Assembly: GCA_963826115.1 (NCBI GenBank)
Contig: CAWGVS010000005.1
Location: 384,001 to 448,000, forward strand
DNA length: 64,000 nucleotides
Reading direction: 5' to 3'
Source of the DNA: an uncultured Candidatus Rokubacteria bacterium
Lineage (GTDB): Bacteria > Methylomirabilota > Methylomirabilia > Rokubacteriales > DASRDR01
Shown here: piece by piece, positions 1-64,000 of the stretch
How the letters are laid out: every line of letters starts with the position of its first letter
How positions within the stretch are numbered: position 1 is the first letter of the stretch
Made by a program: the position numbers and the translations under genes
The notes under the pieces: generated by a model
Seen by the model: the letters and a program-made list of their open reading frames with translations, nothing else
What the model was told of the DNA's origin: nothing
Database searches by the model: none

Positions 1-1
1 G

Positions 2-919
2 CGGAACCGCGAGGCGATAGATGCGGGCGGCGTTGTCGTGGAAGAGTCGGAGGCGGTCCGCGCGCGGGAAGTCCCGGACGATCTCCTTGAAGCCGCGGTA
101 GATCGTGTCGAACGTCGCGACCAGGCCGTCCACCGGGAAGTTCGAGGCGAACATCGCACGCTCGACGCCGAAGAGGTCGATCGTGCGCAGCACGATCTCG
201 CGGTTCGACTCGGTGGTCCAAGGTTTGCCGGGGACGCCGAGCCCGGAGATCTTCACCGCGACATTCGGCTCGCCAGCGAGCGTGGTCATGGCGGCGCGCC
301 AGCCGCGGAGACCCTCGGCGCTCCGATCCGCCGGCAATCCGGTGTGGTTCAGGATGACGAGCGTGTCGGGGAACGCGCGGGCCAGCGCGGCGGCCTCCGC
401 GAGATGCCACCAGGGCGTCTGGAGATCGAAGGACAGCCCGAGGCGCGCGAGGTGGGCGTAACCCGCGCGCCAGTGCGGGTCACCCATCGATCCTGGCGCT
501 CCGGGCTCGACCGCGCCCGGGGTAGGCGCAGCTCGGGGCTTGTGGCGGATCCCCCGCACGAGCGGGCACTCGGCGTGCCGCGCGAGGATCTCGTCGACGT
601 CGTCGCCGTCGAGCCGCGCCTGCGCGACGACGGCCGTCGGCAACCCCTCCCGGCCGGCGAGCGCCTCGACCCAGCGCGTCTCGCCGAGCGGGTCCGCCGA
701 GTCCCACTCCGTCTCGACGTAGACGGTCCCCACGGTCCGGTGACCCCGGGCGTCCTGGCGGTAGTCGGCCGGCAGATAGTCGCGGCGGAGTGGTCGCGTG
801 TCCCCGTACCGGAAGGGTGGGGGAGGCTCGTCGCGGAGCCAGGGGTGCCTGCCGAGCGAGAGGTCCCAGAAGTGCTGGTGCGGGTCGATGATGGGGAGGT
901 CGTGTGCCGCAGCGTCCAT
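2..919 (-). CDS. Amidohydrolase family protein (Amidohydro_2-like); stop codon lies just outside the window
   Basis: Not in ORF track (no stop). Manual translation from ATG 919: MDAAAHDLPIIDPHQHFWDL...RRDYLPADY...; near the left edge FASNFPVD...LFHDNAARIYRL. The DxHxH and SNFP motifs are typical of the family. Confidence 0.85.
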   Translation of the reverse strand, partial: MDAAAHDLPIIDPHQHFWDLSLGRHPWLRDEPPPPFRYGDTRPLRRDYLPADYRQDARGHRTVGTVYVETEWDSADPLGETRWVEALAGREGLPTAVVAQARLDGDDVDEILARHAECPLVRGIRHKPRAAPTPGAVEPGAPGSMGDPHWRAGYAHLARLGLSFDLQTPWWHLAEAAALARAFPDTLVILNHTGLPADRSAEGLRGWRAAMTTLAGEPNVAVKISGLGVPGKPWTTESNREIVLRTIDLFGVERAMFASNFPVDGLVATFDTIYRGFKEIVRDFPRADRLRLFHDNAARIYRLAVP

Positions 920-1013
920 GGTAGAGCGCTTTGCTATGAAGACACCGACAAACTATCGCCAGGACTCACGAAACGACGCGTGCCGCTCGCGCGCCGTCGC
1001 GAGCCCGCGGCGG

Positions 1014-2099
1014 TCAGCCCGCGCGCAAGGGTTGGAGGCCCTTCCAGTCGAACTCGACGCCGTGACCGGGGCGGTCCGGCGCCGTTGCCACGCCGTCCCG
1101 GATCGCGAGCGGCTCCGCGATGAACCGCTCGAGGCCGAAGCCGTGGACCTCGAGGTACGAGGCGTTCGGCACCGCGGCGAGGAGGTGGACGTGGAGGTCG
1201 TGGACGCCGTGCGAGGTCACGGGGAGGTTGTGCGCCTCGGCGACGTGGGCGACCTTCAGCCACGGCGTCACGCCGCCCACGTTCGAGACGTCGGGCTCGG
1301 GGAACGTGACGCCGCCCGCGTCGATCAGCCGCTTGAACTCGTGGACCGTGCGGAGGTTCTCGCCCGCGGCGACGGGGAGCCCGCCTTCCTGGACGACGCG
1401 CACGTGGCCGGGGACGTCGTCCGGGATCGTCGGCTCCTCCACCCAGAAGACCTCGTGGGCGGCGAGAGCGCGCGCGGCCCGGATCGCCTCGTCGGCCGTC
1501 CAGCGCATGTTCGCGTCGACCATGAGCGGCACGTCGGGGCCGAGATGCTGGCGCATCGCGCGCACCCGCTCGACGTCGTCCCGGAGCCGCGGGCGGCCGA
1601 CCTTCATCTTGATGGCGCGGAATCCCCGGCCGAGGTTGTCGTCGGTCTGGCGGAGGAGTCGGTCGAGCGGGAACTGGAGGTCGATTCCGCCGGCGTATGC
1701 CTTCACGCGGGGTTCGTGGCCGCCGAGGAGCTTCCAGAGCGGGAGGCCGGCCCGCCGCGCCCGGAGGTCCCAGAGCGCGATGTCGGCCGCCGCCATCGCG
1801 AATGCCGCCAGGCCGCCGCGCCCCACGTAGTGGCAGCCCCACCACATCCGCTGCCAGAGGACCTCGATGCGCTCGGCGTCCTGTCCGACGAGGAGCGGCG
1901 CGAGCTCCTCGAGGAGAGCGCGGATCGCCGCGGCGCCCGCGCCGACGGTGTACGTGTAGCCGACGCCCTCCGCGCCGTCCGCCGTGCGGACGCGCGCCGT
2001 CACGAGCTCGAAGTGCGCGATGTCACCGTGGGTCGAGTCGGAGAGCACGACCGGGAGCGGGATGCGGTAGTGGTCGACCTCGACGGCGGCGATGCTCAC
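1014..2099 (-). CDS. Mandelate racemase/muconate lactonizing enzyme family (enolase superfamily)
   Basis: DIALWDL, KMKVG (KxK), MVDAN, WVEEP, AGENL metal ligands. Confidence 0.9.
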   Translation of the reverse strand: MSIAAVEVDHYRIPLPVVLSDSTHGDIAHFELVTARVRTADGAEGVGYTYTVGAGAAAIRALLEELAPLLVGQDAERIEVLWQRMWWGCHYVGRGGLAAFAMAAADIALWDLRARRAGLPLWKLLGGHEPRVKAYAGGIDLQFPLDRLLRQTDDNLGRGFRAIKMKVGRPRLRDDVERVRAMRQHLGPDVPLMVDANMRWTADEAIRAARALAAHEVFWVEEPTIPDDVPGHVRVVQEGGLPVAAGENLRTVHEFKRLIDAGGVTFPEPDVSNVGGVTPWLKVAHVAEAHNLPVTSHGVHDLHVHLLAAVPNASYLEVHGFGLERFIAEPLAIRDGVATAPDRPGHGVEFDWKGLQPLRAG

Positions 2100-2136
2100 G
2101 GGCGGTGGAGGGCCACGCGGGGCCGGGGCCGCGCCG

Positions 2137-2835
2137 TCAGCGCGCGGTCAGCCGCCGGTAGATGCCAGGCGAGCCGGGCGCGTGCGCCCAGAGGCGCTCG
2201 ATCCGGCGCCGCCAGACCGACTGGGCGCGCGCGCGGTCCCAGGCCGGCTGGCGGCTCACCTCGGTATTGGCGAACTCGTAGACGGTGAGGTACCGGGGGC
2301 CCGCCCCGCGGTTCAGGTAGCGGCGCGCCCCGTACACCCCGTTCACCGTCATGTTGCCGAGGAGGTACTCGGTGTTGTACCACTCGTTGAACTCGTCCTC
2401 GTGCGCGGGGGGGATGTCGATCCGCCCGATCTGGAGGGCCGGAGGCAGCCCGTGGACGGCCGCGCGCTCGTCGATGCCCGGCGGGAAGATCTGGCCGTAG
2501 AGGCCGGCCGGCGACGGCGCGCCGCCGCCCGCGCCGGGGGCGCCGCCGGGGAGCACCGTCGCGTCGAGGCGCTCCAGCGCCCGCGCCGTCGCGGCGAGGA
2601 GCCGGCCGCTGGCCGCCGCGACCGCCGCGTCGTCGCTCAGGAGCTCGTGGATCTCGATGAACGCCGGCGCGCCGGAGACGCCGGCGTAGCGTCCGAGGGC
2701 GAGGACTCCCGCCGCGGGGTCGGCGGGCGCGAGGGGCTCGCTCGTCGCCCAGGCCTCGAGGTCCGCGCGCCGGGCCGCCGGCACCTCGGCCCAGAGGATG
2801 GCGACCGCGCGGCCTTTCCTGAGCCCGGCGGTCAC
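2137..2835 (-). CDS. Hypothetical protein with EthD/DUF4286-like dimeric alpha-beta barrel domain(s)
   Basis: C-terminal part of ORF 2137..3876. The GTG start overlaps the pcp stop (GTGA). Contains EDEFNEWYNTEY...ARRY...YLTVYE. Confidence 0.65.
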   Translation of the reverse strand: MTAGLRKGRAVAILWAEVPAARRADLEAWATSEPLAPADPAAGVLALGRYAGVSGAPAFIEIHELLSDDAAVAAASGRLLAATARALERLDATVLPGGAPGAGGGAPSPAGLYGQIFPPGIDERAAVHGLPPALQIGRIDIPPAHEDEFNEWYNTEYLLGNMTVNGVYGARRYLNRGAGPRYLTVYEFANTEVSRQPAWDRARAQSVWRRRIERLWAHAPGSPGIYRRLTAR

Positions 2836-3569
2836 GGCGCGACGGTCTCGGCCACGACCCGGAGCGCCGTCTCGACCCCTCGCAGCATCAGCGGGAGGTC
2901 CATGCTCGGCTGGTCGAGCCGGCTCGCCGCGACCATGGCGGGCAGGAGCGGGAGGTGGATGAACCCCGCGCGGGCCGTCAGCTCCCGCGTCGCGATCTCG
3001 TGGAGCGTCGCGTACATCGTCTGGTTGCAGAGGTACGTCCCGGCGGTGTTGGAGACGTACGCCGGCACACCTTCCTCGATCAGCGCGGCCAGCATCTCCT
3101 GCAGCGGGAGCGAGGCGAGGTACGCGGCCGGGCCCTCGGGCGCGCAGGGCTCGCTCTGCGCCACGTATCCGGCGTTGTCCGGGATGCGGTAGTCCATCAC
3201 GTTGAGCGCCGCGCGCTCGAGGGCGAGCCGCGCCCGACCCTCGGCCAGGCCCAGGTGGACGACGGCCACGGGCGCCATCTCGCCGAGGAGCGCCGACACG
3301 TGCCGGGAGGCCTCGAGGTGGTGCACCGGCAGCACCGCGCTCGCCACGGCGCAGTTGCCGATCCGCCGCCCGTCGAGCGACTTCGCGAGCTCCTGCGAGG
3401 GATTGAGGGTGTGGGATCCGAAGGGCTCGAACCCGGTCACCAGGATGACCGGCTCCGCGACGAGCCGGACCGACTCCCGCAGCTCCGGCTCGGCCCGCTC
3501 GGCCGACGTCCCGAGCTCGCTCACGGCGCGCTCGATCGTCTCGCCGAGGTCGGCAGGGGTTCTGGTCAC
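2832..3569 (-). CDS. pcp: Pyroglutamyl-peptidase I (pyrrolidone-carboxylate peptidase)
   Basis: ILVTGFEPFG..NPS, LERAA.N, AGTYLCN (catalytic Cys), GFIHLP. Has an approx. 40-aa N-terminal extension. Confidence 0.92.
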   Translation of the reverse strand: MTRTPADLGETIERAVSELGTSAERAEPELRESVRLVAEPVILVTGFEPFGSHTLNPSQELAKSLDGRRIGNCAVASAVLPVHHLEASRHVSALLGEMAPVAVVHLGLAEGRARLALERAALNVMDYRIPDNAGYVAQSEPCAPEGPAAYLASLPLQEMLAALIEEGVPAYVSNTAGTYLCNQTMYATLHEIATRELTARAGFIHLPLLPAMVAASRLDQPSMDLPLMLRGVETALRVVAETVAP

Positions 3570-3613
3570 GACGACAACTATAGCCGAGCGCGTTGGCGTA
3601 CACTACACGCTCG

Positions 3614-4366
3614 ATGGGCCCGGGTGAGCGCGGGTCGGGGACGAAGTTCGACCACGTTGCGATCGGCATGGAGCGCATGGCCGACGCCGCCGACGTCCTG
3701 GCCGGGCGGCTCGGCGGCCGTCCCGACTCCGGCGGCCCGGGCGGCGCGTTCCGGTGGGCCGCGTGGCGGTTCGAGGGCGGCGGGTCGCTCGAGGTGATCG
3801 AGCCCGCGGGGACCGACGGTTTCCTCCACCGGTTCCTCGCGGCGCGGGGTCCTGGGATCCACCACGTGACCTTCAAGGTGGCGAGCCTCGCCGACGCGTG
3901 CGCGCGCGCGGAGGCTCAGGGATACCGGCTCGTCGGGCGCGACGAGTCCGATCCGGACTGGCTCGTCGCGTATCTCCATCCGAAGGAAGCGCTCGGCATC
4001 GTGGTGCAGCTCGGCCAGTCCGGAGGCCGATACGGGCGACGACCCTGGGAGGTGCCTTCGGGACCGGCCGCGCCGGCGCCGGCGGTGCGCGTCCTCGGGC
4101 TCCGGACCCGGGTGAGATCGGCGGAGCGGGCGCGAACCCAGTGGGAGCGCGCGCTCGGCGGAAGCCTGGTCCGCGCGACGGAGGGCGAGCTCGTGTTCCG
4201 ATGGCCGGGCTCCCCGATGCGGATGGTGGCGGAGATCGCCCCGGACGCGGAGGAGGGCCCGCTCGCGATCGATCTCGGTCCCGGCCGGGACCCCGGGCTG
4301 CCGGCGGGGCCCGTGGCTCCGCTCGGCACCGTTTTCCGGGTCGACACGCGCACGCCGGAGCTGTGA
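3614..4366 (+). CDS. VOC/glyoxalase family protein (methylmalonyl-CoA epimerase-like N-terminal domain)
   Basis: [33 protein letters not shown]. Confidence 0.8.
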
Positions 4367-4394
4367 CCTGGAAGCGACGCGCAAGGAGGCATCC

Positions 4395-4814
4395 ATGAGC
4401 GACAAGGACAAGGTGGCGCGGAACGACGACGAGTGGCGGCACTGTCTCAGCCCCGAGCAGTACCGGGTCCTCAGGAAGCACGGGACGGAGCGCGCCTTCA
4501 CCGGCGAGTACCACGACTCCAAGGAGCCGGGTCTCTACCGGTGCGCCGGGTGCGGGGCGCCGCTTTTCGCGTCGGACACGAAGTTCGATTCCGGGACCGG
4601 GTGGCCGAGCTTCTGGGAGCCGATCGACCAGAAGGCCGTCGACTCGAAAACGGACCGGAGCTTTTTCATGACCCGGACCGAGGTCCAGTGCGCGGCTTGC
4701 GAGGGGCATCTGGGCCACGTCTTCGAGGACGGACCCGAGCCGACCGGTCTCCGCTACTGCATCAACTCGGCCGCGCTCAAGCTGGATCCAAAGGCGAATC
4801 CCGAGAAGAAGTGA
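4395..4814 (+). CDS. msrB: Peptide-methionine (R)-S-oxide reductase MsrB
   Basis: [19 protein letters not shown], two CxxC, HLGHVF.DGP, RYCINS; AAGGAGG RBS. Confidence 0.97.
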
Positions 4815-4854
4815 GCCAGGCGCTTCCCGGCCGGGGTTGCGCAGAGGACGACTG

Positions 4855-5838
4855 ATGGAGCATCGGAAGCTCGGTCACAGCCCGTTCGAGGTGTCGGCTC
4901 TCGGGCTCGGCTTGATGTCGATGTCCGGAACGTACGGGAAGAGTGACGACGCGCAGTCGATCGCGCTGATCCATCGCGCGCTCGAGCTCGGCCTGAACCT
5001 CCTCGACTCCTCCGACATGTACGGCTGGGGGCACAACGAGGAGCTTCTGGGGCGGGCGCTCCGGGGGCGGCGGCAGGGCGTCGTGCTCGCGACCAAGTTC
5101 GGCCAGGTGCGCCAAGCCGACGGCGCCAACCTGGTGGACGGCCGGCCCGACTACGTCCTCCACGCCTGCGACGCGAGCCTGCGGCGGCTCGGCGTCGAGG
5201 AGATCGACCTCTACTACCAGCACCGCGTCGATCCCAAGGTGCCGATCGAGGACACGGTGGGCGCGATGGCCCGGCTCGTCGAGCGTGGCAAGGTGCGGAG
5301 CCTGGGCCTCTCGGAGGCCGCGCCCGCCACGATCCGGCGGGCGCACGCCGTTCACCCGATCAGCGCCGTGCAGCTCGAGTACTCGCTCCTCTACCGGCAG
5401 CCGGCCGAGGAGGCGCTCGCGATCTGCCGCGAGCTCGGGATCACGCTCGTGGCGTACTCGCCGCTCGGGCGGGGGCTCCTCTCGGCCCGGATCCAGAGCG
5501 CGGCGGAGATCGCCGAGGACGACCGGAAGCGCCAGCATCCCCGCTTCCAGGGCGAGAACTTCGAGCACAACCGGCGCCTCGTGGGCCGGATCGAGGCCAT
5601 CGCCCGCGAGAAGGGCGTCACGCCGTCCCAGCTCGCGCTGGCCTGGGTCCTCGCCCAGGGGTCCGACGTCGTCCCGATCCCGGGGACCAAGCGGGCCGCG
5701 TACCTCGACGAGAACCTGGGCGCGCTGGCCGTCCGGCTCTCCCCGGACGATCTCGGCCGCCTCGACGAGGCGATGCCACCCGGCGCCGCGAAGGGCGGAC
5801 GCTACCCCGACGCCCAGCTTCGCGGCGTCTACCTCTAG
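4855..5838 (+). CDS. Aldo/keto reductase
   Basis: D...[36 protein letters not shown]. Confidence 0.93.
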
Positions 5839-5876
5839 TGGGGCGCTCCGGCGCGGCCCCGGGGACGGAAGGCCGG

Positions 5877-6860
5877 ATGATCGGGCGGCGTGCGCTGCTC
5901 CGCACCGCCGGTCTCGGCCTCGTCGCCGTTCCGATCGGGGCCGCCGGCCAGCCGGCGGGCCGGAGCTATCGCATCGGGTTCCTGGGCGGCGCCTCGGCGC
6001 CAGGGTACGCCACCCTCGTCGACGCCTTCGTCCAGGGCCTCCGGGACCACGGGTACGTTCCGGGCAAGAACGTCGCCATCGACTTCCGGTGGGCCGACGG
6101 GCGCTACGAGCGACTGCCCGATCTCGCCGCCGAGCTGGTGCGCCTCAAGGTCGACGTCATCGTGACGCAGGGGACCCCCGCCGCCTTCGCGGCGAAGCGG
6201 GCGACGCCCACCATACCCATCGTGATGGTGATCGTCGGCAACCCGGTCGAGAGCGGCATCGTCGCGAGCTACGCGCGCCCGGGCGGGAACGTCACGGGCT
6301 CGTCGTTCTTCTGGGGTGAGCTCAACGCGAAGCGCATCGAGTTCGTGAAGCTGGTCACTCCGGGCCTCACCCGGGCGGCGGTCCTCGTCAACCCCGACAA
6401 TCCCGCCATGGCCGCGCTCCTCCGGGAGACGGCGGAGCGTGCCCAGGCGCTCAAGGTTGCCGTGTACCCGGTCAACGTGCGGCGGCTCGAGGAGCTTGAC
6501 GCGGCGCTCGAGGCGGCGCGGAAGCAGGCGCAGGCACTGGCGGTCGTGGAGGACGGGCTGTTCCTGCCGAACGGCGCCAGGATCGCCGACCTCGCCGTCA
6601 AGCACCGGATGCCCAGCATTGGCCCGCGGGAATTCTGCGAGGCGGGAGGTCTGCTCGCCTACGGCGTGGACTTTCCGTACATCTGGCGCCAGGGCGCCGT
6701 GCTCGTCGACAAGATCTTCAAGGGCGCCAAGCCGGCCGACCTGCCGATCCAGTCGGCGACGCGGTTCGAGTTCGTGGTCAACCGGAAGACCGCCCGTGGG
6801 CTCGGGCTCACGCTGCCGCCCGAGGTGCTCGCCCGGGCCGACCAGGTGATCCCGGAGTGA
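5877..6860 (+). CDS. Orphan ABC transporter substrate-binding protein (ABC_sub_bind type)
   Basis: RRALL signal, AAELVRLKVDVIV, ARPGGNVTG, GGLLAYG, VDKIFKGAKPADLPI, LARADQVI. No permease or ATPase adjacent. Confidence 0.9.
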   Translation: MIGRRALLRTAGLGLVAVPIGAAGQPAGRSYRIGFLGGASAPGYATLVDAFVQGLRDHGYVPGKNVAIDFRWADGRYERLPDLAAELVRLKVDVIVTQGTPAAFAAKRATPTIPIVMVIVGNPVESGIVASYARPGGNVTGSSFFWGELNAKRIEFVKLVTPGLTRAAVLVNPDNPAMAALLRETAERAQALKVAVYPVNVRRLEELDAALEAARKQAQALAVVEDGLFLPNGARIADLAVKHRMPSIGPREFCEAGGLLAYGVDFPYIWRQGAVLVDKIFKGAKPADLPIQSATRFEFVVNRKTARGLGLTLPPEVLARADQVIPE

Positions 6861-6889
6861 GGCCCGGGGCGTCCGAGCCGGAGGGAGGC

Positions 6890-7441
6890 ATGACCGGGCT
6901 GCTCGTCATCGACATGCAGGCGGGGCTGTTCGGCCCGGAGTCCCCGCGGCACGACGCCGAGGGCGTGGTGACCCGGATCAACGACCTCGCCCAAGCGGTC
7001 CGGCGGGCGGGCGGCGTCGTGGTCTTCGTCCAGCACGACGGGCCGTCGGGCGATCCGTTCGAGCCGGGGACCGCGGGGTGGCGGCTCCTCCCGGCCCTCG
7101 AGCGCGAGGCCGCCGACGTCGTGGTGCACAAGACCGCCTGCGACGCCTTCTACCGGACCGACCTGGCCGAGGTGCTCGACGCGCGCGGGGCGACGCGCCT
7201 GATCGTCACGGGCTGCGCGACGGATTTCTGCGTGGACACGACGATCCGCGCCGCTGCCAGCCGTGACTACGAGGTCGTGGTCGCCGAGGACGGCCACACC
7301 ACTGCCGACCGGCCGCACGTCGACGCCGTCTCGGTCATCCGCCACCACAACTGGCTGTGGGAGAACCTCATCCACCCGAAGGTGCAGGTCCAGGTGCTCC
7401 CGGCCTCCCGCATCATCGGCCAGATGAGCGCTCCGCGCTGA
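6890..7441 (+). CDS. Isochorismatase-family cysteine hydrolase
   Basis: LLVIDMQ, K...DAF, TDFCVDTT; GGAGG RBS. Confidence 0.9.
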   Translation: MTGLLVIDMQAGLFGPESPRHDAEGVVTRINDLAQAVRRAGGVVVFVQHDGPSGDPFEPGTAGWRLLPALEREAADVVVHKTACDAFYRTDLAEVLDARGATRLIVTGCATDFCVDTTIRAAASRDYEVVVAEDGHTTADRPHVDAVSVIRHHNWLWENLIHPKVQVQVLPASRIIGQMSAPR

Positions 7442-7458
7442 CAGCCGGGACCGGACGC

Positions 7459-8388
7459 ATGGCGCTGGCCCTGGTCAGCAGATTCGAGAAGCCGGAGGTC
7501 TGGCGACGCACGATGGCGACCGAGCTCCCGGGCGTCGACCTCCGCGTCTGGCCGGATCTCGGCGACGCGAAGCAGATTCGCATGGCCGCTTTCGACTACA
7601 ACGTCCCGCCCGGAACCTTCGCGCAGATGCCCAACCTCGGCTGCATCGTCTACCTCGGACACGGCGCCAACGATTTCGTCCAGAGGCCCGACCTGCCGAA
7701 GGGCATGCCGGTGATGCGGCTGAAGGATCCGGGCATCATCGCCTGCATGACCGAGTACGTCCTCCTCTACGTGCTGAGCCATCGGCGCTTCGCGGCGACG
7801 TACCGCCGGTATCAGGCCGAGCGGCGCTGGCAGGAGGACTTTCCGCCATTCCCGAGCGAGGCCCGGATCGGGATCCTCGGCCTCGGCTCGATCGGCCAGC
7901 GGTTCGCCGAGGTGTTCGTCGACCTCGGCTACAAGGTGAGCGGCTGGGCCCGCGGCCCGCACCGCCTTCCCGGGGTCGACTGCTATCACGGACGCGACCA
8001 GCTGGCCGCCTGTCTCGCGCCCTGCGACTACGTCGTCTGCATCCTGCCCGAGACGAGCGAGACGCGCGACATCATCGACGCCGGGACCTTGGCGCTGATG
8101 AAGCGAGGCGCCTACTTCATCAACGTCGGGAGGGGACGCCTGGTCGTCGAAGAAGACTTGCTGGCCGCGCTCGATTCCGATCAGCTCTCGGGCGCGGTGC
8201 TGGACGTCTTCCGGACGGAGCCGCTCCCGGTCGACAGTCGTCTGTGGACGCATCCGCGGGTCACCGTGACACCACACGCCGCCGGCGTCGGCCAGCAGGG
8301 CTCGCTCGCCCACATCGCCGAGAACTACCGGCGACTCCTGGCCGGCCAGCCGCTCATCAACATCGTGGACCCTGCAAGGGGATACTAG
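7459..8388 (+). CDS. Glyoxylate/hydroxypyruvate reductase A-like D-2-hydroxyacid dehydrogenase
   Basis: GILGLGSIG, FINVGRG, LDVF..EPL, TPH. Confidence 0.88.
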   Translation: MALALVSRFEKPEVWRRTMATELPGVDLRVWPDLGDAKQIRMAAFDYNVPPGTFAQMPNLGCIVYLGHGANDFVQRPDLPKGMPVMRLKDPGIIACMTEYVLLYVLSHRRFAATYRRYQAERRWQEDFPPFPSEARIGILGLGSIGQRFAEVFVDLGYKVSGWARGPHRLPGVDCYHGRDQLAACLAPCDYVVCILPETSETRDIIDAGTLALMKRGAYFINVGRGRLVVEEDLLAALDSDQLSGAVLDVFRTEPLPVDSRLWTHPRVTVTPHAAGVGQQGSLAHIAENYRRLLAGQPLINIVDPARGY

Positions 8389-8406
8389 CCCGACGGCGAG
8401 AGCGCG

Positions 8407-9372
8407 CTACAGCCAGCCGGTCTTGCGGAAGCGGTAGAAGAGGTAGACGTCGATCACCACCATGGTGGTCAGGGCCACGGGGTACCCCCAGATCCAGCGC
8501 AGCTCGGGCATGTGCTCGAAGTTCATGCCGTAGAGGCCGGCGATCATCGTCGGCACCGCCACGAGCGCCGCGTAGGCGGCGAGCCGCTTCGTCGTCTCGT
8601 TCTCCTGCATCGTGCTGAGCGAGAGGTTCACGGACATCGCCGTCGTCACCATGTCGCGGATCGAGTCGATCGACTGGTTGAGGCGCGACAGGTGGTCCCC
8701 GACGTCCCGGAAGTACTCGCCCATGCCCGCGCACACCTGCGGGACACGCCCGCCGTAGAGCTTGCCGACCGCCTCGAGTAGCGGTCCGACGGCGTGCTTG
8801 AGGATGACGAGCTTCTGCTTGATGCCGTAGAGCGCCTCGACCTGGGCTCGGACGGCGAGCCCGGCGAAGATCCGCTCCTCGATCTGCTCCAGTTCGACCT
8901 CGAGGGTATCGATCAGCGGGAAGTACCGGTCGACGATCGCGTCGACCAGGGCGTACAGGACGTACCCCGAGCCGTGGCGGAGAAGCTCGGGCTCCCTCTC
9001 GCAGCGCTCCCGGACGTCGGCGAACCCCCGCTCGCTGCGGTGGCGCACTGAAAGGACGTAGTTCCGACCCACGAAGGCGTCGACCTCGCCCACCCGGAGG
9101 TCGTCGCCGTCGGGCTCGATGGTCTGGATGACGGCGAAGAGCGAGTTCCCGTACTCCTCGACCTTCGGCCGCTGGTGGCCGTGGCGGGCGTCCTCGACGG
9201 CGAGGGGATGGAGGTCGAACTCCTCCTGCATCTCCGCCAGCTCGGCGTCGGTCGCGTCGCGGAGCGCGACCCAGACGAAGCAGTCCGGCCGGCAGACGTA
9301 GGCGTGGATCTCCCGCGGCGTGATCTCCGCGAGCCGCTTGCCGTCCTGGTAGACGACGCAGTTGACGAGCAT
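8407..9372 (-). CDS. corA: Magnesium/cobalt transporter CorA
   Basis: HPLAVED...HQRPK.E and PT.IAGLYGMNF..MPEL signature, two C-terminal TM helices. Confidence 0.95.
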   Translation of the reverse strand: MLVNCVVYQDGKRLAEITPREIHAYVCRPDCFVWVALRDATDAELAEMQEEFDLHPLAVEDARHGHQRPKVEEYGNSLFAVIQTIEPDGDDLRVGEVDAFVGRNYVLSVRHRSERGFADVRERCEREPELLRHGSGYVLYALVDAIVDRYFPLIDTLEVELEQIEERIFAGLAVRAQVEALYGIKQKLVILKHAVGPLLEAVGKLYGGRVPQVCAGMGEYFRDVGDHLSRLNQSIDSIRDMVTTAMSVNLSLSTMQENETTKRLAAYAALVAVPTMIAGLYGMNFEHMPELRWIWGYPVALTTMVVIDVYLFYRFRKTGWL

Positions 9373-9458
9373 GGCCGGCTACCGCGCATCTTAGCAGCGC
9401 CCCGGTTGGCGGAGCGCGACGTTTCGCTCCGGCGCGCGGCGCGCTCGGGGCGCCCCCG

Positions 9459-10250
9459 TCAGGCGGCCGTCCAGCCTCCGTCGACCACGAGCGTCTGGCC
9501 GGTGACGTACGCGGCGTCCTCGCTCGCGAGGTACACCGCCGCCGCCGCGACCTCCGCGAGGGTGCCCCGGCGGCCGGCTGGCGTGACCCGGCGGATCGCC
9601 TCCTCGCTCCCGCCGACGCCGCCCGTCATGGCCGGCGCGTCGGCGCCGAGGATGCGCGCGGAGTTCGCCCGGAGACCCGTCTGGATCGCCCCGGGGCAGA
9701 TCGCGTTGACCGTGACTCCGCGGTCCGCGTAGGTGATCGCGAGCTGGCGGGTGAGCCCCACCACGCCGTGCTTGGCGGCGGTGTAGGCCGGGCCGCCCCC
9801 GGAGCCCACGAGGCCGGCGACGGACGCGACGTTGACGATCCGGCCGCGGCCGGCGGGCAGGAGGTCGGCCAGCGCGCGCTTGCACCCCCAGAAGGTGCCG
9901 GTGAGGTCGATCGCGAGGACCCGCTCCCAGAGCGCGGGCGCCATCTGGTCGGCCGGAGTGTAGCCGTCCAGGACCCCCGCCGCGTTGACCATGATCCCGA
10001 GCGGGCCCAGGCGGCGCACGGCCTCGGTGACCGCGCGGTCGACGTCGGGCCAGCGGCTCACGTCCCCCTCGAGGAACAGGGCCTGGCCGCCCCCGGCCCG
10101 GATGGCATCCACGGCGGCGTGGGCCCCCTCGGCGAGGAGGTCCATCAGCGCGACCGGCAGGCCACGGGCCGCGAAGGCCTCCGCGATCGCCCGCCCGATG
10201 CCCGATCCGCCGCCGGTGACGACCGCCGTACCCTGGACGACGGCGCTCAT
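9459..10250 (-). CDS. SDR family oxidoreductase
   Basis: C-terminal part of ORF 9459..11720: VTGGGSGIG, VNAAG, YTAAK, VNAICPG, VDGG. The ATG overlaps the upstream gene's stop. Confidence 0.92.
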   Translation of the reverse strand: MSAVVQGTAVVTGGGSGIGRAIAEAFAARGLPVALMDLLAEGAHAAVDAIRAGGGQALFLEGDVSRWPDVDRAVTEAVRRLGPLGIMVNAAGVLDGYTPADQMAPALWERVLAIDLTGTFWGCKRALADLLPAGRGRIVNVASVAGLVGSGGGPAYTAAKHGVVGLTRQLAITYADRGVTVNAICPGAIQTGLRANSARILGADAPAMTGGVGGSEEAIRRVTPAGRRGTLAEVAAAAVYLASEDAAYVTGQTLVVDGGWTAA

Positions 10251-11191
10251 GACGCGGTGAGGGTCCGAGCCGGCGCGAGGGATTCCAGCGCGTCGAGCGT
10301 CCGCTCGACCGGCCAGCCGTGGAGAAGCACGTTGGCCTCGAGGAAGAGCTCCGTGAGCCCGAGCTCCGCGTAGCGCCGGATGTCGTCGCGGATCTCGTCG
10401 AGGGAGCCGCAGAGCGGGCGCCGGTCGGGTCCCTGCGGCGTGTCGAAGGGCCGGAACGTCCCGCGGCAGACCACCTGGAGCCGCGCGGGGTCGCGCCCGG
10501 CTCGCTCCGCCGCGACGCGGAGCTCCCGCACGAGCGGGGCGACGCGGTCGAACGGCACGTTGCCGCCGCTGAAGCCGTCCCCGTAGGTGACCGCGCGCCG
10601 CACCGCGGCGACCCCGTAGCCGCCGATGGTGATCGGCGGATGCGGCACCTGGACGGGCCGGGGCCGGACGGACGCGCGCGGCACCTGGTAGAACTCCCCA
10701 TGGAACTCGACGGGGTCCTCGGTCCACACGGCCTTCAGGCACCGGAGGAACTCGTCGGCGCGGCGCCCGCGCTGCGCGTAGGGCACGCCGACGGCGTCGT
10801 ACTCGTCCTTCGACCAGCCGACGCCGAGCCCGACGTCGAGCCGGCCTCCCGACACCCGGTCGAGGGTGGCGAGCTGCTTGGCCAGCATGACCGGCGTGTA
10901 GTAGGGCATCACGAGGACGCTCGTGCCGAGGCGGATCGTCGAGGTCACGCCCGCGACGAACGCGAGCGAGACCAGGGGATCGGCGACGGACTCGAACGAG
11001 TCGGGCCACGCGCGGCCGGGCATGGGCGGGTAGTCGTTCTGAGGCGCGACGGGGTAGAGCAGCCGCTGCAGCACCCAGAGCGAGTGATAACCGAGCCGCT
11101 CGGCCTCCTGCGCGACCCTGACCTGGTTGGCGGGCGTGGCCCACGCGCCGGCGACGGGCAGGGAGAAGCCGAGCTTCATCGGGAGCGTCAC
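10247..11191 (-). CDS. LLM class (luciferase-like), probably F420-dependent oxidoreductase
   Basis: AERLGYHSLW, IRLGTSVL, LAKQLATLDRVSGGRL..GLGVGW..DEY. GTG 11191 chosen as start because TATCAT lies 7 nt upstream (alternative ATG 11179). Confidence 0.88.
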   Translation of the reverse strand: MTLPMKLGFSLPVAGAWATPANQVRVAQEAERLGYHSLWVLQRLLYPVAPQNDYPPMPGRAWPDSFESVADPLVSLAFVAGVTSTIRLGTSVLVMPYYTPVMLAKQLATLDRVSGGRLDVGLGVGWSKDEYDAVGVPYAQRGRRADEFLRCLKAVWTEDPVEFHGEFYQVPRASVRPRPVQVPHPPITIGGYGVAAVRRAVTYGDGFSGGNVPFDRVAPLVRELRVAAERAGRDPARLQVVCRGTFRPFDTPQGPDRRPLCGSLDEIRDDIRRYAELGLTELFLEANVLLHGWPVERTLDALESLAPARTLTAS

Positions 11192-11307
11192 GCGGCGCAT
11201 GATACGCGAACGGCGGCGCCGTCGGGAAGGTGGGCGAGGGTATGATGTCCCTCGTTCCCGGCGCGGGCACGGACCCGCCACCGAATCCACATCGCGAGGA
11301 GAAGCGC

Positions 11308-12154
11308 ATGGGCAGGCTCGAGGGCAAGGTTGCGATCGTCACCGGCGCGACGAGCGGCATGGGCAAGCGCACGGCGGAGCGGTTCGTCGAGGAAGGGGCC
11401 ACCGTGATCGTCGCCGGTCGCCGCGAGGCGGAGGGCGAGGCCGTCGTGCGGGCGCTCGGGCCGCGCGCGCTGTTCGTCCGCACCGACGTCGCGCGCGAGG
11501 ACGACGTCCGGCGCATGATCGGCACGGCCGTCGACCGGTACGGCCGGCTCGACTGTCTCTTCAACAACGCGGGCGGACCGGGGCCCCGGGGTGGCGTCGA
11601 GACGATCCCGCTGGACGCCGCCGAGCGGTCGATGGCGGTGAACTTCGGCGGCGTGCTGCTCGGGATGAAGCACGCGGCGCCGATCATGATGCGGCAGCGC
11701 TCGGGGAGCATCATCAACAACGCCAGCGTGGCCGCCAGCCGCGCCGGGTACTCGTCGTCGATGATCTACAGCGCCGCCAAGGCCGCCGTCGTCCAGCTCT
11801 CGCGCTGCGTGGCGATGGAGCTCGGCGAGCACGGCGTCCGGGTGAACTGCATCTCGCCCGGCGCCATCGTCACCGGGATCCTGCTGAAGGCCCTCGGGCT
11901 GCCGCCACGGCCAGGCCGACGACGTCTCGGTCGGGCTCACCGAGCGGTTCGCGGCGCAGCAGCCCATCCCGCGCGCGGGATCGGTCGACGACATCGCGCA
12001 CATGGCCGTGTTCCTGGCGAGCGACGAGTCGACGTTCGTCACGTCGCAGGACATCGTCGTGGACGGCGGCCAGATCAGCGGCCGGCTGTGGTCGCCCCAG
12101 CAGGAGGGGCTCCGCCAGCTGAAGCAGGCGTTCGGCCTGCCGGCGGAGGGCTGA
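11308..12154 (+). CDS. SDR family oxidoreductase, interrupted by one +1 frameshift near 11905-11912
   Basis: VTGATSGMG, NNAG, YSAAK, VNCISPG in the first frame. The next frame gives QPIPRAG..DDIA..AVFLASDES.FVT..DIVVDGG and ends at TGA 12152-12154. Confidence 0.85.
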
Positions 12155-12155
12155 G

Positions 12156-12941
12156 ATGGCCACCGCCGCCTCCGCGCTCCTGCAAGGCCCCGACCCCAGC
12201 TACCGCTTCCTTCCCGGCGGCGAGCCCTACTCGTCGGGCGCCGTCGCCACGCAGGGCTGGGAGGTCGTCCACGTCACGCTCCAGCGTCCGGTGCCGTGGC
12301 GCGAGGGTTTCGCCGCGATCGAGCGCCATCTCCGCGGTCTCGGCCGGCCCCGCACGGCCCTCTGCGCGATCGAGCTGCGCATCCCGACGCCGCTCACCTT
12401 CGCCGGCTTCGGCGGGTTCAACCGCGAGTATCGCGCCCTCCTGGGCGAGTGGGGGCTCATCGTGGACGGCCGGAACCCGATCGCGCGGACCAACGTGGCG
12501 CCGGTCGTCGGCCCGCCGGCCGAGGCCTCCCTCTACGCCTTCTCCCACACCGTGCCCGACCAGGCGGGCGGACGGCCCACGTTCGTCGCCGCGGGATCGG
12601 GCGAGCTCCGGCCCGGCCAGGCCTCGCGCGCGGGGATCGTCCGGCCCGACGAGACCTCGCCGGACGCGATGCGGGAGAAGGCGGTCTACGTCATGGACGT
12701 GATGCAGGCGCGGCTCGCGGGGCTCGGCGGGACGTGGGCCGACGTGAGCGCGGTCGGCGTCTACACGGCGCACTCGCTCGAGGGCTTCCTCGCCACCGAG
12801 GTGCTGAGCGTCATGGGACCGGCGGCGATCCACGGCGTCCACTGGTACCTCTCCCACCCGCCGATCGCGGGCCTCGCCTTCGAGATGGACCTCCGCGGCG
12901 TCCGGCGGGAGCTCCGGCTTCCGGTCCCGGGTTCCGCATGA
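12156..12941 (+). CDS. CnbZ-like (2-amino-5-chloromuconate deaminase-like) protein
   Basis: YRFLP...YS.G, RP.P..EGF..IE.HL...GRP..ALCA.ELR.P, FN.EY...L..WG, NP.ARTNVAP, AFS.TVP. Resembles the CnbZ family from memory. Confidence 0.7.
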   Translation: MATAASALLQGPDPSYRFLPGGEPYSSGAVATQGWEVVHVTLQRPVPWREGFAAIERHLRGLGRPRTALCAIELRIPTPLTFAGFGGFNREYRALLGEWGLIVDGRNPIARTNVAPVVGPPAEASLYAFSHTVPDQAGGRPTFVAAGSGELRPGQASRAGIVRPDETSPDAMREKAVYVMDVMQARLAGLGGTWADVSAVGVYTAHSLEGFLATEVLSVMGPAAIHGVHWYLSHPPIAGLAFEMDLRGVRRELRLPVPGSA

Positions 12942-13633
12942 AGAGGCGCGGGCCCGCGAGCCACTCGCGCCCGCGGGCCCGTCACCGCCCCGTGGGGACG
13001 CGGCGCCACGGCCACGTGCCCGGCGGCTTCGGCGCCCACGGGAACCCGAAGGACTTCGCGCTCATGCTCGGTCGGCTCGAGGATCCGGCCCGCGCGCGGT
13101 GGCAGCGGCCGACGCGGCTCGTGCGGGCCCTCCGGCTCCGCTCGGGACAGACGGTCGCGGAGATCGGGGCCGGGTCCGGCTACATCGCGCGGCGCCTGGC
13201 GCGAGCGGTGGGACCCCGCGGGCGCGTCTACGCGGTGGACGTCGAGCCGCGCATGCTGCCGGTCCTGGCCGAGCGGCTCCGGCGCGCCCGCGTCCAGAAC
13301 GTGACGCCGGTCCTCGGGCGGGACGCGGACCCGCTCCTGCCGGCGCGCTCGTGCGATCTGGTCCTGATCGTGAACACCTATCACCACTTCCCGGGCGGCC
13401 CGCGATACCTGCGACGACTCCGCGGCCTGCTGCGTCCGGGAGGCCGGCTCGTGAACGTCGACTTCGCGCGCCGCGAGACGCCGGTCGGGCCGCCGCTCGA
13501 GCGCCGCATTGCCCGCGAGCGATTCCTCCGGGACGCCGGGCGCGCCGGCTTCCGACTCGTCCGCGAGGCGACGTTCCTGCCCTACCAGTACTGTCTCGTG
13601 CTGGCCCCAGTTGTCCGCGGCGCCCGCTCCTGA
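12938..13633 (+). CDS. Class I SAM-dependent methyltransferase
   Basis: RARWQRP, VAEIGAGSG, VYAVDVEP, NTYHH, LPYQY; ATGA overlap with the upstream gene. Confidence 0.85.
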   Translation: MKRRGPASHSRPRARHRPVGTRRHGHVPGGFGAHGNPKDFALMLGRLEDPARARWQRPTRLVRALRLRSGQTVAEIGAGSGYIARRLARAVGPRGRVYAVDVEPRMLPVLAERLRRARVQNVTPVLGRDADPLLPARSCDLVLIVNTYHHFPGGPRYLRRLRGLLRPGGRLVNVDFARRETPVGPPLERRIARERFLRDAGRAGFRLVREATFLPYQYCLVLAPVVRGARS

Positions 13634-13673
13634 CTAGCATGGAGGGGCTCGAGCTCGATCCTCGGAGAGGTGG

Positions 13674-14462
13674 ATGACCGCACGCGGCGGCCAGGAACGT
13701 GACGACGCTTCCCCGGTCCTCCAGGTGCCGCCGCATCCCGAGCTCCCGGGCTACTACGATCAGAGCGACGCCCGCCAGCGGTTCCTGAACGACCTGTTCG
13801 ACCGCACGGCCGGCCAGTATGGGGCGATCGACAGGGCGATCAGCTTTGGCTCCGGCCCCAGGTACCGGCGTCGCGCGCTCCGCTACGCGGGGCTGCGCCC
13901 CGGCATGCGCGTCCTCGACGTCGCGTGCGGCACGGGCCTCACCACCAAGAGCGGGCTCGACCTCGTCGGTCCCCGCGGATACGTCGTCGGCCTGGACCCG
14001 AGCTCCGGGATGCTCCGCGAGGCGCGGAAGGGCCCGTGCCGCAACCTGGTCCAGGGTGTCGGGGAGAAATTGCCGTTTCCCGATGCCTCCTTCGACTTCC
14101 TGAGCATGGGGTACGCGCTCCGGCACGTGTCGGACCTCGGCGTGGCGTTCCGGGAGTACCGGCGGGTCCTGCGCCCGGACGGCATCGTCTTCCTGCTGGA
14201 GATCGCCCCTCCGCGCCCGGCTGCGCTCCTGAGCCTGTCGCGCTTCTACATCCGCACGGTGGTGGGGGCGGTCTTCGCCCGCGCGACCGGCAACCCGGAC
14301 ACGCGAATCCTGATGCGCTACTGGTGGGACACGATGGAGCACTGCGTCGCTTCGGAGACGATCCTGGCCGCGCTGCGCGACGCGGGCTTCGTCGAGTGCG
14401 CGCTGATCGAGCGCCTCGGCGGGCTCCTCCGCAACTACCGGGCGGTGAGGGCCCGATCGTGA
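13674..14462 (+). CDS. UbiE/MenG-like class I SAM-dependent methyltransferase
   Basis: LFDRTA..Y, VLDVACGTG, LDPS.GML, LPFPDASFD..SMGYALRHV, RVLRP.G. Confidence 0.85.
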   Translation: MTARGGQERDDASPVLQVPPHPELPGYYDQSDARQRFLNDLFDRTAGQYGAIDRAISFGSGPRYRRRALRYAGLRPGMRVLDVACGTGLTTKSGLDLVGPRGYVVGLDPSSGMLREARKGPCRNLVQGVGEKLPFPDASFDFLSMGYALRHVSDLGVAFREYRRVLRPDGIVFLLEIAPPRPAALLSLSRFYIRTVVGAVFARATGNPDTRILMRYWWDTMEHCVASETILAALRDAGFVECALIERLGGLLRNYRAVRARS

Positions 14463-15595
14463 TCCCGAGCGACCGCACGCCCGAGCTGGTCGTCGGCGAG
14501 AGCGGCCGGCCCGGGTGGAACCAGCCCGACCGGCGCCGCCACGCCTTCCACCACATGCACGAGGTCTTCCGGTACAGCCTGGGCATCCGCGCGCCCGAGG
14601 TCCTGCGGCTCACCAAGGCCGTCGATCGCCGGATCGGCGACCTCCCGAGCGTCCGGAAGCTCACCGGGACCGCGTACTTCTCCGGCATGGTGGCGGTGCG
14701 GGGCGGCGACGTCGTCTACGAGCGGTACGCGGGGGACTTCGGCCCGCGGCAGCCCCACAGCGTCCAGTCGATCACGAAGACCACCATGAACCTCGTGTTC
14801 GGGCGGCTGGTCGAGCGGGGCCTCGTCGACCTCGGCCGTCCGGTGAGCCACTACCTGCCGGACATCGGCTCGGGGTACGCGACGGCGACCGTCCAGGACG
14901 TGCTCGACATGAACGTGATCAACGACTACTCGGAGGACTACAGCGACCCGTACGCGACCGTCTTCCTCCACGAGACCGCGATGGGCTGGCGGCTGCCGCG
15001 GGCGGGGGAGCCCGAGCTCACGACCCGGGAGTACGTCCGCGGGATCAAGAGCGCGGACGTGACGAACCGGACGGGCCTCGTGCAGTACAAGTCGGCCAAC
15101 ACCGACGTGATCGGCGAGGTCGCCGAGCGGGTCACGGGCCGGACCCTCCGCGAGATGCTGATCGACATCGTCGAGGCGGCGGGGCTCGAGGGCACCTTCC
15201 ACATCGGCACCGACCGCGCCGGGACCCCGATCGTCAACGGCGGGGCGTGCGTGACCGCCCGGGATCTCGCCCGTTACGGGCTTCTCTTCATCCGCGGCGG
15301 CCGGGGCATCCGCGGGCAGGAGGTCGGGAGCCGCGCGTTCATCGAGGCCACGCGGGCGCGGACGGGCGCGCCCTATGGTCCGCCCCGCGACTGGCAGCGG
15401 TACACGAACCACACCGTGACCGACGGGCAGTGCCTGGGTCACGGCGGGTACGGCGGCCAGTACATGCTGGCCAACCCCGACACCGGCGTGGTCGTCGTGT
15501 TCTTCAGCGTGCTGGAGGACGCCGACGCCTACGACGCCGGGTACTCGGCCGAGGTGATCCGCATGGCGGAGGAGATCACGCGGCTCCCGGCCTAG
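14459..15595 (+). CDS. Serine hydrolase, beta-lactamase class C/NylB-like
   Basis: SITK (SxxK), YKS (YxN-equivalent), ARDLARYG, HGGYGGQ; GTGA overlap with the upstream gene. Confidence 0.85.
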   Translation: MIPSDRTPELVVGESGRPGWNQPDRRRHAFHHMHEVFRYSLGIRAPEVLRLTKAVDRRIGDLPSVRKLTGTAYFSGMVAVRGGDVVYERYAGDFGPRQPHSVQSITKTTMNLVFGRLVERGLVDLGRPVSHYLPDIGSGYATATVQDVLDMNVINDYSEDYSDPYATVFLHETAMGWRLPRAGEPELTTREYVRGIKSADVTNRTGLVQYKSANTDVIGEVAERVTGRTLREMLIDIVEAAGLEGTFHIGTDRAGTPIVNGGACVTARDLARYGLLFIRGGRGIRGQEVGSRAFIEATRARTGAPYGPPRDWQRYTNHTVTDGQCLGHGGYGGQYMLANPDTGVVVVFFSVLEDADAYDAGYSAEVIRMAEEITRLPA

Positions 15596-15719
15596 ACGCG
15601 CCTGTCGCCCTGCGCGTCGAGAGCGAGACGTCACGATCGGCAACGCCGGCGCACTGATCGCCCCCACTCGAGCTTCGGGCGGGCCCGCTCGGCGTGCGCC
15701 CCGGCTCCGATCTGGCGCA

Positions 15720-16606
15720 TTGGGAGCCTCGTGGGTCGCCGCAGTCCTCGCCGCGCTCGCGCTGCAGGCGAGCGGCTGCATGAATCACTACCTGATCTAC
15801 CCGGATCGCGATCCCCCGGGCATCGTGACCTGGAGCGAGGACGTCACCCGCGGGCCGCTCCTGATGCATCTCGAATGGGCGGCGCCGCCTGGCTCCGGGC
15901 CCCTTCCCGCGGTGATCGTCCATCCGCCGGCTGGCGGCGTCGCCGGAGAGATGCGGGGCGTGATCCGCGACCTCGCGCAGCACGGCTACGTGGCGATCGC
16001 GGTCGACTATCAGCGGCTGCTGGACGGACAGTTCCGGCGCACCACCTTCTCGTGGCGCGAGCCGTCGGATCCGGTCGCCGCGCTCACGCGGGTGCGCGCC
16101 GAGCCGCGGGTCGATCGAGGAGCGGATCGCCGCGCTCGGGTTCTCCCAGGGCGGGATGTTCAGCCTGCTGATGGCCGCGTACGCGCCGGACGTCAAGGCG
16201 GTGGTGGCCTACTATCCGGTCACCGACCTCCGGATGTGGTTCGACGCCGAGCGCCCGTGGGCACGCCGCATGGTGTTTCGGCGTGATCGAGCGGCACTTC
16301 CGTCGCGAGTCGGGCGCCGCGAGCGACGCGGAGTTCGAGGAGATGCTGCGGCTCGGCTCGTCGATGACGTACGTGGACTCGCTCCGGGCGCCGGTCCTGC
16401 TGGTGCACGGCGCGGACGACACCTCCGCGCCGCTGGAAGAGTCGCGGCGCCTCGAGCGTGCGCTCCGGGATCGGGGACGCGACGTCGAGCTCCTCGTCGT
16501 GCCGGGCGCGGGGCACGTGTTCAACTTCAAGGAGCGGGACGTGGCCCAGCACGCGTGGGACGCGACCCTGGATTGGCTGCGCCAGCGCCTCGCCCCGGCG
16601 CCTTGA
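15720..16606 (+). CDS. Dienelactone hydrolase-family alpha/beta hydrolase (putative lipoprotein), two +1 frameshifts (~16118, ~16278)
   Basis: Three consecutive ORF pieces join into one protein: signal plus ASGC lipobox, PAVIVH, ERIAALGFSQGG (GxSxG), PVLLVHGADD, GAGHVF. Confidence 0.8.
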
Positions 16607-16647
16607 GGCGCGCCGGATGACGGTCAGCCGAGACCGGAGGCGGCCCG

Positions 16648-18970
16648 CTACAGCCCCGGCCGCGACTCCGTGGGCGGCGGGTCGTAGGCCCGGATGGGCG
16701 GTACGGGACCGGTCCAGCGCTCGACCTCGACCAGGGCGTGCTGGCCGGAGCAGCCCTGGGCGAGCTTCGACGTGCCGCGGTCGAAAGTCAGGACGTTCGG
16801 GTTCCCGTGGACGCACATCGCGTCCGGGTCCGCGGGGTCGAGCGGGTCGTACCAGGCGCCGGTCGCCAGCTGGACCACGCGGGGTCGCACCGCGTCGGTG
16901 ACCACCGCGCCCGCGAGGCAGCTGCCCCGGCCGTTGAACACGCGCACGACGTCGCCGCTCCGGACCCCGCGCGGCTCCGCGTCCGACGGGTGGATGCGGA
17001 TCGGCTCGCGCCCCGCGACCTTGGACGCCTGGCTGAACGCGCCGACGTCGAGCTGGCTGTGGAGCCGCGTCGTGGGGTTGTTCGCGACCAGGTGGAGCGG
17101 GTAGCGCTCGGCGAGGGGCGCCCCGAGCCATTCCGTCGGCTCGAGCCACGACGGGTGGCCCGGGCAGTCCTTGTAGCCGAAGCCGTCGACCGTCTCGGAG
17201 AAGATCTCGATGCGCCCGCTCGGGGTGGCGAGCCGCGCGCCCTCCGGATCGTCGCGGAACGCCTTCAGGAGCACCAGGTCCCGGTCGGCGTCGGCGACCT
17301 CGAGGGACCCCGCGGCCCAGAACTCGTCGAAGCCCGGCAGCGCCGGCCCGCCGCGGTGCAGGACCTTCTCGCGCCAGCCTCCGTAGAGGTGCCGGAGCCA
17401 GCCCATCTCGTCGCGCCCCTCGGTGAAGCGCGGTGCCCGCGCCCAGCGCCGCGGCGAGGTCGCTGAAGATCGCGTACTCGCTCCGCGACTCCCGGTACGG
17501 CTCGATCGCCTTCCGCATCGCGATCAGGCAGGGGTCGTTCGGAGAGCCGCCGATGTCGTTCCGCTCGAGCGTCACGGTCGCGGGCAGCACGATGTCGGCG
17601 TGCCGCGCCATCGCCGTCCAGAACGGATCGTGCACGACGACGGTGTCCGGCGTGGCGAGGGCGCGTCGCAAGCGGGCGAGGTCCTGGTGGTGGTGAAAGG
17701 GGTTCCCGCCGCACCAGTACACGAGCCGGATCCGCGGGTAGGCCAGGCGCTTCCCGTCGAAGTCGAAGGGCTCGCCCGGCTGGAGCAGCATGTCGGCCAG
17801 GCGGGCGAACGGGATGGCGGCGCGCACCGGGTTCGGCCGCTGGGGCAGGGCGGGGGGATGGCTCCGGAGGGGCGGGCGGCCGACGTAGCCGAGCGAGCCG
17901 TAGCCGCTGCCGAATCCGCCGCCCGGGAGCCCGATCTGCCCGAGCATCGCCGCCAGCGTGACCACCATCCACGGCGCCTGCTCGCCGTGCTCAGCTCGCT
18001 GGAGGGACCAGTTCGCGTTGATGAACGTCCGGCGCGACGCCATCCGGCGCGCGAGCGTCCGGATCGTCGCCGCGGGGATCCCGGAGATCCGCTCCGCCCA
18101 CTCGGGCGTCTTGGGCGTCCCGTCGTCCGCGCCACGGAGGTAGCGCTCGAAGCGGTCGAAGCCCGCGCAGTAGCGCCCGAGGAACTCGCGGTCCGCGCGC
18201 TCCTCGGCGACGAGCGCGTGGGCGAGGCCCAGCATGAGCGCGACGTCGGTACCGGGGACGACCGGGAGCCACTCGGCGTCCAGGAACTCGGGCAGGTCGT
18301 CCCGCATCGGGCTCACCAGGACGAACTCGGCCCCGCGGGCCCGCATGGCGCGCAGGTGGTCCCGGAGAGGGTGGCGGCTCGCGCCCCCGGGGCTCACCAT
18401 CGTGTTCTTGAGCGGGATGCCCCCGAAGCAGACGAAGAGCTCGGTGTGGCGCTCGATCACGGACCACGCAGTGGCGCGGTCCAGGTAGCTCCGCATGTCG
18501 CCCAGCACGTGGGGCATGATCACGGTCAGGGCGCCGTTACTGTACGTGTGCTCCCCGCGCACGAAGCCGCCGAGACAGTTGAGGAAGCGGTGGAGCTGGC
18601 TCTGCGCGTGGTGGAAGCGCCCCGCGCTGGCCCATCCGTAGGAGCCTCCGTACACCGCCTCGCCGCCGTGGGCGTCGTAGACGCGCCGGAGCTCTCGCGA
18701 CAGGAGATCGACGGCGGTCGGCCAGCTGACCGGCACGAAGGGCTCGGCGCCCCGGCGCCGGTCGGGTCCCGGGCCGCGGTCGAGCCAGCCGGCGCGGACC
18801 ATCGGCTGCGCGATGCGCGCGCGGTGACGGAGGCTCCCGGTGATGTTGCCGAGGAGCGGCGACGGGTCCGTGTCCTCGCGGTGGGGGTGGACCGCGACGA
18901 CGGCGCCGTCCTCGACCTCCGCCTCGAAGGCGCCCCAGTGGGACGCGTGGAGCTGCCGCTCGGTCGTCAT
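16648..18970 (-). CDS. Cytoplasmic bis-MGD molybdoenzyme, biotin/methionine sulfoxide reductase (BisC/TorZ-like); one +1 frameshift ~17435
   Basis: SHWGAF, SYGWASAGRFHHAQSQ, YS (Mo-ligand Ser), W..QRAEHGEQ, GGNPFHHHQD, ADIVLPAT..LERND; C-terminal RLHSQL, HGNPNVLT.D.GTS.LAQG. No Tat signal. Confidence 0.9.
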
Positions 18971-19132
18971 GTCGCGCTCTCCCGGGGCGAGAATGGCACG
19001 GCGGAGCGCGCCGGGACAAGCGTCGCGGCCCGTCCCCCTTGCGACGCGCGCCCGCCTTCGTCTATGTTCCGCTGGCCGGGGCAGTCGGGGCCCGGCGGGG
19101 ATACTCTCACTGATCCGGAGGGACGGCGACGC

Positions 19133-20156
19133 ATGAGCGACGGACGTCGGGTGATCGCGAACATCGGCATACTCTTGAATGGCGCGGCGGCCGAGCGCGA
19201 GCGGCTGGCCGCGGCGGGCGCGCGGGTCGTCGAGGCCCGCGGCGGCAGCGAGGACGAGCTTCGTCGCCTCGTGCGGCGACGCCGAGGTCGTCCTCGGTCT
19301 CGGCCAGTTCCCGTTCACTGACCGGGTGTTCGAGAGCCTGCCGCGCCTCCAGTTCCTCATGCAGTGCACGGTGGGCTACGACCGGGTGGACGTCGACGCC
19401 GCGACGCGCCACGGGGTGATGGTGTGCAACAGCCCGCGGTTCTGCATCGAGGAGGTCTCCGACCACGCGGCGATGCTCCTCCTGGCCTGCACCCGCAAGC
19501 TGCCCCAGCAGGTCGACGCGTACCGGCGTCACGGCTGGAGCCGTCCGCCCGCGGTCGAGGCGATGGGCCCCGTGTACCGCATGCGGGGGCAGACCCTTGG
19601 CTTTGTCGCCTTCGGGAAGATCGCGCGCCTGACCGCGGAGAAGCTGTCCGGCTTCGGGATGCGCTACCTCGCGTACGACCCCTATCTCACGCCCGAGGCC
19701 GTGCGCCGGTGGAACGTCGAGCTGGTCCCCCTCGACGAGCTGTGCCGGCGCTCCGACTTCATCTCGATGCACGCGCTCCTGAACGGCGAGACCCGAGCCC
19801 TCTTCGGGGCGGCCCAGTTCGCGGCGATGAAGCCCACGGCCTACTTCGTGAACACCTCGCGTGGCGGGACGGTCGACGAGGCGGCGATGATCCAGACGCT
19901 CCGGGAGGGCCGGATCGCCGGCGCGGCGCTCGACGTCCTCGTCCAGGAGCCGCCCCATCCGGACAACCCGCTCCTGACGCTCCCCAACGTGCTGCTGACG
20001 TCGCACACCGCCGGACACGGCGAGGGCTCCATGGCGGACAACCGGCAGCAGTCGGTCGACCAGGTCCTGCGCTTCCTCGGCGGCCGGTGGCCGACGGCGC
20101 TCGTGAACCCCGAGGTCAAGGTGCGCGCCCGCGCGGGCGCTCTCCGGGAGTCCTGA
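19133..20156 (+). CDS. D-2-hydroxyacid dehydrogenase (CtBP/SerA-like); one +1 frameshift ~19260
   Basis: N-terminus MSDGRRVIANIG...GSEDE joins VASCGDAEVV...; VGYDRVDV, EEVSDHA, FVNTSRG, LDV..QEP, TSHTA. Confidence 0.85.
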
Positions 20157-20159
20157 GCC

Positions 20160-21044
20160 GTGGCGCGCGTCAACCGGGCGCTCGAGCTCCTCGCCCAGGA
20201 CCAACCCGTCTACTACCAGCATCTCGACGGGCTCGGGAGCGGAGGACACGAGGCGGGCCGGGCCGCCGCCGGCACGTGGGCCGACTACCTGAGCTACGAC
20301 GCCGAGCACGCGCCGTTCGACGCCGGCGAGCTCCGGGCGTTCGTGAAAGGCCTCGTGGAGGCAGGTCCGACGCGAAGCGGCCACCGGATGCCGACCGTGA
20401 TCGTCAGCCTCCCCGTCGACGGCAGCAGCGAGGCGGTCGTGCGCGCCAACGCGTGGATGGTGCACCAGGCGCTGGCGACCGGGATCCACGGACTGCTCCT
20501 CTGCCACGCCGAGACGCCCGACGCGGTCCGCGCGTTCGTCGAGGCGGCGCGGTATCCGCACCACACGGCGGGCGTCGGCGCGCGCCTCGGGGTGGGCCGG
20601 CGGGGGAGCGGCGGACAGGGGCACGCGGCGGCGATGTGGGGCGTCCCGGTGGCCGACTACCTGGACCGCGCGGACCCGTGGCCTCTGAACCCCCGCGGGG
20701 AGCTTGTCCTCGGCCTCAAGATCGAGAACGTCCGGGCGCTCCAGAACGTCGAGGCGAGCGTCGCGGTCCCCGGGATCTCGTTCGCCGAGTGGGGTCCGGG
20801 CGACATGGGTCTCTCGATGGGTCATCCCACCCAGCACGACCCGCCATACCCGCCGGACATGCTCGCCGCGCGGAGCCGCGTCCTGGCCGCGTGCCGGGCC
20901 GCGGGCATCGCCTTCCTCGACCAGGTGACGCCCGAGAACGTGGTCCAGCAGATCGCGGAGGGCGTCCGCATCGGGGCGGGCAGCCGCGCGCGCGAGGCGG
21001 CCGAGGTGGGTCGCCGACACACGAAGCGCGCGATGCCCTGGTAG
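20160..21044 (+). CDS. HpcH/HpaI aldolase/citrate lyase family protein
   Basis: DAEH, A.RYP, KIEN, GPGDMG.SMG. Confidence 0.8.
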   Translation: MARVNRALELLAQDQPVYYQHLDGLGSGGHEAGRAAAGTWADYLSYDAEHAPFDAGELRAFVKGLVEAGPTRSGHRMPTVIVSLPVDGSSEAVVRANAWMVHQALATGIHGLLLCHAETPDAVRAFVEAARYPHHTAGVGARLGVGRRGSGGQGHAAAMWGVPVADYLDRADPWPLNPRGELVLGLKIENVRALQNVEASVAVPGISFAEWGPGDMGLSMGHPTQHDPPYPPDMLAARSRVLAACRAAGIAFLDQVTPENVVQQIAEGVRIGAGSRAREAAEVGRRHTKRAMPW

Positions 21045-21116
21045 CGGCGCGGCGCGCCCGACCGTCGGCCCCGCGAAGGCGAGGCCGGCGACGCGCCGTG
21101 CGCTAGACTGAGCGCG

Positions 21117-22031
21117 ATGGGCGCGCCCATCTACGTGGAGATTTCGATCCGGGCTCCGCTCGAGGAGCTCTGGCGCCACACCCAGTCACCGGATCTCCAC
21201 CAACGGTGGGACCTCCGGTTCACCCGCATCACCTATCTCCCGCGCCCCGGCCCCACGGCGCCCCAGCGCTTCCTCTACGAGACCCGCATCGGATTCGGGC
21301 TCGGGGTCTCCGGCGAGGGCGAGACGGTCGGCGACCGGGACCTCGCGGACGGGACGCGGAGCTCGGCCCTCCGGTTCTGGTCGGCCGATCCGAAATCCCT
21401 CATTCGCGAGGGCTCGGGGTACTGGAAGTACGTGCCGGCGAGCGCGACGATCCGCTTCCTCACGCGCTACGACTACGCAGCCCGCTTCGGCCTGCCGGGC
21501 CGATGGCTCGACGCCCTCCTGTTTCGCCCGCTCCTCGGATGGGCGACGGCCTGGAGCTTCGATCGGCTGCGGCGCTGGCTCGAGGACGGGCTTCCACCCG
21601 AGGCCGCGCTGCGCCAGGCGGTCGTCCACGCGGTGGCGCGCTCCGCGCTCGGGCTCACGTGGCTCTACCAGGGCCTGGTGCCGAAGCTCCTGGCTCCGGA
21701 GCGGGGCGAGCTGGCGATCCTGCGCGCCTCGGGCCTCTTCGCGGGGCGCGAGGGCGTCGTCCTCCCGCTCCTGGGCGCGGCGGAGATCGCCCTCGGGCTC
21801 GCGCTCCTCGCGAGGCCGGGCTGGCGCTGGCCGCTCGCCGCGACCGTGCTGATCCTGCCGGGGTTCCTGGTCGCCGCGCTCCTCGCCGCGCCGGCGAGCT
21901 TCCTCGCGCCGTTCAACCCGCCGACGCTCATCCTGGCGATGGCGGCGCTCGCCGCGATCGGCTGGTGCGCGTCGAAGGACGTCGTGTCCGCCCGGCACTG
22001 CCGGCGGCGTCCGGACGCGGCGGGCTCGTGA
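21117..22031 (+). CDS. SRPBCC-like N-terminal domain plus DoxX-like membrane domain (YndG-like)
   Basis: IYVE..IR...EELW..TQ.P..HQRWDLRF; W.YQGLVPKL followed by about 4 TM helices; PFNP. Confidence 0.75.
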   Translation: MGAPIYVEISIRAPLEELWRHTQSPDLHQRWDLRFTRITYLPRPGPTAPQRFLYETRIGFGLGVSGEGETVGDRDLADGTRSSALRFWSADPKSLIREGSGYWKYVPASATIRFLTRYDYAARFGLPGRWLDALLFRPLLGWATAWSFDRLRRWLEDGLPPEAALRQAVVHAVARSALGLTWLYQGLVPKLLAPERGELAILRASGLFAGREGVVLPLLGAAEIALGLALLARPGWRWPLAATVLILPGFLVAALLAAPASFLAPFNPPTLILAMAALAAIGWCASKDVVSARHCRRRPDAAGS

Positions 22032-22708
22032 GCTCGATCTACCGGCGCGCGCTCGGCGCCGACTTCGATCGGCTGCACCCCCAGATCCAGCGGCGGTTCG
22101 GCTTCGGGAGCGCCGACGGCGTCGCCTCGATCGGCACGGGACGGATGGAGGAGGTGTGGCGCGGCCCGGCCTACACGCTGCCGTTCCTCGCCGTCGGCGC
22201 GTGGCGCCACATCATGTTCCCGGCGACCGGGCGGGACGTGCCGTTCCGGATCGAGAACTACGCCTACGTCGACGGGCTCGGTCGCGAGACCGTGACCTGG
22301 GTGCGGACCTTCGAGCTCCCGGGCCGGACCCGCCGCTTCGACGCCACGATGATCTACGCCGAGCGACGCGGCTGCATCGTGGACTACCTCGGCACCCACC
22401 AGCACCTCGCGGTGGACATTCACCTGTCCGTCGACGAGCGGGGAGGTCTCCGCCTCCGGTCGGGCGAGCAGCGGTTCTACGAGGGCCCGGTCGCGTTCCG
22501 CTTCCCGCTGCTGTTCTCCGGCGTGGCGGACGTGCGCGAATGGTTCGACGACGCCGCGGGACGGTTCCGGATCGAGGTGACCGTGACGAACCGGACGTGG
22601 GGACGCCTCTTCGGCTACCGGGGCTGGTTCACCGCCGCGTGGCCCGCGTGCCCGCCGGCCGCGGTGCCACCGCACGTCCGCCCGCTCCGCGAGGAGCCCC
22701 GTGAGTGA
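22028..22708 (+). CDS. DUF4166 domain protein (YndH-like)
   Basis: SIY.RALG.DF.RLHP.IQRRF, ETVTW.RTF, RRFDA.M, DYLG, LFGY.G.F; GTGA overlap. Confidence 0.8.
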   Translation: MSSIYRRALGADFDRLHPQIQRRFGFGSADGVASIGTGRMEEVWRGPAYTLPFLAVGAWRHIMFPATGRDVPFRIENYAYVDGLGRETVTWVRTFELPGRTRRFDATMIYAERRGCIVDYLGTHQHLAVDIHLSVDERGGLRLRSGEQRFYEGPVAFRFPLLFSGVADVREWFDDAAGRFRIEVTVTNRTWGRLFGYRGWFTAAWPACPPAAVPPHVRPLREEPRE

Positions 22709-23147
22709 GGGGCGCCCGGCCACCGGCGACGGGCCGATCATCCTTTACGACGGTGTCTGCGGGCTGTGCAACCGGCTCAACCGGTTCGTGCTGGCCCGCG
22801 ACCGGGCGGGCCGCTTCCGCTTCGCTCCGCTGCAGGGTCGCCTCGCCGGGGAGATCCTGACGCGCCACGGCCGGGATTCCCGCGACCTCGACACCCTCTA
22901 CCTGGTCCTGGATCCGGGCCGCCCGGGGGAGCGCCTGCTCCGGAAGTCGGATGCCGCGCTCTGGATCCTCCGCGAGCTCGGCGGGCCCTGGCGGATGGCC
23001 GGCGCCCTCCGTGTCGTGCCGCCGGCGCTCCGTGACCTCGGCTACGACATGGTCGCGCGGACCCGCTACCGCCTCTTCGGGCGATACGACAGCTGCCCCT
23101 TGCCGGCCCCGGAGCATCGCGACCGTTTCGTCGACCTCGGCGCCTGA
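22701..23147 (+). CDS. DCC1-like thiol-disulfide oxidoreductase family protein
   Basis: ILYDGVCGLCN (DxxCxxC), RFAPLQ, SDAAL, RD..Y..VAR.RYRLFG. Confidence 0.88.
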   Translation: MSEGRPATGDGPIILYDGVCGLCNRLNRFVLARDRAGRFRFAPLQGRLAGEILTRHGRDSRDLDTLYLVLDPGRPGERLLRKSDAALWILRELGGPWRMAGALRVVPPALRDLGYDMVARTRYRLFGRYDSCPLPAPEHRDRFVDLGA

Positions 23148-23154
23148 CCTCCGG

Positions 23155-23696
23155 TCAGCGCTCGACGGCGGCGAGGAGGTCCCCGACGGGGAGGGCGTCG
23201 CCGAACGACTCGCTCGGGCGCGCGTAGCGGTCGACGTCTCCCGGGCCGAGAACGAAGCTCCCGCCGAGCTGGAACGGGTGCTGCCCCGTCCGCCCCTGGC
23301 GGTATCCTCCCGCCCGTGCCCGCTTCTTGGCGAGCCAGTTGGCATGGCGGAAGAGGTGGCCGAGCGAGGCGGACCGCAGCTCCACCGCGCGGTACGCGGT
23401 GCGTTGCGCGTCGACCAGCAGGGGAAAGGCGATCCCCGACTCGTCGCGGAACGCGCGGGCGTAGCCGAGCGTCCCCCATGCCGATCGCGGCGAGCCGCGC
23501 CCCGCGCGACCCGGAATTCCCCCTCGTGGTCGCGCAACTGCGCGACGTGCTCCCGGCAGAACACTCAGCCGTAGTGGCGGAGGAAGACGAGGACCGCCGG
23601 AGCGTCGGTCCACAGGCTGCCGAGGCGGACCGGCCGCGCGTCGGCGTCGGGCAGGACGATCGGCGCGAGCCGGGCCGCGATCGACGCCGTCGCCAT
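23155..23696 (-). CDS. Peroxiredoxin-like (AhpC/TSA_2, PRXL2/SelU-like) putative selenoprotein with UxxC motif; two +1 frameshifts (~23511, ~23475)
   Basis: MATASIAARL...PAVLVFLRHYG-TGA(23565-23567)-VFCREHVAQLR...AAIGMG...FPLLVD..R.AY...QLGGSFVL. The TGA sits where homologues have the first Cys of CxxC. The ATG overlaps the upstream stop (TGATG). Confidence 0.82.
23529..23546 (-). other. Putative bacterial SECIS hairpin
   Basis: Minus strand GTCGCGC-AGTT-GCGCGAC, a perfect 7-bp stem starting 19 nt after the UGA, with GU in the apical loop. Confidence 0.7.
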
Positions 23697-24136
23697 CAGG
23701 CGAGGCGCCGGTGCTCGACCATCAGGCACCGGTCCTGGACCACGCGGATGCCGGCGCGCGCCCAGGTTTCTGCCGCCTCCTGGTGCGCGATCCCCAGCTG
23801 GAGCCAGACGGCGCGAGGCTTCACCGCCAGGATGTCCTCCACGTGGGGCGGAATGTCGCGCGGGCGCCGGAAGACGTTGACCATGTCGATCGCGCCGGGC
23901 ACGGCCCGGAGCGATCGGTAAACCGGGCGCCCCAGAATCTCGACGACCTCCGGGTAGTAGACCGGCACGGGCACGACGTCGTAGCCGTGCCGCAGCATGT
24001 AGTCGGGCACGTAGAAGGCGGGCGCTCCAGCGCGCGACTCCGGCTTGATTCCGAGGACCGCGATCCGGCGGCACTCCCGGACGAGCGCCGCCATCTCCTG
24101 GGAGTCCGTCACGAGGTTCGCCCGCCAGGAATTCAT
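23696..24136 (-). CDS. CoA-binding protein (YccU-like)
   Basis: IAVLG, GY.V.PV, ILG...Y.SL, IDMVNVFR, VWLQLGI, VVQDRC..VEH. Confidence 0.9.
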   Translation of the reverse strand: MNSWRANLVTDSQEMAALVRECRRIAVLGIKPESRAGAPAFYVPDYMLRHGYDVVPVPVYYPEVVEILGRPVYRSLRAVPGAIDMVNVFRRPRDIPPHVEDILAVKPRAVWLQLGIAHQEAAETWARAGIRVVQDRCLMVEHRRLA

Positions 24137-24298
24137 GAACGCAGTGTACGCGAGCGTTACACGCCGCGGGACGGCGCGAACCGGGCCGGTAGGTTCCGGC
24201 CCGGGGAGAGAACGTCTGGAGCTACGGGTCCGACGACGCGGAGCCGGAGTTGGCTCCAGGGGAGTGCGTCGCCCCGGCGGGCGGCTGCTAGTACGAGC

Positions 24299-24991
24299 CT
24301 AGCTCGACCTCTTCCAGCGGCGGCGCCCCACCGCTCCGAGGCCGACGAGACCGGAGCCGAGGAGCAGGAGCGAGGCAGGCTCGGGCGTCGGCGCCACCTG
24401 CAGGTGGTCGACCTCGAAGAAGATCGGCCCGCTGTTGGTGACACGAACCGAGCTAATGCCCGCCGGATCGTACACCCCGAGGAAGCCTTCCACGGCGTGG
24501 TCGAAGCCCCCCGGTGTGGCATCGATCGCGGACGAGGTTTGGCTGTTCGCGGTCATGGTGAAGCTGTTGGTGAAACCAGCGGCGTCGTCGTACACCCAGA
24601 GGCCAAAGCCGAGGACCGGCTGCGAGAACGTGAACTCGATCTGGCTATCGGGTCCCGCGCCTCCGGAGCGGTTCAACAGAGCGGCGTCGAAGACCGTGCC
24701 CAGGACGCCTCCGTCGTAGCTTCCCCTGAAGATCTCGGCGCCGGAGACCGGGATGTTGGGCAACGAGAAGGTGATGTCCAGGCCGCCCAAGGTGATCTTC
24801 GGGATGTCGCCGTTGGCATAGGCGTCCAGGCTGTCCTCGAAGAAGGTTCCGACCGTGCCCTGCCAGCCCGTGTCGTTGGCCGGGTTGGAGCCCGAGACCG
24901 CGAAGAAGATCGGAACCGCGCCAACCGGCCCTGCTGCCATCACGGTGCTCGCAAGCGTCAGCCCGAGCACGGTTCTGCCCCAAGGCGTCAT
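24299..24991 (-). CDS. PEP-CTERM sorting domain-containing secreted protein
   Basis: Signal peptide, G/S/T/D/F-rich beta body, C-terminal TPEPASLLLLGSGLVGLG..RRRWKR; GAGAGGA RBS. Confidence 0.92.
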   Translation of the reverse strand: MTPWGRTVLGLTLASTVMAAGPVGAVPIFFAVSGSNPANDTGWQGTVGTFFEDSLDAYANGDIPKITLGGLDITFSLPNIPVSGAEIFRGSYDGGVLGTVFDAALLNRSGGAGPDSQIEFTFSQPVLGFGLWVYDDAAGFTNSFTMTANSQTSSAIDATPGGFDHAVEGFLGVYDPAGISSVRVTNSGPIFFEVDHLQVAPTPEPASLLLLGSGLVGLGAVGRRRWKRSS

Positions 24992-25054
24992 GGACGTCCT
25001 CTCACCCAGCAGGGTCTTCGGGTGGCGTGCAATCCTTCGCTCGGGGCCGAACGC

Positions 25055-25070
25055 AGCAAGAGTCGAGCCA
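25055..25070 (-). promoter_or_regulatory. Sigma-54 (-24/-12) promoter of the PEP-CTERM gene
   Basis: Minus strand TGGCTCGACTCTTGCT vs consensus TGGCACG-N4-TTGCW; GG-N10-GC spacing is exact. Confidence 0.75.
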
Positions 25071-25195
25071 TCGAGTTGGACGACGCCAGGTAGTGGGTGG
25101 GGTCATCGTCGCTTGCTGAAGGTCCGGCAATTGAGTGCTCTGGCGATGGGCCGAAAGGTTGGCTGGGTGCTGGCCGCTCGCTGGCAACGGCGCAG

Positions 25196-25256
25196 TGTGC
25201 AAGAGCCCGACCAGAGGTGTGAAACCGGCCCACACGAAGTGTGAAGTAATCCTGCA
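25196..25256. promoter_or_regulatory. Three 17-bp boxes at 22-bp period, putative enhancer-binding protein sites
   Basis: TGTGCAAGAGCCCGACC (25196), TGTGAAACCGGCCCACA (25218), TGTGAAGTAATCCTGCA (25240); each is preceded by G. Confidence 0.55.
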
Positions 25257-25283
25257 GCCCGTCTGGGCGGGCGCCCCTCGCGA

Positions 25284-25990
25284 TCAGGCGGTGGCGAGGA
25301 AGCGCTGGAAGCGGCGGGCGACCTCCGGGGGCGTGACCGTCGGGCGCCCCAGCTTCGCAAGGGATCCCGGAGCGATCCGTACGTGGATGAGGTGAGGGCC
25401 GGCGGCGTCGCGCGTCGCGCCGTAGGCCTGCTCGAACCCCGCAGGCTGTCGCACGTCGAGCCGCTCGCGTAGCCGCACGCCAGGGCGACCGCCGCAAAGT
25501 CGACGCTTGCCGAGACGGTGGCCTGGCCGCCCGTGGACGAGGTTGGCGGGCGCGCGGCTGCCGATGGTCGCGAGGTTGCCGAGCTTCATGAGCGCGGCGC
25601 CGTCGCCGTCGAGGACGACCACCGGGCGAGGTGTATGGAAGGCTACCCCGAGCCCCATCGCGCTCGCGCCGCCCATCGAGCCGACCTGGTAGAGGTGCTG
25701 CGGCCGGTCCGCCAGGGTGAAGAGCTCGCGGCCACACTTCCCGGTCGTGGCAATGACCCCCGCCGCGTCCGGCACGACGGCGAGGAAGCGCTCCAGGACC
25801 TCGTATCGGGTGGGGCGGGGGCCGTGCTCCCGGAAGTCGCGCCGGACCCCCGGCGGGCGCGCGTCGGCGGGCTTCTGGTCGAGGCCGTCGTCGCGGACGG
25901 TGTCCTTCGCCATCACGAACGCGAAGGGCGGCTCGGACCGCGCCATCTCCGCCCCGGCCTGGGCGTGCTCGGGCGGCCCCGGATCCCGGA
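25284..25990 (-). pseudogene. Phosphonopyruvate/sulfopyruvate decarboxylase remnant (TPP-binding half)
   Basis: ATTGK.GREL, YQVGSMG.AS..GLG, LDGDGAALMKLG.LATIG, LGRP..TP. The N-terminal domain is missing, and an internal deletion after NLVH removes the xxDN motif and shifts the frame. Confidence 0.75.
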
Positions 25991-26018
25991 GCCGCCCGGA
26001 TCTACTGGGAGGCTGCGC

Positions 26019-26738
26019 CTACTGCTTGCTGATGACGGGGCCGGTCGAGGCGGCGACGGTCTGGATGAATCCCAGCGCGACCGGCGGGACCGGGAGCGTC
26101 GTGCCGAGCAGGATCTCCTGGATCGTGTAGCCCCGCCCGTAGAGCGCCTGATTCCAGTCGTCGCGCGAGCGCACGCTCGCCCCCGAGAACGAGAGGCCGG
26201 CGAAGAGACCCTGCGTCCGCGAGTAGGTCAGGAGGTCGGTCGAGAACTTGAGGTCCGTCGACACCTCGCCGCGCGCGCCCGAGGGCCCCGCGGCTGCGGA
26301 GATGTCGGCGCCGATGGTGAACTCGCTCGAGAGGAGCCCGTTGAGGCCCTTCTGGGTCATCATCAGCAGCACCACGTCCGTGACCTCGGCGCCGATCTGA
26401 AATCCGACGCTCCCGCCGGCCATGCGGATGACCGCCGGCGGGCTCCAGGAGCCGTCCGCACGGCGGACCGTCACGACCCCGTCACCGGCGGTGCCGCCGA
26501 CCAGGAACGCGCCCTTCACGACCCCGGGGAACACGGCCACGGCCTGAGCCTTGGCCAGTACCTCGCGGGGAATGCCGGGTCCGCCCCCGTGGGGGACGTT
26601 GACCATCTCGTAGAGCGCGGTGGTGGCCCGGGCGAAGCTCGCGGCGAACTCCGGGCTCTGGGCGTCCGCGCGGACCACGCCGACGAGGAGCGCGGCCAGG
26701 ATGGCGAGAGAGAGACGTTGCCAGCTCTTGCTGCGCAT
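26019..26738 (-). CDS. Lipid-binding SYLF (Ysc84) domain protein, secreted
   Basis: Signal peptide, P...KGAF.VGG..G.G, WS.P, GGSVGFQIG, AAAGP.G, YSR..GLFAG.S; GGAGGG RBS. Confidence 0.9.
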   Translation of the reverse strand: MRSKSWQRLSLAILAALLVGVVRADAQSPEFAASFARATTALYEMVNVPHGGGPGIPREVLAKAQAVAVFPGVVKGAFLVGGTAGDGVVTVRRADGSWSPPAVIRMAGGSVGFQIGAEVTDVVLLMMTQKGLNGLLSSEFTIGADISAAAGPSGARGEVSTDLKFSTDLLTYSRTQGLFAGLSFSGASVRSRDDWNQALYGRGYTIQEILLGTTLPVPPVALGFIQTVAASTGPVISKQ

Positions 26739-26915
26739 GGTTTTCCCTCCAGAAAAAGTTGGGACCCGGCGAGCCAGCCGACGCACCGAGCGATCCGAGT
26801 CCATGCTGCCTCAGGGGCGGCCGGGCCCCCAAGCTTTTCGTGAGTCGCGGTATCATGGTTCCCGCGCGCGAGGTCGGGGAGCCGTCGATCCCGCCCATGC
26901 CCGCGAGCCGACACC

Positions 26916-28607
26916 ATGCCGACAGCCGAGCCGGGACCGCCTCCGAACTTCATCCGTACCGCCATCCAGGAGGACGCGCGGACGGGACGCTGGGAGGGAC
27001 GCGTCGTCACCCGGTTCCCGCCCGAGCCCAACGGCTACCTTCACATCGGGCACGCCAAGGCGATCTCGATCGACTTCGGTCTCGCGCGGGAGTTCGGCGG
27101 GACGTGCCACCTCCGGTTTGACGACACCAACCCGGTAAAGGAAGACACCGAGTACGTCGAATCGATCCAGGAGGACATCCGCTGGCTCGGCTACGACTGG
27201 GGGCCGCATCTCTACTTTGCCTCCGACTACTTCGAGCAGCTCTACCAGTGGGCGGAGGAGCTGATCCGGCGCGGCCTCGCCTACGTCGACGACCTCTCGG
27301 CCGAGGAGATCCGCCGGCACCGCGGCACCCTGACCGAGTCCGGCCGGAACAGCCCGTATCGCGACCGGTCGGTGGAGGAGAGCCTCGGCCTCTTCCGGCG
27401 CATGCGCGCGGGGGAGTTCCCGGACGGCGCGCGCGTCCTCCGGGCGAAGATCGACATGGCCTCGCCCAACATGAACATGCGCGACCCGACGCTCTACCGG
27501 ATCCGGCACGCCAGCCACCACCGGACGGGCGACCGCTGGTGCATCTATCCGATGTACGACTACGCTCACCCGCTGTCGGACTCGATCGAGCGGGTCACGC
27601 ACTCCCTGTGCTCTCTCGAGTACGAGGACCACCGGCCGCTCTACGACTGGGTGTGCGAGGCGCTCGGGATCTACCACCCGCAGCAGATCGAGTTCGCGCG
27701 CCTCAACCTCGCCTACACGGTGATGAGCAAGCGCCGCCTGCTGCGCCTGGTCCAGGAAGGCCTCGTCCGGGGGTGGGACGACCCGCGGATGCCGACCCTC
27801 GCCGGGCTCCGGCGCCGCGGGTACACGCCGGAGGCGATCCGCGACTTCGCGGAGCGCGTCGGGGTGGCGAAGGCCAACAGCCTCGTCGACATGGCGCTGC
27901 TCGAGCACTGCGTCCGGGAGGACCTCAACCGGCGCGCGGCCCGTGTCATGGCGGTTCTGCGGCCGGTCCGGCTCGTGATCGAGAACTACCCGGAAGGCCA
28001 GATCGAGGAGCTCGAGGCGGTGAACAACCCCGAGGACCCGGCGATGGGCGTCCGCGCGGTGCCGTTCTCGCACGTCCTCTGGATCGAGCGGGACGACGTC
28101 CGCGAGGTGCCGCCGCCCAAGTACTTCCGGCTCTTTCCGGGGAACGAGGTGCGCCTCCGCTACGCGTACATCGTCCGGTGCACCGGCGTGGTGAAGGATC
28201 CCGCCACCGGCGAGATCGTCGAGGTGCGGTGCACCTACGACCCGCAGAGCCGGGGCGGCCAGGCCGGGGAGGGGCGACGGGTGAAGGGCACCATCCACTG
28301 GGTCTCGGCGGCCCACGCGGTGACCGCGGAGGCGCGGCTCTACGACCGGCTCTTCACGGATCCGATCCCCGTCGACCAGGAGGGCCGGGACTTCACCGCG
28401 CTCCTGAACCCTGCCTCGCTGGACGTCGTGACCGACGCGCGCGTCGAGCCGAGCCTGGCCGGCGCCTCGCCGGGCCAGCGCTTCCAGTTCGAGCGGCTGG
28501 GCTACTTCGTCGTCGATCCTGACGCCACGGCCGGGCGGCTCGTCGTGAACCGCACCGTCGGCCTCCGGGACACCTGGGCCAAGATCGAGAAGGCGCCGGC
28601 GCGCTGA
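26916..28607 (+). CDS. glnS: Glutamine--tRNA ligase
   Basis: [62 protein letters not shown]. Confidence 0.97.
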
Positions 28608-28695
28608 GCGCCGCCCGCCCCCTCCCGGGGCCCTCCGGGGTCGGTTTCACGGGCCTCCTCCTGCGGGGTTACAGGGACCGAGGAGGACGATCCGG

Positions 28696-28962
28696 ATGAA
28701 TCTCGAGGACGTTCACGTGGCGGGTGTGGGCGGGTTCGTCGTGGTCGGGACCCTGACGACGGTCGGCGCCGTCCTGGCGTCGCTGCTGGTGTCGAGCGTG
28801 GTCCAGGGTGCCCTGTACTTGGCGCGCTGCATTGCCCGGAGCCGGTCCGGCAGCGGGTCTCTCGCGACCCGCGCGCTCGGCGAGCGGCTGGCGGCACGAC
28901 TCGATCCCGAGGCCGAGCACGCGCTGCTCGCTCGGCAGGCCTGGCGGTGGCTTCGATGCTGA
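28696..28962 (+). CDS. Small hypothetical membrane protein
   Basis: Strong GAGGAGG RBS, hydrophobic N-terminal half. Confidence 0.55.
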   Translation: MNLEDVHVAGVGGFVVVGTLTTVGAVLASLLVSSVVQGALYLARCIARSRSGSGSLATRALGERLAARLDPEAEHALLARQAWRWLRC

Positions 28963-29282
28963 TGGCACTGGGGCTTGCGACGCTCGTGGGCTGGGTTGCC
29001 GCGGTCGCGTTCGTGCTGACGCGCCTGGTCGACGCGCTCGAGGCGCGGCGGTTCCGGCGTATTGCCGCGCAGGTGCGGGTGACCGACGCCATCCACGCCG
29101 CGCTCGGCGCGGTGGTGGCCCCCACGGTCTCGGGACGCGGAAAGCGCCCGTGGAGCGTGACCATCGGCCTCGAGCCGACGCAGGTCTCGCTGGCGGGACG
29201 CCTGACCGAGGTCGTTCGCCTGGCGCTCGGGCAGGGCGAGGAGGGCGTCCGGGTCGTGTTCGTTCCGCGCGGGAGCGCGTAA
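28956..29282 (+). CDS. Small hypothetical protein with N-terminal TM helix
   Basis: Overlaps the upstream stop; hydrophobic segment followed by a compact alpha/beta-like region. Start is 28956 or 28962. Confidence 0.6.
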   Translation: MLMALGLATLVGWVAAVAFVLTRLVDALEARRFRRIAAQVRVTDAIHAALGAVVAPTVSGRGKRPWSVTIGLEPTQVSLAGRLTEVVRLALGQGEEGVRVVFVPRGSA

Positions 29283-29340
29283 CCGGGACGGGGCGGGCGG
29301 CTCGCTCGCCGGCGCCCCACACGGACGGGAGACCGAGTCT

Positions 29341-30300
29341 TTGGCGCACGCGCGTCGGTTCCGATTCGGCGTGATCCACGAGGACCCCAAGCCGCTCGCG
29401 CCGTGGGCGAGCCATCTCCGGCGGATCGAGGACCTCGGGTTCTCGACGCTTCTGGTCCGCGACCACTTCGTCCCGGACTTCTTCGGCGACCAGCCCGCGC
29501 CCCTGATCGCCCTCGCAAACGCGGCGGGACTCACGACGCAGCTCCGGCTGGGGACGATGGTGCTCGCCGTCGACTACCGGCATCCGGTGATGCTCGCCAA
29601 GGAAGCGGCCACGCTCGACCTCGTGTCTGGCGGCCGGCTGGAGCTCGGTCTCGGCGCGGGCTGGCTCCGCCGCGAGTACGAGAGCGCCGGCCTCGGCTTC
29701 GACCCGATCGGCACCCGGATCGAGCGCCTCGAGGAGACGGTCCGGATCCTCGACGGCCTGTTCGGGGACGGGCCGTTCTCGTTCGCCGGGAAGCACTACG
29801 CGGTGAGCGCGATCGAGGGGTTCCCGAAGCCGGCGCAGCGCCCGCGCCCGCCGATCCTGATCGGGGGCGGGCGGCGCCGGGTGCTGAGCCTGGCGGGCCG
29901 CTCGGCCGACATCGTCGGTATCCTGACGACCTCGGTCGCGACCGGCACGGTGGTCGACGAGGCCGCCGAGCGGCTCGCCGGCGCCGTCGCCGAGAAGCTC
30001 TCCTGGGTCGCGGAGGGCGCGGGCGACCGCTACGCCGACATCGAGCTCAGCCTGATTCCCACGCTCCGGTTCACGGAGGACCGCGTGGGCGCGGCGGCCG
30101 AGCTCATCCGGGCGCGCGGCTGGCGCGGCGTGACGCCGGCCGACGTCCTGGAGATGCCGTCGGTGCTCGTGGGCTCGCTGAGCGAGATCGCCGACGTGAT
30201 GGAGGAGCGCCGCGCCCGCTACGGGTTCTCGTACTACGTCGTGTCGGACCGGCAGCTCGACGACGTCGCGCCCTTGGTGGCGCGGCTGGCCGGACGGTAG
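29341..30300 (+). CDS. LLM class, probably F420-dependent oxidoreductase
   Basis: EDLGFSTL...DHF, LRLGTMV...DYRHP..LAKEAATLD..SGGRLELGLGAGW, P.ILIGGG. Confidence 0.88.
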   Translation: MAHARRFRFGVIHEDPKPLAPWASHLRRIEDLGFSTLLVRDHFVPDFFGDQPAPLIALANAAGLTTQLRLGTMVLAVDYRHPVMLAKEAATLDLVSGGRLELGLGAGWLRREYESAGLGFDPIGTRIERLEETVRILDGLFGDGPFSFAGKHYAVSAIEGFPKPAQRPRPPILIGGGRRRVLSLAGRSADIVGILTTSVATGTVVDEAAERLAGAVAEKLSWVAEGAGDRYADIELSLIPTLRFTEDRVGAAAELIRARGWRGVTPADVLEMPSVLVGSLSEIADVMEERRARYGFSYYVVSDRQLDDVAPLVARLAGR

Positions 30301-30377
30301 GTAGAGTCTCGCCGGGGCTCCGCCGGAACAGCACGTGCCCTCGCGGGCCCAGGATCTTCTAGTAGGCGGCCTCCGCC

Positions 30378-31472
30378 TCAGTACCGGTCGGGATCGAGAT
30401 CGAGGAGCGGGAACGCGCTCACGGCCGACGGCGCCGCGACCGGCGTCTCGGGGTGGAGATAGCTCCGGTCGAGCTCGGCGAAGCTCGTCACGCCCAGGAG
30501 CCCAAGGGCGAGGCGGACCTCCTCCTCGAGGAGCTCCAGCACGCGGACGAGCCCCGCGTCGCCGGCCGCGGCCAGCCCCATGCACGCGATCCGCCCGAGG
30601 CCGACGACCTCGGCGCCGAGCGCGACCGCCTTGATGATGTCGGTGCCCCGCACGAAGCCGCCGTCGACCCACACCTTCGCGCGGCCCCCGACGGACTGGA
30701 CGACCTCGGGCAGGACCGCGAGGCTTCCCCGGCCGTGGTCGAGCTGGCGTCCCCCGTGGTTCGAGACGTAAACGACCTCGACCCCGTGGCGGCACGCGAT
30801 GTCCGCGTCCTCGGCGGTCGCGATGCCCTTCAGGACCAGCGGCACGTCCGGGTGGGTGTCCTTGAAGCGCTTGACCTGGTCCCACGACAGGCTGCGCTGG
30901 TACTCGAGACCGGTGGCCGAGGCCCGCCAGGACTTCACGAATCGGCGAGCCAGATCGCGCTCGCGCCGGCTGTAGTACGCGCTGTCCACGGTCATGCAGA
31001 AGCCTCGATAGCCGTGGTCCCGCGAGCGGCGGACCCAGTCGTCCACCACGGTGTCGTCGCCGCGGACGTAGAGCTGGAAGATGCGGTGGTTCTCGGCCGC
31101 CTCGGCAGTGGCCTCCAGGCCGGGGTTGCACGCGGAGCTCAGCATCTGCGGGATGCCGAAGCGCGCGGCGGCCTTCGCCGCGGTGGCGGCCCCGCCCGGC
31201 GTGAACGACTCGATCGAGCCGATGGGCGCCAGCATCACCGGGAGGCGCACCGGCTGGCCGAGCCACGTGCCTCCCGAGTCGACGCGGTTCACGTCCCGGA
31301 GGACCCGGGGCCGGAAGGCGACGGAGTCGAGCGCCTGCCGGTTGCGGCGGAGCGTCGTCTCCGTCTCGGTGCCGCCCACCAGGTAGTCCCAGGGGCCCGG
31401 AGCCAGGGCACCGCGCGCCGCATGGACGATCTCGTGGAGCGTCTGGAATCGGTCCTCGAGTCCGGAGGTCAT
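30378..31472 (-). CDS. FMN-dependent alpha-hydroxy-acid oxidase/dehydrogenase
   Basis: FRPRVLRDV, FQLY, TVD, LKGI, VSNHGGRQLD, DGG..RGTDIIKAVALGA. Confidence 0.92.
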   Translation of the reverse strand: MTSGLEDRFQTLHEIVHAARGALAPGPWDYLVGGTETETTLRRNRQALDSVAFRPRVLRDVNRVDSGGTWLGQPVRLPVMLAPIGSIESFTPGGAATAAKAAARFGIPQMLSSACNPGLEATAEAAENHRIFQLYVRGDDTVVDDWVRRSRDHGYRGFCMTVDSAYYSRRERDLARRFVKSWRASATGLEYQRSLSWDQVKRFKDTHPDVPLVLKGIATAEDADIACRHGVEVVYVSNHGGRQLDHGRGSLAVLPEVVQSVGGRAKVWVDGGFVRGTDIIKAVALGAEVVGLGRIACMGLAAAGDAGLVRVLELLEEEVRLALGLLGVTSFAELDRSYLHPETPVAAPSAVSAFPLLDLDPDRY

Positions 31473-31635
31473 GGGCCCATCCTTTGCGGGTCGGTGGCCA
31501 CGCGGCGCGATTGCCCGCCGCTCGACGTTCGACGGTACACGGAAACCCGGGCGGGCGCCAACCCCGGACCCGAATCGCCGAGCTTCGCCCCACCCACCGT
31601 CGGCGCCCCACCCGGCGGTGTGACGGCGACCGCCG

Positions 31636-31679
31636 CAAGTCAGTGATTTCTCGGCGATCCCCGCTGGCACCGTTCTCGC
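31636..31679 (+). promoter_or_regulatory. Putative sigma-54 promoter with adjacent IHF-like site
   Basis: TGGCACCGTTCTCGC at 31665-31679 (GG-N10-GC). Minus-strand AATCACTGACTTG at 31636-31648 resembles IHF consensus WATCAR-N4-TTR. Confidence 0.6.
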
Positions 31680-31785
31680 CATTGCCCCGATCCGGGTGGC
31701 GCGACTGCGCGCCGCGCGACACGGTCTCCGAGAACCGGCGGGACGCTGGGTGGGCCGGCTCCCGCCGCGAGAAAGGACGAGGGCG

Positions 31786-32322
31786 ATGAGGACGAGAGCG
31801 ATCAGGAGTCTGGGCCTCCTTCCGCTGCTGTTGCTGGGCGCCGCGTGCGGCAAGGGTGGGGGCGGGGGCAGCGCGTCTTCGGCCGCCACCGCGACGGACG
31901 CGAACGCTCCGGTGATCACGAACCTGCGCGTGTCCTACGGGGCCGGCTGCACGCTCTCCAGCATCCAGGCGCGGGGCACGATCGAGATCGTGAGCTTCGA
32001 CTACGTGGACGCCGACGGCAACCTTCGCGGCGGCGTCGTAAACAATCGGACGACGTTCCCGACCCAGGCTCCCATCACGTTCACGGGGTCGCTTCCGTCG
32101 CGAGGCGTGACAATCAGCGGCACGACCTCGGGCACCGTCAGCATCACGGCCTGCCTTCTCTTCGGTGGCAGTGCCGGCATCAGTGAGGAGGTCCAGGTGA
32201 CCGACGTCACGGGGAAGGTGTCGAACGTGCTCGCCCTCGAGGTGTCGCACCCCGCCGGCCTCCCGCAAGTGCCGCGCGGCGGTGATGACGCGGTTCGGAA
32301 GTCGCTCGAGTTTTCTCAGTAG
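31786..32322 (+). CDS. Hypothetical lipoprotein, S/T/G-rich beta domain
   Basis: MRTRAIRSLGLLPLLLLGAAC lipobox, Gly linker, APVITNL, FDYVDADGN, two Cys in the mature domain. Confidence 0.75.
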   Translation: MRTRAIRSLGLLPLLLLGAACGKGGGGGSASSAATATDANAPVITNLRVSYGAGCTLSSIQARGTIEIVSFDYVDADGNLRGGVVNNRTTFPTQAPITFTGSLPSRGVTISGTTSGTVSITACLLFGGSAGISEEVQVTDVTGKVSNVLALEVSHPAGLPQVPRGGDDAVRKSLEFSQ

Positions 32323-32406
32323 GGGCCGACCGGCTCGCCACCACGGCGGACAGATTCCCGACGCCGTGGTGGCGAAGACCGCCGCCCGTTCGCTAAGCTC
32401 TAGTCC

Positions 32407-33108
32407 GTGGACCTCACCATCGACCCGCGCTTCAACGGCCCGCCGGGATCGGGCCACGGAGGCTACGTCGCGGGCGCGCTCGCGAGTCTCCTCGAGGGGC
32501 CGGCGCGCGTCAGGCTCCACCGGCCGCCGCCGCTGGGACGGAAGCTGGAGGTGCGCCGGAGCGACCGCGCGGTCACGCTCCTCGACGGCGACGCGATCGT
32601 CGCGACCGGCGCGGCGGCGGCGGTCGAGCTGTCCATGCCGGACGTCGTCGGGTTCGACGAGGCGGTGGTGGCCTCGCGAGGGTATCCCGGGTTCGGTGCG
32701 CATCTCTTCTCGCGCTGCTTCGCGTGCGGGCCAGACCGCCCGGCGGGCGACGGGCTCCGGATCTTCCCCGGCTCGGTGGCCGGGCGGGGCGTGGTGGCGG
32801 CGCCCTGGGTGCCGGACGCGTCCCTGACGGGAGGCGGCCGCGAGGTGCGGCCGGAGTTCCTGTGGGCGGCGCTCGACTGTCCGAGCGGGTGGGCCGCGAC
32901 CGACGTCACCGGACGGCCAAGCGTCCTGGGCGAGCTCGCCGCGCGGCTCGCGACTCCGGTCTTTCCGGGGGATCGCTGCGTCGTCCTCGGCTGGGCGCTG
33001 GAGGGGGGTGAGGGCCGGAAGCGCTTCGCGGCCTCAGCGATCCTCGGGGAGGACGGCGCGCCGCGCGCCGTGGCGCGGTCGACCTGGATCGCGCTCGCGC
33101 GGGACTGA
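32407..33108 (+). CDS. Thioesterase-like double hot-dog fold protein
   Basis: RFNGPPGSGHGGY.AG, CF.CG..R..GLRIF.G, WAALDCP. Confidence 0.75.
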   Translation: MDLTIDPRFNGPPGSGHGGYVAGALASLLEGPARVRLHRPPPLGRKLEVRRSDRAVTLLDGDAIVATGAAAAVELSMPDVVGFDEAVVASRGYPGFGAHLFSRCFACGPDRPAGDGLRIFPGSVAGRGVVAAPWVPDASLTGGGREVRPEFLWAALDCPSGWAATDVTGRPSVLGELAARLATPVFPGDRCVVLGWALEGGEGRKRFAASAILGEDGAPRAVARSTWIALARD

Positions 33109-33167
33109 CGGCCCGGCCGCGGCCGCCCGGATGGCAGCGAGCACGCGGGTAGCGTAGGCTGGCTCCC

Positions 33168-33806
33168 GTGGTGGCGGCGCACCCTGAGCGCGATCCTCAT
33201 CCGGCCGAGGCCAAGTCCGCGCTGCGGCGGGACATCCTCGCGCGCCGGGACGCCCTGGACCCCGGGCTGCGGGCGCGGCACTCGAGGGTAGCGCTCGATC
33301 GCGTGGTGAGACTGCCGAGCTTCCGGGCGGCGCCCGTGGTCCTTGCCTACGCTTCGTTCGGGAGCGAGCTCGACACCCGCGCGCTCCTCGGCGACGTGCT
33401 GGGCGGCGGCCGGACGCTGGTCCTCCCGCGGGTCGACCGTCAGGCCCGTCGGCTCGTGCTCCACGAGGTCCGGGACCTCGCCGCCGACCTTCTCCCCGGC
33501 ACGTGGGGGATCCCGGAGCCTGCGCCCGAGCGCTGCCGACTGGTGGCGCCGGACGAGGTCAAGTTCGTTCTCGTCCCCGGCGTCGCCTTCGACCCGGATG
33601 GGGGCCGCGTCGGGTACGGCGCCGGCTACTACGACCGGCTGCTGGGGGAATGGCCGGCCCCGCTGCCGCCGCTGGCCGCGGCGGCCTTCGAGCTCCAGAT
33701 CGTTCCCGCGGTGCCGGTGCTCCCGACCGACCACCGCGTCGACCTGGTCGTCACCGAGTCCCGGACCTACGCGAAGCGTTGCCTCGAACCGACGGAGGAT
33801 CCATAG
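33168..33806 (+). CDS. 5-formyltetrahydrofolate cyclo-ligase
   Basis: K..LRR, Y.S..SE.DT, LP.V, GI.EP, LVPGVAFD..G.R.GYGAGYYDRLL, D.VVTE. Confidence 0.95.
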   Translation: MVAAHPERDPHPAEAKSALRRDILARRDALDPGLRARHSRVALDRVVRLPSFRAAPVVLAYASFGSELDTRALLGDVLGGGRTLVLPRVDRQARRLVLHEVRDLAADLLPGTWGIPEPAPERCRLVAPDEVKFVLVPGVAFDPDGGRVGYGAGYYDRLLGEWPAPLPPLAAAAFELQIVPAVPVLPTDHRVDLVVTESRTYAKRCLEPTEDP

Positions 33807-34619
33807 ATGGAGATCGATCTCAAGGGCAAGGTCGCAGTCGTCACCGGCGCCGGCCGCGGCATCGGGCGCGAGATCGCGGAATCCCTCGCGCGCGAGGGAG
33901 CGACCACGGTGGTCACCGACGTTCGCCAGGAGCTCCTCGATGACGTGGCCGCGGAGTGGAGGCGGCGGGGCTGGGCCGGCCGCCAGCACCTCTGCGACGT
34001 CCGGGACGGCGCCCGGACGCGGGCGGTGGCCGACGAGGTCGTGCGGGCGCTCGGCCGGATCGACGTCCTCGTGAACAACGCGGGCGTGGCGCCGGGTGGC
34101 CCCGTGGAGACGCTCAGCGAGGAGGCCTGGGACCTCAACATGGACGTGAACCTGAAGGGCACGTTCCTCATGTGCCAGGCCGTGATCCCCGCCATGAAGC
34201 GCCAGCGCGCGGGGCGGATCATCAACGCCGCGTCCTTCGCGGCGATCCTCCCCATCACCGGGTCGTCGGCATACGCCGCGTCGAAGGCGGGCGTGCACTA
34301 CTTCACGCGCGTCCTGGCGGGCGAGCTCGGCCCCTGGGGGATCACCGTGAATTGCTACGCCCCCGGCATGATCCCGACGGAGATCAACCACTTCACGGAG
34401 CAGCCCGCCGAGCGCCAGCGCCGTCTCCTCGACACGCTCACGTTCCGGCGCTGGGGCGAGGCGCGGGACGTCGCGAACCTGATCTGCTTCCTGGCCTCGG
34501 ACCTGGCCGGGTACATCACGGGGACCATGGTCGACGTGAGCGGCGGGAAGCTCGCGACCCAGATTCCGCGGCTCGCGTGGGAGGCGGCGGCCCAGGAGGG
34601 CGTGGTCACCCTCGACTGA
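33807..34619 (+). CDS. SDR family oxidoreductase (FabG-like)
   Basis: VTGAGRGIG, VNNAG, YAASK, ITG....VSGG. Confidence 0.92.
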   Translation: MEIDLKGKVAVVTGAGRGIGREIAESLAREGATTVVTDVRQELLDDVAAEWRRRGWAGRQHLCDVRDGARTRAVADEVVRALGRIDVLVNNAGVAPGGPVETLSEEAWDLNMDVNLKGTFLMCQAVIPAMKRQRAGRIINAASFAAILPITGSSAYAASKAGVHYFTRVLAGELGPWGITVNCYAPGMIPTEINHFTEQPAERQRRLLDTLTFRRWGEARDVANLICFLASDLAGYITGTMVDVSGGKLATQIPRLAWEAAAQEGVVTLD

Positions 34620-34654
34620 CGCGTTCGCCCGGGCGGACGTGCTATAGGGAGAGC

Positions 34655-35998
34655 GTGGATGACCGGGACCTCCTCGACGAGCTGGTGCGGGTCGCAACCC
34701 GCCTCGGCGCGGAGGTCCGGATCGAGCCCTTCGAGACGTCGCCCGCGCGCGGCGGCGGCCGCTGCCTCGTCGAGGGGCGCGAGCTCATCCTCCTCGACGC
34801 GCGCGCGCCGCTCAGGGACCGGGTCGGCGCGCTCGCGGCGGCGCTCGCCGGCTTCGACCTCGACGACGTCTACGTGACCCCGGAGGCCCGGGAACGAGTG
34901 GAGCGGGAGCGCGACGTCCGCATCGCGCCACGGGAGGGCGTGGCGCTCGCCCCGCTCTGCACCATGGGTGTCGGCGGGCCGGCGCGCTGGTACGTCGAGG
35001 CGCGGGACGAGGCGGGCGTGCTCGCGGCCCTCGACTGGGCGGAGCAGCGCGGGCTCCCGGTCCGCGTCATCGGCGGCGGCTCGAACCTGGTCGTCGCCGA
35101 CACGGGCGTGGACGGGCTCGTCCTCCGCGTCGCCCTCCTCGGCATCACGACGAAGGAGACGGGGGACGCCGTCGAGCTCACCGCCGCGGCCGGCGAGCCG
35201 TGGGACGACGTCGTGCGGCTCGCGGTCGAGCGCGGGTGGGCCGGCCTCGAGTGCCTGAGCGGGATTCCGGGGCTGGTCGGCGCGACGCCCATCCAGAACG
35301 TCGGCGCCTATGGCCAGGAGGTCGCGGACACCGTCTCGGCGGTGCGCGTGCTGGACCGTGCCACGCGCGCGGTGCTCTCGCTCCCGCCCGCGGCGTGCGG
35401 CTTCGGCTACCGCGACAGCGCGTTCAAGAGCCACGCGCCCGACCGCCACGTGATCCTCGGGGTCACGTACCGCCTGCGCTCGGGCGGCGCGCCCTCGATC
35501 CGCTACGCGGAGCTCGAGCGCCACCTCGCCGCGCGCGGGATCGCGACGCCGACGCTCGGGGACGTGCGGGCGAGCGTGCTCGCCGTGCGCCGCGCGAAGT
35601 CGATGGTCCTCGATCCCGGCGACCCGAACGGGCGGAGCTGCGGCTCGTTCTTCGTGAACCCGGTGGTCTCGGTGGCGGAAGCCGAGCGCATCGCCGCCGT
35701 GGCGGGCGATCCGGCGATGCCGCGGTGGCCCGAGCCGGGCGGCGAGCGCGTGAAGCTGGCGGCCGCGTGGCTCGTCGAGCGCGCCGGGTTCGCGCGCGGC
35801 CACCGCGACGGCGCCGCCGGGATCTCGACGCGCCACACGCTGGCGATCGTGGCGCACGAGGGGGCGCGGGCGGCCGACGTGGTTCGCGTCGCCCGGCGCG
35901 TCCAGACGAGCGTGCTGACCCGCTTCGGCGTGCGGCTGCACCCGGAGCCGGTCTTCTGGGGCTTCGCCAGCGTGACGGACGGTCTCCCCGAGGCGTGA
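34655..35998 (+). CDS. murB: UDP-N-acetylmuramate dehydrogenase MurB with an ~85-aa N-terminal extra domain
   Basis: TMGVGGPA, GGGSNL, GLECLSGIPGLVGATPIQNVGAYG, FGYRDS.FK, GSFF.NP, FGV.L.PEP. The upstream domain is in frame with no stop. Confidence 0.88.
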   Translation: MDDRDLLDELVRVATRLGAEVRIEPFETSPARGGGRCLVEGRELILLDARAPLRDRVGALAAALAGFDLDDVYVTPEARERVERERDVRIAPREGVALAPLCTMGVGGPARWYVEARDEAGVLAALDWAEQRGLPVRVIGGGSNLVVADTGVDGLVLRVALLGITTKETGDAVELTAAAGEPWDDVVRLAVERGWAGLECLSGIPGLVGATPIQNVGAYGQEVADTVSAVRVLDRATRAVLSLPPAACGFGYRDSAFKSHAPDRHVILGVTYRLRSGGAPSIRYAELERHLAARGIATPTLGDVRASVLAVRRAKSMVLDPGDPNGRSCGSFFVNPVVSVAEAERIAAVAGDPAMPRWPEPGGERVKLAAAWLVERAGFARGHRDGAAGISTRHTLAIVAHEGARAADVVRVARRVQTSVLTRFGVRLHPEPVFWGFASVTDGLPEA

Positions 35999-36049
35999 CA
36001 CGGCTCCCGCGGTTTGCGGGTGCCCGCCCGGTCCCGTATCGTACCCACC

Positions 36050-37066
36050 GTGCCGCGGCTCCGCGTCGGCCTCGCCTACGATCTCTTCGGCAGCTACCCC
36101 TTGCGTCCGGGCGCCCCGCCCGATGCCGAGGTCGAGTACGAGCCGGAGGCGACGGTGCTCGTCCTGGAGACGGCGCTCAGGCGTCTCGGCCACGAGCCCG
36201 TCCGGCTCGGGAACCCCCACGCCGTTCTTCAAGCGGTCGCGCAGGCGGGTACGCTCCGCGTCGACGCGGTTCTGACCATCGCCGAGGGGTACGGCCCGCG
36301 GAACCGCGAAGCGTGGGTGCCGGCCCTCTGCGAGATGGCCGGGATCCCGGCGCTCGGCTCCGACGGCCTCACCCTGACGACGACGCTCGACAAGCTCTGG
36401 GCGCATCGCGTGGTTGCCGCGGCCGGCGTGGCCGTACCCGCGCACGCGAGCCTCGATTCGGCCGAGGCGGCGGCGCGCGCCGCGTTGCCGGCCCCGTTCC
36501 CGCTCTTCGTCAAGCCGCGGTGGGAGGGGACCGCCAAGGGAATCGGCCCCACCTCGCGCGTCGAGAGCCGTGACGCCCTCGTGCGCGAGGTCGCCCGGGT
36601 CGTCGAGACGTACGCGCAGCCGGCCCTGGTCGAGGCGTTCCTGGAGGGCCCGGAGTACACCGTCACGCTGGTGGGCGATCGGCCGCCCCGGGCCCTGCCG
36701 ACGCTCCAGCGCGCGCTGGAGGTCACGACCGGGATCGGCGCCCACGCCCTCGAGCGGCACCCGCCGCCGCCCGGCGGCTGGCGCCACGTGACGCCGGGCG
36801 CGCTCGACCCCGCGCTCGAGACCGAGCTGGTGGCGCTGGGCCGGCGCGCGTTCGAGGCGCTCGAGTGCCGGGACTACGCGCGGGCGGACTTCCGCCTCGA
36901 CGGCGCCGGCCGGCCCCACTTCCTCGAGATCAACCCGCTGCCCACGTTCGCGCCCGACGGCTCGTTCGGCATCATCGCGGAGATCCTGGGGCGCGACCTC
37001 GACGACCTCCTGGCGGAGATCCTCGGGGAAGCGCTCGCCCGCCTCGACCGCGCGCCGCGCGCCTGA
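36050..37066 (+). CDS. D-alanine--D-alanine ligase-like ATP-grasp protein
   Basis: IAEG...RNRE..VPA..E, LDK, FVKP..EGT.KGI, LVE.FL.G.EYTV, RDYAR.DFRL, FLEINPLP. Confidence 0.85.
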   Translation: MPRLRVGLAYDLFGSYPLRPGAPPDAEVEYEPEATVLVLETALRRLGHEPVRLGNPHAVLQAVAQAGTLRVDAVLTIAEGYGPRNREAWVPALCEMAGIPALGSDGLTLTTTLDKLWAHRVVAAAGVAVPAHASLDSAEAAARAALPAPFPLFVKPRWEGTAKGIGPTSRVESRDALVREVARVVETYAQPALVEAFLEGPEYTVTLVGDRPPRALPTLQRALEVTTGIGAHALERHPPPPGGWRHVTPGALDPALETELVALGRRAFEALECRDYARADFRLDGAGRPHFLEINPLPTFAPDGSFGIIAEILGRDLDDLLAEILGEALARLDRAPRA

Positions 37067-37171
37067 CGTGCATCCCGTGAGCCCCATGGACCCGCCGCTC
37101 CGGCGGCGGTCGGCCGTCGAACCCGAGGAGCCGGTCCGTCTCCCGGACGGACGCGGCGCACGGAGGACCCG

Positions 37172-37561
37172 ATGAGCGAGCAAGCGTACCAGGACGGACT
37201 CGAGATGAAGCGCCGGCTGTTCGGCGCCGGCAAGGAGCGCCCGGTCTCCCACGGGAGCCTGGCCGACGACCTCCTGCGGCTCTCCGACGAGACCGTGTTC
37301 GGCCGCGTCTACACGCGGCCGGGCCTGGACCTCAAGACCCGGAGCATGCTGACCGTCGCGGCGCTCACCGTGCTGGGCCGCGACGACTACCTCCGGCGCC
37401 ACCTCCAGGGCGCGCTCCACGTCGGTGTCACGCCCGCCGAGATCAAGGAGATCCTGATGCAGATGGCCTTCTACGGCGGGATGCCCGTCGCGCTGAAGGC
37501 CCTCCGGATCGCCCAGGAGGAGATCACCGCCTGGGAGGCGGCCCGCGGCGCGGCGCGCTGA
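37172..37561 (+). CDS. Carboxymuconolactone decarboxylase family protein
   Basis: FG.V..RPGLD.KTRS..T.AAL, H..GAL..G.T..EI.E..Q...Y.G.P; GGAGG RBS. Confidence 0.9.
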   Translation: MSEQAYQDGLEMKRRLFGAGKERPVSHGSLADDLLRLSDETVFGRVYTRPGLDLKTRSMLTVAALTVLGRDDYLRRHLQGALHVGVTPAEIKEILMQMAFYGGMPVALKALRIAQEEITAWEAARGAAR

Positions 37562-37573
37562 GCGATCCGGCGG

Positions 37574-38779
37574 CTAGCGCCGCCGCGCGCGCCACGCGGC
37601 GAGGGCGAGGAGTGCGCCCGCGCCGGCGGCCGCGGCCGTCAGGACGCCGAGGCTGCCGAATCCCCAGCGCGCGACGAGCCAGCCGCCGAGCGCCGCCGCG
37701 CTGAGCCACCCGATGCTCGACATCGTGATGTTGAGGCCCAGGACGGCGCCGCGCACGTCTCCCGGCACCTCGGAGAGCGCCGCCATGAGCGCCGGGCGCC
37801 CCGCCGCGTTCGCGAACGAGTACGCGAAGCCGAGCGCGACGGACAGGACGATCCCGGGACGCCAGAGCATGAGCGGCAGCCCGAGCGCCCCGGTCACGAC
37901 CGAGGCGGCGGCGAACACGAGCGGGCGCGGCAGGGGCCGGTCCGCGAGCGCGCCGCCCAGGAGATTGCCCGCCAGGTTTCCGAGCGCGGCCAGCGCGAGC
38001 GCGAGCGCCAGCGCCTCCATCGTCACCCCGTACGCCGTCAGGAAGAAGGTCGCCAGGTACACCGCCACCGCCGCGAAGCAGGTGCGCTCCATCGTGCTCG
38101 CGAGGAGGAGCCCGACGATCCGCGGGCCGAAGAGGCCGCGGAGACTTGCCCGCGCCCGCCCGGCCGGGCCCCGCGCGCCGGCGCCGCCTGGGACCACGAG
38201 CCAGACGGCGGCCGCGCCGACGATCGCGGTGGTGGCCTGCGCGCCGATCGCGACGCGCCAGCCCCCGATGGCGCCGAGGAGGGTCACGAGCGGGACGGCG
38301 GCCACGAGGGACAGGGACTGGCCAGTGATGACCCAGCCGAGGGCGCGGCCGTGCTGGGCCACGGCCACGCGATCCGACACCGCCGCGAACACGGTCCCCA
38401 TGAAGCCGCCGCCGCCGGCGCCCGCGAGGAGCTGCCACAGGGCGGCCGTGCCGTAGCCGTGGGAGAGGGCGAGGCCGAGCCGGGCCGCGCCCAGCGTGAG
38501 GACGGCGGCGACGAGCACGGGCCGGCGGCCGATCCGGTCCGAGGCGGCGCCCGCCGTGACCGACACGACGCCCCAGCTGATGCTCATGAGCGCGATGAGG
38601 TTCGCCGCCGCTCCGAGAGTGACGTCGAGGTCCCGCGAGACGTCGAGGAGGAACGGCGCGAGCGCGATCGCCGAGCCGTTCACGAGGAAGGTCACGACCG
38701 AGAGCGTGACGAGCATGACCCACGGGAGCCGGGCCTCGGCCCCCGGTGCGCGGCCCTCCGGCGCACGCGAGTCGTTCAC
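37574..38779 (-). CDS. MFS transporter
   Basis: About 12 hydrophobic segments, G..SDRIGRRPVL motif A. Start codon uncertain. Confidence 0.88.
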   Translation of the reverse strand: MNDSRAPEGRAPGAEARLPWVMLVTLSVVTFLVNGSAIALAPFLLDVSRDLDVTLGAAANLIALMSISWGVVSVTAGAASDRIGRRPVLVAAVLTLGAARLGLALSHGYGTAALWQLLAGAGGGGFMGTVFAAVSDRVAVAQHGRALGWVITGQSLSLVAAVPLVTLLGAIGGWRVAIGAQATTAIVGAAAVWLVVPGGAGARGPAGRARASLRGLFGPRIVGLLLASTMERTCFAAVAVYLATFFLTAYGVTMEALALALALAALGNLAGNLLGGALADRPLPRPLVFAAASVVTGALGLPLMLWRPGIVLSVALGFAYSFANAAGRPALMAALSEVPGDVRGAVLGLNITMSSIGWLSAAALGGWLVARWGFGSLGVLTAAAAGAGALLALAAWRARRR

Positions 38780-38874
38780 GCCGGGCGGTCCGCGGGACGC
38801 ACGCGTTCGATTGTAGCGTCCGCCGGCGCGGCCCGCCGGGCCGCCGCGGCCGCCCGCGTGGTACGCTCGGCGAC

Positions 38875-40308
38875 ATGACGACCACACGCGATCGCGCGCC
38901 CGTCTCCGACCGCCTCCGAGCCTTCTCCCAGGACGCGTGGGACTCGCGGATCGTTCCGACCCTCGAGGACTACGTGCGCATCCCCGCCAAGTCGCCCGGC
39001 TTCGACCGCGACTGGCAGGCCCACGGCCATCTCGACCGCGCGGTCGAGCTCGCCGCCCGCTGGGCGCGGGAGCGCCCGGTCGAGGGGCTCCAGGTCGAGG
39101 TTGTCCGGCTTCCCGGGCGGACGCCGGTCCTCCTGATGGAGGTGCCCGGCACGGTCGACGAGACGGTCCTCCTCTACGGCCACCTCGACAAGCAGCCCGA
39201 GATGGTGGGATGGAGCGAGGGTCTCGGGCCGTGGACGCCGGTCCGGCGCGGCGATCGCCTCTACGGTCGCGGCGCGGCCGACGACGGCTACGCGGCGTTC
39301 GCGGCCCTCACGGCAGTGGAGTCGCTCCAGGCCCAGGGCGTGCCGCACGCGCGCTGCGTGATCCTCGTCGAGACCTGCGAGGAGAGCGGCAGCGCGGACC
39401 TGCCCGCCTACATGGACAGCCTGAAGGCGCGCCTCGGCACGCCGGGACTCGTCATCTGCCTCGACGCCTCCTGTGGGAACTACGACCAGCTCTGGACGGC
39501 GACGTCGCTCCGGGGGCTGGTGGGCGGGGAGCTCTCCGTCGAGGTGCTCGGCGAGGGCATCCACTCGGGCGCCAGCGGCATCGTGCCCTCGAGCTTCCGG
39601 ATCCTGCGCCACCTGCTCTCGCGGCTCGAGGACGAGCGGACCGGGGAGATCCGGCCGCGCGACCTCCACGTCGAGATCCCGGCCGAGCGCGCGCAGCAGG
39701 CGAGGGAGGTCTCGCGAACGCTCGGCGACCTCGGCGCGCGGATGCCGTTCGTTCCCGGCATGCGCGCGGCGCACCCGGACCCCGAGGAGCTGCTCATCGC
39801 CCAGACGTGGCGGCCGGCGCTCGCGATCACCGGCGCCGACGGGCTCCCGCCGATCGCCGACGCCGGCAACGTCCTGCGCCCCCGCACGGCGGTGAAGATC
39901 TCGCTCCGCATCCCGCCGACCCTCGACGCCCCGGCGGCGGCGCGCCGGCTCAAGGAGCTGTTCGAGACGGATCCGCCGTACGGCGCGCGCGTCCGGTTCA
40001 CGCCCACGACGCCCAGCCCCGGCTGGGATGCGCCGCCGCTGGCCGCGTGGCTCAAGGACTCCCTCGAGCGCGCCTCGACGACGCACTTCGGCCGCCCGCC
40101 GATGTCCTCCGGCGTGGGCGGGTCGATCCCGTTCATGAGCATGCTGGGAGAGCGATTCCCCGAGGCCCAGTTCGTGATCACCGGAGTGCTCGGGCCGGGC
40201 TCCAACGCCCACGGCCCGAACGAGTTCCTCCACGTGCCGACCGGCGTGCGCGTCACCGCGTGCGTCGCCGAGATCCTCGCCGACCATCACCGCGCCGTCC
40301 GGCGCTGA
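38875..40308 (+). CDS. M20/M25/M40 family metallo-dipeptidase
   Basis: YGHLDKQP, LYGRG.ADDG, CEESGS, HSG, GGSIPF, AHGPNE. Confidence 0.92.
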   Translation: MTTTRDRAPVSDRLRAFSQDAWDSRIVPTLEDYVRIPAKSPGFDRDWQAHGHLDRAVELAARWARERPVEGLQVEVVRLPGRTPVLLMEVPGTVDETVLLYGHLDKQPEMVGWSEGLGPWTPVRRGDRLYGRGAADDGYAAFAALTAVESLQAQGVPHARCVILVETCEESGSADLPAYMDSLKARLGTPGLVICLDASCGNYDQLWTATSLRGLVGGELSVEVLGEGIHSGASGIVPSSFRILRHLLSRLEDERTGEIRPRDLHVEIPAERAQQAREVSRTLGDLGARMPFVPGMRAAHPDPEELLIAQTWRPALAITGADGLPPIADAGNVLRPRTAVKISLRIPPTLDAPAAARRLKELFETDPPYGARVRFTPTTPSPGWDAPPLAAWLKDSLERASTTHFGRPPMSSGVGGSIPFMSMLGERFPEAQFVITGVLGPGSNAHGPNEFLHVPTGVRVTACVAEILADHHRAVRR

Positions 40309-40406
40309 CGGCCGGCGCCGGTGCGTACCGCCGCGGGCCCGGGCCGTCCGTCGGACCGTGCGGATTCTTTTGGCGAGCGGGGAAGGGCCGTGCGAATCTC
40401 CCTGCC

Positions 40407-40664
40407 ATGATCATTCTCGCGGTCGGGGCCGGGCTGGTGGGGGTGGCGGGATTGGGCAGCATCCTCTACAGGGGGCGCAAGGCCCGGAAGCGGGCGGCTG
40501 CCGCCGCCGCGGAGGCGGCCACTCACCCGCACTACTGCGCCGAGTGTGACGAGGAGTGGCCGCACGCCGGCCAGACCTGCCTCTATTCCTGGGCGACCGT
40601 GTGCTCGACGTGCGCGGGCGCGCTCGCGCTCGGGGCCGTCGCCCCGATGGAGTCGCGCGCCTAG
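40407..40664 (+). CDS. Small membrane-anchored Cys/His-rich hypothetical protein
   Basis: N-terminal TM, then HPHYCAECDEEWPH...C.....CSTC. It is the C-terminal part of ORF 38937..40664. Confidence 0.6.
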   Translation: MIILAVGAGLVGVAGLGSILYRGRKARKRAAAAAAEAATHPHYCAECDEEWPHAGQTCLYSWATVCSTCAGALALGAVAPMESRA

Positions 40665-41719
40665 GCGAACGTCAGCGCCCGGGCGGGGTTCTCGACGACC
40701 AGCGCCCGGACGTCGGACTCGGAGAGGCCGCGCCCCCTCAGGCGCGGCACGATCCGGCGGGGGATGTGCGCGAGCCCCGTCCCTCCGTAGCGCGTCAGCC
40801 GGATCTTGAAGCAGATGTCGTGCGACAAGAGGACCTGCCGCCCGAAGCCCTGCTCCACCAGCCACAGGACCTGCCGGATGCGCTCGGCGTCGTTCGGCAT
40901 GTCCGTCCCGCCCCACGGGAAGTGGGAGATCTCGACGCCGAACAGGTCGTATTCCACGTAGCAGCCGGTCTCGACGACGGCGCGAAGGCGCGCCAGGTCG
41001 CCCACGATCGTCCGCTCGATGTGGGCGATGACGACGCGGCGCGGATCGAGCCCCGCGCGCCGGACCTCCCCGAGGTGCGCCTCGGGCGCCTGGGGGTCGC
41101 GGCCGGGGTGGATCATGAGCGGGGCGCCCGTCTCCCGCGCCGCCAGCGCGGCCGCCCGGAGGGACTTCCGCTCCGCGGGCGCCCACGGCCACGAGCAGCC
41201 GATCTCGCCGATCAGCCCCGCCCGCACCCCGGTGTCGTCGACGCCCTCGGTGACGTCGCGGACGATCTCCCGCACGAGCGCGTCCTCGGTCGCGGCGGCG
41301 AGCCCGGGCGGGTGCGCCGGCTCGGTGTAGTAGCCCGACCCCATGATGATGTGAAGTCCCGTCGCGCGCGCGATGCGCTGGAGCCCGAGCGGGTTGCGGC
41401 CGATCCCGGCCAGGGTGGGGTCGACCAGGGTCTGGCCGCCCTCCCGCCGGAACAGGCGGGCCTCCTCGGTGGCCGCCGACTCGTCGCCGAGATGGAGGTT
41501 GTCGAGGCTCGAGAACCAGTCGTAGTTGATCTCGTACAGGTTGCCGAGCGTGACGGGGTCGTGCGGCCCGCCGGCCGCGGCGCCCGCGGGAGGCCGGTAG
41601 AGGAAGCGGAGGTCGACGAAGAGGTGCTCGTGAGGGAGCGTCAGCCCGAGAGACTCCGGCGCCACGAGGCCCAGCACCGTCTGGGCGTGGCCGGCGCGCG
41701 GCGATCGAGGGTCGGTCAT
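40661..41719 (-). CDS. Phosphotriesterase-related protein
   Basis: LG.TL.HEHL, G.IGEIG, IHP, IAH, EYD.FG, LLSHD. Confidence 0.92.
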   Translation of the reverse strand: MTDPRSPRAGHAQTVLGLVAPESLGLTLPHEHLFVDLRFLYRPPAGAAAGGPHDPVTLGNLYEINYDWFSSLDNLHLGDESAATEEARLFRREGGQTLVDPTLAGIGRNPLGLQRIARATGLHIIMGSGYYTEPAHPPGLAAATEDALVREIVRDVTEGVDDTGVRAGLIGEIGCSWPWAPAERKSLRAAALAARETGAPLMIHPGRDPQAPEAHLGEVRRAGLDPRRVVIAHIERTIVGDLARLRAVVETGCYVEYDLFGVEISHFPWGGTDMPNDAERIRQVLWLVEQGFGRQVLLSHDICFKIRLTRYGGTGLAHIPRRIVPRLRGRGLSESDVRALVVENPARALTFA

Positions 41720-41760
41720 GGGCGTTCCTGCGTGCTATCTTACCGCCGCAAGGAGGTTCC

Positions 41761-43149
41761 ATGGCCACGACCCGCCTCACGCTGAGCGACGAGGAGATCG
41801 AGCGGCTCACCGCGCTCGACCGCGCCCACTTCTTCCACGCGGCGACGCCACTCCAGCAGCACGCGAAGGACGGGCCGCGGATCTTCGTCGGCGGGGAGGG
41901 CATCTACCTCTACGACGCCAAGGGGCGCGCGTTCATCGACGGGCTCGCGTCGCTGTGGAACGTGAATTGCGGCCACGGGCGCCAGGACATCGTGGATGCC
42001 ATCACGGGTCAGATGCGCCAGCTCGCCTTCAGCACGTCGTTCTTCGGCTTCGCGCACCCGGCGGGGATCGAGCTGGCCGCGCGGCTCGCCGGCGTCACGC
42101 CGCCCGGCCTCGACCGCTTCTTCTTCGTCGACAGCGGCTCCGCCGCCAACGAGACGGCCATCAAGCTCGCCCGGTCGTACCACAAGGCGCGCGGCAATTC
42201 GCGGAAGGTCAAGGTGATCTCGCGGGCCCGCGCCTACCACGGTGCGACCTACGGCACGCTCTCGGCGACGCGCCTCCGCCAGTACCACGAGCACATCACC
42301 CCGCTCATGGAGGGGTTCCTTGAGGCGCCGGCGCCCTACCGCTACCGATGCGAGATGTGCGGGACCGCGCCGGCCTGCACCGAGGCGTGCGTGGACGCGA
42401 TCGACGCGCTCATCCGGCGCGAGGGGCCGGACACGGTGGCCATGGTCATCGGCGAGCCGGTCCAGGCCGCCGGCGGCATCGTCGTCCCGCCGCCCTCGTA
42501 CTGGCCGCGCCTCCGCGAGATCTGCCGGGCCCACGACGTCCTGCTCGTCGCCGACGAGGTGATCTGCGGCTTCGGGCGGACCGGCCGGTGGTTCGGGGTC
42601 GACAACTGGGCCGTGACGCCCGACATGCTCACGATCGGCAAGGGGCTGACCAGCGGCTACATGCCGCTCTCCGGCGTCGCGGTGAGCGACGCGATCTACG
42701 ACGTCCTGACCACCCGGCCCGAGGAGTTCACGTTCTGGCAGGGGTTCACGTACAACGCGCATCCCGGCTGCTGCGCGGCCGCCCTTCAGACCATCGAGAT
42801 CCTGGACAAGGAGAACCTCGTCGAGCACGCCCAGCGCATGGGGCGCCGCCTGCTCGACCGGCTGCGCCCGCTCGAGAGCTCGCCCATCGTGGGCGAGGTG
42901 CGCGGCCTCGGCCTCCTGACCGGCGTCGAGATCGTCGCCGACCAGAAGACGCGGGCCCCGTTCCCCGACGGCCGCGGGAGCGCCCTCGTCCGCCGGCACT
43001 GCCTCGAGAACGGCCTGATCGTCCGTGCCATCAGCGACACCATCGCGATGTCGCCGCCGCTGGTGATCTCCGAGTCGGAGGTCGACCACGTCGCGGATGT
43101 CGTCACGGAGGCGGTCCGGAAGGCCGAGGCCGAGCTCGGCCGGCGCTGA
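41761..43149 (+). CDS. Class III aminotransferase (omega-amino acid/putrescine type)
   Basis: SGS.ANE, AYHG, EPVQ..GG, DEVICGFGRTG, GKGLTSGY.PLS; AAGGAGG RBS. Confidence 0.93.
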   Translation: MATTRLTLSDEEIERLTALDRAHFFHAATPLQQHAKDGPRIFVGGEGIYLYDAKGRAFIDGLASLWNVNCGHGRQDIVDAITGQMRQLAFSTSFFGFAHPAGIELAARLAGVTPPGLDRFFFVDSGSAANETAIKLARSYHKARGNSRKVKVISRARAYHGATYGTLSATRLRQYHEHITPLMEGFLEAPAPYRYRCEMCGTAPACTEACVDAIDALIRREGPDTVAMVIGEPVQAAGGIVVPPPSYWPRLREICRAHDVLLVADEVICGFGRTGRWFGVDNWAVTPDMLTIGKGLTSGYMPLSGVAVSDAIYDVLTTRPEEFTFWQGFTYNAHPGCCAAALQTIEILDKENLVEHAQRMGRRLLDRLRPLESSPIVGEVRGLGLLTGVEIVADQKTRAPFPDGRGSALVRRHCLENGLIVRAISDTIAMSPPLVISESEVDHVADVVTEAVRKAEAELGRR

Positions 43150-43173
43150 TCCCCGCCTGCCGCGCGGCGGCGC

Positions 43174-44079
43174 TCAGAAGATCGCGATCGGGTGGGCGGG
43201 CGCGCCCGTCGCGCCGCGGAGCCGGAGCGGCGTCGCCGTGAAGAGGAACTCGTAGCGCCCCTCCTCGCGACAGGCCCGGGCGAGCGCCTCGGGGTCGACG
43301 TTGTCGACCAGCGCGAGGCCCAGGAACGGGATCGCCAGGTGGGTGCCCATCGCGAAGCCCGGATACCCGCTCGGCCGCTCGTCCATCATGTCCCACGCCA
43401 CGGCGGCGATGTCTTGCTGGCGGAACCACTCGAGACACGAGACGTGGAGCCCGGGGTGGGGCGACACTCGCGGCACCCAGTCGGGGTGCGCCAGGCGGAA
43501 GGCCTCGTCGCCGCTCCGGATGACCACCGCGTCACCGGGCTGGATCCGGACCCCGGCGCGCGCCGCCGTCTCGTCCAGCTCCCGCGGGGTCACCGGGTGG
43601 CCCACCGTGACGAATCCTTCCTTGCGGGCGGCGGCGACGTCGAGCAGGACGCCGCGCGTCGTGATCCCCTCCGCGGCGATCGGATCGATCGAGCACCAGG
43701 TCGCGCCCTCGACGGTGAGGCTCGTCATGAACGGCCGGCCGTTGTAGAGCTCGCCGTCCCACCCGATGTGGCAGAGGGCGTCCACGTGGGTGATCCAGTA
43801 GCCGTGGTAGACCATGTCGAAGCGATCGAGGACGACGTCGACGCGCTCCCGCTTGGCCGGGAAGGTGACGTGGTACATGTACACCGGCCGCGGCACCACG
43901 TCGCGCGCCAGTGAGATCGCGCGCCCCGTTCGCGCGAGCCGCAGCGCGTCGGCGCGCCGGGCGGGCGTGAGCAGGTTCAGCGTGCCCCGCTGGTCGTCGG
44001 ATCCCCAGCGGCCCCAGTTGTTCAGCTCCTTGAAGTAGCCCTCGACGCGGTCCTGGGTGACTCGGGGAGCATCGGGCAC
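43174..44079 (-). CDS. Cyclase family (kynurenine formamidase-like) metal hydrolase
   Basis: NWGRWG.DDQ.GTLN, H...TH.DALCH, RGVLLD, G.TG.P..PIA. Confidence 0.9.
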   Translation of the reverse strand: MPDAPRVTQDRVEGYFKELNNWGRWGSDDQRGTLNLLTPARRADALRLARTGRAISLARDVVPRPVYMYHVTFPAKRERVDVVLDRFDMVYHGYWITHVDALCHIGWDGELYNGRPFMTSLTVEGATWCSIDPIAAEGITTRGVLLDVAAARKEGFVTVGHPVTPRELDETAARAGVRIQPGDAVVIRSGDEAFRLAHPDWVPRVSPHPGLHVSCLEWFRQQDIAAVAWDMMDERPSGYPGFAMGTHLAIPFLGLALVDNVDPEALARACREEGRYEFLFTATPLRLRGATGAPAHPIAIF

Positions 44080-44213
44080 GGGCGCCTCCTTCGGTGGTCG
44101 GGCGGTCAGGTGACTTCACGGCAGATTCGGGCTATTACATTCTTAACGTCGCGGCGTCGTCAACCGGCGCACGTCCGGACACGCGGCGACGACGACCCAG
44201 ACGGAGGCGCGCG

Positions 44214-45233
44214 ATGCAGCCCTTCCTCGACTCGACGGCCTTGGTCGGCAACCCCGCCGCGCTCAACGAGCGGTTGGACTCCGAAGGATATCTTTTCATC
44301 AGGGGACTCCTGCCGCGCGCGGCGGTGCTGGACGTCCGCCGTCAGATCCGCGAGGTCGCGGCGGCCGGCGGGTGGATCGATCGGTCCCACCCGCTGGACG
44401 AGGGCGTCGCCAATCCGGGGGCGGCCTGCACCGATCCGGAACCCCGGTACGTCGAGGTGTTCCGGCGACTCTACGTGCTGGAGGCGCTCCACACGCTGAA
44501 GCACCATCCGGCGATCGCGGGCTTCTTCGAGCGGCTTTTCGGCGAGCCGGTGCTCGTCCATCCGCTCTTCGTCATGCGGAACATCTTTCCCCAGCGCCCC
44601 GAGTCGACGACGCCGGCGCACCAGGACTACGTGCACATCCAGGGCACGCCGCGGACGTACACGACGTGGATTCCGCTGAGCGACACCCCGATCGAGCAGG
44701 GGAGTCTCTCGGTGGCGGCCGGCTCGCACCGGGACGGCGTGCGGGACTTCCGCGTGACCAACGGCTCCGGCGGAATGGAGGTCGTCGACACGCTGGCGGG
44801 CCGGTGGCGCGCGAACTCGTTCGCGGCGGGCGACGTGCTGATGTTCCACAGCATGACGGTGCACAAGGGGCTGCCGAACCTGACGAACCGGCTCCGGCAG
44901 TCGATGGACGCGCGCTACCAGCGCCTGAGCGAGCCGGTCTCCGACCTGAGCCTCCGGCCCTACGCGAACCTCTACACCTGGGACCAGGTCTACGCGGGCT
45001 GGCAGTCCACGGAGTTCCAGCACTACTGGCAGCGGCTCCCGATCAAGATCGGGGAGTTCGACACGCAGTACTACGAGCGGCGCGACGTCATCGCCTTCGA
45101 GATGGCCGAGCGGGGCGACACCGCCGCCCGCGCGTCCCTCCTGCGCATCGTCCAGCGCGACAAGAGCGCGGCCAAGCGGGAGCGAGCCGCCGCGCTCCTG
45201 GCCGCGCTCGACACCGGAGAGCGGACCGCCTAG
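44214..45233 (+). CDS. Phytanoyl-CoA dioxygenase family Fe(II)/2OG enzyme
   Basis: GYL.IRGLL, TPAHQD (HxD), WIPL.D, GDVL.FH..T.H, R.S.D.RY. Confidence 0.9.
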   Translation: MQPFLDSTALVGNPAALNERLDSEGYLFIRGLLPRAAVLDVRRQIREVAAAGGWIDRSHPLDEGVANPGAACTDPEPRYVEVFRRLYVLEALHTLKHHPAIAGFFERLFGEPVLVHPLFVMRNIFPQRPESTTPAHQDYVHIQGTPRTYTTWIPLSDTPIEQGSLSVAAGSHRDGVRDFRVTNGSGGMEVVDTLAGRWRANSFAAGDVLMFHSMTVHKGLPNLTNRLRQSMDARYQRLSEPVSDLSLRPYANLYTWDQVYAGWQSTEFQHYWQRLPIKIGEFDTQYYERRDVIAFEMAERGDTAARASLLRIVQRDKSAAKRERAAALLAALDTGERTA

Positions 45234-46384
45234 CTCGTCCCGCGGAACGGGTGGAGGAAGGCGCGGAGCTCCTCGGCCAGGAGGCGCGGCTCCTCGGCCG
45301 CGAAGAAGTGGCCGCCGCGCGGGAACTCCGTCCAGCGCCGGATGTCCGCGTAGCTCCGGTCGGCCCGCTCGCGCGGCACCCGCTGGACCGCCTCGGTCGA
45401 CAGCGCCACCCCGGTCGGCACCGTGATGCGCGACGTGATGCGCCGGGGCTCGCGCGCGCGCTCGTAGTAGGAGCGGTTCGCGGCGTTGGCGGTCTCCGTC
45501 ACCCAGTACAGGGTGACGTTGGTGAGGAGGAGATCACGCGAGAAGTGGCGCTCCACGTCGCCGGTCGGGTCGGTCCAGGCGCGCCACTTCTCGAGGATCC
45601 ACGCGGCCAGCCCGGCGGGCGAGTCGTGGAGCCCGTAAGCCAGGGTCTGCGGCCGCGTCTCCTGGATGAGGTTGTAGCCGCCCTCCTCGCGCTCCCAGCG
45701 CGCCTGCACCTCGGCGTGGACGCGCTCGGCGCCGCTCGGCGGCCGCGCGTCGTGGCCGATCACGGGGCCCGGGAACCCCGGCATCATGGTGTGGAACGCG
45801 ATCAGGCGATCCGGAAAATCGTAAGCCAGCCAGCCCGTGATCACGGCGCCGATGTCGTTCCCGTGGGCGGCGAAGCGCGGGTAGCCGAGGCCCTCCATCA
45901 GGCGCGCCCAGAGGGCGGCCACCCGGCTCCGCGTCATGCCGCGCGCGGTGGGCCGGTCGGAGAACCCGAAGCCGGGCACCGACGGCACCACCACGTCGAA
46001 GGCGTCCGCCGGATCGCCGCCGTGTGCCCCGGGGTCGGCGAGGAGCGGGATCAGCGAGAGCATCTCGACGAACGAGCTCGGCCAGCCGTGGGTGACGAGG
46101 AGCGGTAGCGGAGCCGGCCCGCGGCCGCGGGCGTGGATGAAGTGGATCCCCAGGCCGTCGACGTCGGCACGGAAGTGGGGGAGCCCGTTCATCAGGCGCT
46201 CCTGCCGCCGCCAGTCGAACCCCAGCCGCCAGTACTCGACGACGTCCTCGAGGTAGGCGAGGCTGGTCCCGTAGTCCCAGCCGGCCCCCTCCACCTCGTC
46301 CGGCCAGCGAGTGCGGCCGAGCCGCGCGCGAAGGTCGTCGAGCGCCGCCTGTGGGACGTCGACGACGAAGGGGCGGACGTCCAT
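45230..46384 (-). CDS. Epoxide hydrolase (EHN-type)
   Basis: L..RL..TRWP, FDWR, HGWPSS, PS.PGFGFS, HGNDIG, GGHF.A.EEP. Confidence 0.93.
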   Translation of the reverse strand: MDVRPFVVDVPQAALDDLRARLGRTRWPDEVEGAGWDYGTSLAYLEDVVEYWRLGFDWRRQERLMNGLPHFRADVDGLGIHFIHARGRGPAPLPLLVTHGWPSSFVEMLSLIPLLADPGAHGGDPADAFDVVVPSVPGFGFSDRPTARGMTRSRVAALWARLMEGLGYPRFAAHGNDIGAVITGWLAYDFPDRLIAFHTMMPGFPGPVIGHDARPPSGAERVHAEVQARWEREEGGYNLIQETRPQTLAYGLHDSPAGLAAWILEKWRAWTDPTGDVERHFSRDLLLTNVTLYWVTETANAANRSYYERAREPRRITSRITVPTGVALSTEAVQRVPRERADRSYADIRRWTEFPRGGHFFAAEEPRLLAEELRAFLHPFRGTS

Positions 46385-46392
46385 CCCGGCGG

Positions 46393-47385
46393 TCAGCGCC
46401 GCTGAGCCGGACGCGGCCAGACGTCAGGGTTGGCGAGGTCCTTCGGCCGCTCGCCGCGCAGGACGCGCAGGATCTCGGCGGTGACCTGGAGGGACGCCTC
46501 GCGGTTGGCCTCCAGCGTGACCCCGGCGACGTGGCCGGAGCAGACGACGTTGTCCAGGTTGAAGAGCGGGTTGTCGAGCGGGCTCGGCTCCTTCTCGAAG
46601 ACGTCGAGACCCGCCGCGGACAGCCGCTTCTGGACGAGCGCCTCGAAGACCGCCCGCTCGCTGTGGACGGGGCCGCGCGACGTGTTGATGAGGATGGCGC
46701 CGGGCTTCATCCGCGCCAGCGCGCGCTCGTCGATCATGTGGTGGGTCTCCGGCGTGAGCGGCGTGTGGCAGGTGAGGACGTCGACCTGGGGCAGGAGCTC
46801 GTCGAGGCTCCCGACCGGCTCGGCCCCGCGGCGGCGGACCTCGTCGGCGGGGACGTACTTGTCGTAGCCGAGGACACGCATCCCGATCGCGCCGGCGAAC
46901 CGGGCGACTCGCCGGCCGACGTTGCCGATCCCCACGATGCCGAGCGTCTTGCCGGCGAGCTCGGTGTTGACCACCTGGTGGCGCGCGCTCCAGTCGCCCT
47001 TGCGCGTCATCCGGTCGATCTCGACGGTGCGCTTCACGCAGGCCAGCATCAGCATGAGCGCGTGCTCGGCGACGGCCTGGGAGTTCGAGCCCGGGGCGTG
47101 GACCACCGCCACCCCGTGCCGCGTGGCCGAGTCGAGGTCGACCGTGTCGAGCCCCACGCCGTGGCGGCCCACCACGCGCACGTGCGGGCAGGCGTCGAGG
47201 ATCACGTCGTCGCAGCGCGGGCCCGCGCGGAACAGGATGCCCTCCGCCTCCCGGGCGAGCTCGATCACGGTCTTCACCTCCTGGTCCGGGGTGATGACCA
47301 CGCGGACCTCGGACTCGAGCTGCTGCACGCCGGCGGGATTGATCTTGCCGGCGATCACGACCAGAGGGCGGGCGGAGGCGGTCAT
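46393..47385 (-). CDS. D-3-phosphoglycerate dehydrogenase-like hydroxyacid dehydrogenase
   Basis: RHGVGLD.VD, AVAEH, GIVGIGNVG, H.PLT.ET, INTSRG, LDVFEKEP. Confidence 0.9.
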   Translation of the reverse strand: MTASARPLVVIAGKINPAGVQQLESEVRVVITPDQEVKTVIELAREAEGILFRAGPRCDDVILDACPHVRVVGRHGVGLDTVDLDSATRHGVAVVHAPGSNSQAVAEHALMLMLACVKRTVEIDRMTRKGDWSARHQVVNTELAGKTLGIVGIGNVGRRVARFAGAIGMRVLGYDKYVPADEVRRRGAEPVGSLDELLPQVDVLTCHTPLTPETHHMIDERALARMKPGAILINTSRGPVHSERAVFEALVQKRLSAAGLDVFEKEPSPLDNPLFNLDNVVCSGHVAGVTLEANREASLQVTAEILRVLRGERPKDLANPDVWPRPAQRR

Positions 47386-47524
47386 TCGAGCGGTCTCCTT
47401 TCGAGGCGCGTCATTGCACCACGGTGTCGCGGGCGACCGGCCTAGTGTACCCGCGCCCGGAGCCCCGTGTTACGCTTCGATCCGCGCATCGTTTCCGGTC
47501 CCGGACGACGCCGGCGCACCCTGG

Positions 47525-48574
47525 ATGACCTCACGCGACGACTCCGCCAGCGGCCCGATGCCCTACGACGCCCTTCTCCTCGTGTCCTTCGGCGGGCCGG
47601 AGGGGATGGCGGACGTCGAGCCGTTTCTCGACCACGTCCTCCGCGGTCGCAACGTGCCGCCGGAGCGCCGGCGCGCGGTCGCCCATCACTACGAGCGCTT
47701 CGGGGGCGTCAGCCCGATCAACGCTCAGAACCGCGCGCTCCTCGCCGCGATCCGGGACGAGCTTCGCGGGCGTGGGCCGCGCCTCCCGCTCTACTGGGGG
47801 AACCGCAACTGGCATCCGTTCCTCGCCGACGCGCTCCGGGCGATGGCGGGGGACGGCGTCCGCCGCGCGCTCGCCTTCGTGACCTCGGCGTTCGGCTCCT
47901 ACTCGGGATGCCGGCAGTACCTGGAGGACATCGCGCGGGCGCGGGTAGAGGTGGGGCCGGGCGCGCCGGTCGTCGACAAGCTTCGCGTCTTCCACGACCA
48001 CCCAGGGTTCGTCGAGGCCAACGCCGACCGCGTGCGCGACGCACTCGCGACGATCCCGCCGTCTCGCCGCCCCGCGGCCCGCATCGCGTTCACCGCGCAC
48101 AGCGTCCCGTCGGCGATGGCGGCGGGGTCCGACTACGTCGCCCAGCTCCGCGAGACCTGCGCGCTGGTGTCCACGGCGGTCGGGCACGAGGCGTGGGCGC
48201 TGGTCTACCAGAGCCGGAGCGGCGCGCCGACCCAGCCGTGGCTCGAGCCCGACATCCTCGGCCACCTGGACACCGTCCGGGCCGAGGGCGTGCGGGACGT
48301 CGTCGTGGCGCCGGTCGGGTTCGTATCCGACCACATGGAGGTCGTCTACGACCTGGACGTCGAGGCCCGGGAGCGCGCGGCGGCGCTCGGCCTCGGCTTC
48401 GCGCGGGCCCGCACCGCGGGCACTCACCCCGCGTTCGTGCGGATGATCCGGGAGCTCGTGCTCGAGCGCGTGGCAGGCGGGGAGCGCCGCGCCCTCGGAG
48501 CGCGCGGGCCGCGCCCCGACGCGTGCGCGCCGGATTGCTGCGCGTCCGGCGCCGCCCGCCCGGCGCCGCGCTAG
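47525..48574 (+). CDS. hemH: Ferrochelatase (coproporphyrin/protoporphyrin)
   Basis: LLVSFGGPE, Y..FGG.SP, FTAHSVP, YQSRSG....WLEPD, GFVSDHMEV.YDLD. Confidence 0.93.
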   Translation: MTSRDDSASGPMPYDALLLVSFGGPEGMADVEPFLDHVLRGRNVPPERRRAVAHHYERFGGVSPINAQNRALLAAIRDELRGRGPRLPLYWGNRNWHPFLADALRAMAGDGVRRALAFVTSAFGSYSGCRQYLEDIARARVEVGPGAPVVDKLRVFHDHPGFVEANADRVRDALATIPPSRRPAARIAFTAHSVPSAMAAGSDYVAQLRETCALVSTAVGHEAWALVYQSRSGAPTQPWLEPDILGHLDTVRAEGVRDVVVAPVGFVSDHMEVVYDLDVEARERAAALGLGFARARTAGTHPAFVRMIRELVLERVAGGERRALGARGPRPDACAPDCCASGAARPAPR

Positions 48575-48590
48575 GCGAACGGTCGCGGCG

Positions 48591-48980
48591 CTAGCCGCCC
48601 ACCCGCGACGCGAGGAGCAGCGCCACCAGCCAGGCCGGCACGAGCGAGGCGGCACCGAGGAGCCACCAGACGAGCGGGCGCGCCGGCGCGTCCTGCTTCT
48701 CCTCGCGCGCGATCAGCCAGTCGGTCACGAGCACCCCGACGATCGCGGCGGCCGACGCGCCCATGAAGGCCCTGCGCGGCGGCCCGTCGGCGCCGCCCGC
48801 GGCGTTCAGGAGCGACACGAACGGCACGAGCCACGCGAGCAGGAGCGCGGGCAAGCCCGCGACCCAGAATCCGCGCGGCGTCACGGCCGGGGTCCGGCCC
48901 CGGAGGCGCCCCGCGCCCCATCGGCTGACGCCGAGGCCCACCGCGGCCAGCCCGAGCGACCAGAGGAGCAGCGTTCCCAT
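48591..48980 (-). CDS. Hypothetical membrane protein (about 4 TM)
   Basis: Four hydrophobic segments; co-directional with the lactonase-family gene. Confidence 0.65.
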   Translation of the reverse strand: MGTLLLWSLGLAAVGLGVSRWGAGRLRGRTPAVTPRGFWVAGLPALLLAWLVPFVSLLNAAGGADGPPRRAFMGASAAAIVGVLVTDWLIAREEKQDAPARPLVWWLLGAASLVPAWLVALLLASRVGG

Positions 48981-48997
48981 CGCGGCCGTCTCGCGGC

Positions 48998-49795
48998 TCA
49001 GCCGACCGGGAGCGGCGCCGGCGCGCGTGGGAGCTCGTCCCACTGGGCCGGGTCGTGCCCGTAGAGCAGCCGGGCGCCGTGGCGGTCCCGGAGCGCGCGC
49101 AGCTCTCCGAGCGAGCGGGCCATCTCCACCTCGTTCCAGACCACGCCGGGGAGGAGATCCCGATCCATGTTCTCGCGCGTGTAGCAGGCGTCGGCGACCA
49201 GCACGAGGTCGGGCCCGCGTCCCGCCCGGATCCGGAGCGACTGGTGACCCGGCGTGTGGCCGTAGGTCGGGATCAGCACGACCGTGCCGTCGCCGAAGAC
49301 GTCGTGCTCGCCGTCGACGGGCCGATAGTCGAAGGGATGATCGAAGTCCTCGGAGCTCGGCGTGTAGCGCTTCGTGGCCAGGACCGCAGGGTCCCGGGCG
49401 GCCTCGAGCTCCCGCCGCTGGACGAGGAACGTCGCGCGCGGGAAGAACTCGTTGCCGCCGCAGTGGTCGAAGTGCAAGTGCGAGTTGGCCACGTGGCCGA
49501 CGTCGTCGGGCCCGATCCCCAGGAGAGCCAGCTGGCTCACCACGTCGTCACCGGGCCGGGAGCGAATGCTCATGAGCTTGGCGCGCCGCTCGCCCAGCCG
49601 GCCGATCGGGTCAGTGATCGAGGCCGCATGGACGCCGGTGTCGAACAGGAGGCGCCCCCGCGGATGGGTCACGAGGAAAGCGGGGATCGGCACGGTCCAG
49701 CGGGCATCCGGGTCCCGGCCGGGCAGCATGAGGGCGAGGCCGAGCTCGAGATAGCCGCCGCACAGCACGTGGACGCGGAGCCCGTTGGCCGTCAC
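48998..49795 (-). CDS. N-acyl homoserine lactonase-family metallo-beta-lactamase fold hydrolase
   Basis: LFDTG, SHLHFDHCG (HxHxDH), GHTPGHQS, DACY, GHD. Confidence 0.9.
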   Translation of the reverse strand: MTANGLRVHVLCGGYLELGLALMLPGRDPDARWTVPIPAFLVTHPRGRLLFDTGVHAASITDPIGRLGERRAKLMSIRSRPGDDVVSQLALLGIGPDDVGHVANSHLHFDHCGGNEFFPRATFLVQRRELEAARDPAVLATKRYTPSSEDFDHPFDYRPVDGEHDVFGDGTVVLIPTYGHTPGHQSLRIRAGRGPDLVLVADACYTRENMDRDLLPGVVWNEVEMARSLGELRALRDRHGARLLYGHDPAQWDELPRAPAPLPVG

Positions 49796-49823
49796 CGCCG
49801 CTCCCGGACTCGGGCGTTCCGGA

Positions 49824-50339
49824 TCAGGTGGCGTTCAGACCGAGCGACTGCTCGATGGCCACGACGTCGGTGGGGCGCGCGAAGGGCTCGGGCGCCGGCT
49901 CGCCCGCGTGCCGGGGCCGGCCGATCGCCTTGAAGAAGTGCTCGAGACCCGGCGGCGAGACGATCCACAGGAGGACCAGGTCCTCCTGGCCCTCGTTCAG
50001 GATCTCGTGGCGGACGTCGTAGCCGAGGAAGCACGCGGTGCCCGGCGCGAGCGGGTGGCTCACGCCGTCCACGACGACGCGGCCCCGCCCGCGGAAGCAG
50101 ATCTGGAGCTCGACCTGGTCGCCGTGGGAATGCTCGCGGATCCGGCCGCCCGGCGCGACGGTCTGGTAGCCCATGGACAGGCCGTCGAACCCGGTGAGGG
50201 CGGGGTAGAGCGCCGGATCCGCGTGACCGTTGGCGGGAACTGGCTGCCAGTACGACGGCCCGGTGCCGGGCTGGACGACGACCGCATGTCCCCGGACCGC
50301 GTCCCTACCGGTCGTTGGGCCGTTCGTCGCGTCGCTCAT
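49824..50339 (-). CDS. Cupin domain protein
   Basis: PGG.IREHSH...E, H.I.N; AAGGAGG RBS. Confidence 0.88.
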   Translation of the reverse strand: MSDATNGPTTGRDAVRGHAVVVQPGTGPSYWQPVPANGHADPALYPALTGFDGLSMGYQTVAPGGRIREHSHGDQVELQICFRGRGRVVVDGVSHPLAPGTACFLGYDVRHEILNEGQEDLVLLWIVSPPGLEHFFKAIGRPRHAGEPAPEPFARPTDVVAIEQSLGLNAT

Positions 50340-51034
50340 CGGGACCTCCTTGCTCCGAGCCCCAGTCTACCCCGCTTCCTGGCTCGGGACGCACTCCCCG
50401 CGCCGGTCGGTCGCCGCTCCGAGCCGTGAGTCCACGGCCATCGCGTCGGGGGACCCGGCCGCGCGGCGCCGAGGCTCCGCCGCATCAGCGGGCGTGTGGC
50501 CGATCGCCGCGCCACCTCGACGAAGCCGCACGCCCGGAACGCCGAGGCGACGCCCGTCCACGCGAAGATCGGCGGCATCCGTCCGGTGGCCGGCTCGACG
50601 GGGCACGCCTCGACGAGCCGTGCGCCGCGCCGGCGCGCGTGGCGGACGGCGCCGTCGATCAGCGCGCGGGACACGCCGCGCCCGCGCCGGTCGGCCCGGA
50701 CGAAGAGGCACGCGATGGTCCAGGCGGGCTGGTCGTCGATCGGCCGGAACACGCGCGAGCGCTCGAGACGAGGGAAGGACCGGCGGGGCTCGATCGCGCA
50801 CCAGCCCACGGGCTCCGTTCCTTCGTAGGCGAGGACCCCGGGCACCGTGCCGCGCTTGACGAGCCCCCGGAATGCGCGGCGGTTGCCCTCTCCCTTCTGA
50901 GCCTCGTAGGTCGCGCGCGGGAGGCGCGGGTGCATGCACCAGCACCCGGCGCAGGCGCCGCGCGGGCCGAACAGCCGCTCGAGGTCGGCCCAGCGGGCGG
51001 GGGTGAGGGGGCGGATCGCGAGCCGCGGCGTCAC
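50336..51034 (-). CDS. GNAT family N-acetyltransferase
   Basis: CWC, PVGWC, W.I.C.FV....R..GV...L, EA.P, F...GF. Ends in a low-complexity tail. Confidence 0.85.
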   Translation of the reverse strand: MTPRLAIRPLTPARWADLERLFGPRGACAGCWCMHPRLPRATYEAQKGEGNRRAFRGLVKRGTVPGVLAYEGTEPVGWCAIEPRRSFPRLERSRVFRPIDDQPAWTIACLFVRADRRGRGVSRALIDGAVRHARRRGARLVEACPVEPATGRMPPIFAWTGVASAFRACGFVEVARRSATRPLMRRSLGAARPGPPTRWPWTHGSERRPTGAGSASRARKRGRLGLGARRSR

Positions 51035-51143
51035 GGTCGCAAGGCTAGCGCGGCGGCGCGCCCACCCGCTTGCAAGTTCTTGCGCGAGGACCGGCTTCCC
51101 GGGGCGGTGTGGAGACACGCGCGGGGCCCGCCGCCCGCCCGGT

Positions 51144-51596
51144 CTACCGGAGGACGCGCTCGATCTCGTCGAGGTGCGTCTTGCGGTGGTGGGCCCGGAT
51201 GAGGAAGAGCGGCTCGCCCGCCGCCTTGTTCGCCGCGACCCGCTCGTCGGGCAGCGCGGACAGCTTCCGGTCGAGGGCCTCGGCGATCTCCACCGTCAGC
51301 CGGGCGGCGACGCGCGGGGGCAGCGCGAGGCAGAGGGGCTTGCCCGCGTCGTTGATCCAGTCGACGTCCGCCTGCTCGAGGGGGCGCGGCGTTTGGCCGT
51401 GCTCCCACCGGTCCAGCCAGAAGAGGATCCGCTGGTCCCAGAACGCGACGTGGGCGAGGGACGCGGCGACGGTCCAGCCGCCGGGCGTGGGGCGGACCAG
51501 GTCCGCGTCGGTGAGGCGCTCGACCAGAGCCCGCAGACGTCGGAGCTCCGCGGCGTTCTCGCTGATGTACGATCGGTCGACCGTTGACGGGGTCAT
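51144..51596 (-). CDS. DinB/MDMPI family protein
   Basis: GWTV...LAH.A.WD, H...H..EI; AGGAGAGG RBS. Confidence 0.8.
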   Translation of the reverse strand: MTPSTVDRSYISENAAELRRLRALVERLTDADLVRPTPGGWTVAASLAHVAFWDQRILFWLDRWEHGQTPRPLEQADVDWINDAGKPLCLALPPRVAARLTVEIAEALDRKLSALPDERVAANKAAGEPLFLIRAHHRKTHLDEIERVLR

Positions 51597-51700
51597 CGGA
51601 TCCTCTCCTTTGCGCGCCGGGCGTCCGCCCGGTCCCGACGCCGATTGTAGTACGGGCCGGTGGAGAGGCTCGTGTGGATGCCTGGTCGAGAGCCGGTACT

Positions 51701-52750
51701 ATGGTTCCCGGACGGAGACGAGTCTTGCACCCGGGCACGCGACGGCGAGCGACGTGGCTTCTGGCGCTCGTCCTTCTCTACGCCGCGGCTCTCGCCGGCA
51801 TCGAGCTGAGCCGCTGGCTCGGACCCGAGCGCCGGTGGCTCACGTGCCTGAACCTCTATCTTCCGCAATCCATGTGGGCGGCGCCCGGCCTCCTGCTCCT
51901 GGTCCTGACCCTCGCGCTCGATCGCCGGTTCGCGCTCGCGCCCGTCCTGTGCCTCGCCTGGGTCCTCGGCCCCATCATGGGACTCTCGGTCGCCGCGAAC
52001 CGGCCGACCGCTCCGCCGGACCGGACGTTCCGGGTGATGACGTACAACGTGAAGTACGGGCGGTCGGACGTGGGGAGCATCGCGGCGGAGATCGTGTCCA
52101 CCGATCCCGATCTCCTCTTCCTCCAGGACGTCTACGGGCGGACGACGGACTATCCGCCGCTCGCCGCATTCCTCCGGACGCGCCACGTCGAGCGGGAGGG
52201 CTTCTACCTCGTGGCGAGCCGATTCCCTCTCGCGCCCGTCGAGTACCATGCCATGGGCCCGGACTGGTACATCCGTACCCAGGTGACCATCGGGAGCCTC
52301 CCGATCGCGGTGTACAACGTGCACCTCATGACGCCGCGCGACGGCCTCGCGGCGATGCGCGAGGGGGTACGCGAGGGGATCGGTGAACTCCGCGAGGGGA
52401 TCGGCGAGCTCATGGAGGGGGCCCGGGTCCGGCTCGTCCAGGTGGCGCAGCTCAACGCCGACCTCGACCGGGAGCGCGGGGCGGTGCTGCTCGCCGGCGA
52501 CCTCAACGCGCCCCCGGAATCCCTCGTGTTGCGGCGCCTCCGGTCAGGTCGCCTGCGTGACGCGTTTGGCGAGGCCGGCCGCGGATACGGGTTCACGTAC
52601 GGGCATACGCTCCGGCCGCGCGTGTCGTACCTCCGCATCGACTACGTCCTTTTCAGCCGGGAGATGGTCGCGCTCCGTGCCTGGATCGGCGGCGCATCCG
52701 GCTCGGCTCACCGGCCCGTCGTGACCGAGCTCGCGCTCGCCGGGCCGTGA
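51701..52750 (+). CDS. Membrane-anchored endonuclease/exonuclease/phosphatase family protein
   Basis: Three N-terminal TM segments, VMTYNV, LQD, NVHL, AGDLN, RIDY, SAH. Start may instead be TTG 51725. Confidence 0.88.
   Translation: MVPGRRRVLHPGTRRRATWLLALVLLYAAALAGIELSRWLGPERRWLTCLNLYLPQSMWAAPGLLLLVLTLALDRRFALAPVLCLAWVLGPIMGLSVAANRPTAPPDRTFRVMTYNVKYGRSDVGSIAAEIVSTDPDLLFLQDVYGRTTDYPPLAAFLRTRHVEREGFYLVASRFPLAPVEYHAMGPDWYIRTQVTIGSLPIAVYNVHLMTPRDGLAAMREGVREGIGELREGIGELMEGARVRLVQVAQLNADLDRERGAVLLAGDLNAPPESLVLRRLRSGRLRDAFGEAGRGYGFTYGHTLRPRVSYLRIDYVLFSREMVALRAWIGGASGSAHRPVVTELALAGP
52370..52411 (+). repeat. 21-bp in-frame tandem duplication (REGIGEL x2)
   Basis: cgcgaggggatcggtgaactc / cgcgaggggatcggcgagctc. 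Confidence 0.85.
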
Positions 52751-52795
52751 CGGCGGAGCGCGCGCGGCGGGTGCTATAGTGCCTCGGGGCCGACC

Positions 52796-53245
52796 ATGAC
52801 GATCGTGCAGCGGATCGACAAGGACCTGATCGACGCGCTGAAGGCGCGCGAGTCGGAGCGCCTGGGCGCCCTCCGGATGGCCAAGACGGCGCTGAAGCTC
52901 CGCGAGACCGAGGTGCCCGGTGCGCTGGGGGACGACGACGCGCTCCGCGTCCTCAACACCCTCATCAAGCAGCGCCGGGACGCCGCCGAGCAGTTCCGGG
53001 CCGCCGGCCGCGAGGACCTCGCCCAGAAGGAAGAGCGCGAGGCCAAGGTGATCCAGGAGTACCTGCCAGGCGCCGCCACGGCGGAGGACCTTGCGCGCGC
53101 CGTCGAGGACGCCGTCGCCGAGACGGGCGCCACCTCGCCGAAGGACATGGGCGCCGTCATGAAGGTCGCGCGCGTCCGCCTCCAGGGGATGACCGTCGAC
53201 GGCAAGGCCCTGTCCGATCTCGTGAAGTCGCGCCTCGCCCCGTAG
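52796..53245 (+). CDS. GatB/YqeY domain-containing protein
   Basis: KQRRD..EQF...GR.DLA.KE..E, YLP, GA.S.KDMG.VMK, DGK. Confidence 0.95.
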   Translation: MTIVQRIDKDLIDALKARESERLGALRMAKTALKLRETEVPGALGDDDALRVLNTLIKQRRDAAEQFRAAGREDLAQKEEREAKVIQEYLPGAATAEDLARAVEDAVAETGATSPKDMGAVMKVARVRLQGMTVDGKALSDLVKSRLAP

Positions 53246-53431
53246 CCCTGCCTTCTCCCCGAGAGCTCTCGTTCACGCCGCCGCGATTCGGCGAACCCTT
53301 GCGTGACGTCCCGGCATCGTGACGCTTGTCTCCTCGACCGCCTCGCGATGGCGCGTGCCCTGGCCTTCAGCGACAACATCCTCTTCCGACTCCTAGAGTC
53401 CCGCGCTGAGCCGCGCCGCGGCGCGCCGTTC

Positions 53432-53460
53432 TTGACGGGTCCTGCCGGCCCTGCTAGCGT
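53432..53460 (+). promoter_or_regulatory. Sigma-70 promoter of the corrinoid operon
   Basis: TTGACG-17 nt-TAGCGT with an extended TG, immediately upstream of the riboswitch. Confidence 0.7.
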
Positions 53461-53471
53461 TGACGCGCTTA

Positions 53472-53645
53472 CGGGGTTCCAGGTGCGCCCCCGCGTGGGG
53501 CCAAGAGGGAAGGCGGTGCGAGACCGCCACGACCCCGTCACTGTGATCGGGGACGAAACCCGCAGACACAGCCCACTGGCGTCGCGCCGGGAAGGGTGCG
53601 GGGAGTAGGACGATCCGAGAGTCAGGAGACCTGCCTGGAACCCGC
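53472..53645 (+). ncRNA. Cobalamin riboswitch (upstream of cobU)
   Basis: AGGTG...AAGAGGGAAggcGGTG..A.ccgcc..CCCCGtcACTGTGA...CCACTG...GGGAAGG...AGTCAGGAGACCTGCC; P1 GGGTTCCAGG/CCTGGAACCC. Confidence 0.95.
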
Positions 53646-53723
53646 GCACTCCTAACCGGTCTTCGAGGGGAGGCCCGGGTTGTACGCGATCTCGCCCAAC
53701 CGGAGACCTCGCCCTAGCGCACC

Positions 53724-54290
53724 GTGAGCGCGCGGACCCTCCTGATCCTGGGGGGCGTGCGCGCCGGCAAGAGCGCGTTCGCCGTGTCGCGCGCGCGCGA
53801 GCTGGGCGGCCGGGTCGTCTTCGTCGCGACCGCCGAGGCCGGCGACGCCGAGATGGCGGACCGGATCGCTCGGCATCGGGTCGAGCGCCCCGCCGACTGG
53901 CGCACGGAAGAGGCGCCCCTCGACCTTCCCGCGGCCCTGGCGAGCCTGTCCGGGCATGCCGACGTCGTGATCGTGGACTGTCTCAACCTGTGGGTCGCAA
54001 ACCTGCTCCACAAGAGGCCCGAGCTGTCGGACGTCGAGCTCGAGCACGAGGCCGCCGAGCTCGCGGCGGCCTCGACGCGCCCGCTCTTCTCGCTGATCTT
54101 GGTCTCGAACGAGGTCGGCTGGGGCGTCCACCCCGAGACGGCACTGGGCCGCCGCTTCCGCGACGCGCTCGGTCGCGTCAACCAGGCGGCAGCTCGGGCG
54201 GCCGACGACGTGATCCTGATGGTCGCGGGCTGCCCGCTCGTCGTGAAGCCGTCCGCCGCGCACGCCCCGACGCCACGGCGCCTCGCATGA
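53724..54290 (+). CDS. cobU: Adenosylcobinamide kinase/adenosylcobinamide-phosphate guanylyltransferase
   Basis: GG.R.GKS, EM..RI..HR..RP..W.T.E, VDCL, VSNEVG.G, FRD.LG.VNQ. Confidence 0.95.
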   Translation: MSARTLLILGGVRAGKSAFAVSRARELGGRVVFVATAEAGDAEMADRIARHRVERPADWRTEEAPLDLPAALASLSGHADVVIVDCLNLWVANLLHKRPELSDVELEHEAAELAAASTRPLFSLILVSNEVGWGVHPETALGRRFRDALGRVNQAAARAADDVILMVAGCPLVVKPSAAHAPTPRRLA

Positions 54291-55336
54291 GCGCCTTCGA
54301 CCGGCTGCTCGCCAGCGTCGCCACGCCTGACGAGCGGCTGGCCGCGGTGGCTCGCGAGCGCCTCGATCACCTCACCAAGCCGAGGGGGAGCCTCGGGCGG
54401 CTGGAGGAGCTGGTCGTCCGGGCGGTCGTGATCACCGGCGAGCCCCTGCCGCGGATCGAGTCGCCCGTGATCTTCACGCTCGCCGCCGACCATGGCGTCG
54501 CGGCGGAGGGCGTGAGCGCGTACCCCCAGGCCGTCACGGCGCAGATGGTCGAGAACTTCGCGCGCGGGGGCGCGGCGGTGAACGCGCTCGCCCGGCACGT
54601 CGGCGCCCGGGTGGTCGTGGCGGACTTCGGCGTCTCCGCGCCCGTGACGGCGCGCGCGGACGTCGTCGACTGCCGCGTGGGCCCCGGCACGCGGAGCATC
54701 ACCCGCGGCCCCGCAATGACGCGCGAGGAGGCGGTCCGGGCGATCGAGGCGGGCGCGGCGCTCGTGGACGGCGCGGCACCGGACTGCATCGGCACCGGGG
54801 ACATGGGCATCGGCAACACGACCGCGGCCAGCGCCCTCACCGCGGCGCTCACCGGCGCGGACCCGGCGATGGTCACCGGCCGCGGCACCGGCGTGACCGA
54901 CGACGCGTGGGTCCGGAAGGTCGAAGCGGTGCGCCGCGCGCTCGAGGTCAACCGGCCGGACGCTCGCGACCCTCTCGGGGTCCTCGCCGCGGTGGGTGGC
55001 TTCGAGATCGCGGGCCTCGCCGGCGTGGCCCTGGCCGGGGCGGCTCGCCGCGTCCCCGTCGTGCTCGACGGCTTCATCGCCACCGCGGCGGCCCTGGTCG
55101 CCGCCCGGCTCGCGCCCGCGGCGCGCCACTACATGATCGCGGCGCACCGGAGCGCCGAGCCCGGCCACGTGCGGCTCCTCGAGGCCCTCGGCTTCGCGCC
55201 GTACCTCGAGCTCGGCATGCGGCTCGGCGAGGGGACGGGCGCCGCGCTCGGCATCGGCCTCCTGCGCGCCGCCCTCGCGTGCTACCGGGAGATGGCCACC
55301 TTCAAGGAGGCCGGAGTCTCGGAGCGCATGCGGTGA
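54287..55336 (+). CDS. cobT: Nicotinate-nucleotide--dimethylbenzimidazole phosphoribosyltransferase
   Basis: LTKP.GSLG.LE, AADHGV, G.MGIGNTT, DGFI, MRLGEGTGA. Confidence 0.96.
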   Translation: MSAFDRLLASVATPDERLAAVARERLDHLTKPRGSLGRLEELVVRAVVITGEPLPRIESPVIFTLAADHGVAAEGVSAYPQAVTAQMVENFARGGAAVNALARHVGARVVVADFGVSAPVTARADVVDCRVGPGTRSITRGPAMTREEAVRAIEAGAALVDGAAPDCIGTGDMGIGNTTAASALTAALTGADPAMVTGRGTGVTDDAWVRKVEAVRRALEVNRPDARDPLGVLAAVGGFEIAGLAGVALAGAARRVPVVLDGFIATAAALVAARLAPAARHYMIAAHRSAEPGHVRLLEALGFAPYLELGMRLGEGTGAALGIGLLRAALACYREMATFKEAGVSERMR

Positions 55337-56250
55337 GACGGACCGCGTCGATCTCTCGCGGCGCGCGCGTGACGCTCGCGCTCCTCGTGGCGCTCGTCGG
55401 CGGGCTCATGCCGGGCTCCCGGGCCGCCGCGGCCGGCGAGGTCACGGACATGCTGGGCCGGCGGGTCCGCATCCCGGAGCGCGCGACGCGGATCATCTCG
55501 CTGGCGCCCAGCATCACGGAGACGGTCTTCGCGCTCGGTGACGGGGACCGGCTCGTCGGCGTCACGGACTACTGCGACTACCCGCCGGAGGCCACGAAGA
55601 AGCCGCGCGTCGGCGGGATCTCGACGCCGAGCTTCGAGGCGATCCTCTCCCTCCGCCCGGACCTGGTGATCGCCACGTCCGAGAGCAACTACGCGGAGCA
55701 CGTCGAGCGGCTGACGTCGCTCGGGCTCCCGGTCTACGTCGTGCGCCCCGTCGACTTCGAGACCGTGCTGGAGTCCATCGAGCGGACCGGGACGGTCCTC
55801 GGACGGGACGCGGCGGCCCACGCCGCGGTGGCGGCCATGCGGCGGGACGCGGCCGCCATCGCCCAGGCCGTGGCCGGCGTGCCGCGCCCGCGCGTGCTCT
55901 ACGTCGTGTGGCCGAACCCGCTGATCGCGCCGGGTCGCGGCACGCTGATCGACGAGCTCATCGAGCGCGCCGGCGGCGAGAGCGTCACGAGCCGGGAGCC
56001 GCTCCCGTACCCGCGCCTGTCGCTCGAGACGGTCGTCGAGCGCCGCCCGGACAAGATCATCGTCGGGCGCCACGGGCAGGGCACGGTCGAGGAGCTGCTC
56101 CGCGGCTGGGAGCGGCTCGGCTCCGTGAGCGCGGTCCGCGAGGGGCGCGTCTACGGCGTCGACGGCGACCTCGTCCACCGCCCCGGCCCCCGGATGGTCG
56201 AGGCGCTCCGCGCGCTCGCGCGCGTGATCCACCCGGAGCGCGTGCCGTGA
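55333..56250 (+). CDS. btuF: Cobalamin ABC transporter substrate-binding protein
   Basis: Signal peptide, RIISLAPS.TE..FALG, VGVT.YC.YP, RPGPR; operon context. Confidence 0.88.
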   Translation: MRRTASISRGARVTLALLVALVGGLMPGSRAAAAGEVTDMLGRRVRIPERATRIISLAPSITETVFALGDGDRLVGVTDYCDYPPEATKKPRVGGISTPSFEAILSLRPDLVIATSESNYAEHVERLTSLGLPVYVVRPVDFETVLESIERTGTVLGRDAAAHAAVAAMRRDAAAIAQAVAGVPRPRVLYVVWPNPLIAPGRGTLIDELIERAGGESVTSREPLPYPRLSLETVVERRPDKIIVGRHGQGTVEELLRGWERLGSVSAVREGRVYGVDGDLVHRPGPRMVEALRALARVIHPERVP

Positions 56251-57263
56251 TCTCCCGGCGCCGTGTCGCGGCCACCTCGCTGGCGGTGGCCGGCGGCCTC
56301 GTCGTGGCTGGCCTCGTCGGGCTCGCCGTCGGTCCGGCATCGATCTCGCCCCCCGACGTCGCCGCCGCGCTGGTGGGACGCGCGCGCTCCGACCTCGCCG
56401 CCACCGTGGTCCTCGAGCTCCGGCTCCCGCGGGTACTGCTCGCCGCGCTCGCAGGCGGCGGGCTGGCCGTGGCCGGGACCGCGTTCCAGGCGCTGACGCG
56501 GAACCCCCTTGCCGACCCGGCGGTGCTGGGCGTGGCCGGCGGCGCCGCGCTCGGCGCCGTGCTCGGCCACCTCGGAGGGCTCGAGGGGTCCCTTGCGGCG
56601 ACGGTGGGCCTCTCGGCGGTGGCCTTCGCGGGGGCGCTGATCGCCGCGTCGGTGGTGTACCTGATCGCCGCGTCGGGCGGATCGCTTCCCGTGCAGACGC
56701 TGCTCCTGGCGGGCGTGATCACGGGGCTCTTCTTCTCGTCGGTCATCACGCTGGTCGTCTCGCTCGTGGACTTTGCCCAGCTCGGCGGGATCCTCCACTG
56801 GCTCATGGGGAGCCTCGGGGTCGTGGGCTATCGGGCTGTCGCCGTGATCGCCGTGGGCACCGCGGTCGGGACGGCTTTGATCTACGCGCAGGCCCGCGCC
56901 CTGAACCTCCTCGCCCTCGGCGAGGAGTCCGCGCTCCAGCTCGGCGTGGAGGCGGAGCGAGTGAAGCGCATCATCTTCGTCGCGGCGTCGCTGCTCACCG
57001 GGGTGATCGTCGCCCAGACCGGGCCGATCGGCTTCGTGGGCCTGATCGTCCCGCACGGCGCGCGCCTGGCGGTGGGGTCGGACAACCGGCTCCTCGTGCC
57101 GGTGGCGGCCGGCGCGGGCGCGACGTTCCTCGTGCTGGCGGACGCGGTGGCCCGCGTCGTCGTGACGCCGGCCGAGCTGCCGGTCGGCGTGGTGACGGCC
57201 TTCTGCGGCGCGCCGTTCTTCGTCTACCTCCTGCGGACCCGGCTCCGCCGGCGGCTCGGATGA
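56247..57263 (+). CDS. btuC: Cobalamin ABC transporter permease (FecCD family)
   Basis: RLPR, Q...RNPLA.P..LG, A..LG, G.IGFVGL..PH, ELPVG....G.PFF. Confidence 0.88.
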   Translation: MISRRRVAATSLAVAGGLVVAGLVGLAVGPASISPPDVAAALVGRARSDLAATVVLELRLPRVLLAALAGGGLAVAGTAFQALTRNPLADPAVLGVAGGAALGAVLGHLGGLEGSLAATVGLSAVAFAGALIAASVVYLIAASGGSLPVQTLLLAGVITGLFFSSVITLVVSLVDFAQLGGILHWLMGSLGVVGYRAVAVIAVGTAVGTALIYAQARALNLLALGEESALQLGVEAERVKRIIFVAASLLTGVIVAQTGPIGFVGLIVPHGARLAVGSDNRLLVPVAAGAGATFLVLADAVARVVVTPAELPVGVVTAFCGAPFFVYLLRTRLRRRLG

Positions 57264-58060
57264 GCGCCGTCGTCTCGGCGTCGGCCGTGTTCGAGGCCAC
57301 GGACCTCGAGTTCGGCTACGGCGGCGCGTTCCGGCTCGAGCGCGCGTCGTTCGAGGTGCGAGAGGGCGAGATCCTCGGGCTCGTCGGGCCGAACAGCTCC
57401 GGGAAGACCACGCTGCTCCGGCTCCTCTCGAAGATCCACGCTCCGGACGGCGGCGCCCTCCGGTATCGCGGCCGGCCGCTCGACGCGGTGGGCCGGCTCG
57501 CTCTCGCCCGGGAGATCGCCGTCGTGCCGCAGGAGGAGCACCTCGCGTTCCCCGTGAGCGTGGAGGAGCTCGTCCTGATGGGCCGGTTTCCCCGAGGGAC
57601 CGGCCGTCTCTTCGAGGGCGCCGAGGACCTCCTGCGCGCGCGCGAGGCGATGGCGCTGGCCGGTGTCCTGGAACTCGCGGATCAGTCCGTCGACGCGCTC
57701 GCGGGCGGTGAGCGCCAGCGGGCGCTCCTCGCCCGGGCTCTCGCCCAGGAGCCGCGGGCGCTCCTCCTCGACGAGCCGACGAGCCACCTGGACCTCCGGC
57801 ACCAGCGGCATCTCATCGGGCTCCTCCGACGGCTCAACCGCGAGCGGGGCATGACCGTCGTGTTCGTGACCCACGACCTGAACCTGGCGGGGGAGCTGGC
57901 CGACCGGCTCCTCCTCCTGTCGGGCGGCCGGGTGATCCGGCTCGGGACGCCGGCGGAGGTGCTGGAGGAGACGGTGCTCGAGCGCGCCTACGGCTGTCCC
58001 GTGTGGGTCGAGCGGCTCGGTCCTCGAGGCCGCCCGGTCGTGCTCGGAGCCAGGCTGTGA
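57260..58060 (+). CDS. btuD: Cobalamin ABC transporter ATP-binding protein
   Basis: GPNSSGKT, LAGGERQR, LLLDEPT, HDLN. Confidence 0.88.
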   Translation: MSAVVSASAVFEATDLEFGYGGAFRLERASFEVREGEILGLVGPNSSGKTTLLRLLSKIHAPDGGALRYRGRPLDAVGRLALAREIAVVPQEEHLAFPVSVEELVLMGRFPRGTGRLFEGAEDLLRAREAMALAGVLELADQSVDALAGGERQRALLARALAQEPRALLLDEPTSHLDLRHQRHLIGLLRRLNRERGMTVVFVTHDLNLAGELADRLLLLSGGRVIRLGTPAEVLEETVLERAYGCPVWVERLGPRGRPVVLGARL

Positions 58061-58099
58061 TTCCGGATACTTGGGGATCGGTGGCTGTGGCACGGATCG

Positions 58100-58332
58100 A
58101 ACCGATCCCGGGAGGGGGTGAGCGCCCGAGCCGGTAGAGGCGCGCCCCGATGTCGGGAAGCCGGTGAGGCGTCCTCCGGGCGTCGAGTCCGGCACTGTCC
58201 CGCAACTGTAAGTGGGGAGCGTCCCCGCTCCCGCCGCCGTCGCGCGGCGGGCGACGTCACTGGAGTGAAGGCTCACTCCGGGAAGGCGCGGTGGACGCGA
58301 CGAGCCACGAGTCAGGAGACCGATCGGGGCGC
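58100..58332 (+). ncRNA. Cobalamin riboswitch (internal, upstream of btuB)
   Basis: GGGAAGCCGGTG...TCCGGCACTGTCCCGCAACTGTAA...CACTG...GGGAAGG...AGTCAGGAGACC. Confidence 0.93.
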
Positions 58333-58370
58333 ATCAGGACGACACCCCTTCGTGGATGGAGGAGTGCGCG

Positions 58371-60287
58371 ATGACGCGTCGACACACGTGGTGCACGCTC
58401 GCGATGCTGCTGTTCCTCGGGACCGGCTCCGTCGGAGCCCAGGAAGTCAAACCGACCAGCCCCGCCACCGGGCCGGCCACCGAGGTGCGCCGGGCCGACC
58501 CCGTGGTCGTCACCGCGACCCGCAGCGAGCAGCCGCTCGAGCAGACGGGCGCGTCGGTGACCGTCGTGCCCGAAGAGGCGATGCGGGTCCAGGAGTACCG
58601 GGCCGTCGACGAGGTGCTGCGGACGATCCCCGGCGTCCAGATCGACACCTCGGGCAGCCCCGGCAAGCTCACGACGGTGCGGATCCGCGGCGCCAACCCG
58701 ACGCAGGTCCAGGTGCTGATCGACGGCGTGCGGGTCAAGAGCCTCACCTCCGGCGACTTCGATTTCGCCGACCTCACGCTCGACGCCATCGAGCGGATCG
58801 AGGTGCTGCGCGGCCCGCAGTCGACGCTCTACGGCGCCGACGCGATCGGCGGCGTGGTCAACATCATCACGAAGCGCGGGCAGGGACCGCCGTCCGGGTT
58901 CCTGGATCTCGAGGGCGGCAACTACGAGACCTTCCGGGTGCGCGGGGGCGCGTCGGGGAGCACCGGGCCCTGGAGCTACTCGCTGGGCGGGAGCCAGCTC
59001 TACTTCGGGGGGCAGTTCGACAACGACGAGCACGACCTCACCAGCGTGAACGCGCGGGTCGCGTACGCGCTGCCGAACAAGGGGGAGGTCTCGCTCACCG
59101 GCCGGTACCAGGACGGACACACCGGGATTCCCTTCGCCACCGTGCACCCGGACTTCGACCCGAATCGCGACCAGGACCAGCAGCTCTGGCTCCTCTCCGC
59201 CGAGTGGCGCCAGCCGTGGACGTCGATCTGGGAGCACAAGCTCCGCCTGTCGGCCGTCGACGAGACGCTCAACTTCAAGGACGACCCCGACCCCGCGCAC
59301 CCGTTCGGCTTCACGTCGGACATCTCGAGCCGGCGGTTCGAGGCCGAGTGGTACCACTTCATCACGCTGCCGTGGAACACGGTGACGGTCGGCGCCGAGT
59401 ACCGGAACGAGGTGGGCGAGGTCAAGGGTAGCTACCGGCAGACCATGGACTCCTGGGCGCTCGTGCTCCAGGACCAGCTCACGCTCTTCGACCGGCTGTT
59501 CCTGACGGGCGGGATCCGCTACGACGGGAACAGCGTCTTCGAGGACAAGGCCACGGCGCGCGTGGCGGCGTCCTACCTTCTGAAGGCCACCGACACGCGG
59601 CTCAAGGCGAGCTGGGGCCAGGGCTTCCGCGCGCCCACGTTCAACGAGCTCTTCTTTCCGGCGTTCGCGCCCTGTCCCGCGTTCGGCAATCCGAACCTCA
59701 AGCCCGAGGAGAGCACCGCCTGGGACGCCGGGGTCGATCAACACCTGTGGGAGCGGCGGATCCGGCTCGCCGCGACGTACTTCCGCAACGACTACACGAA
59801 CCTGATCCAGTCGACCCTCACCGACCCCGTGAACTTCTGCTTCCAGGCCCAGAACGTCGGCAAGGCGCGCTCCGAGGGCGTCGAGGCCGAGGCGAGCATC
59901 ACGCCGATCGACGGGCTCGTGCTGGCGCTCGTCTACACCCACACCGACTCCGAGGACCGGACGACGGGCGACCCGCTCCGGCGCATCGCGCCGGACGTGG
60001 TCGCGGTCACGGCCACGTGGGAGCCCTTGCCGGGCCTCACGCTCTCGGGCGAGGTGCAGTTCAAGTCGAGCCAGTTCGAGGCGCCGGGCCAGCCGAAGAA
60101 CCCCGCATACACCGTCGTGAACGCGGCGGCGGCCTACCGCTTGCCCATCAAGCGGTGGGGGTTCCTGTCGAACATCACGCTCCACGTGCGCGCGACGAAC
60201 GTCTTCAACGAGGACTACTCCGAGGTGGCGGGCTTCCCCGCGCTCGGAACGCAGGTCGTGGGCGGCATCCGCGCCGCCTTCGACTGA
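58371..60287 (+). CDS. btuB: TonB-dependent cobalamin receptor
   Basis: Signal peptide, VVVTATR, IRGA....VLIDG, IERIEVLRGPQSTLYG.DAIGGV.NIIT, GFRAP..NEL, NPNL.PE, C-terminal aromatic residue; preceded by a B12 riboswitch. Confidence 0.9.
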   Translation: MTRRHTWCTLAMLLFLGTGSVGAQEVKPTSPATGPATEVRRADPVVVTATRSEQPLEQTGASVTVVPEEAMRVQEYRAVDEVLRTIPGVQIDTSGSPGKLTTVRIRGANPTQVQVLIDGVRVKSLTSGDFDFADLTLDAIERIEVLRGPQSTLYGADAIGGVVNIITKRGQGPPSGFLDLEGGNYETFRVRGGASGSTGPWSYSLGGSQLYFGGQFDNDEHDLTSVNARVAYALPNKGEVSLTGRYQDGHTGIPFATVHPDFDPNRDQDQQLWLLSAEWRQPWTSIWEHKLRLSAVDETLNFKDDPDPAHPFGFTSDISSRRFEAEWYHFITLPWNTVTVGAEYRNEVGEVKGSYRQTMDSWALVLQDQLTLFDRLFLTGGIRYDGNSVFEDKATARVAASYLLKATDTRLKASWGQGFRAPTFNELFFPAFAPCPAFGNPNLKPEESTAWDAGVDQHLWERRIRLAATYFRNDYTNLIQSTLTDPVNFCFQAQNVGKARSEGVEAEASITPIDGLVLALVYTHTDSEDRTTGDPLRRIAPDVVAVTATWEPLPGLTLSGEVQFKSSQFEAPGQPKNPAYTVVNAAAAYRLPIKRWGFLSNITLHVRATNVFNEDYSEVAGFPALGTQVVGGIRAAFD

Positions 60288-60293
60288 GCTCTG

Positions 60294-60377
60294 GGGGTCA
60301 GGCTTTGCCATTCGGTCATTGCCCGGTTGGTCGACGTCGGCGTGGCCGGCGTCGTCCCGGGGGCAAAGTCTGACCCC
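60294..60377. repeat. REP/REPIN-like 16-bp inverted repeat
   Basis: GGGGTCAGGCTTTGCC (60294-60309) and GGCAAAGTCTGACCCC (60362-60377), 15/16 complementary, 52-nt spacer. Confidence 0.7.
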
Positions 60378-61014
60378 GATCGCGGGCGTCGAGATCGAGG
60401 CGCGCCCCGACGCGGTCTGGGTGCGGAGCGCGGCCCCGCTCCGCGTCCTCGCCTCGGCCGTGTCGGGGGGCGACCTCGAGACGACCCGCCACGTGGTGAA
60501 CATGCGCGTCGGGGGCGGCTACCACTCCGCCGACCCCGGACGGGACCTCGCCCAGTTCGCGCGGCGACTCGGGATCGCGGAGCCCTTCGTGGGGCTCATG
60601 ACGGCCGCGGCCACCGAGGCGGCGCGGATCGTGTGGGACGAGGCCGACGGGATCCGTGTCGGGGTCGTCGCGACGGTCGGCCTGCGAGTCCCGATGGCGG
60701 CCGGCGTCACGCCGCCGGTCGCGTGGCAGCCGTCCACGATCAACGTCATCGCGCTCCTCGACGCGAGCCTCGACCGTGCCGCCGCGGTGAACGGCGTGAT
60801 CACGGTCACCGAGGCGAAGGTCGGCGCGCTGGTCGAGGCCGGCCTCCTGGCGGAAGACGGCGTCCAGGCGACCGGGACGGTGACCGACGCCGTCGCGGTC
60901 GCCTGGACCGGCCGCGGCCCTCGCGTCGCGTATCTCGGGCCGGGGACCGCGGTTGGCTTCAGTCTCGCGCGCGCCGTGCGCCGCGCCGTCCTCGAGGGCG
61001 CGCGGTGGCGATGA
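60319..61014 (+). CDS. cbiZ: Adenosylcobinamide amidohydrolase
   Basis: SA..GG, VGLMTAA, TINV, TEAK, ATGT.TDA; corrinoid operon context. Start uncertain because it lies inside the inverted repeat. Confidence 0.88.
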   Translation: MPGWSTSAWPASSRGQSLTPIAGVEIEARPDAVWVRSAAPLRVLASAVSGGDLETTRHVVNMRVGGGYHSADPGRDLAQFARRLGIAEPFVGLMTAAATEAARIVWDEADGIRVGVVATVGLRVPMAAGVTPPVAWQPSTINVIALLDASLDRAAAVNGVITVTEAKVGALVEAGLLAEDGVQATGTVTDAVAVAWTGRGPRVAYLGPGTAVGFSLARAVRRAVLEGARWR

Positions 61015-61958
61015 CGCTCCGGCGCCCCGCGGCCATCCTTCTCGCGGTGGCCATCGACCTCGTCGCGGGCGAGCCGCCCGCGCCCTGGCATCCCGTGGTC
61101 TGGATCGGGCGGGCGCTCGGCTGGCTGGAACGCCGCGCGCCCGCACGGAGCGTCGCCGACGGCGGCGCGGCGATCGCGCTGGCGACGGCCGCCGTCTGGG
61201 CGATCGCGCGGATGGCCGCCCGCGCGACCCGGTGCCCGGGCTGGCCGGGGCTCGTCCTGGAAGCGGTGCTCCTGAAGCCGGCGCTCGCCCTCCGCGGGCT
61301 CGTGGAGGCCACCGACGGTGTGGAGGCCGCGCTCCGCTCGGGCGACCTCGAGGCGGCCCGCCGCCGCGTGGGGCGGGACCTCGTGAGCCGGCCGACGGCG
61401 GATCTCGGCGCGGACGAGGTGACCTCGGCCGCCATCGAGTCCGCGGCGGAGAACCTGGTCGACAGCGTCGCCGGGCCGCTCCTCGCCTACGCGGCGGCCG
61501 GGCTTCCGGCCGCGTGGGCCTATCGCGCCGTGAACACGGCCGACGCGATGTGGGGCTACCGCGACGCGCGCTACGAGCGGTTCGGCAAGGCCGCCGCGCG
61601 CCTCGACGACGTGATCAACCTGCTGCCCGCGCGCGTCGGCGCCGCCGCGCTCGCGGCGGGGGCGGCGGCGGTCGGCGAGGACGGCCCGGGCGCCGCCCGG
61701 GTCGCGTGGACGCAGCACCGCCGCACTGCGAGCCCGAACGCGGGCTGGCCGATGGCCGCGATGGCGGGGGCGCTCGGCGTCGGCCTCGCGAAGCGCGGTG
61801 CGTACCGGCTCGGCGAGGGAGCGCTTCCGACCTCGCCGGACGCGATCCGGCGCGCGCGGCGAGTTCTCGGCGCCGCGGCCGCGATCACGGTCGCGGTGGC
61901 TGCCGGCGTGGCGCTCCTCGGAGGGGGCCAGGCGGCGAGGGGAGCGGCGCGAGCATGA
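61011..61958 (+). CDS. cbiB: Adenosylcobinamide-phosphate synthase
   Basis: D...GEP...HPV.WIG, VSR.T, ES.AEN..D, YR..NT.DAM.GY, ARLDD..N..PAR, SPNAGWP.AA.AGAL. Confidence 0.95.
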   Translation: MTLRRPAAILLAVAIDLVAGEPPAPWHPVVWIGRALGWLERRAPARSVADGGAAIALATAAVWAIARMAARATRCPGWPGLVLEAVLLKPALALRGLVEATDGVEAALRSGDLEAARRRVGRDLVSRPTADLGADEVTSAAIESAAENLVDSVAGPLLAYAAAGLPAAWAYRAVNTADAMWGYRDARYERFGKAAARLDDVINLLPARVGAAALAAGAAAVGEDGPGAARVAWTQHRRTASPNAGWPMAAMAGALGVGLAKRGAYRLGEGALPTSPDAIRRARRVLGAAAAITVAVAAGVALLGGGQAARGAARA

Positions 61959-63106
61959 CCCGCGGGCTCGGCGCCGCGCTCGCCCTCTCGGTGCTCGTCC
62001 ACGGCGGGGTCGTGGCCGCGATCGTGGTCGTCGGCGTGGCGTGGCTCGGCGAGCCGCGCCCCGCGGTGGAGCCGGCGCTCTACGTCGACGCGGTCGATCC
62101 CGTCGTCGCCACGGGGGAGCGCCGCGCGTCCGCCGTGGCGTCGCGCCCCCGGGCGGAGGCTCCGCAGGGCCCCGACGGCCATGCTGCGCGTCGCATGCCT
62201 CCGGACTCGCCGCCGGCAGACGCACCCGCGCCTGCGCCGGCTCCTTCTCGCTCCACGGCGATGTCCGGCCCGATCGAGGTCATCGCGGGCGCGATGCCGC
62301 CTGCGCCTCCCGTCGCGCCCGCGGTTCCGCGTGTCGAGGAACCGCGCGTCGAGCCACCCGCGGCCGTCGTCGCGACGACTCCGCCGCCAGCTACAGCCAC
62401 ACCGGCCGCACCGGCGCCGGGCCCGAGCGCCGCGCGTCCGGCGCCGTCTTCGACGGTGGCGGCGCTCGCGTCGCTGGAATCGGTGGCCAGCGATGCGGCG
62501 TTGACCGCGCGGCGCGCGCCCGCGCCACCCGCGGCTTCCGCGGGTGAGGGCAAGGCTCACGCATCGGCGCTCGTGGCGAGCAGTCCCGCGATTGGCGGTC
62601 CTGCGGTGACGGGTCCCGCGACCGCCGGTCCCGCAGCGACCGGTCCGGCCACGCCCGGTGGTCCCGCGAGCGGCGGTGCGGGCGAGACGCCACGCTCGGG
62701 GGAACCCGGGGCCGCGGCCGGATCTGGCCCGGCGACTCAGGCGGGTTCGGGCTCCGGCAACGTCGCGCGGCTCCCGCCCGCCGACGGCGGCGGCGCCGGG
62801 CCGGGGGGCGGCATCCCGCCGGAGTACGAGGCCTACGTGCGCGCGCTCCGCCAGCGCGTGCAGGAGCGGCTCGTCTATCCCTGGACGGCGGTGCGCCGCG
62901 GCCTGGAGGGCGTGGTGGAGCTCGAGGTGCGCGTCGGAGCCGACGGCCGCCTTGTGGGCGTCGAGGTGGTCGCCGGTGCGAACGCGGACTCGCTCCGCTC
63001 GGCGGCAGTGGCCGCAGTCCGTGGCGCCGCGCCGTTCCCGTTTCCGTCCGGCCTCGCGGCTCGCCCGCTCGTCATCCGGCTCCCCGTCGAGTTCCGGCTG
63101 CGCTGA
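61955..63106 (+). CDS. tonB: Energy transducer TonB
   Basis: N-terminal TM with S...H, long Pro/Ala linker, C-terminal YP..A.R.G.EG.V...PVEFRL. Confidence 0.88.
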   Translation: MTRGLGAALALSVLVHGGVVAAIVVVGVAWLGEPRPAVEPALYVDAVDPVVATGERRASAVASRPRAEAPQGPDGHAARRMPPDSPPADAPAPAPAPSRSTAMSGPIEVIAGAMPPAPPVAPAVPRVEEPRVEPPAAVVATTPPPATATPAAPAPGPSAARPAPSSTVAALASLESVASDAALTARRAPAPPAASAGEGKAHASALVASSPAIGGPAVTGPATAGPAATGPATPGGPASGGAGETPRSGEPGAAAGSGPATQAGSGSGNVARLPPADGGGAGPGGGIPPEYEAYVRALRQRVQERLVYPWTAVRRGLEGVVELEVRVGADGRLVGVEVVAGANADSLRSAAVAAVRGAAPFPFPSGLAARPLVIRLPVEFRLR

Positions 63107-63168
63107 GAGGCCGTAAACTCCGCTTTTTCTTCGACCCTCTGGGGACGTGGGCTATAGTGGACGGCGCT

Positions 63169-64000
63169 ATGTCTCGGGACGTCACCACGGTCCTGTCGGG
63201 GGTGCTCCTGGACGCCCTCGGGCGGGCCGGTCTCCCAACCGTCGCCGCCTCGGACGTCGCCTGGGAGGTGCCTCGGGACCCGACCCACGGGGACTACGCG
63301 ACCAACGTCGCCATGCTCCTCGCCAAGTCGCACCGGCGTCCGCCGCGACAGGTCGCGGAGGCCATCCTGGCGCACCTTCCGGGCGCCCACGAGATCGAGC
63401 GCGCGGAAGTGGCAGGCCCGGGATTCTTGAACGTTTTCCTCTCCCCCGCGTACTGCCGCGCGGGCCTGGCGCGGGTTCTCGCCGAGGGCGACCGCTTCGG
63501 CACCGACGCCGAAGGGCAGGGCCAGCGCGCCATGGTGGAGTTCGTCAGCGCCAACCCCACGGGGCCGCTGACGCTCGGCCACGGCCGCCAGGGGCTCCTC
63601 GGGGACTGCGTGGCCAGGCTTTTCAGGGCGATGGGTTACGACACGACCCGCGAGTATTACTTCAACAACGCCGGGCGCCAGATGCGGGTCCTCGGCGAGT
63701 CGGTTCGCGCCCGATACCTGGAGCTCCTCGGCCGGCCGGCCCCGTTTCCGGAGGACGGCTACCAGGGCGACTACATCCGGGAGATCGCGGGCGACCTCCG
63801 GGCCCGGCACGGAGACTCACTTGCGGACGAGGCCGTGTTCCGCCAGGCGGCCGAGGACGGCATCTTCGCCGACATCCGCCGGACGCTGGACCGCCTCGGA
63901 ATCCGGTTCGACGTCTACTCGAACGAGGCCCTCCTCTACAGCGAGGGGAAGGTCGAGGGCGCGCTCGAGGCGCTCCGGGCCGCCGGGCTCGTCTACGAGA
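63169..64000 (+). CDS. argS: Arginine--tRNA ligase (5' part; runs off the window)
   Basis: Not in ORF track. HGDYATNVAM.LAK, AGPGFLN, VEFVSANPTGPLTLGHGR, REYYFN.AG.Q. Confidence 0.96.
   Translation, partial: MSRDVTTVLSGVLLDALGRAGLPTVAASDVAWEVPRDPTHGDYATNVAMLLAKSHRRPPRQVAEAILAHLPGAHEIERAEVAGPGFLNVFLSPAYCRAGLARVLAEGDRFGTDAEGQGQRAMVEFVSANPTGPLTLGHGRQGLLGDCVARLFRAMGYDTTREYYFNNAGRQMRVLGESVRARYLELLGRPAPFPEDGYQGDYIREIAGDLRARHGDSLADEAVFRQAAEDGIFADIRRTLDRLGIRFDVYSNEALLYSEGKVEGALEALRAAGLVYE

Follow-up and report, generated by a model that had tools for sequence, protein, structure and literature searches.

We identified, on the minus strand of the window (the whole 64,000-nucleotide stretch analysed, C5:384001-448000 of a 6.24 Mb genome with 12 contigs and 71.9% G+C), a gene that we interpret as encoding a thioredoxin-fold selenoprotein with a UxxC redox motif. 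An in-frame UGA is followed by a hairpin that resembles a bacterial SECIS element. The selenoprotein assignment, taken by itself, is close to certain. The full reading is likely, though less firmly held: a genuine selenoprotein gene with a SECIS-decoded UGA, in which two single-base insertions are most probably consensus errors and the complete protein is made. The original prediction of a selenoprotein with its own SECIS is thereby supported, and its testable expectations came out as foreseen. The gene would represent one protein rather than a pair of fragments.

On the minus strand of the window sequence, the ATG frame reads MATASIAARLAPIVLPDADARPVRLGSLWTDAPAVLVFLRHYG, meets the TGA at 23567-23565, and continues as VFCREHVAQLRDHEGEF. 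The interrupted frame that had been pointed out originally, running from the ATG at 23696-23694 through VFLRHYG, the TGA and VFCREHVAQLRDHE, is present as described. Most orthologues share a start of the form M-A-x-L-A-x-R-L, and the resolving cysteine of the UxxC motif is encoded by TGC in 84 of 84 Sec-type sequences. The features of the locus are listed in Table 1.

Table 1. Features of the predicted selenoprotein gene and its neighbours (window positions)
Feature	Positions	Strand	Remarks
Whole gene	23155..23696	minus	predicted selenoprotein of ~178 aa, SelL-related/AhpC-TSA_2 (PRXL2-like), thioredoxin fold; three frames in this assembly
Start ATG	23694..23696	minus	shares one base with the stop codon (TGA, 23698-23696) of the CoA-binding gene upstream
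UGA, predicted selenocysteine codon	23565..23567	minus	first position of the U-V-F-C redox motif
TGC, partner (resolving) Cys of UxxC	23556..23558	minus	invariant column C39 of alignment A1
Putative SECIS hairpin, GUCGCGC / loop AGUU / GCGCGAC	23529..23546	minus	18-nt spacer from the UGA; lies within the codons for V-A-Q-L-R-D
TTG Leu codon	23535..23537	minus	its two U's end the loop; its G closes the stem
First +1 frame break (one extra base)	23496..23509	minus	overlap of the first two P0081 tblastn pieces
Second +1 frame break (a single base added past the GAC of GMGD)	23468..23475	minus	from P0081 mapping
Ordinary stop TGA	23155..23157	minus	end of the selenoprotein gene
CoA_binding_2 (YccU-like) gene	23696..24136	minus	upstream; PF13380, 120.9 bits; pairing lineage-specific
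DCC1-like thiol-disulfide oxidoreductase gene	22701..23147	plus	convergent, downstream; PF04134, 97.6 bits

Downstream of the TGA, the gene is broken twice in this assembly. An intact 135-residue protein from another assembly (P0081, 94% identical) is collinear with it in three frames, covering 23564-23496, 23509-23468 and 23475-23158. The spacing of conserved motifs agrees with this mapping: 43 nucleotides separate EF from GD here, compared with 42 in the orthologues, and 7 nucleotides span the two codons before YARAF. Two +1 breaks had been predicted as extra G's. The breaks are real features of the assembly, but their proposed identity probably does not hold: EFRARGARL and GMGD are recovered if the extra bases are T 23509 and one position within 23470-23464, rather than G's in the G-runs. 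Both insertions are absent from every relative. Other assemblies contain intact 135-residue proteins that share 94, 90, 86 and 81% identity with this allele, and all 16 orthologues from the same Rokubacteria family (family f1) run through EFRARGAxxAAxGLGDxxYARAF without a frame break.

These breaks give rise to the strongest alternative, according to which the family is a real selenoprotein family and this copy is a recent pseudogene, with genuine insertions that put it out of frame after about residue 62. Two independent breaks lie within ~40 nucleotides, whereas only two other polarised genome-specific breaks occur in ~123 kb. Two breaks in one gene of 540 bp far exceed a uniform error rate, a pattern that also fits a gene starting to decay, and both lie outside long homopolymers, the usual seat of long-read errors. 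The dN/dS between this genome and members of its genus is slightly raised (0.20-0.36, compared with a median of 0.18 between the other genus members), but it remains far below 1. Moreover, the start, the TGA, the hairpin, the UxxC motif, the stop and every invariant column of alignment A1 are intact in this copy, and the 94%-identical allele from the other assembly is intact as a whole. Window base 23469 is missing from a short-read contig that is ~98% alike, so the extra base at the second site is lacking there; at a depth of 2.5 and with 12 letters, this is a weak observation. In contigs of four soil runs, coverage extends over 23153-23468 and resumes from 23663 onward, the TGA and the first break falling in the gap. 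Metagenome contigs were also scanned for exact patterns spanning the frame breaks, with 0 matches in each scan.

The wider surroundings favour a fault in the assembly. We surveyed frameshifts with tblastn, using 244 ORFs from four relatives against 123,098 nucleotides of this genome. Since a wrong frame also aligns in G+C-rich DNA, only breaks contradicted by three to four relatives were counted as genome-specific. Insertions unique to this genome split an SDR gene (~11908) and a molybdopterin oxidoreductase gene (~17430); each is contradicted by three to four relatives, and both are net +1. Four of the six strict survey sites were unpolarised or belonged to a relative. Site 16122 has one extra base with respect to a single relative (G002), and site 16279 rests on one relative and an untidy alignment; both positions fall within the span of the gene at 15774-16597, which shows frame breaks in this genome. 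In the reverse control, in which the ORFs of this genome were searched against the relatives, 6 frame switches turned up in ~158 kb, some of them the same events seen from the other side, so that the survey does not establish polarity on its own. Three further broken genes lie within 12 kb of the selenoprotein gene, which poor local consensus explains better than four gene deaths. Because similar insertions, found in no other genome, also interrupt conserved genes close by, we consider consensus or assembly errors, as judged from these alignments, clearly likelier than recent pseudogenization, which we regard as unlikely. If the insertions are errors, as is most probable, the full protein is most likely produced. 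Users of this assembly should be aware that several conserved genes between 11.9 and 23.5 kb of the window are broken by single-base insertions.

To place the TGA in its evolutionary context, we compared the gene with its relatives. A search with the C-terminal piece found a match in 19 of 41 genomes, including this one, and in 16 of the 20 genomes of the same family. When the 19 loci were read upstream in frame, the column after RH(Y/F/L)G contained TGA in 18 and TGC in one, in agreement with the expectation that homologues would have Cys or Sec at this position. All 16 family f1 orthologues read RHYG-TGA-xFCR, with frames open and conserved on both sides. A profile of 18 intact sequences (A1) matched 106 of 251 genomes of the phylum at E <= 1e-10, a tally that takes in G244 and G038, two unpublished genomes that our claims do not depend on. 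Among the 49 phylum matches outside this genome with E <= 1.4e-44, 40 contain one TGA and nine contain none, all nine belonging to genus g16. Across several phyla, 99 distinct copies comprise 94 with TGA, four with TGC and one with TGT; these derive from the best 80 of 257 loci from a pattern search and do not represent an unbiased Sec:Cys ratio. An in-frame UGA is thus aligned with Cys, and coding is conserved on both sides of it. Close relatives in which the TGA and the hairpin are both missing, which had been named as a refuting outcome, were not seen.

The relatives in named records are assigned to Candidatus Rokubacteria or Methylomirabilota. Close homologues also occur in MAGs labelled Acidobacteriota, "delta proteobacterium"/Binatus, Dormiibacterota, Verrucomicrobiia, Xenobia and Actinomycetota, with phylum labels that, where they stem from a single MAG and a short contig, may reflect binning errors.

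The genome encodes the complete machinery for selenocysteine insertion. The tRNA-Sec (76.9 bits), identified by ARAGORN as SeC with anticodon tca, is clustered with selA (576.5 bits) and selB (347.8 bits) on contig C8, and selD (393.2 bits) contains a single in-frame TGA of its own, followed by an 8-bp hairpin. All four components score above their curated cut-offs, and the expectation that SelA, SelB, SelD and tRNA-Sec would be encoded is therefore borne out. Other selenoprotein genes of this genome have hairpins at similar spacing.

We then examined the hairpin 3' of the TGA. The perfect 7-bp stem-loop of the original prediction is present, with GTCGCGC at 23546-23540, AGTT at 23539-23536 and GCGCGAC at 23535-23529, its first base being the 19th nucleotide past the UGA. 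The bSECISearch model for bacterial SECIS elements, reportedly from Zhang and Gladyshev (2005), describes a stem-loop that follows shortly after the UGA and bears a G in its apical loop, and both features are found here. The SECIS of the E. coli fdhF type is likewise an in-coding hairpin just 3' of the UGA. The shared features include an apical loop ~25 nucleotides from the UGA that contains G and then U; the present hairpin differs in having no bulged U, a perfect 7-bp stem and a 4-nucleotide loop, AGUU. In E. coli, the G-U dinucleotide of the loop is the SelB contact, and here the two T's of the TTG codon supply the G-U dinucleotide. This codon had been singled out as rare and as completing the stem. 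Its rarity is confirmed: across 1,997 long ORFs of this genome, TTG accounts for 1.7% of Leu codons. Its role in pairing is not, as only the third base pairs and CTG would serve equally well; because both T's are loop bases, TTG sets the sequence of the loop and not that of the stem.

By itself, the hairpin is weak evidence. A perfect 7-bp hairpin follows 46 of the 1025 TGA triplets in the window (4.5%). The fold is no more stable than those of shuffled sequences (z = -1.23; 21 of 200 shuffles fold equally well), and a search of Rfam at a permissive threshold returned a single chance-level match, at E = 9.9, to an unrelated lncRNA model. The weight of the argument consequently rests on the comparison with relatives. 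Among 84 distinct Sec-type sequences, AGTT forms the loop in 82, and the loop is adjoined by at least five contiguous pairs in 81. Within the hairpin, the codons of these sequences are frozen (Ala GCG 82/82, Gln CAG 82/82, Leu TTG 83/84, Arg CGC 79/82), while the codons flanking it vary freely, with a synonymous entropy of 0.6-1.0 bit. Conservation of the hairpin at synonymous sites is therefore apparent among the relatives. It overlaps the conserved peptide VAQLR, so that constraint on the protein accounts for part of this conservation.

RNAalifold recovers a 5-bp core, CGCGC/GCGCG. Covariation is almost absent from the main alignment of 84 sequences because the stem hardly varies, and double changes come mainly from a paralogue (L045), whose CTGTCGC-AGTT-GCGGCAG retains a 7-bp stem and an unchanged loop with double changes at three pairs. 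The sister clade (genera g16 and g22) has another hairpin, (G)CCAGC-AGGTC-GCTGG(C), which begins 10-11 nucleotides past the codon. It is intact in nine of nine Sec forms compared with one of five Cys forms (Fisher p = 0.005, with kinship ignored), and the rare Ala codon GCT shows the same division, nine of nine against one of five. Such a contrast between Sec and Cys forms is the pattern expected of a structure that serves UGA decoding, as far as sequence comparison can indicate. The hairpin-plus-peptide unit is nearly letter-identical across records labelled as seven phylum-level groups. Coding sequence and SECIS may form one co-constrained unit, in which V-A-Q-L-R is written GUC-GCG-CAG-UUG-CGC. 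If so, its near-identity across groups would suggest that a Sec-plus-SECIS module has spread horizontally more than once, or else that the use of Sec is very old.

These comparisons bear on a second alternative, in which the TGA is an ordinary stop and the locus is either a nonsense pseudogene or a 43-residue peptide followed by a 135-residue protein starting at the GTG after the stop. Public gene calls give just such proteins of 135 or 126 residues, and in this genome a GTG does stand directly after the TGA. In most orthologues, however, the next codon is ATC or CTG/CTC, which are not usual starts, and the 35 codons before the TGA are conserved and supply strands E6-9, E14-16 and E26-30 of the structural model. 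Together with the placement of the TGA at the catalytic-Cys column, where the copies described above have Cys if not TGA, the retention of the sister clade's hairpin in its Sec forms and its loss from four of the five Cys forms, and the presence of the Sec machinery, this makes an ordinary stop very improbable. Least credible of all is a reading of TGA as Trp or Gly under genetic code 4 or 25 with no selenocysteine: two database translations of relatives do show W (P0006) or G (P0050) here, and some pipelines applied such codes, but this gene, its upstream neighbour and 12 of 16 family f1 orthologues end in TGA, the genome has the tRNA-Sec with anticodon tca along with selA, selB and selD, and the column aligns with Cys rather than with Trp or Gly. 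A four-letter decoding step was also considered and set aside, as each candidate word occurs in frame upstream as well and would shift the frame there.

Using profile searches, we assigned the protein to the AhpC-TSA_2 family (PF13911), for which the C-terminal piece scores 38.6 bits against a gathering threshold of 27 and which its database relatives also carry. The only NCBIfam model matched is NF040769, "SelL-related redox protein", by the N-terminal 59 residues (53.8 bits) and the C-terminal 105 residues (38.3 bits), the score falling in two parts because the gene is split. This model has the same length (~173 positions) and the same position of the redox motif as our gene. Its cut-off is 120; intact orthologues score 124.3 (L028) and 123 (L082), the sister clade scores 113.2 and 111.5 bits, and a paralogue in a related genome reaches 192.2 bits. 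With the orthologues barely reaching the cut-off and the sister clade falling slightly short of it, the group appears to be a peripheral subgroup rather than the core of the model. Canonical peroxiredoxins place the peroxidatic Cys in a PxxxTxxC context. Membership of that family (PF00578, AhpC-TSA) was rejected, the N-terminal piece scoring 18.5 bits, below the threshold of 26, and RHYG-U-xx-C lacking the T-x-x-C context. The label 'SelL-related' was not found as a phrase in the literature searched; SelL itself is a selenoprotein of the UxxU type.

The closest structural counterpart is human prostamide/prostaglandin F synthase PRXL2B. The A1 profile matches PRXL2B (9us9) with E = 8e-18 over profile positions 10-169, and LRRFGCVVCR of 9us9 is aligned to LRHYG-U-xFCR, with Cys at the Sec column in the human protein. 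An AF2 model of an intact orthologue (pLDDT 94.7) positions the Sec just before helix 37-48. Foldseek ranks 9usa first (TM 0.84/0.88), with Bcp, ResA and AhpE next. PRXL2B and the selenoprotein model share the thioredoxin fold, in which the first long helix begins with the motif. The PRXL2/AhpC-TSA_2 assignment of the original prediction accordingly agrees with the Pfam, profile and structural matches, homology extending over the full length with CxxC or UxxC at the same position. Despite this shared fold, PRXL2B is eukaryotic, has Cys instead of Sec and is only ~23% identical to the bacterial protein; its substrate is prostaglandin H2, and a shared substrate or orthology is unlikely in soil bacteria. 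The selenoprotein SelU of fish and birds is a member of the PRXL2 family, and eukaryotic Sec forms have their SECIS in the 3'-UTR. We suggest, as a tentative and rather doubtful extension, that the present sequences form a large soil-bacterial selenoprotein family, mostly truncated or mistranslated in annotation, that is a counterpart of SelU/PRXL2 with Sec at the homologous position.

Based on these features, we propose a scheme in which the UGA of the mRNA is decoded as selenocysteine and the hairpin 18 nucleotides downstream serves as the bacterial SECIS. As in E. coli, the putative SECIS would recruit SelB-GTP-Sec-tRNA(Sec) to the ribosome. The predicted product is a thioredoxin-fold oxidoreductase of ~178 residues, whose U-x-x-C motif places Sec where the first long helix has its N-terminal end. 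As read from the fold family, the selenolate would attack an oxidised substrate, either a disulfide or a compound of the peroxide/endoperoxide type; a selenenylsulfide could then form with the Cys three residues on and would be reduced by a thioredoxin-type reductant.

Bacterial UxxC peroxiredoxin-like selenoproteins have featured in catalogues since 2004-2008 (PMC2398784, PMC1794560), and a 2026 review lists such families (PMC13188914). In the excerpts of these sources available to us, the Prx-like 1-3 proteins of Gladyshev and Zhang and their Prx-like thiol:disulfide oxidoreductase resemble our protein as small thioredoxin-fold proteins with Sec first in UxxC, Cys homologues and an in-gene SECIS. 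The class is therefore already described, and this gene adds one member. The catalogued families are labelled there PF00578, PF08534 or cd02970 (UxxS), whereas the present family corresponds to PF13911/NF040769, which the same excerpts do not name among UxxC Prx-like families (PMC2398784, PMC1794560, PMC13188914). The catalogues, to the extent excerpted, draw mainly on marine and deltaproteobacterial data, while this group is found in soil-type MAGs. The review also mentions a Methylomirabilota MAG for which 63 selenoproteins are predicted; to a phylum so reported to be selenoprotein-rich, our gene adds a well-supported UxxC selenoprotein with a simple, conserved SECIS (PMC13188914).

Public gene calls cut these genes to 135 or 126 residues or give the codon as W or G. 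Hundreds of database entries, namely 126- and 135-residue proteins termed "hypothetical" or "AhpC/TSA" and entries with W or G at the active site, need the same correction. The occurrence of Sec and Cys forms within one genus provides a natural experiment on the decay of SECIS elements after Sec replacement.

Finally, we analysed the neighbouring genes. The translational coupling to a YccU-like CoA-binding gene noted in the original prediction is present, the ATG overlapping the TGA stop of that gene. A CoA-binding gene lies directly upstream in 24 of 107 loci, all of them in Rokubacteria/Methylomirabilota-type records or family f1, and a DCC1-like gene lies within 2 kb in 23 of the 107, in the same lineages. 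No gene partner conserved beyond Rokubacteria-type loci was found among the 107 loci, so that function cannot be deduced from the neighbours. The largest neighbour cluster (47 loci) proved to be merely an antisense ORF of the selenoprotein gene and was discarded. Outside Rokubacteria-type loci, the commonest real neighbour is a luciferase-like monooxygenase, present at only 11 loci.

Exchange between selenocysteine (Sec) and Cys forms of the selenoprotein gene occurs in compact form inside a single genus, g16, which belongs to the same order. Across its loci L063–L074 the two forms alternate between species, with no TGA in 9 of the 19 g16 genomes that contain a match to the gene, and the hairpin has decayed in four of the five Cys forms examined. 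In two full-length public translations from relatives, the Sec column is occupied by W (P0006, RHYGWIFCRE) and by G (P0050, RHYGGIFCRE); the underlying contigs were evidently translated by gene callers using a code in which TGA is a sense codon.

Two further genes of the source genome, both located outside the window, contain an in-frame TGA followed by a hairpin. In selD, an 8-bp hairpin lies 15 nt past the TGA, so that SelD, too, is a selenoprotein in this genome. The second gene is AhpC/TSA-like, with a palindromic hairpin (CGCAGCUC-GUC-GAGCUGCG) approximately 17 nt downstream of its TGA, and probably encodes another UxxC selenoprotein.

Features of the window and of the source genome
Feature	Location	Strand	Detail
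Short-chain dehydrogenase (PF00106/PF13561)	window 11299-12151	+	break at ~11908
Gene read in three successive frames	window 15774-16597	+	breaks near 16122 and 16279
Molybdopterin oxidoreductase	window 16651-19375	-	break at ~17430
230-aa ORF	window 24299-24991	-	C-terminal end …PEPASLLLLGSGLVGLGAVGRRRWKRSS
selD	C5:561687-562604		in-frame TGA (…SHGAG-U-ACKLG…)
Second AhpC/TSA-like gene	C6:759062-759370		in-frame TGA (…SADW-U-PFCK…)

Within the window, frame breaks also affect other genes. The short-chain dehydrogenase is split by a +1 insertion that, in a comparison with four relatives, is found in the source genome only; the reading frame is unbroken in three of them, and the fourth likewise favors one undivided gene. 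Another +1 insertion separates the Molybdopterin (PF00384) and Molydop_binding (PF01568) domains of the molybdopterin oxidoreductase, which is one ORF of 809–942 aa in four relatives. The gene read in three frames shows the same two-break pattern as the selenoprotein gene, its breaks being judged against G002, the sole relative genome covering this region.

In the relative genome G012 (contig C18, loci L029/L046), no stop codon separates the CoA-binding ORF from the selenoprotein orthologue that it precedes, and both share one reading frame (…VEHRRLASRVMAGLAARL…); the two genes are fused here, or else the G012 assembly contains an indel. Judged by eye, the C-terminal end of the 230-aa ORF in the window looks like a PEP-CTERM sorting signal.
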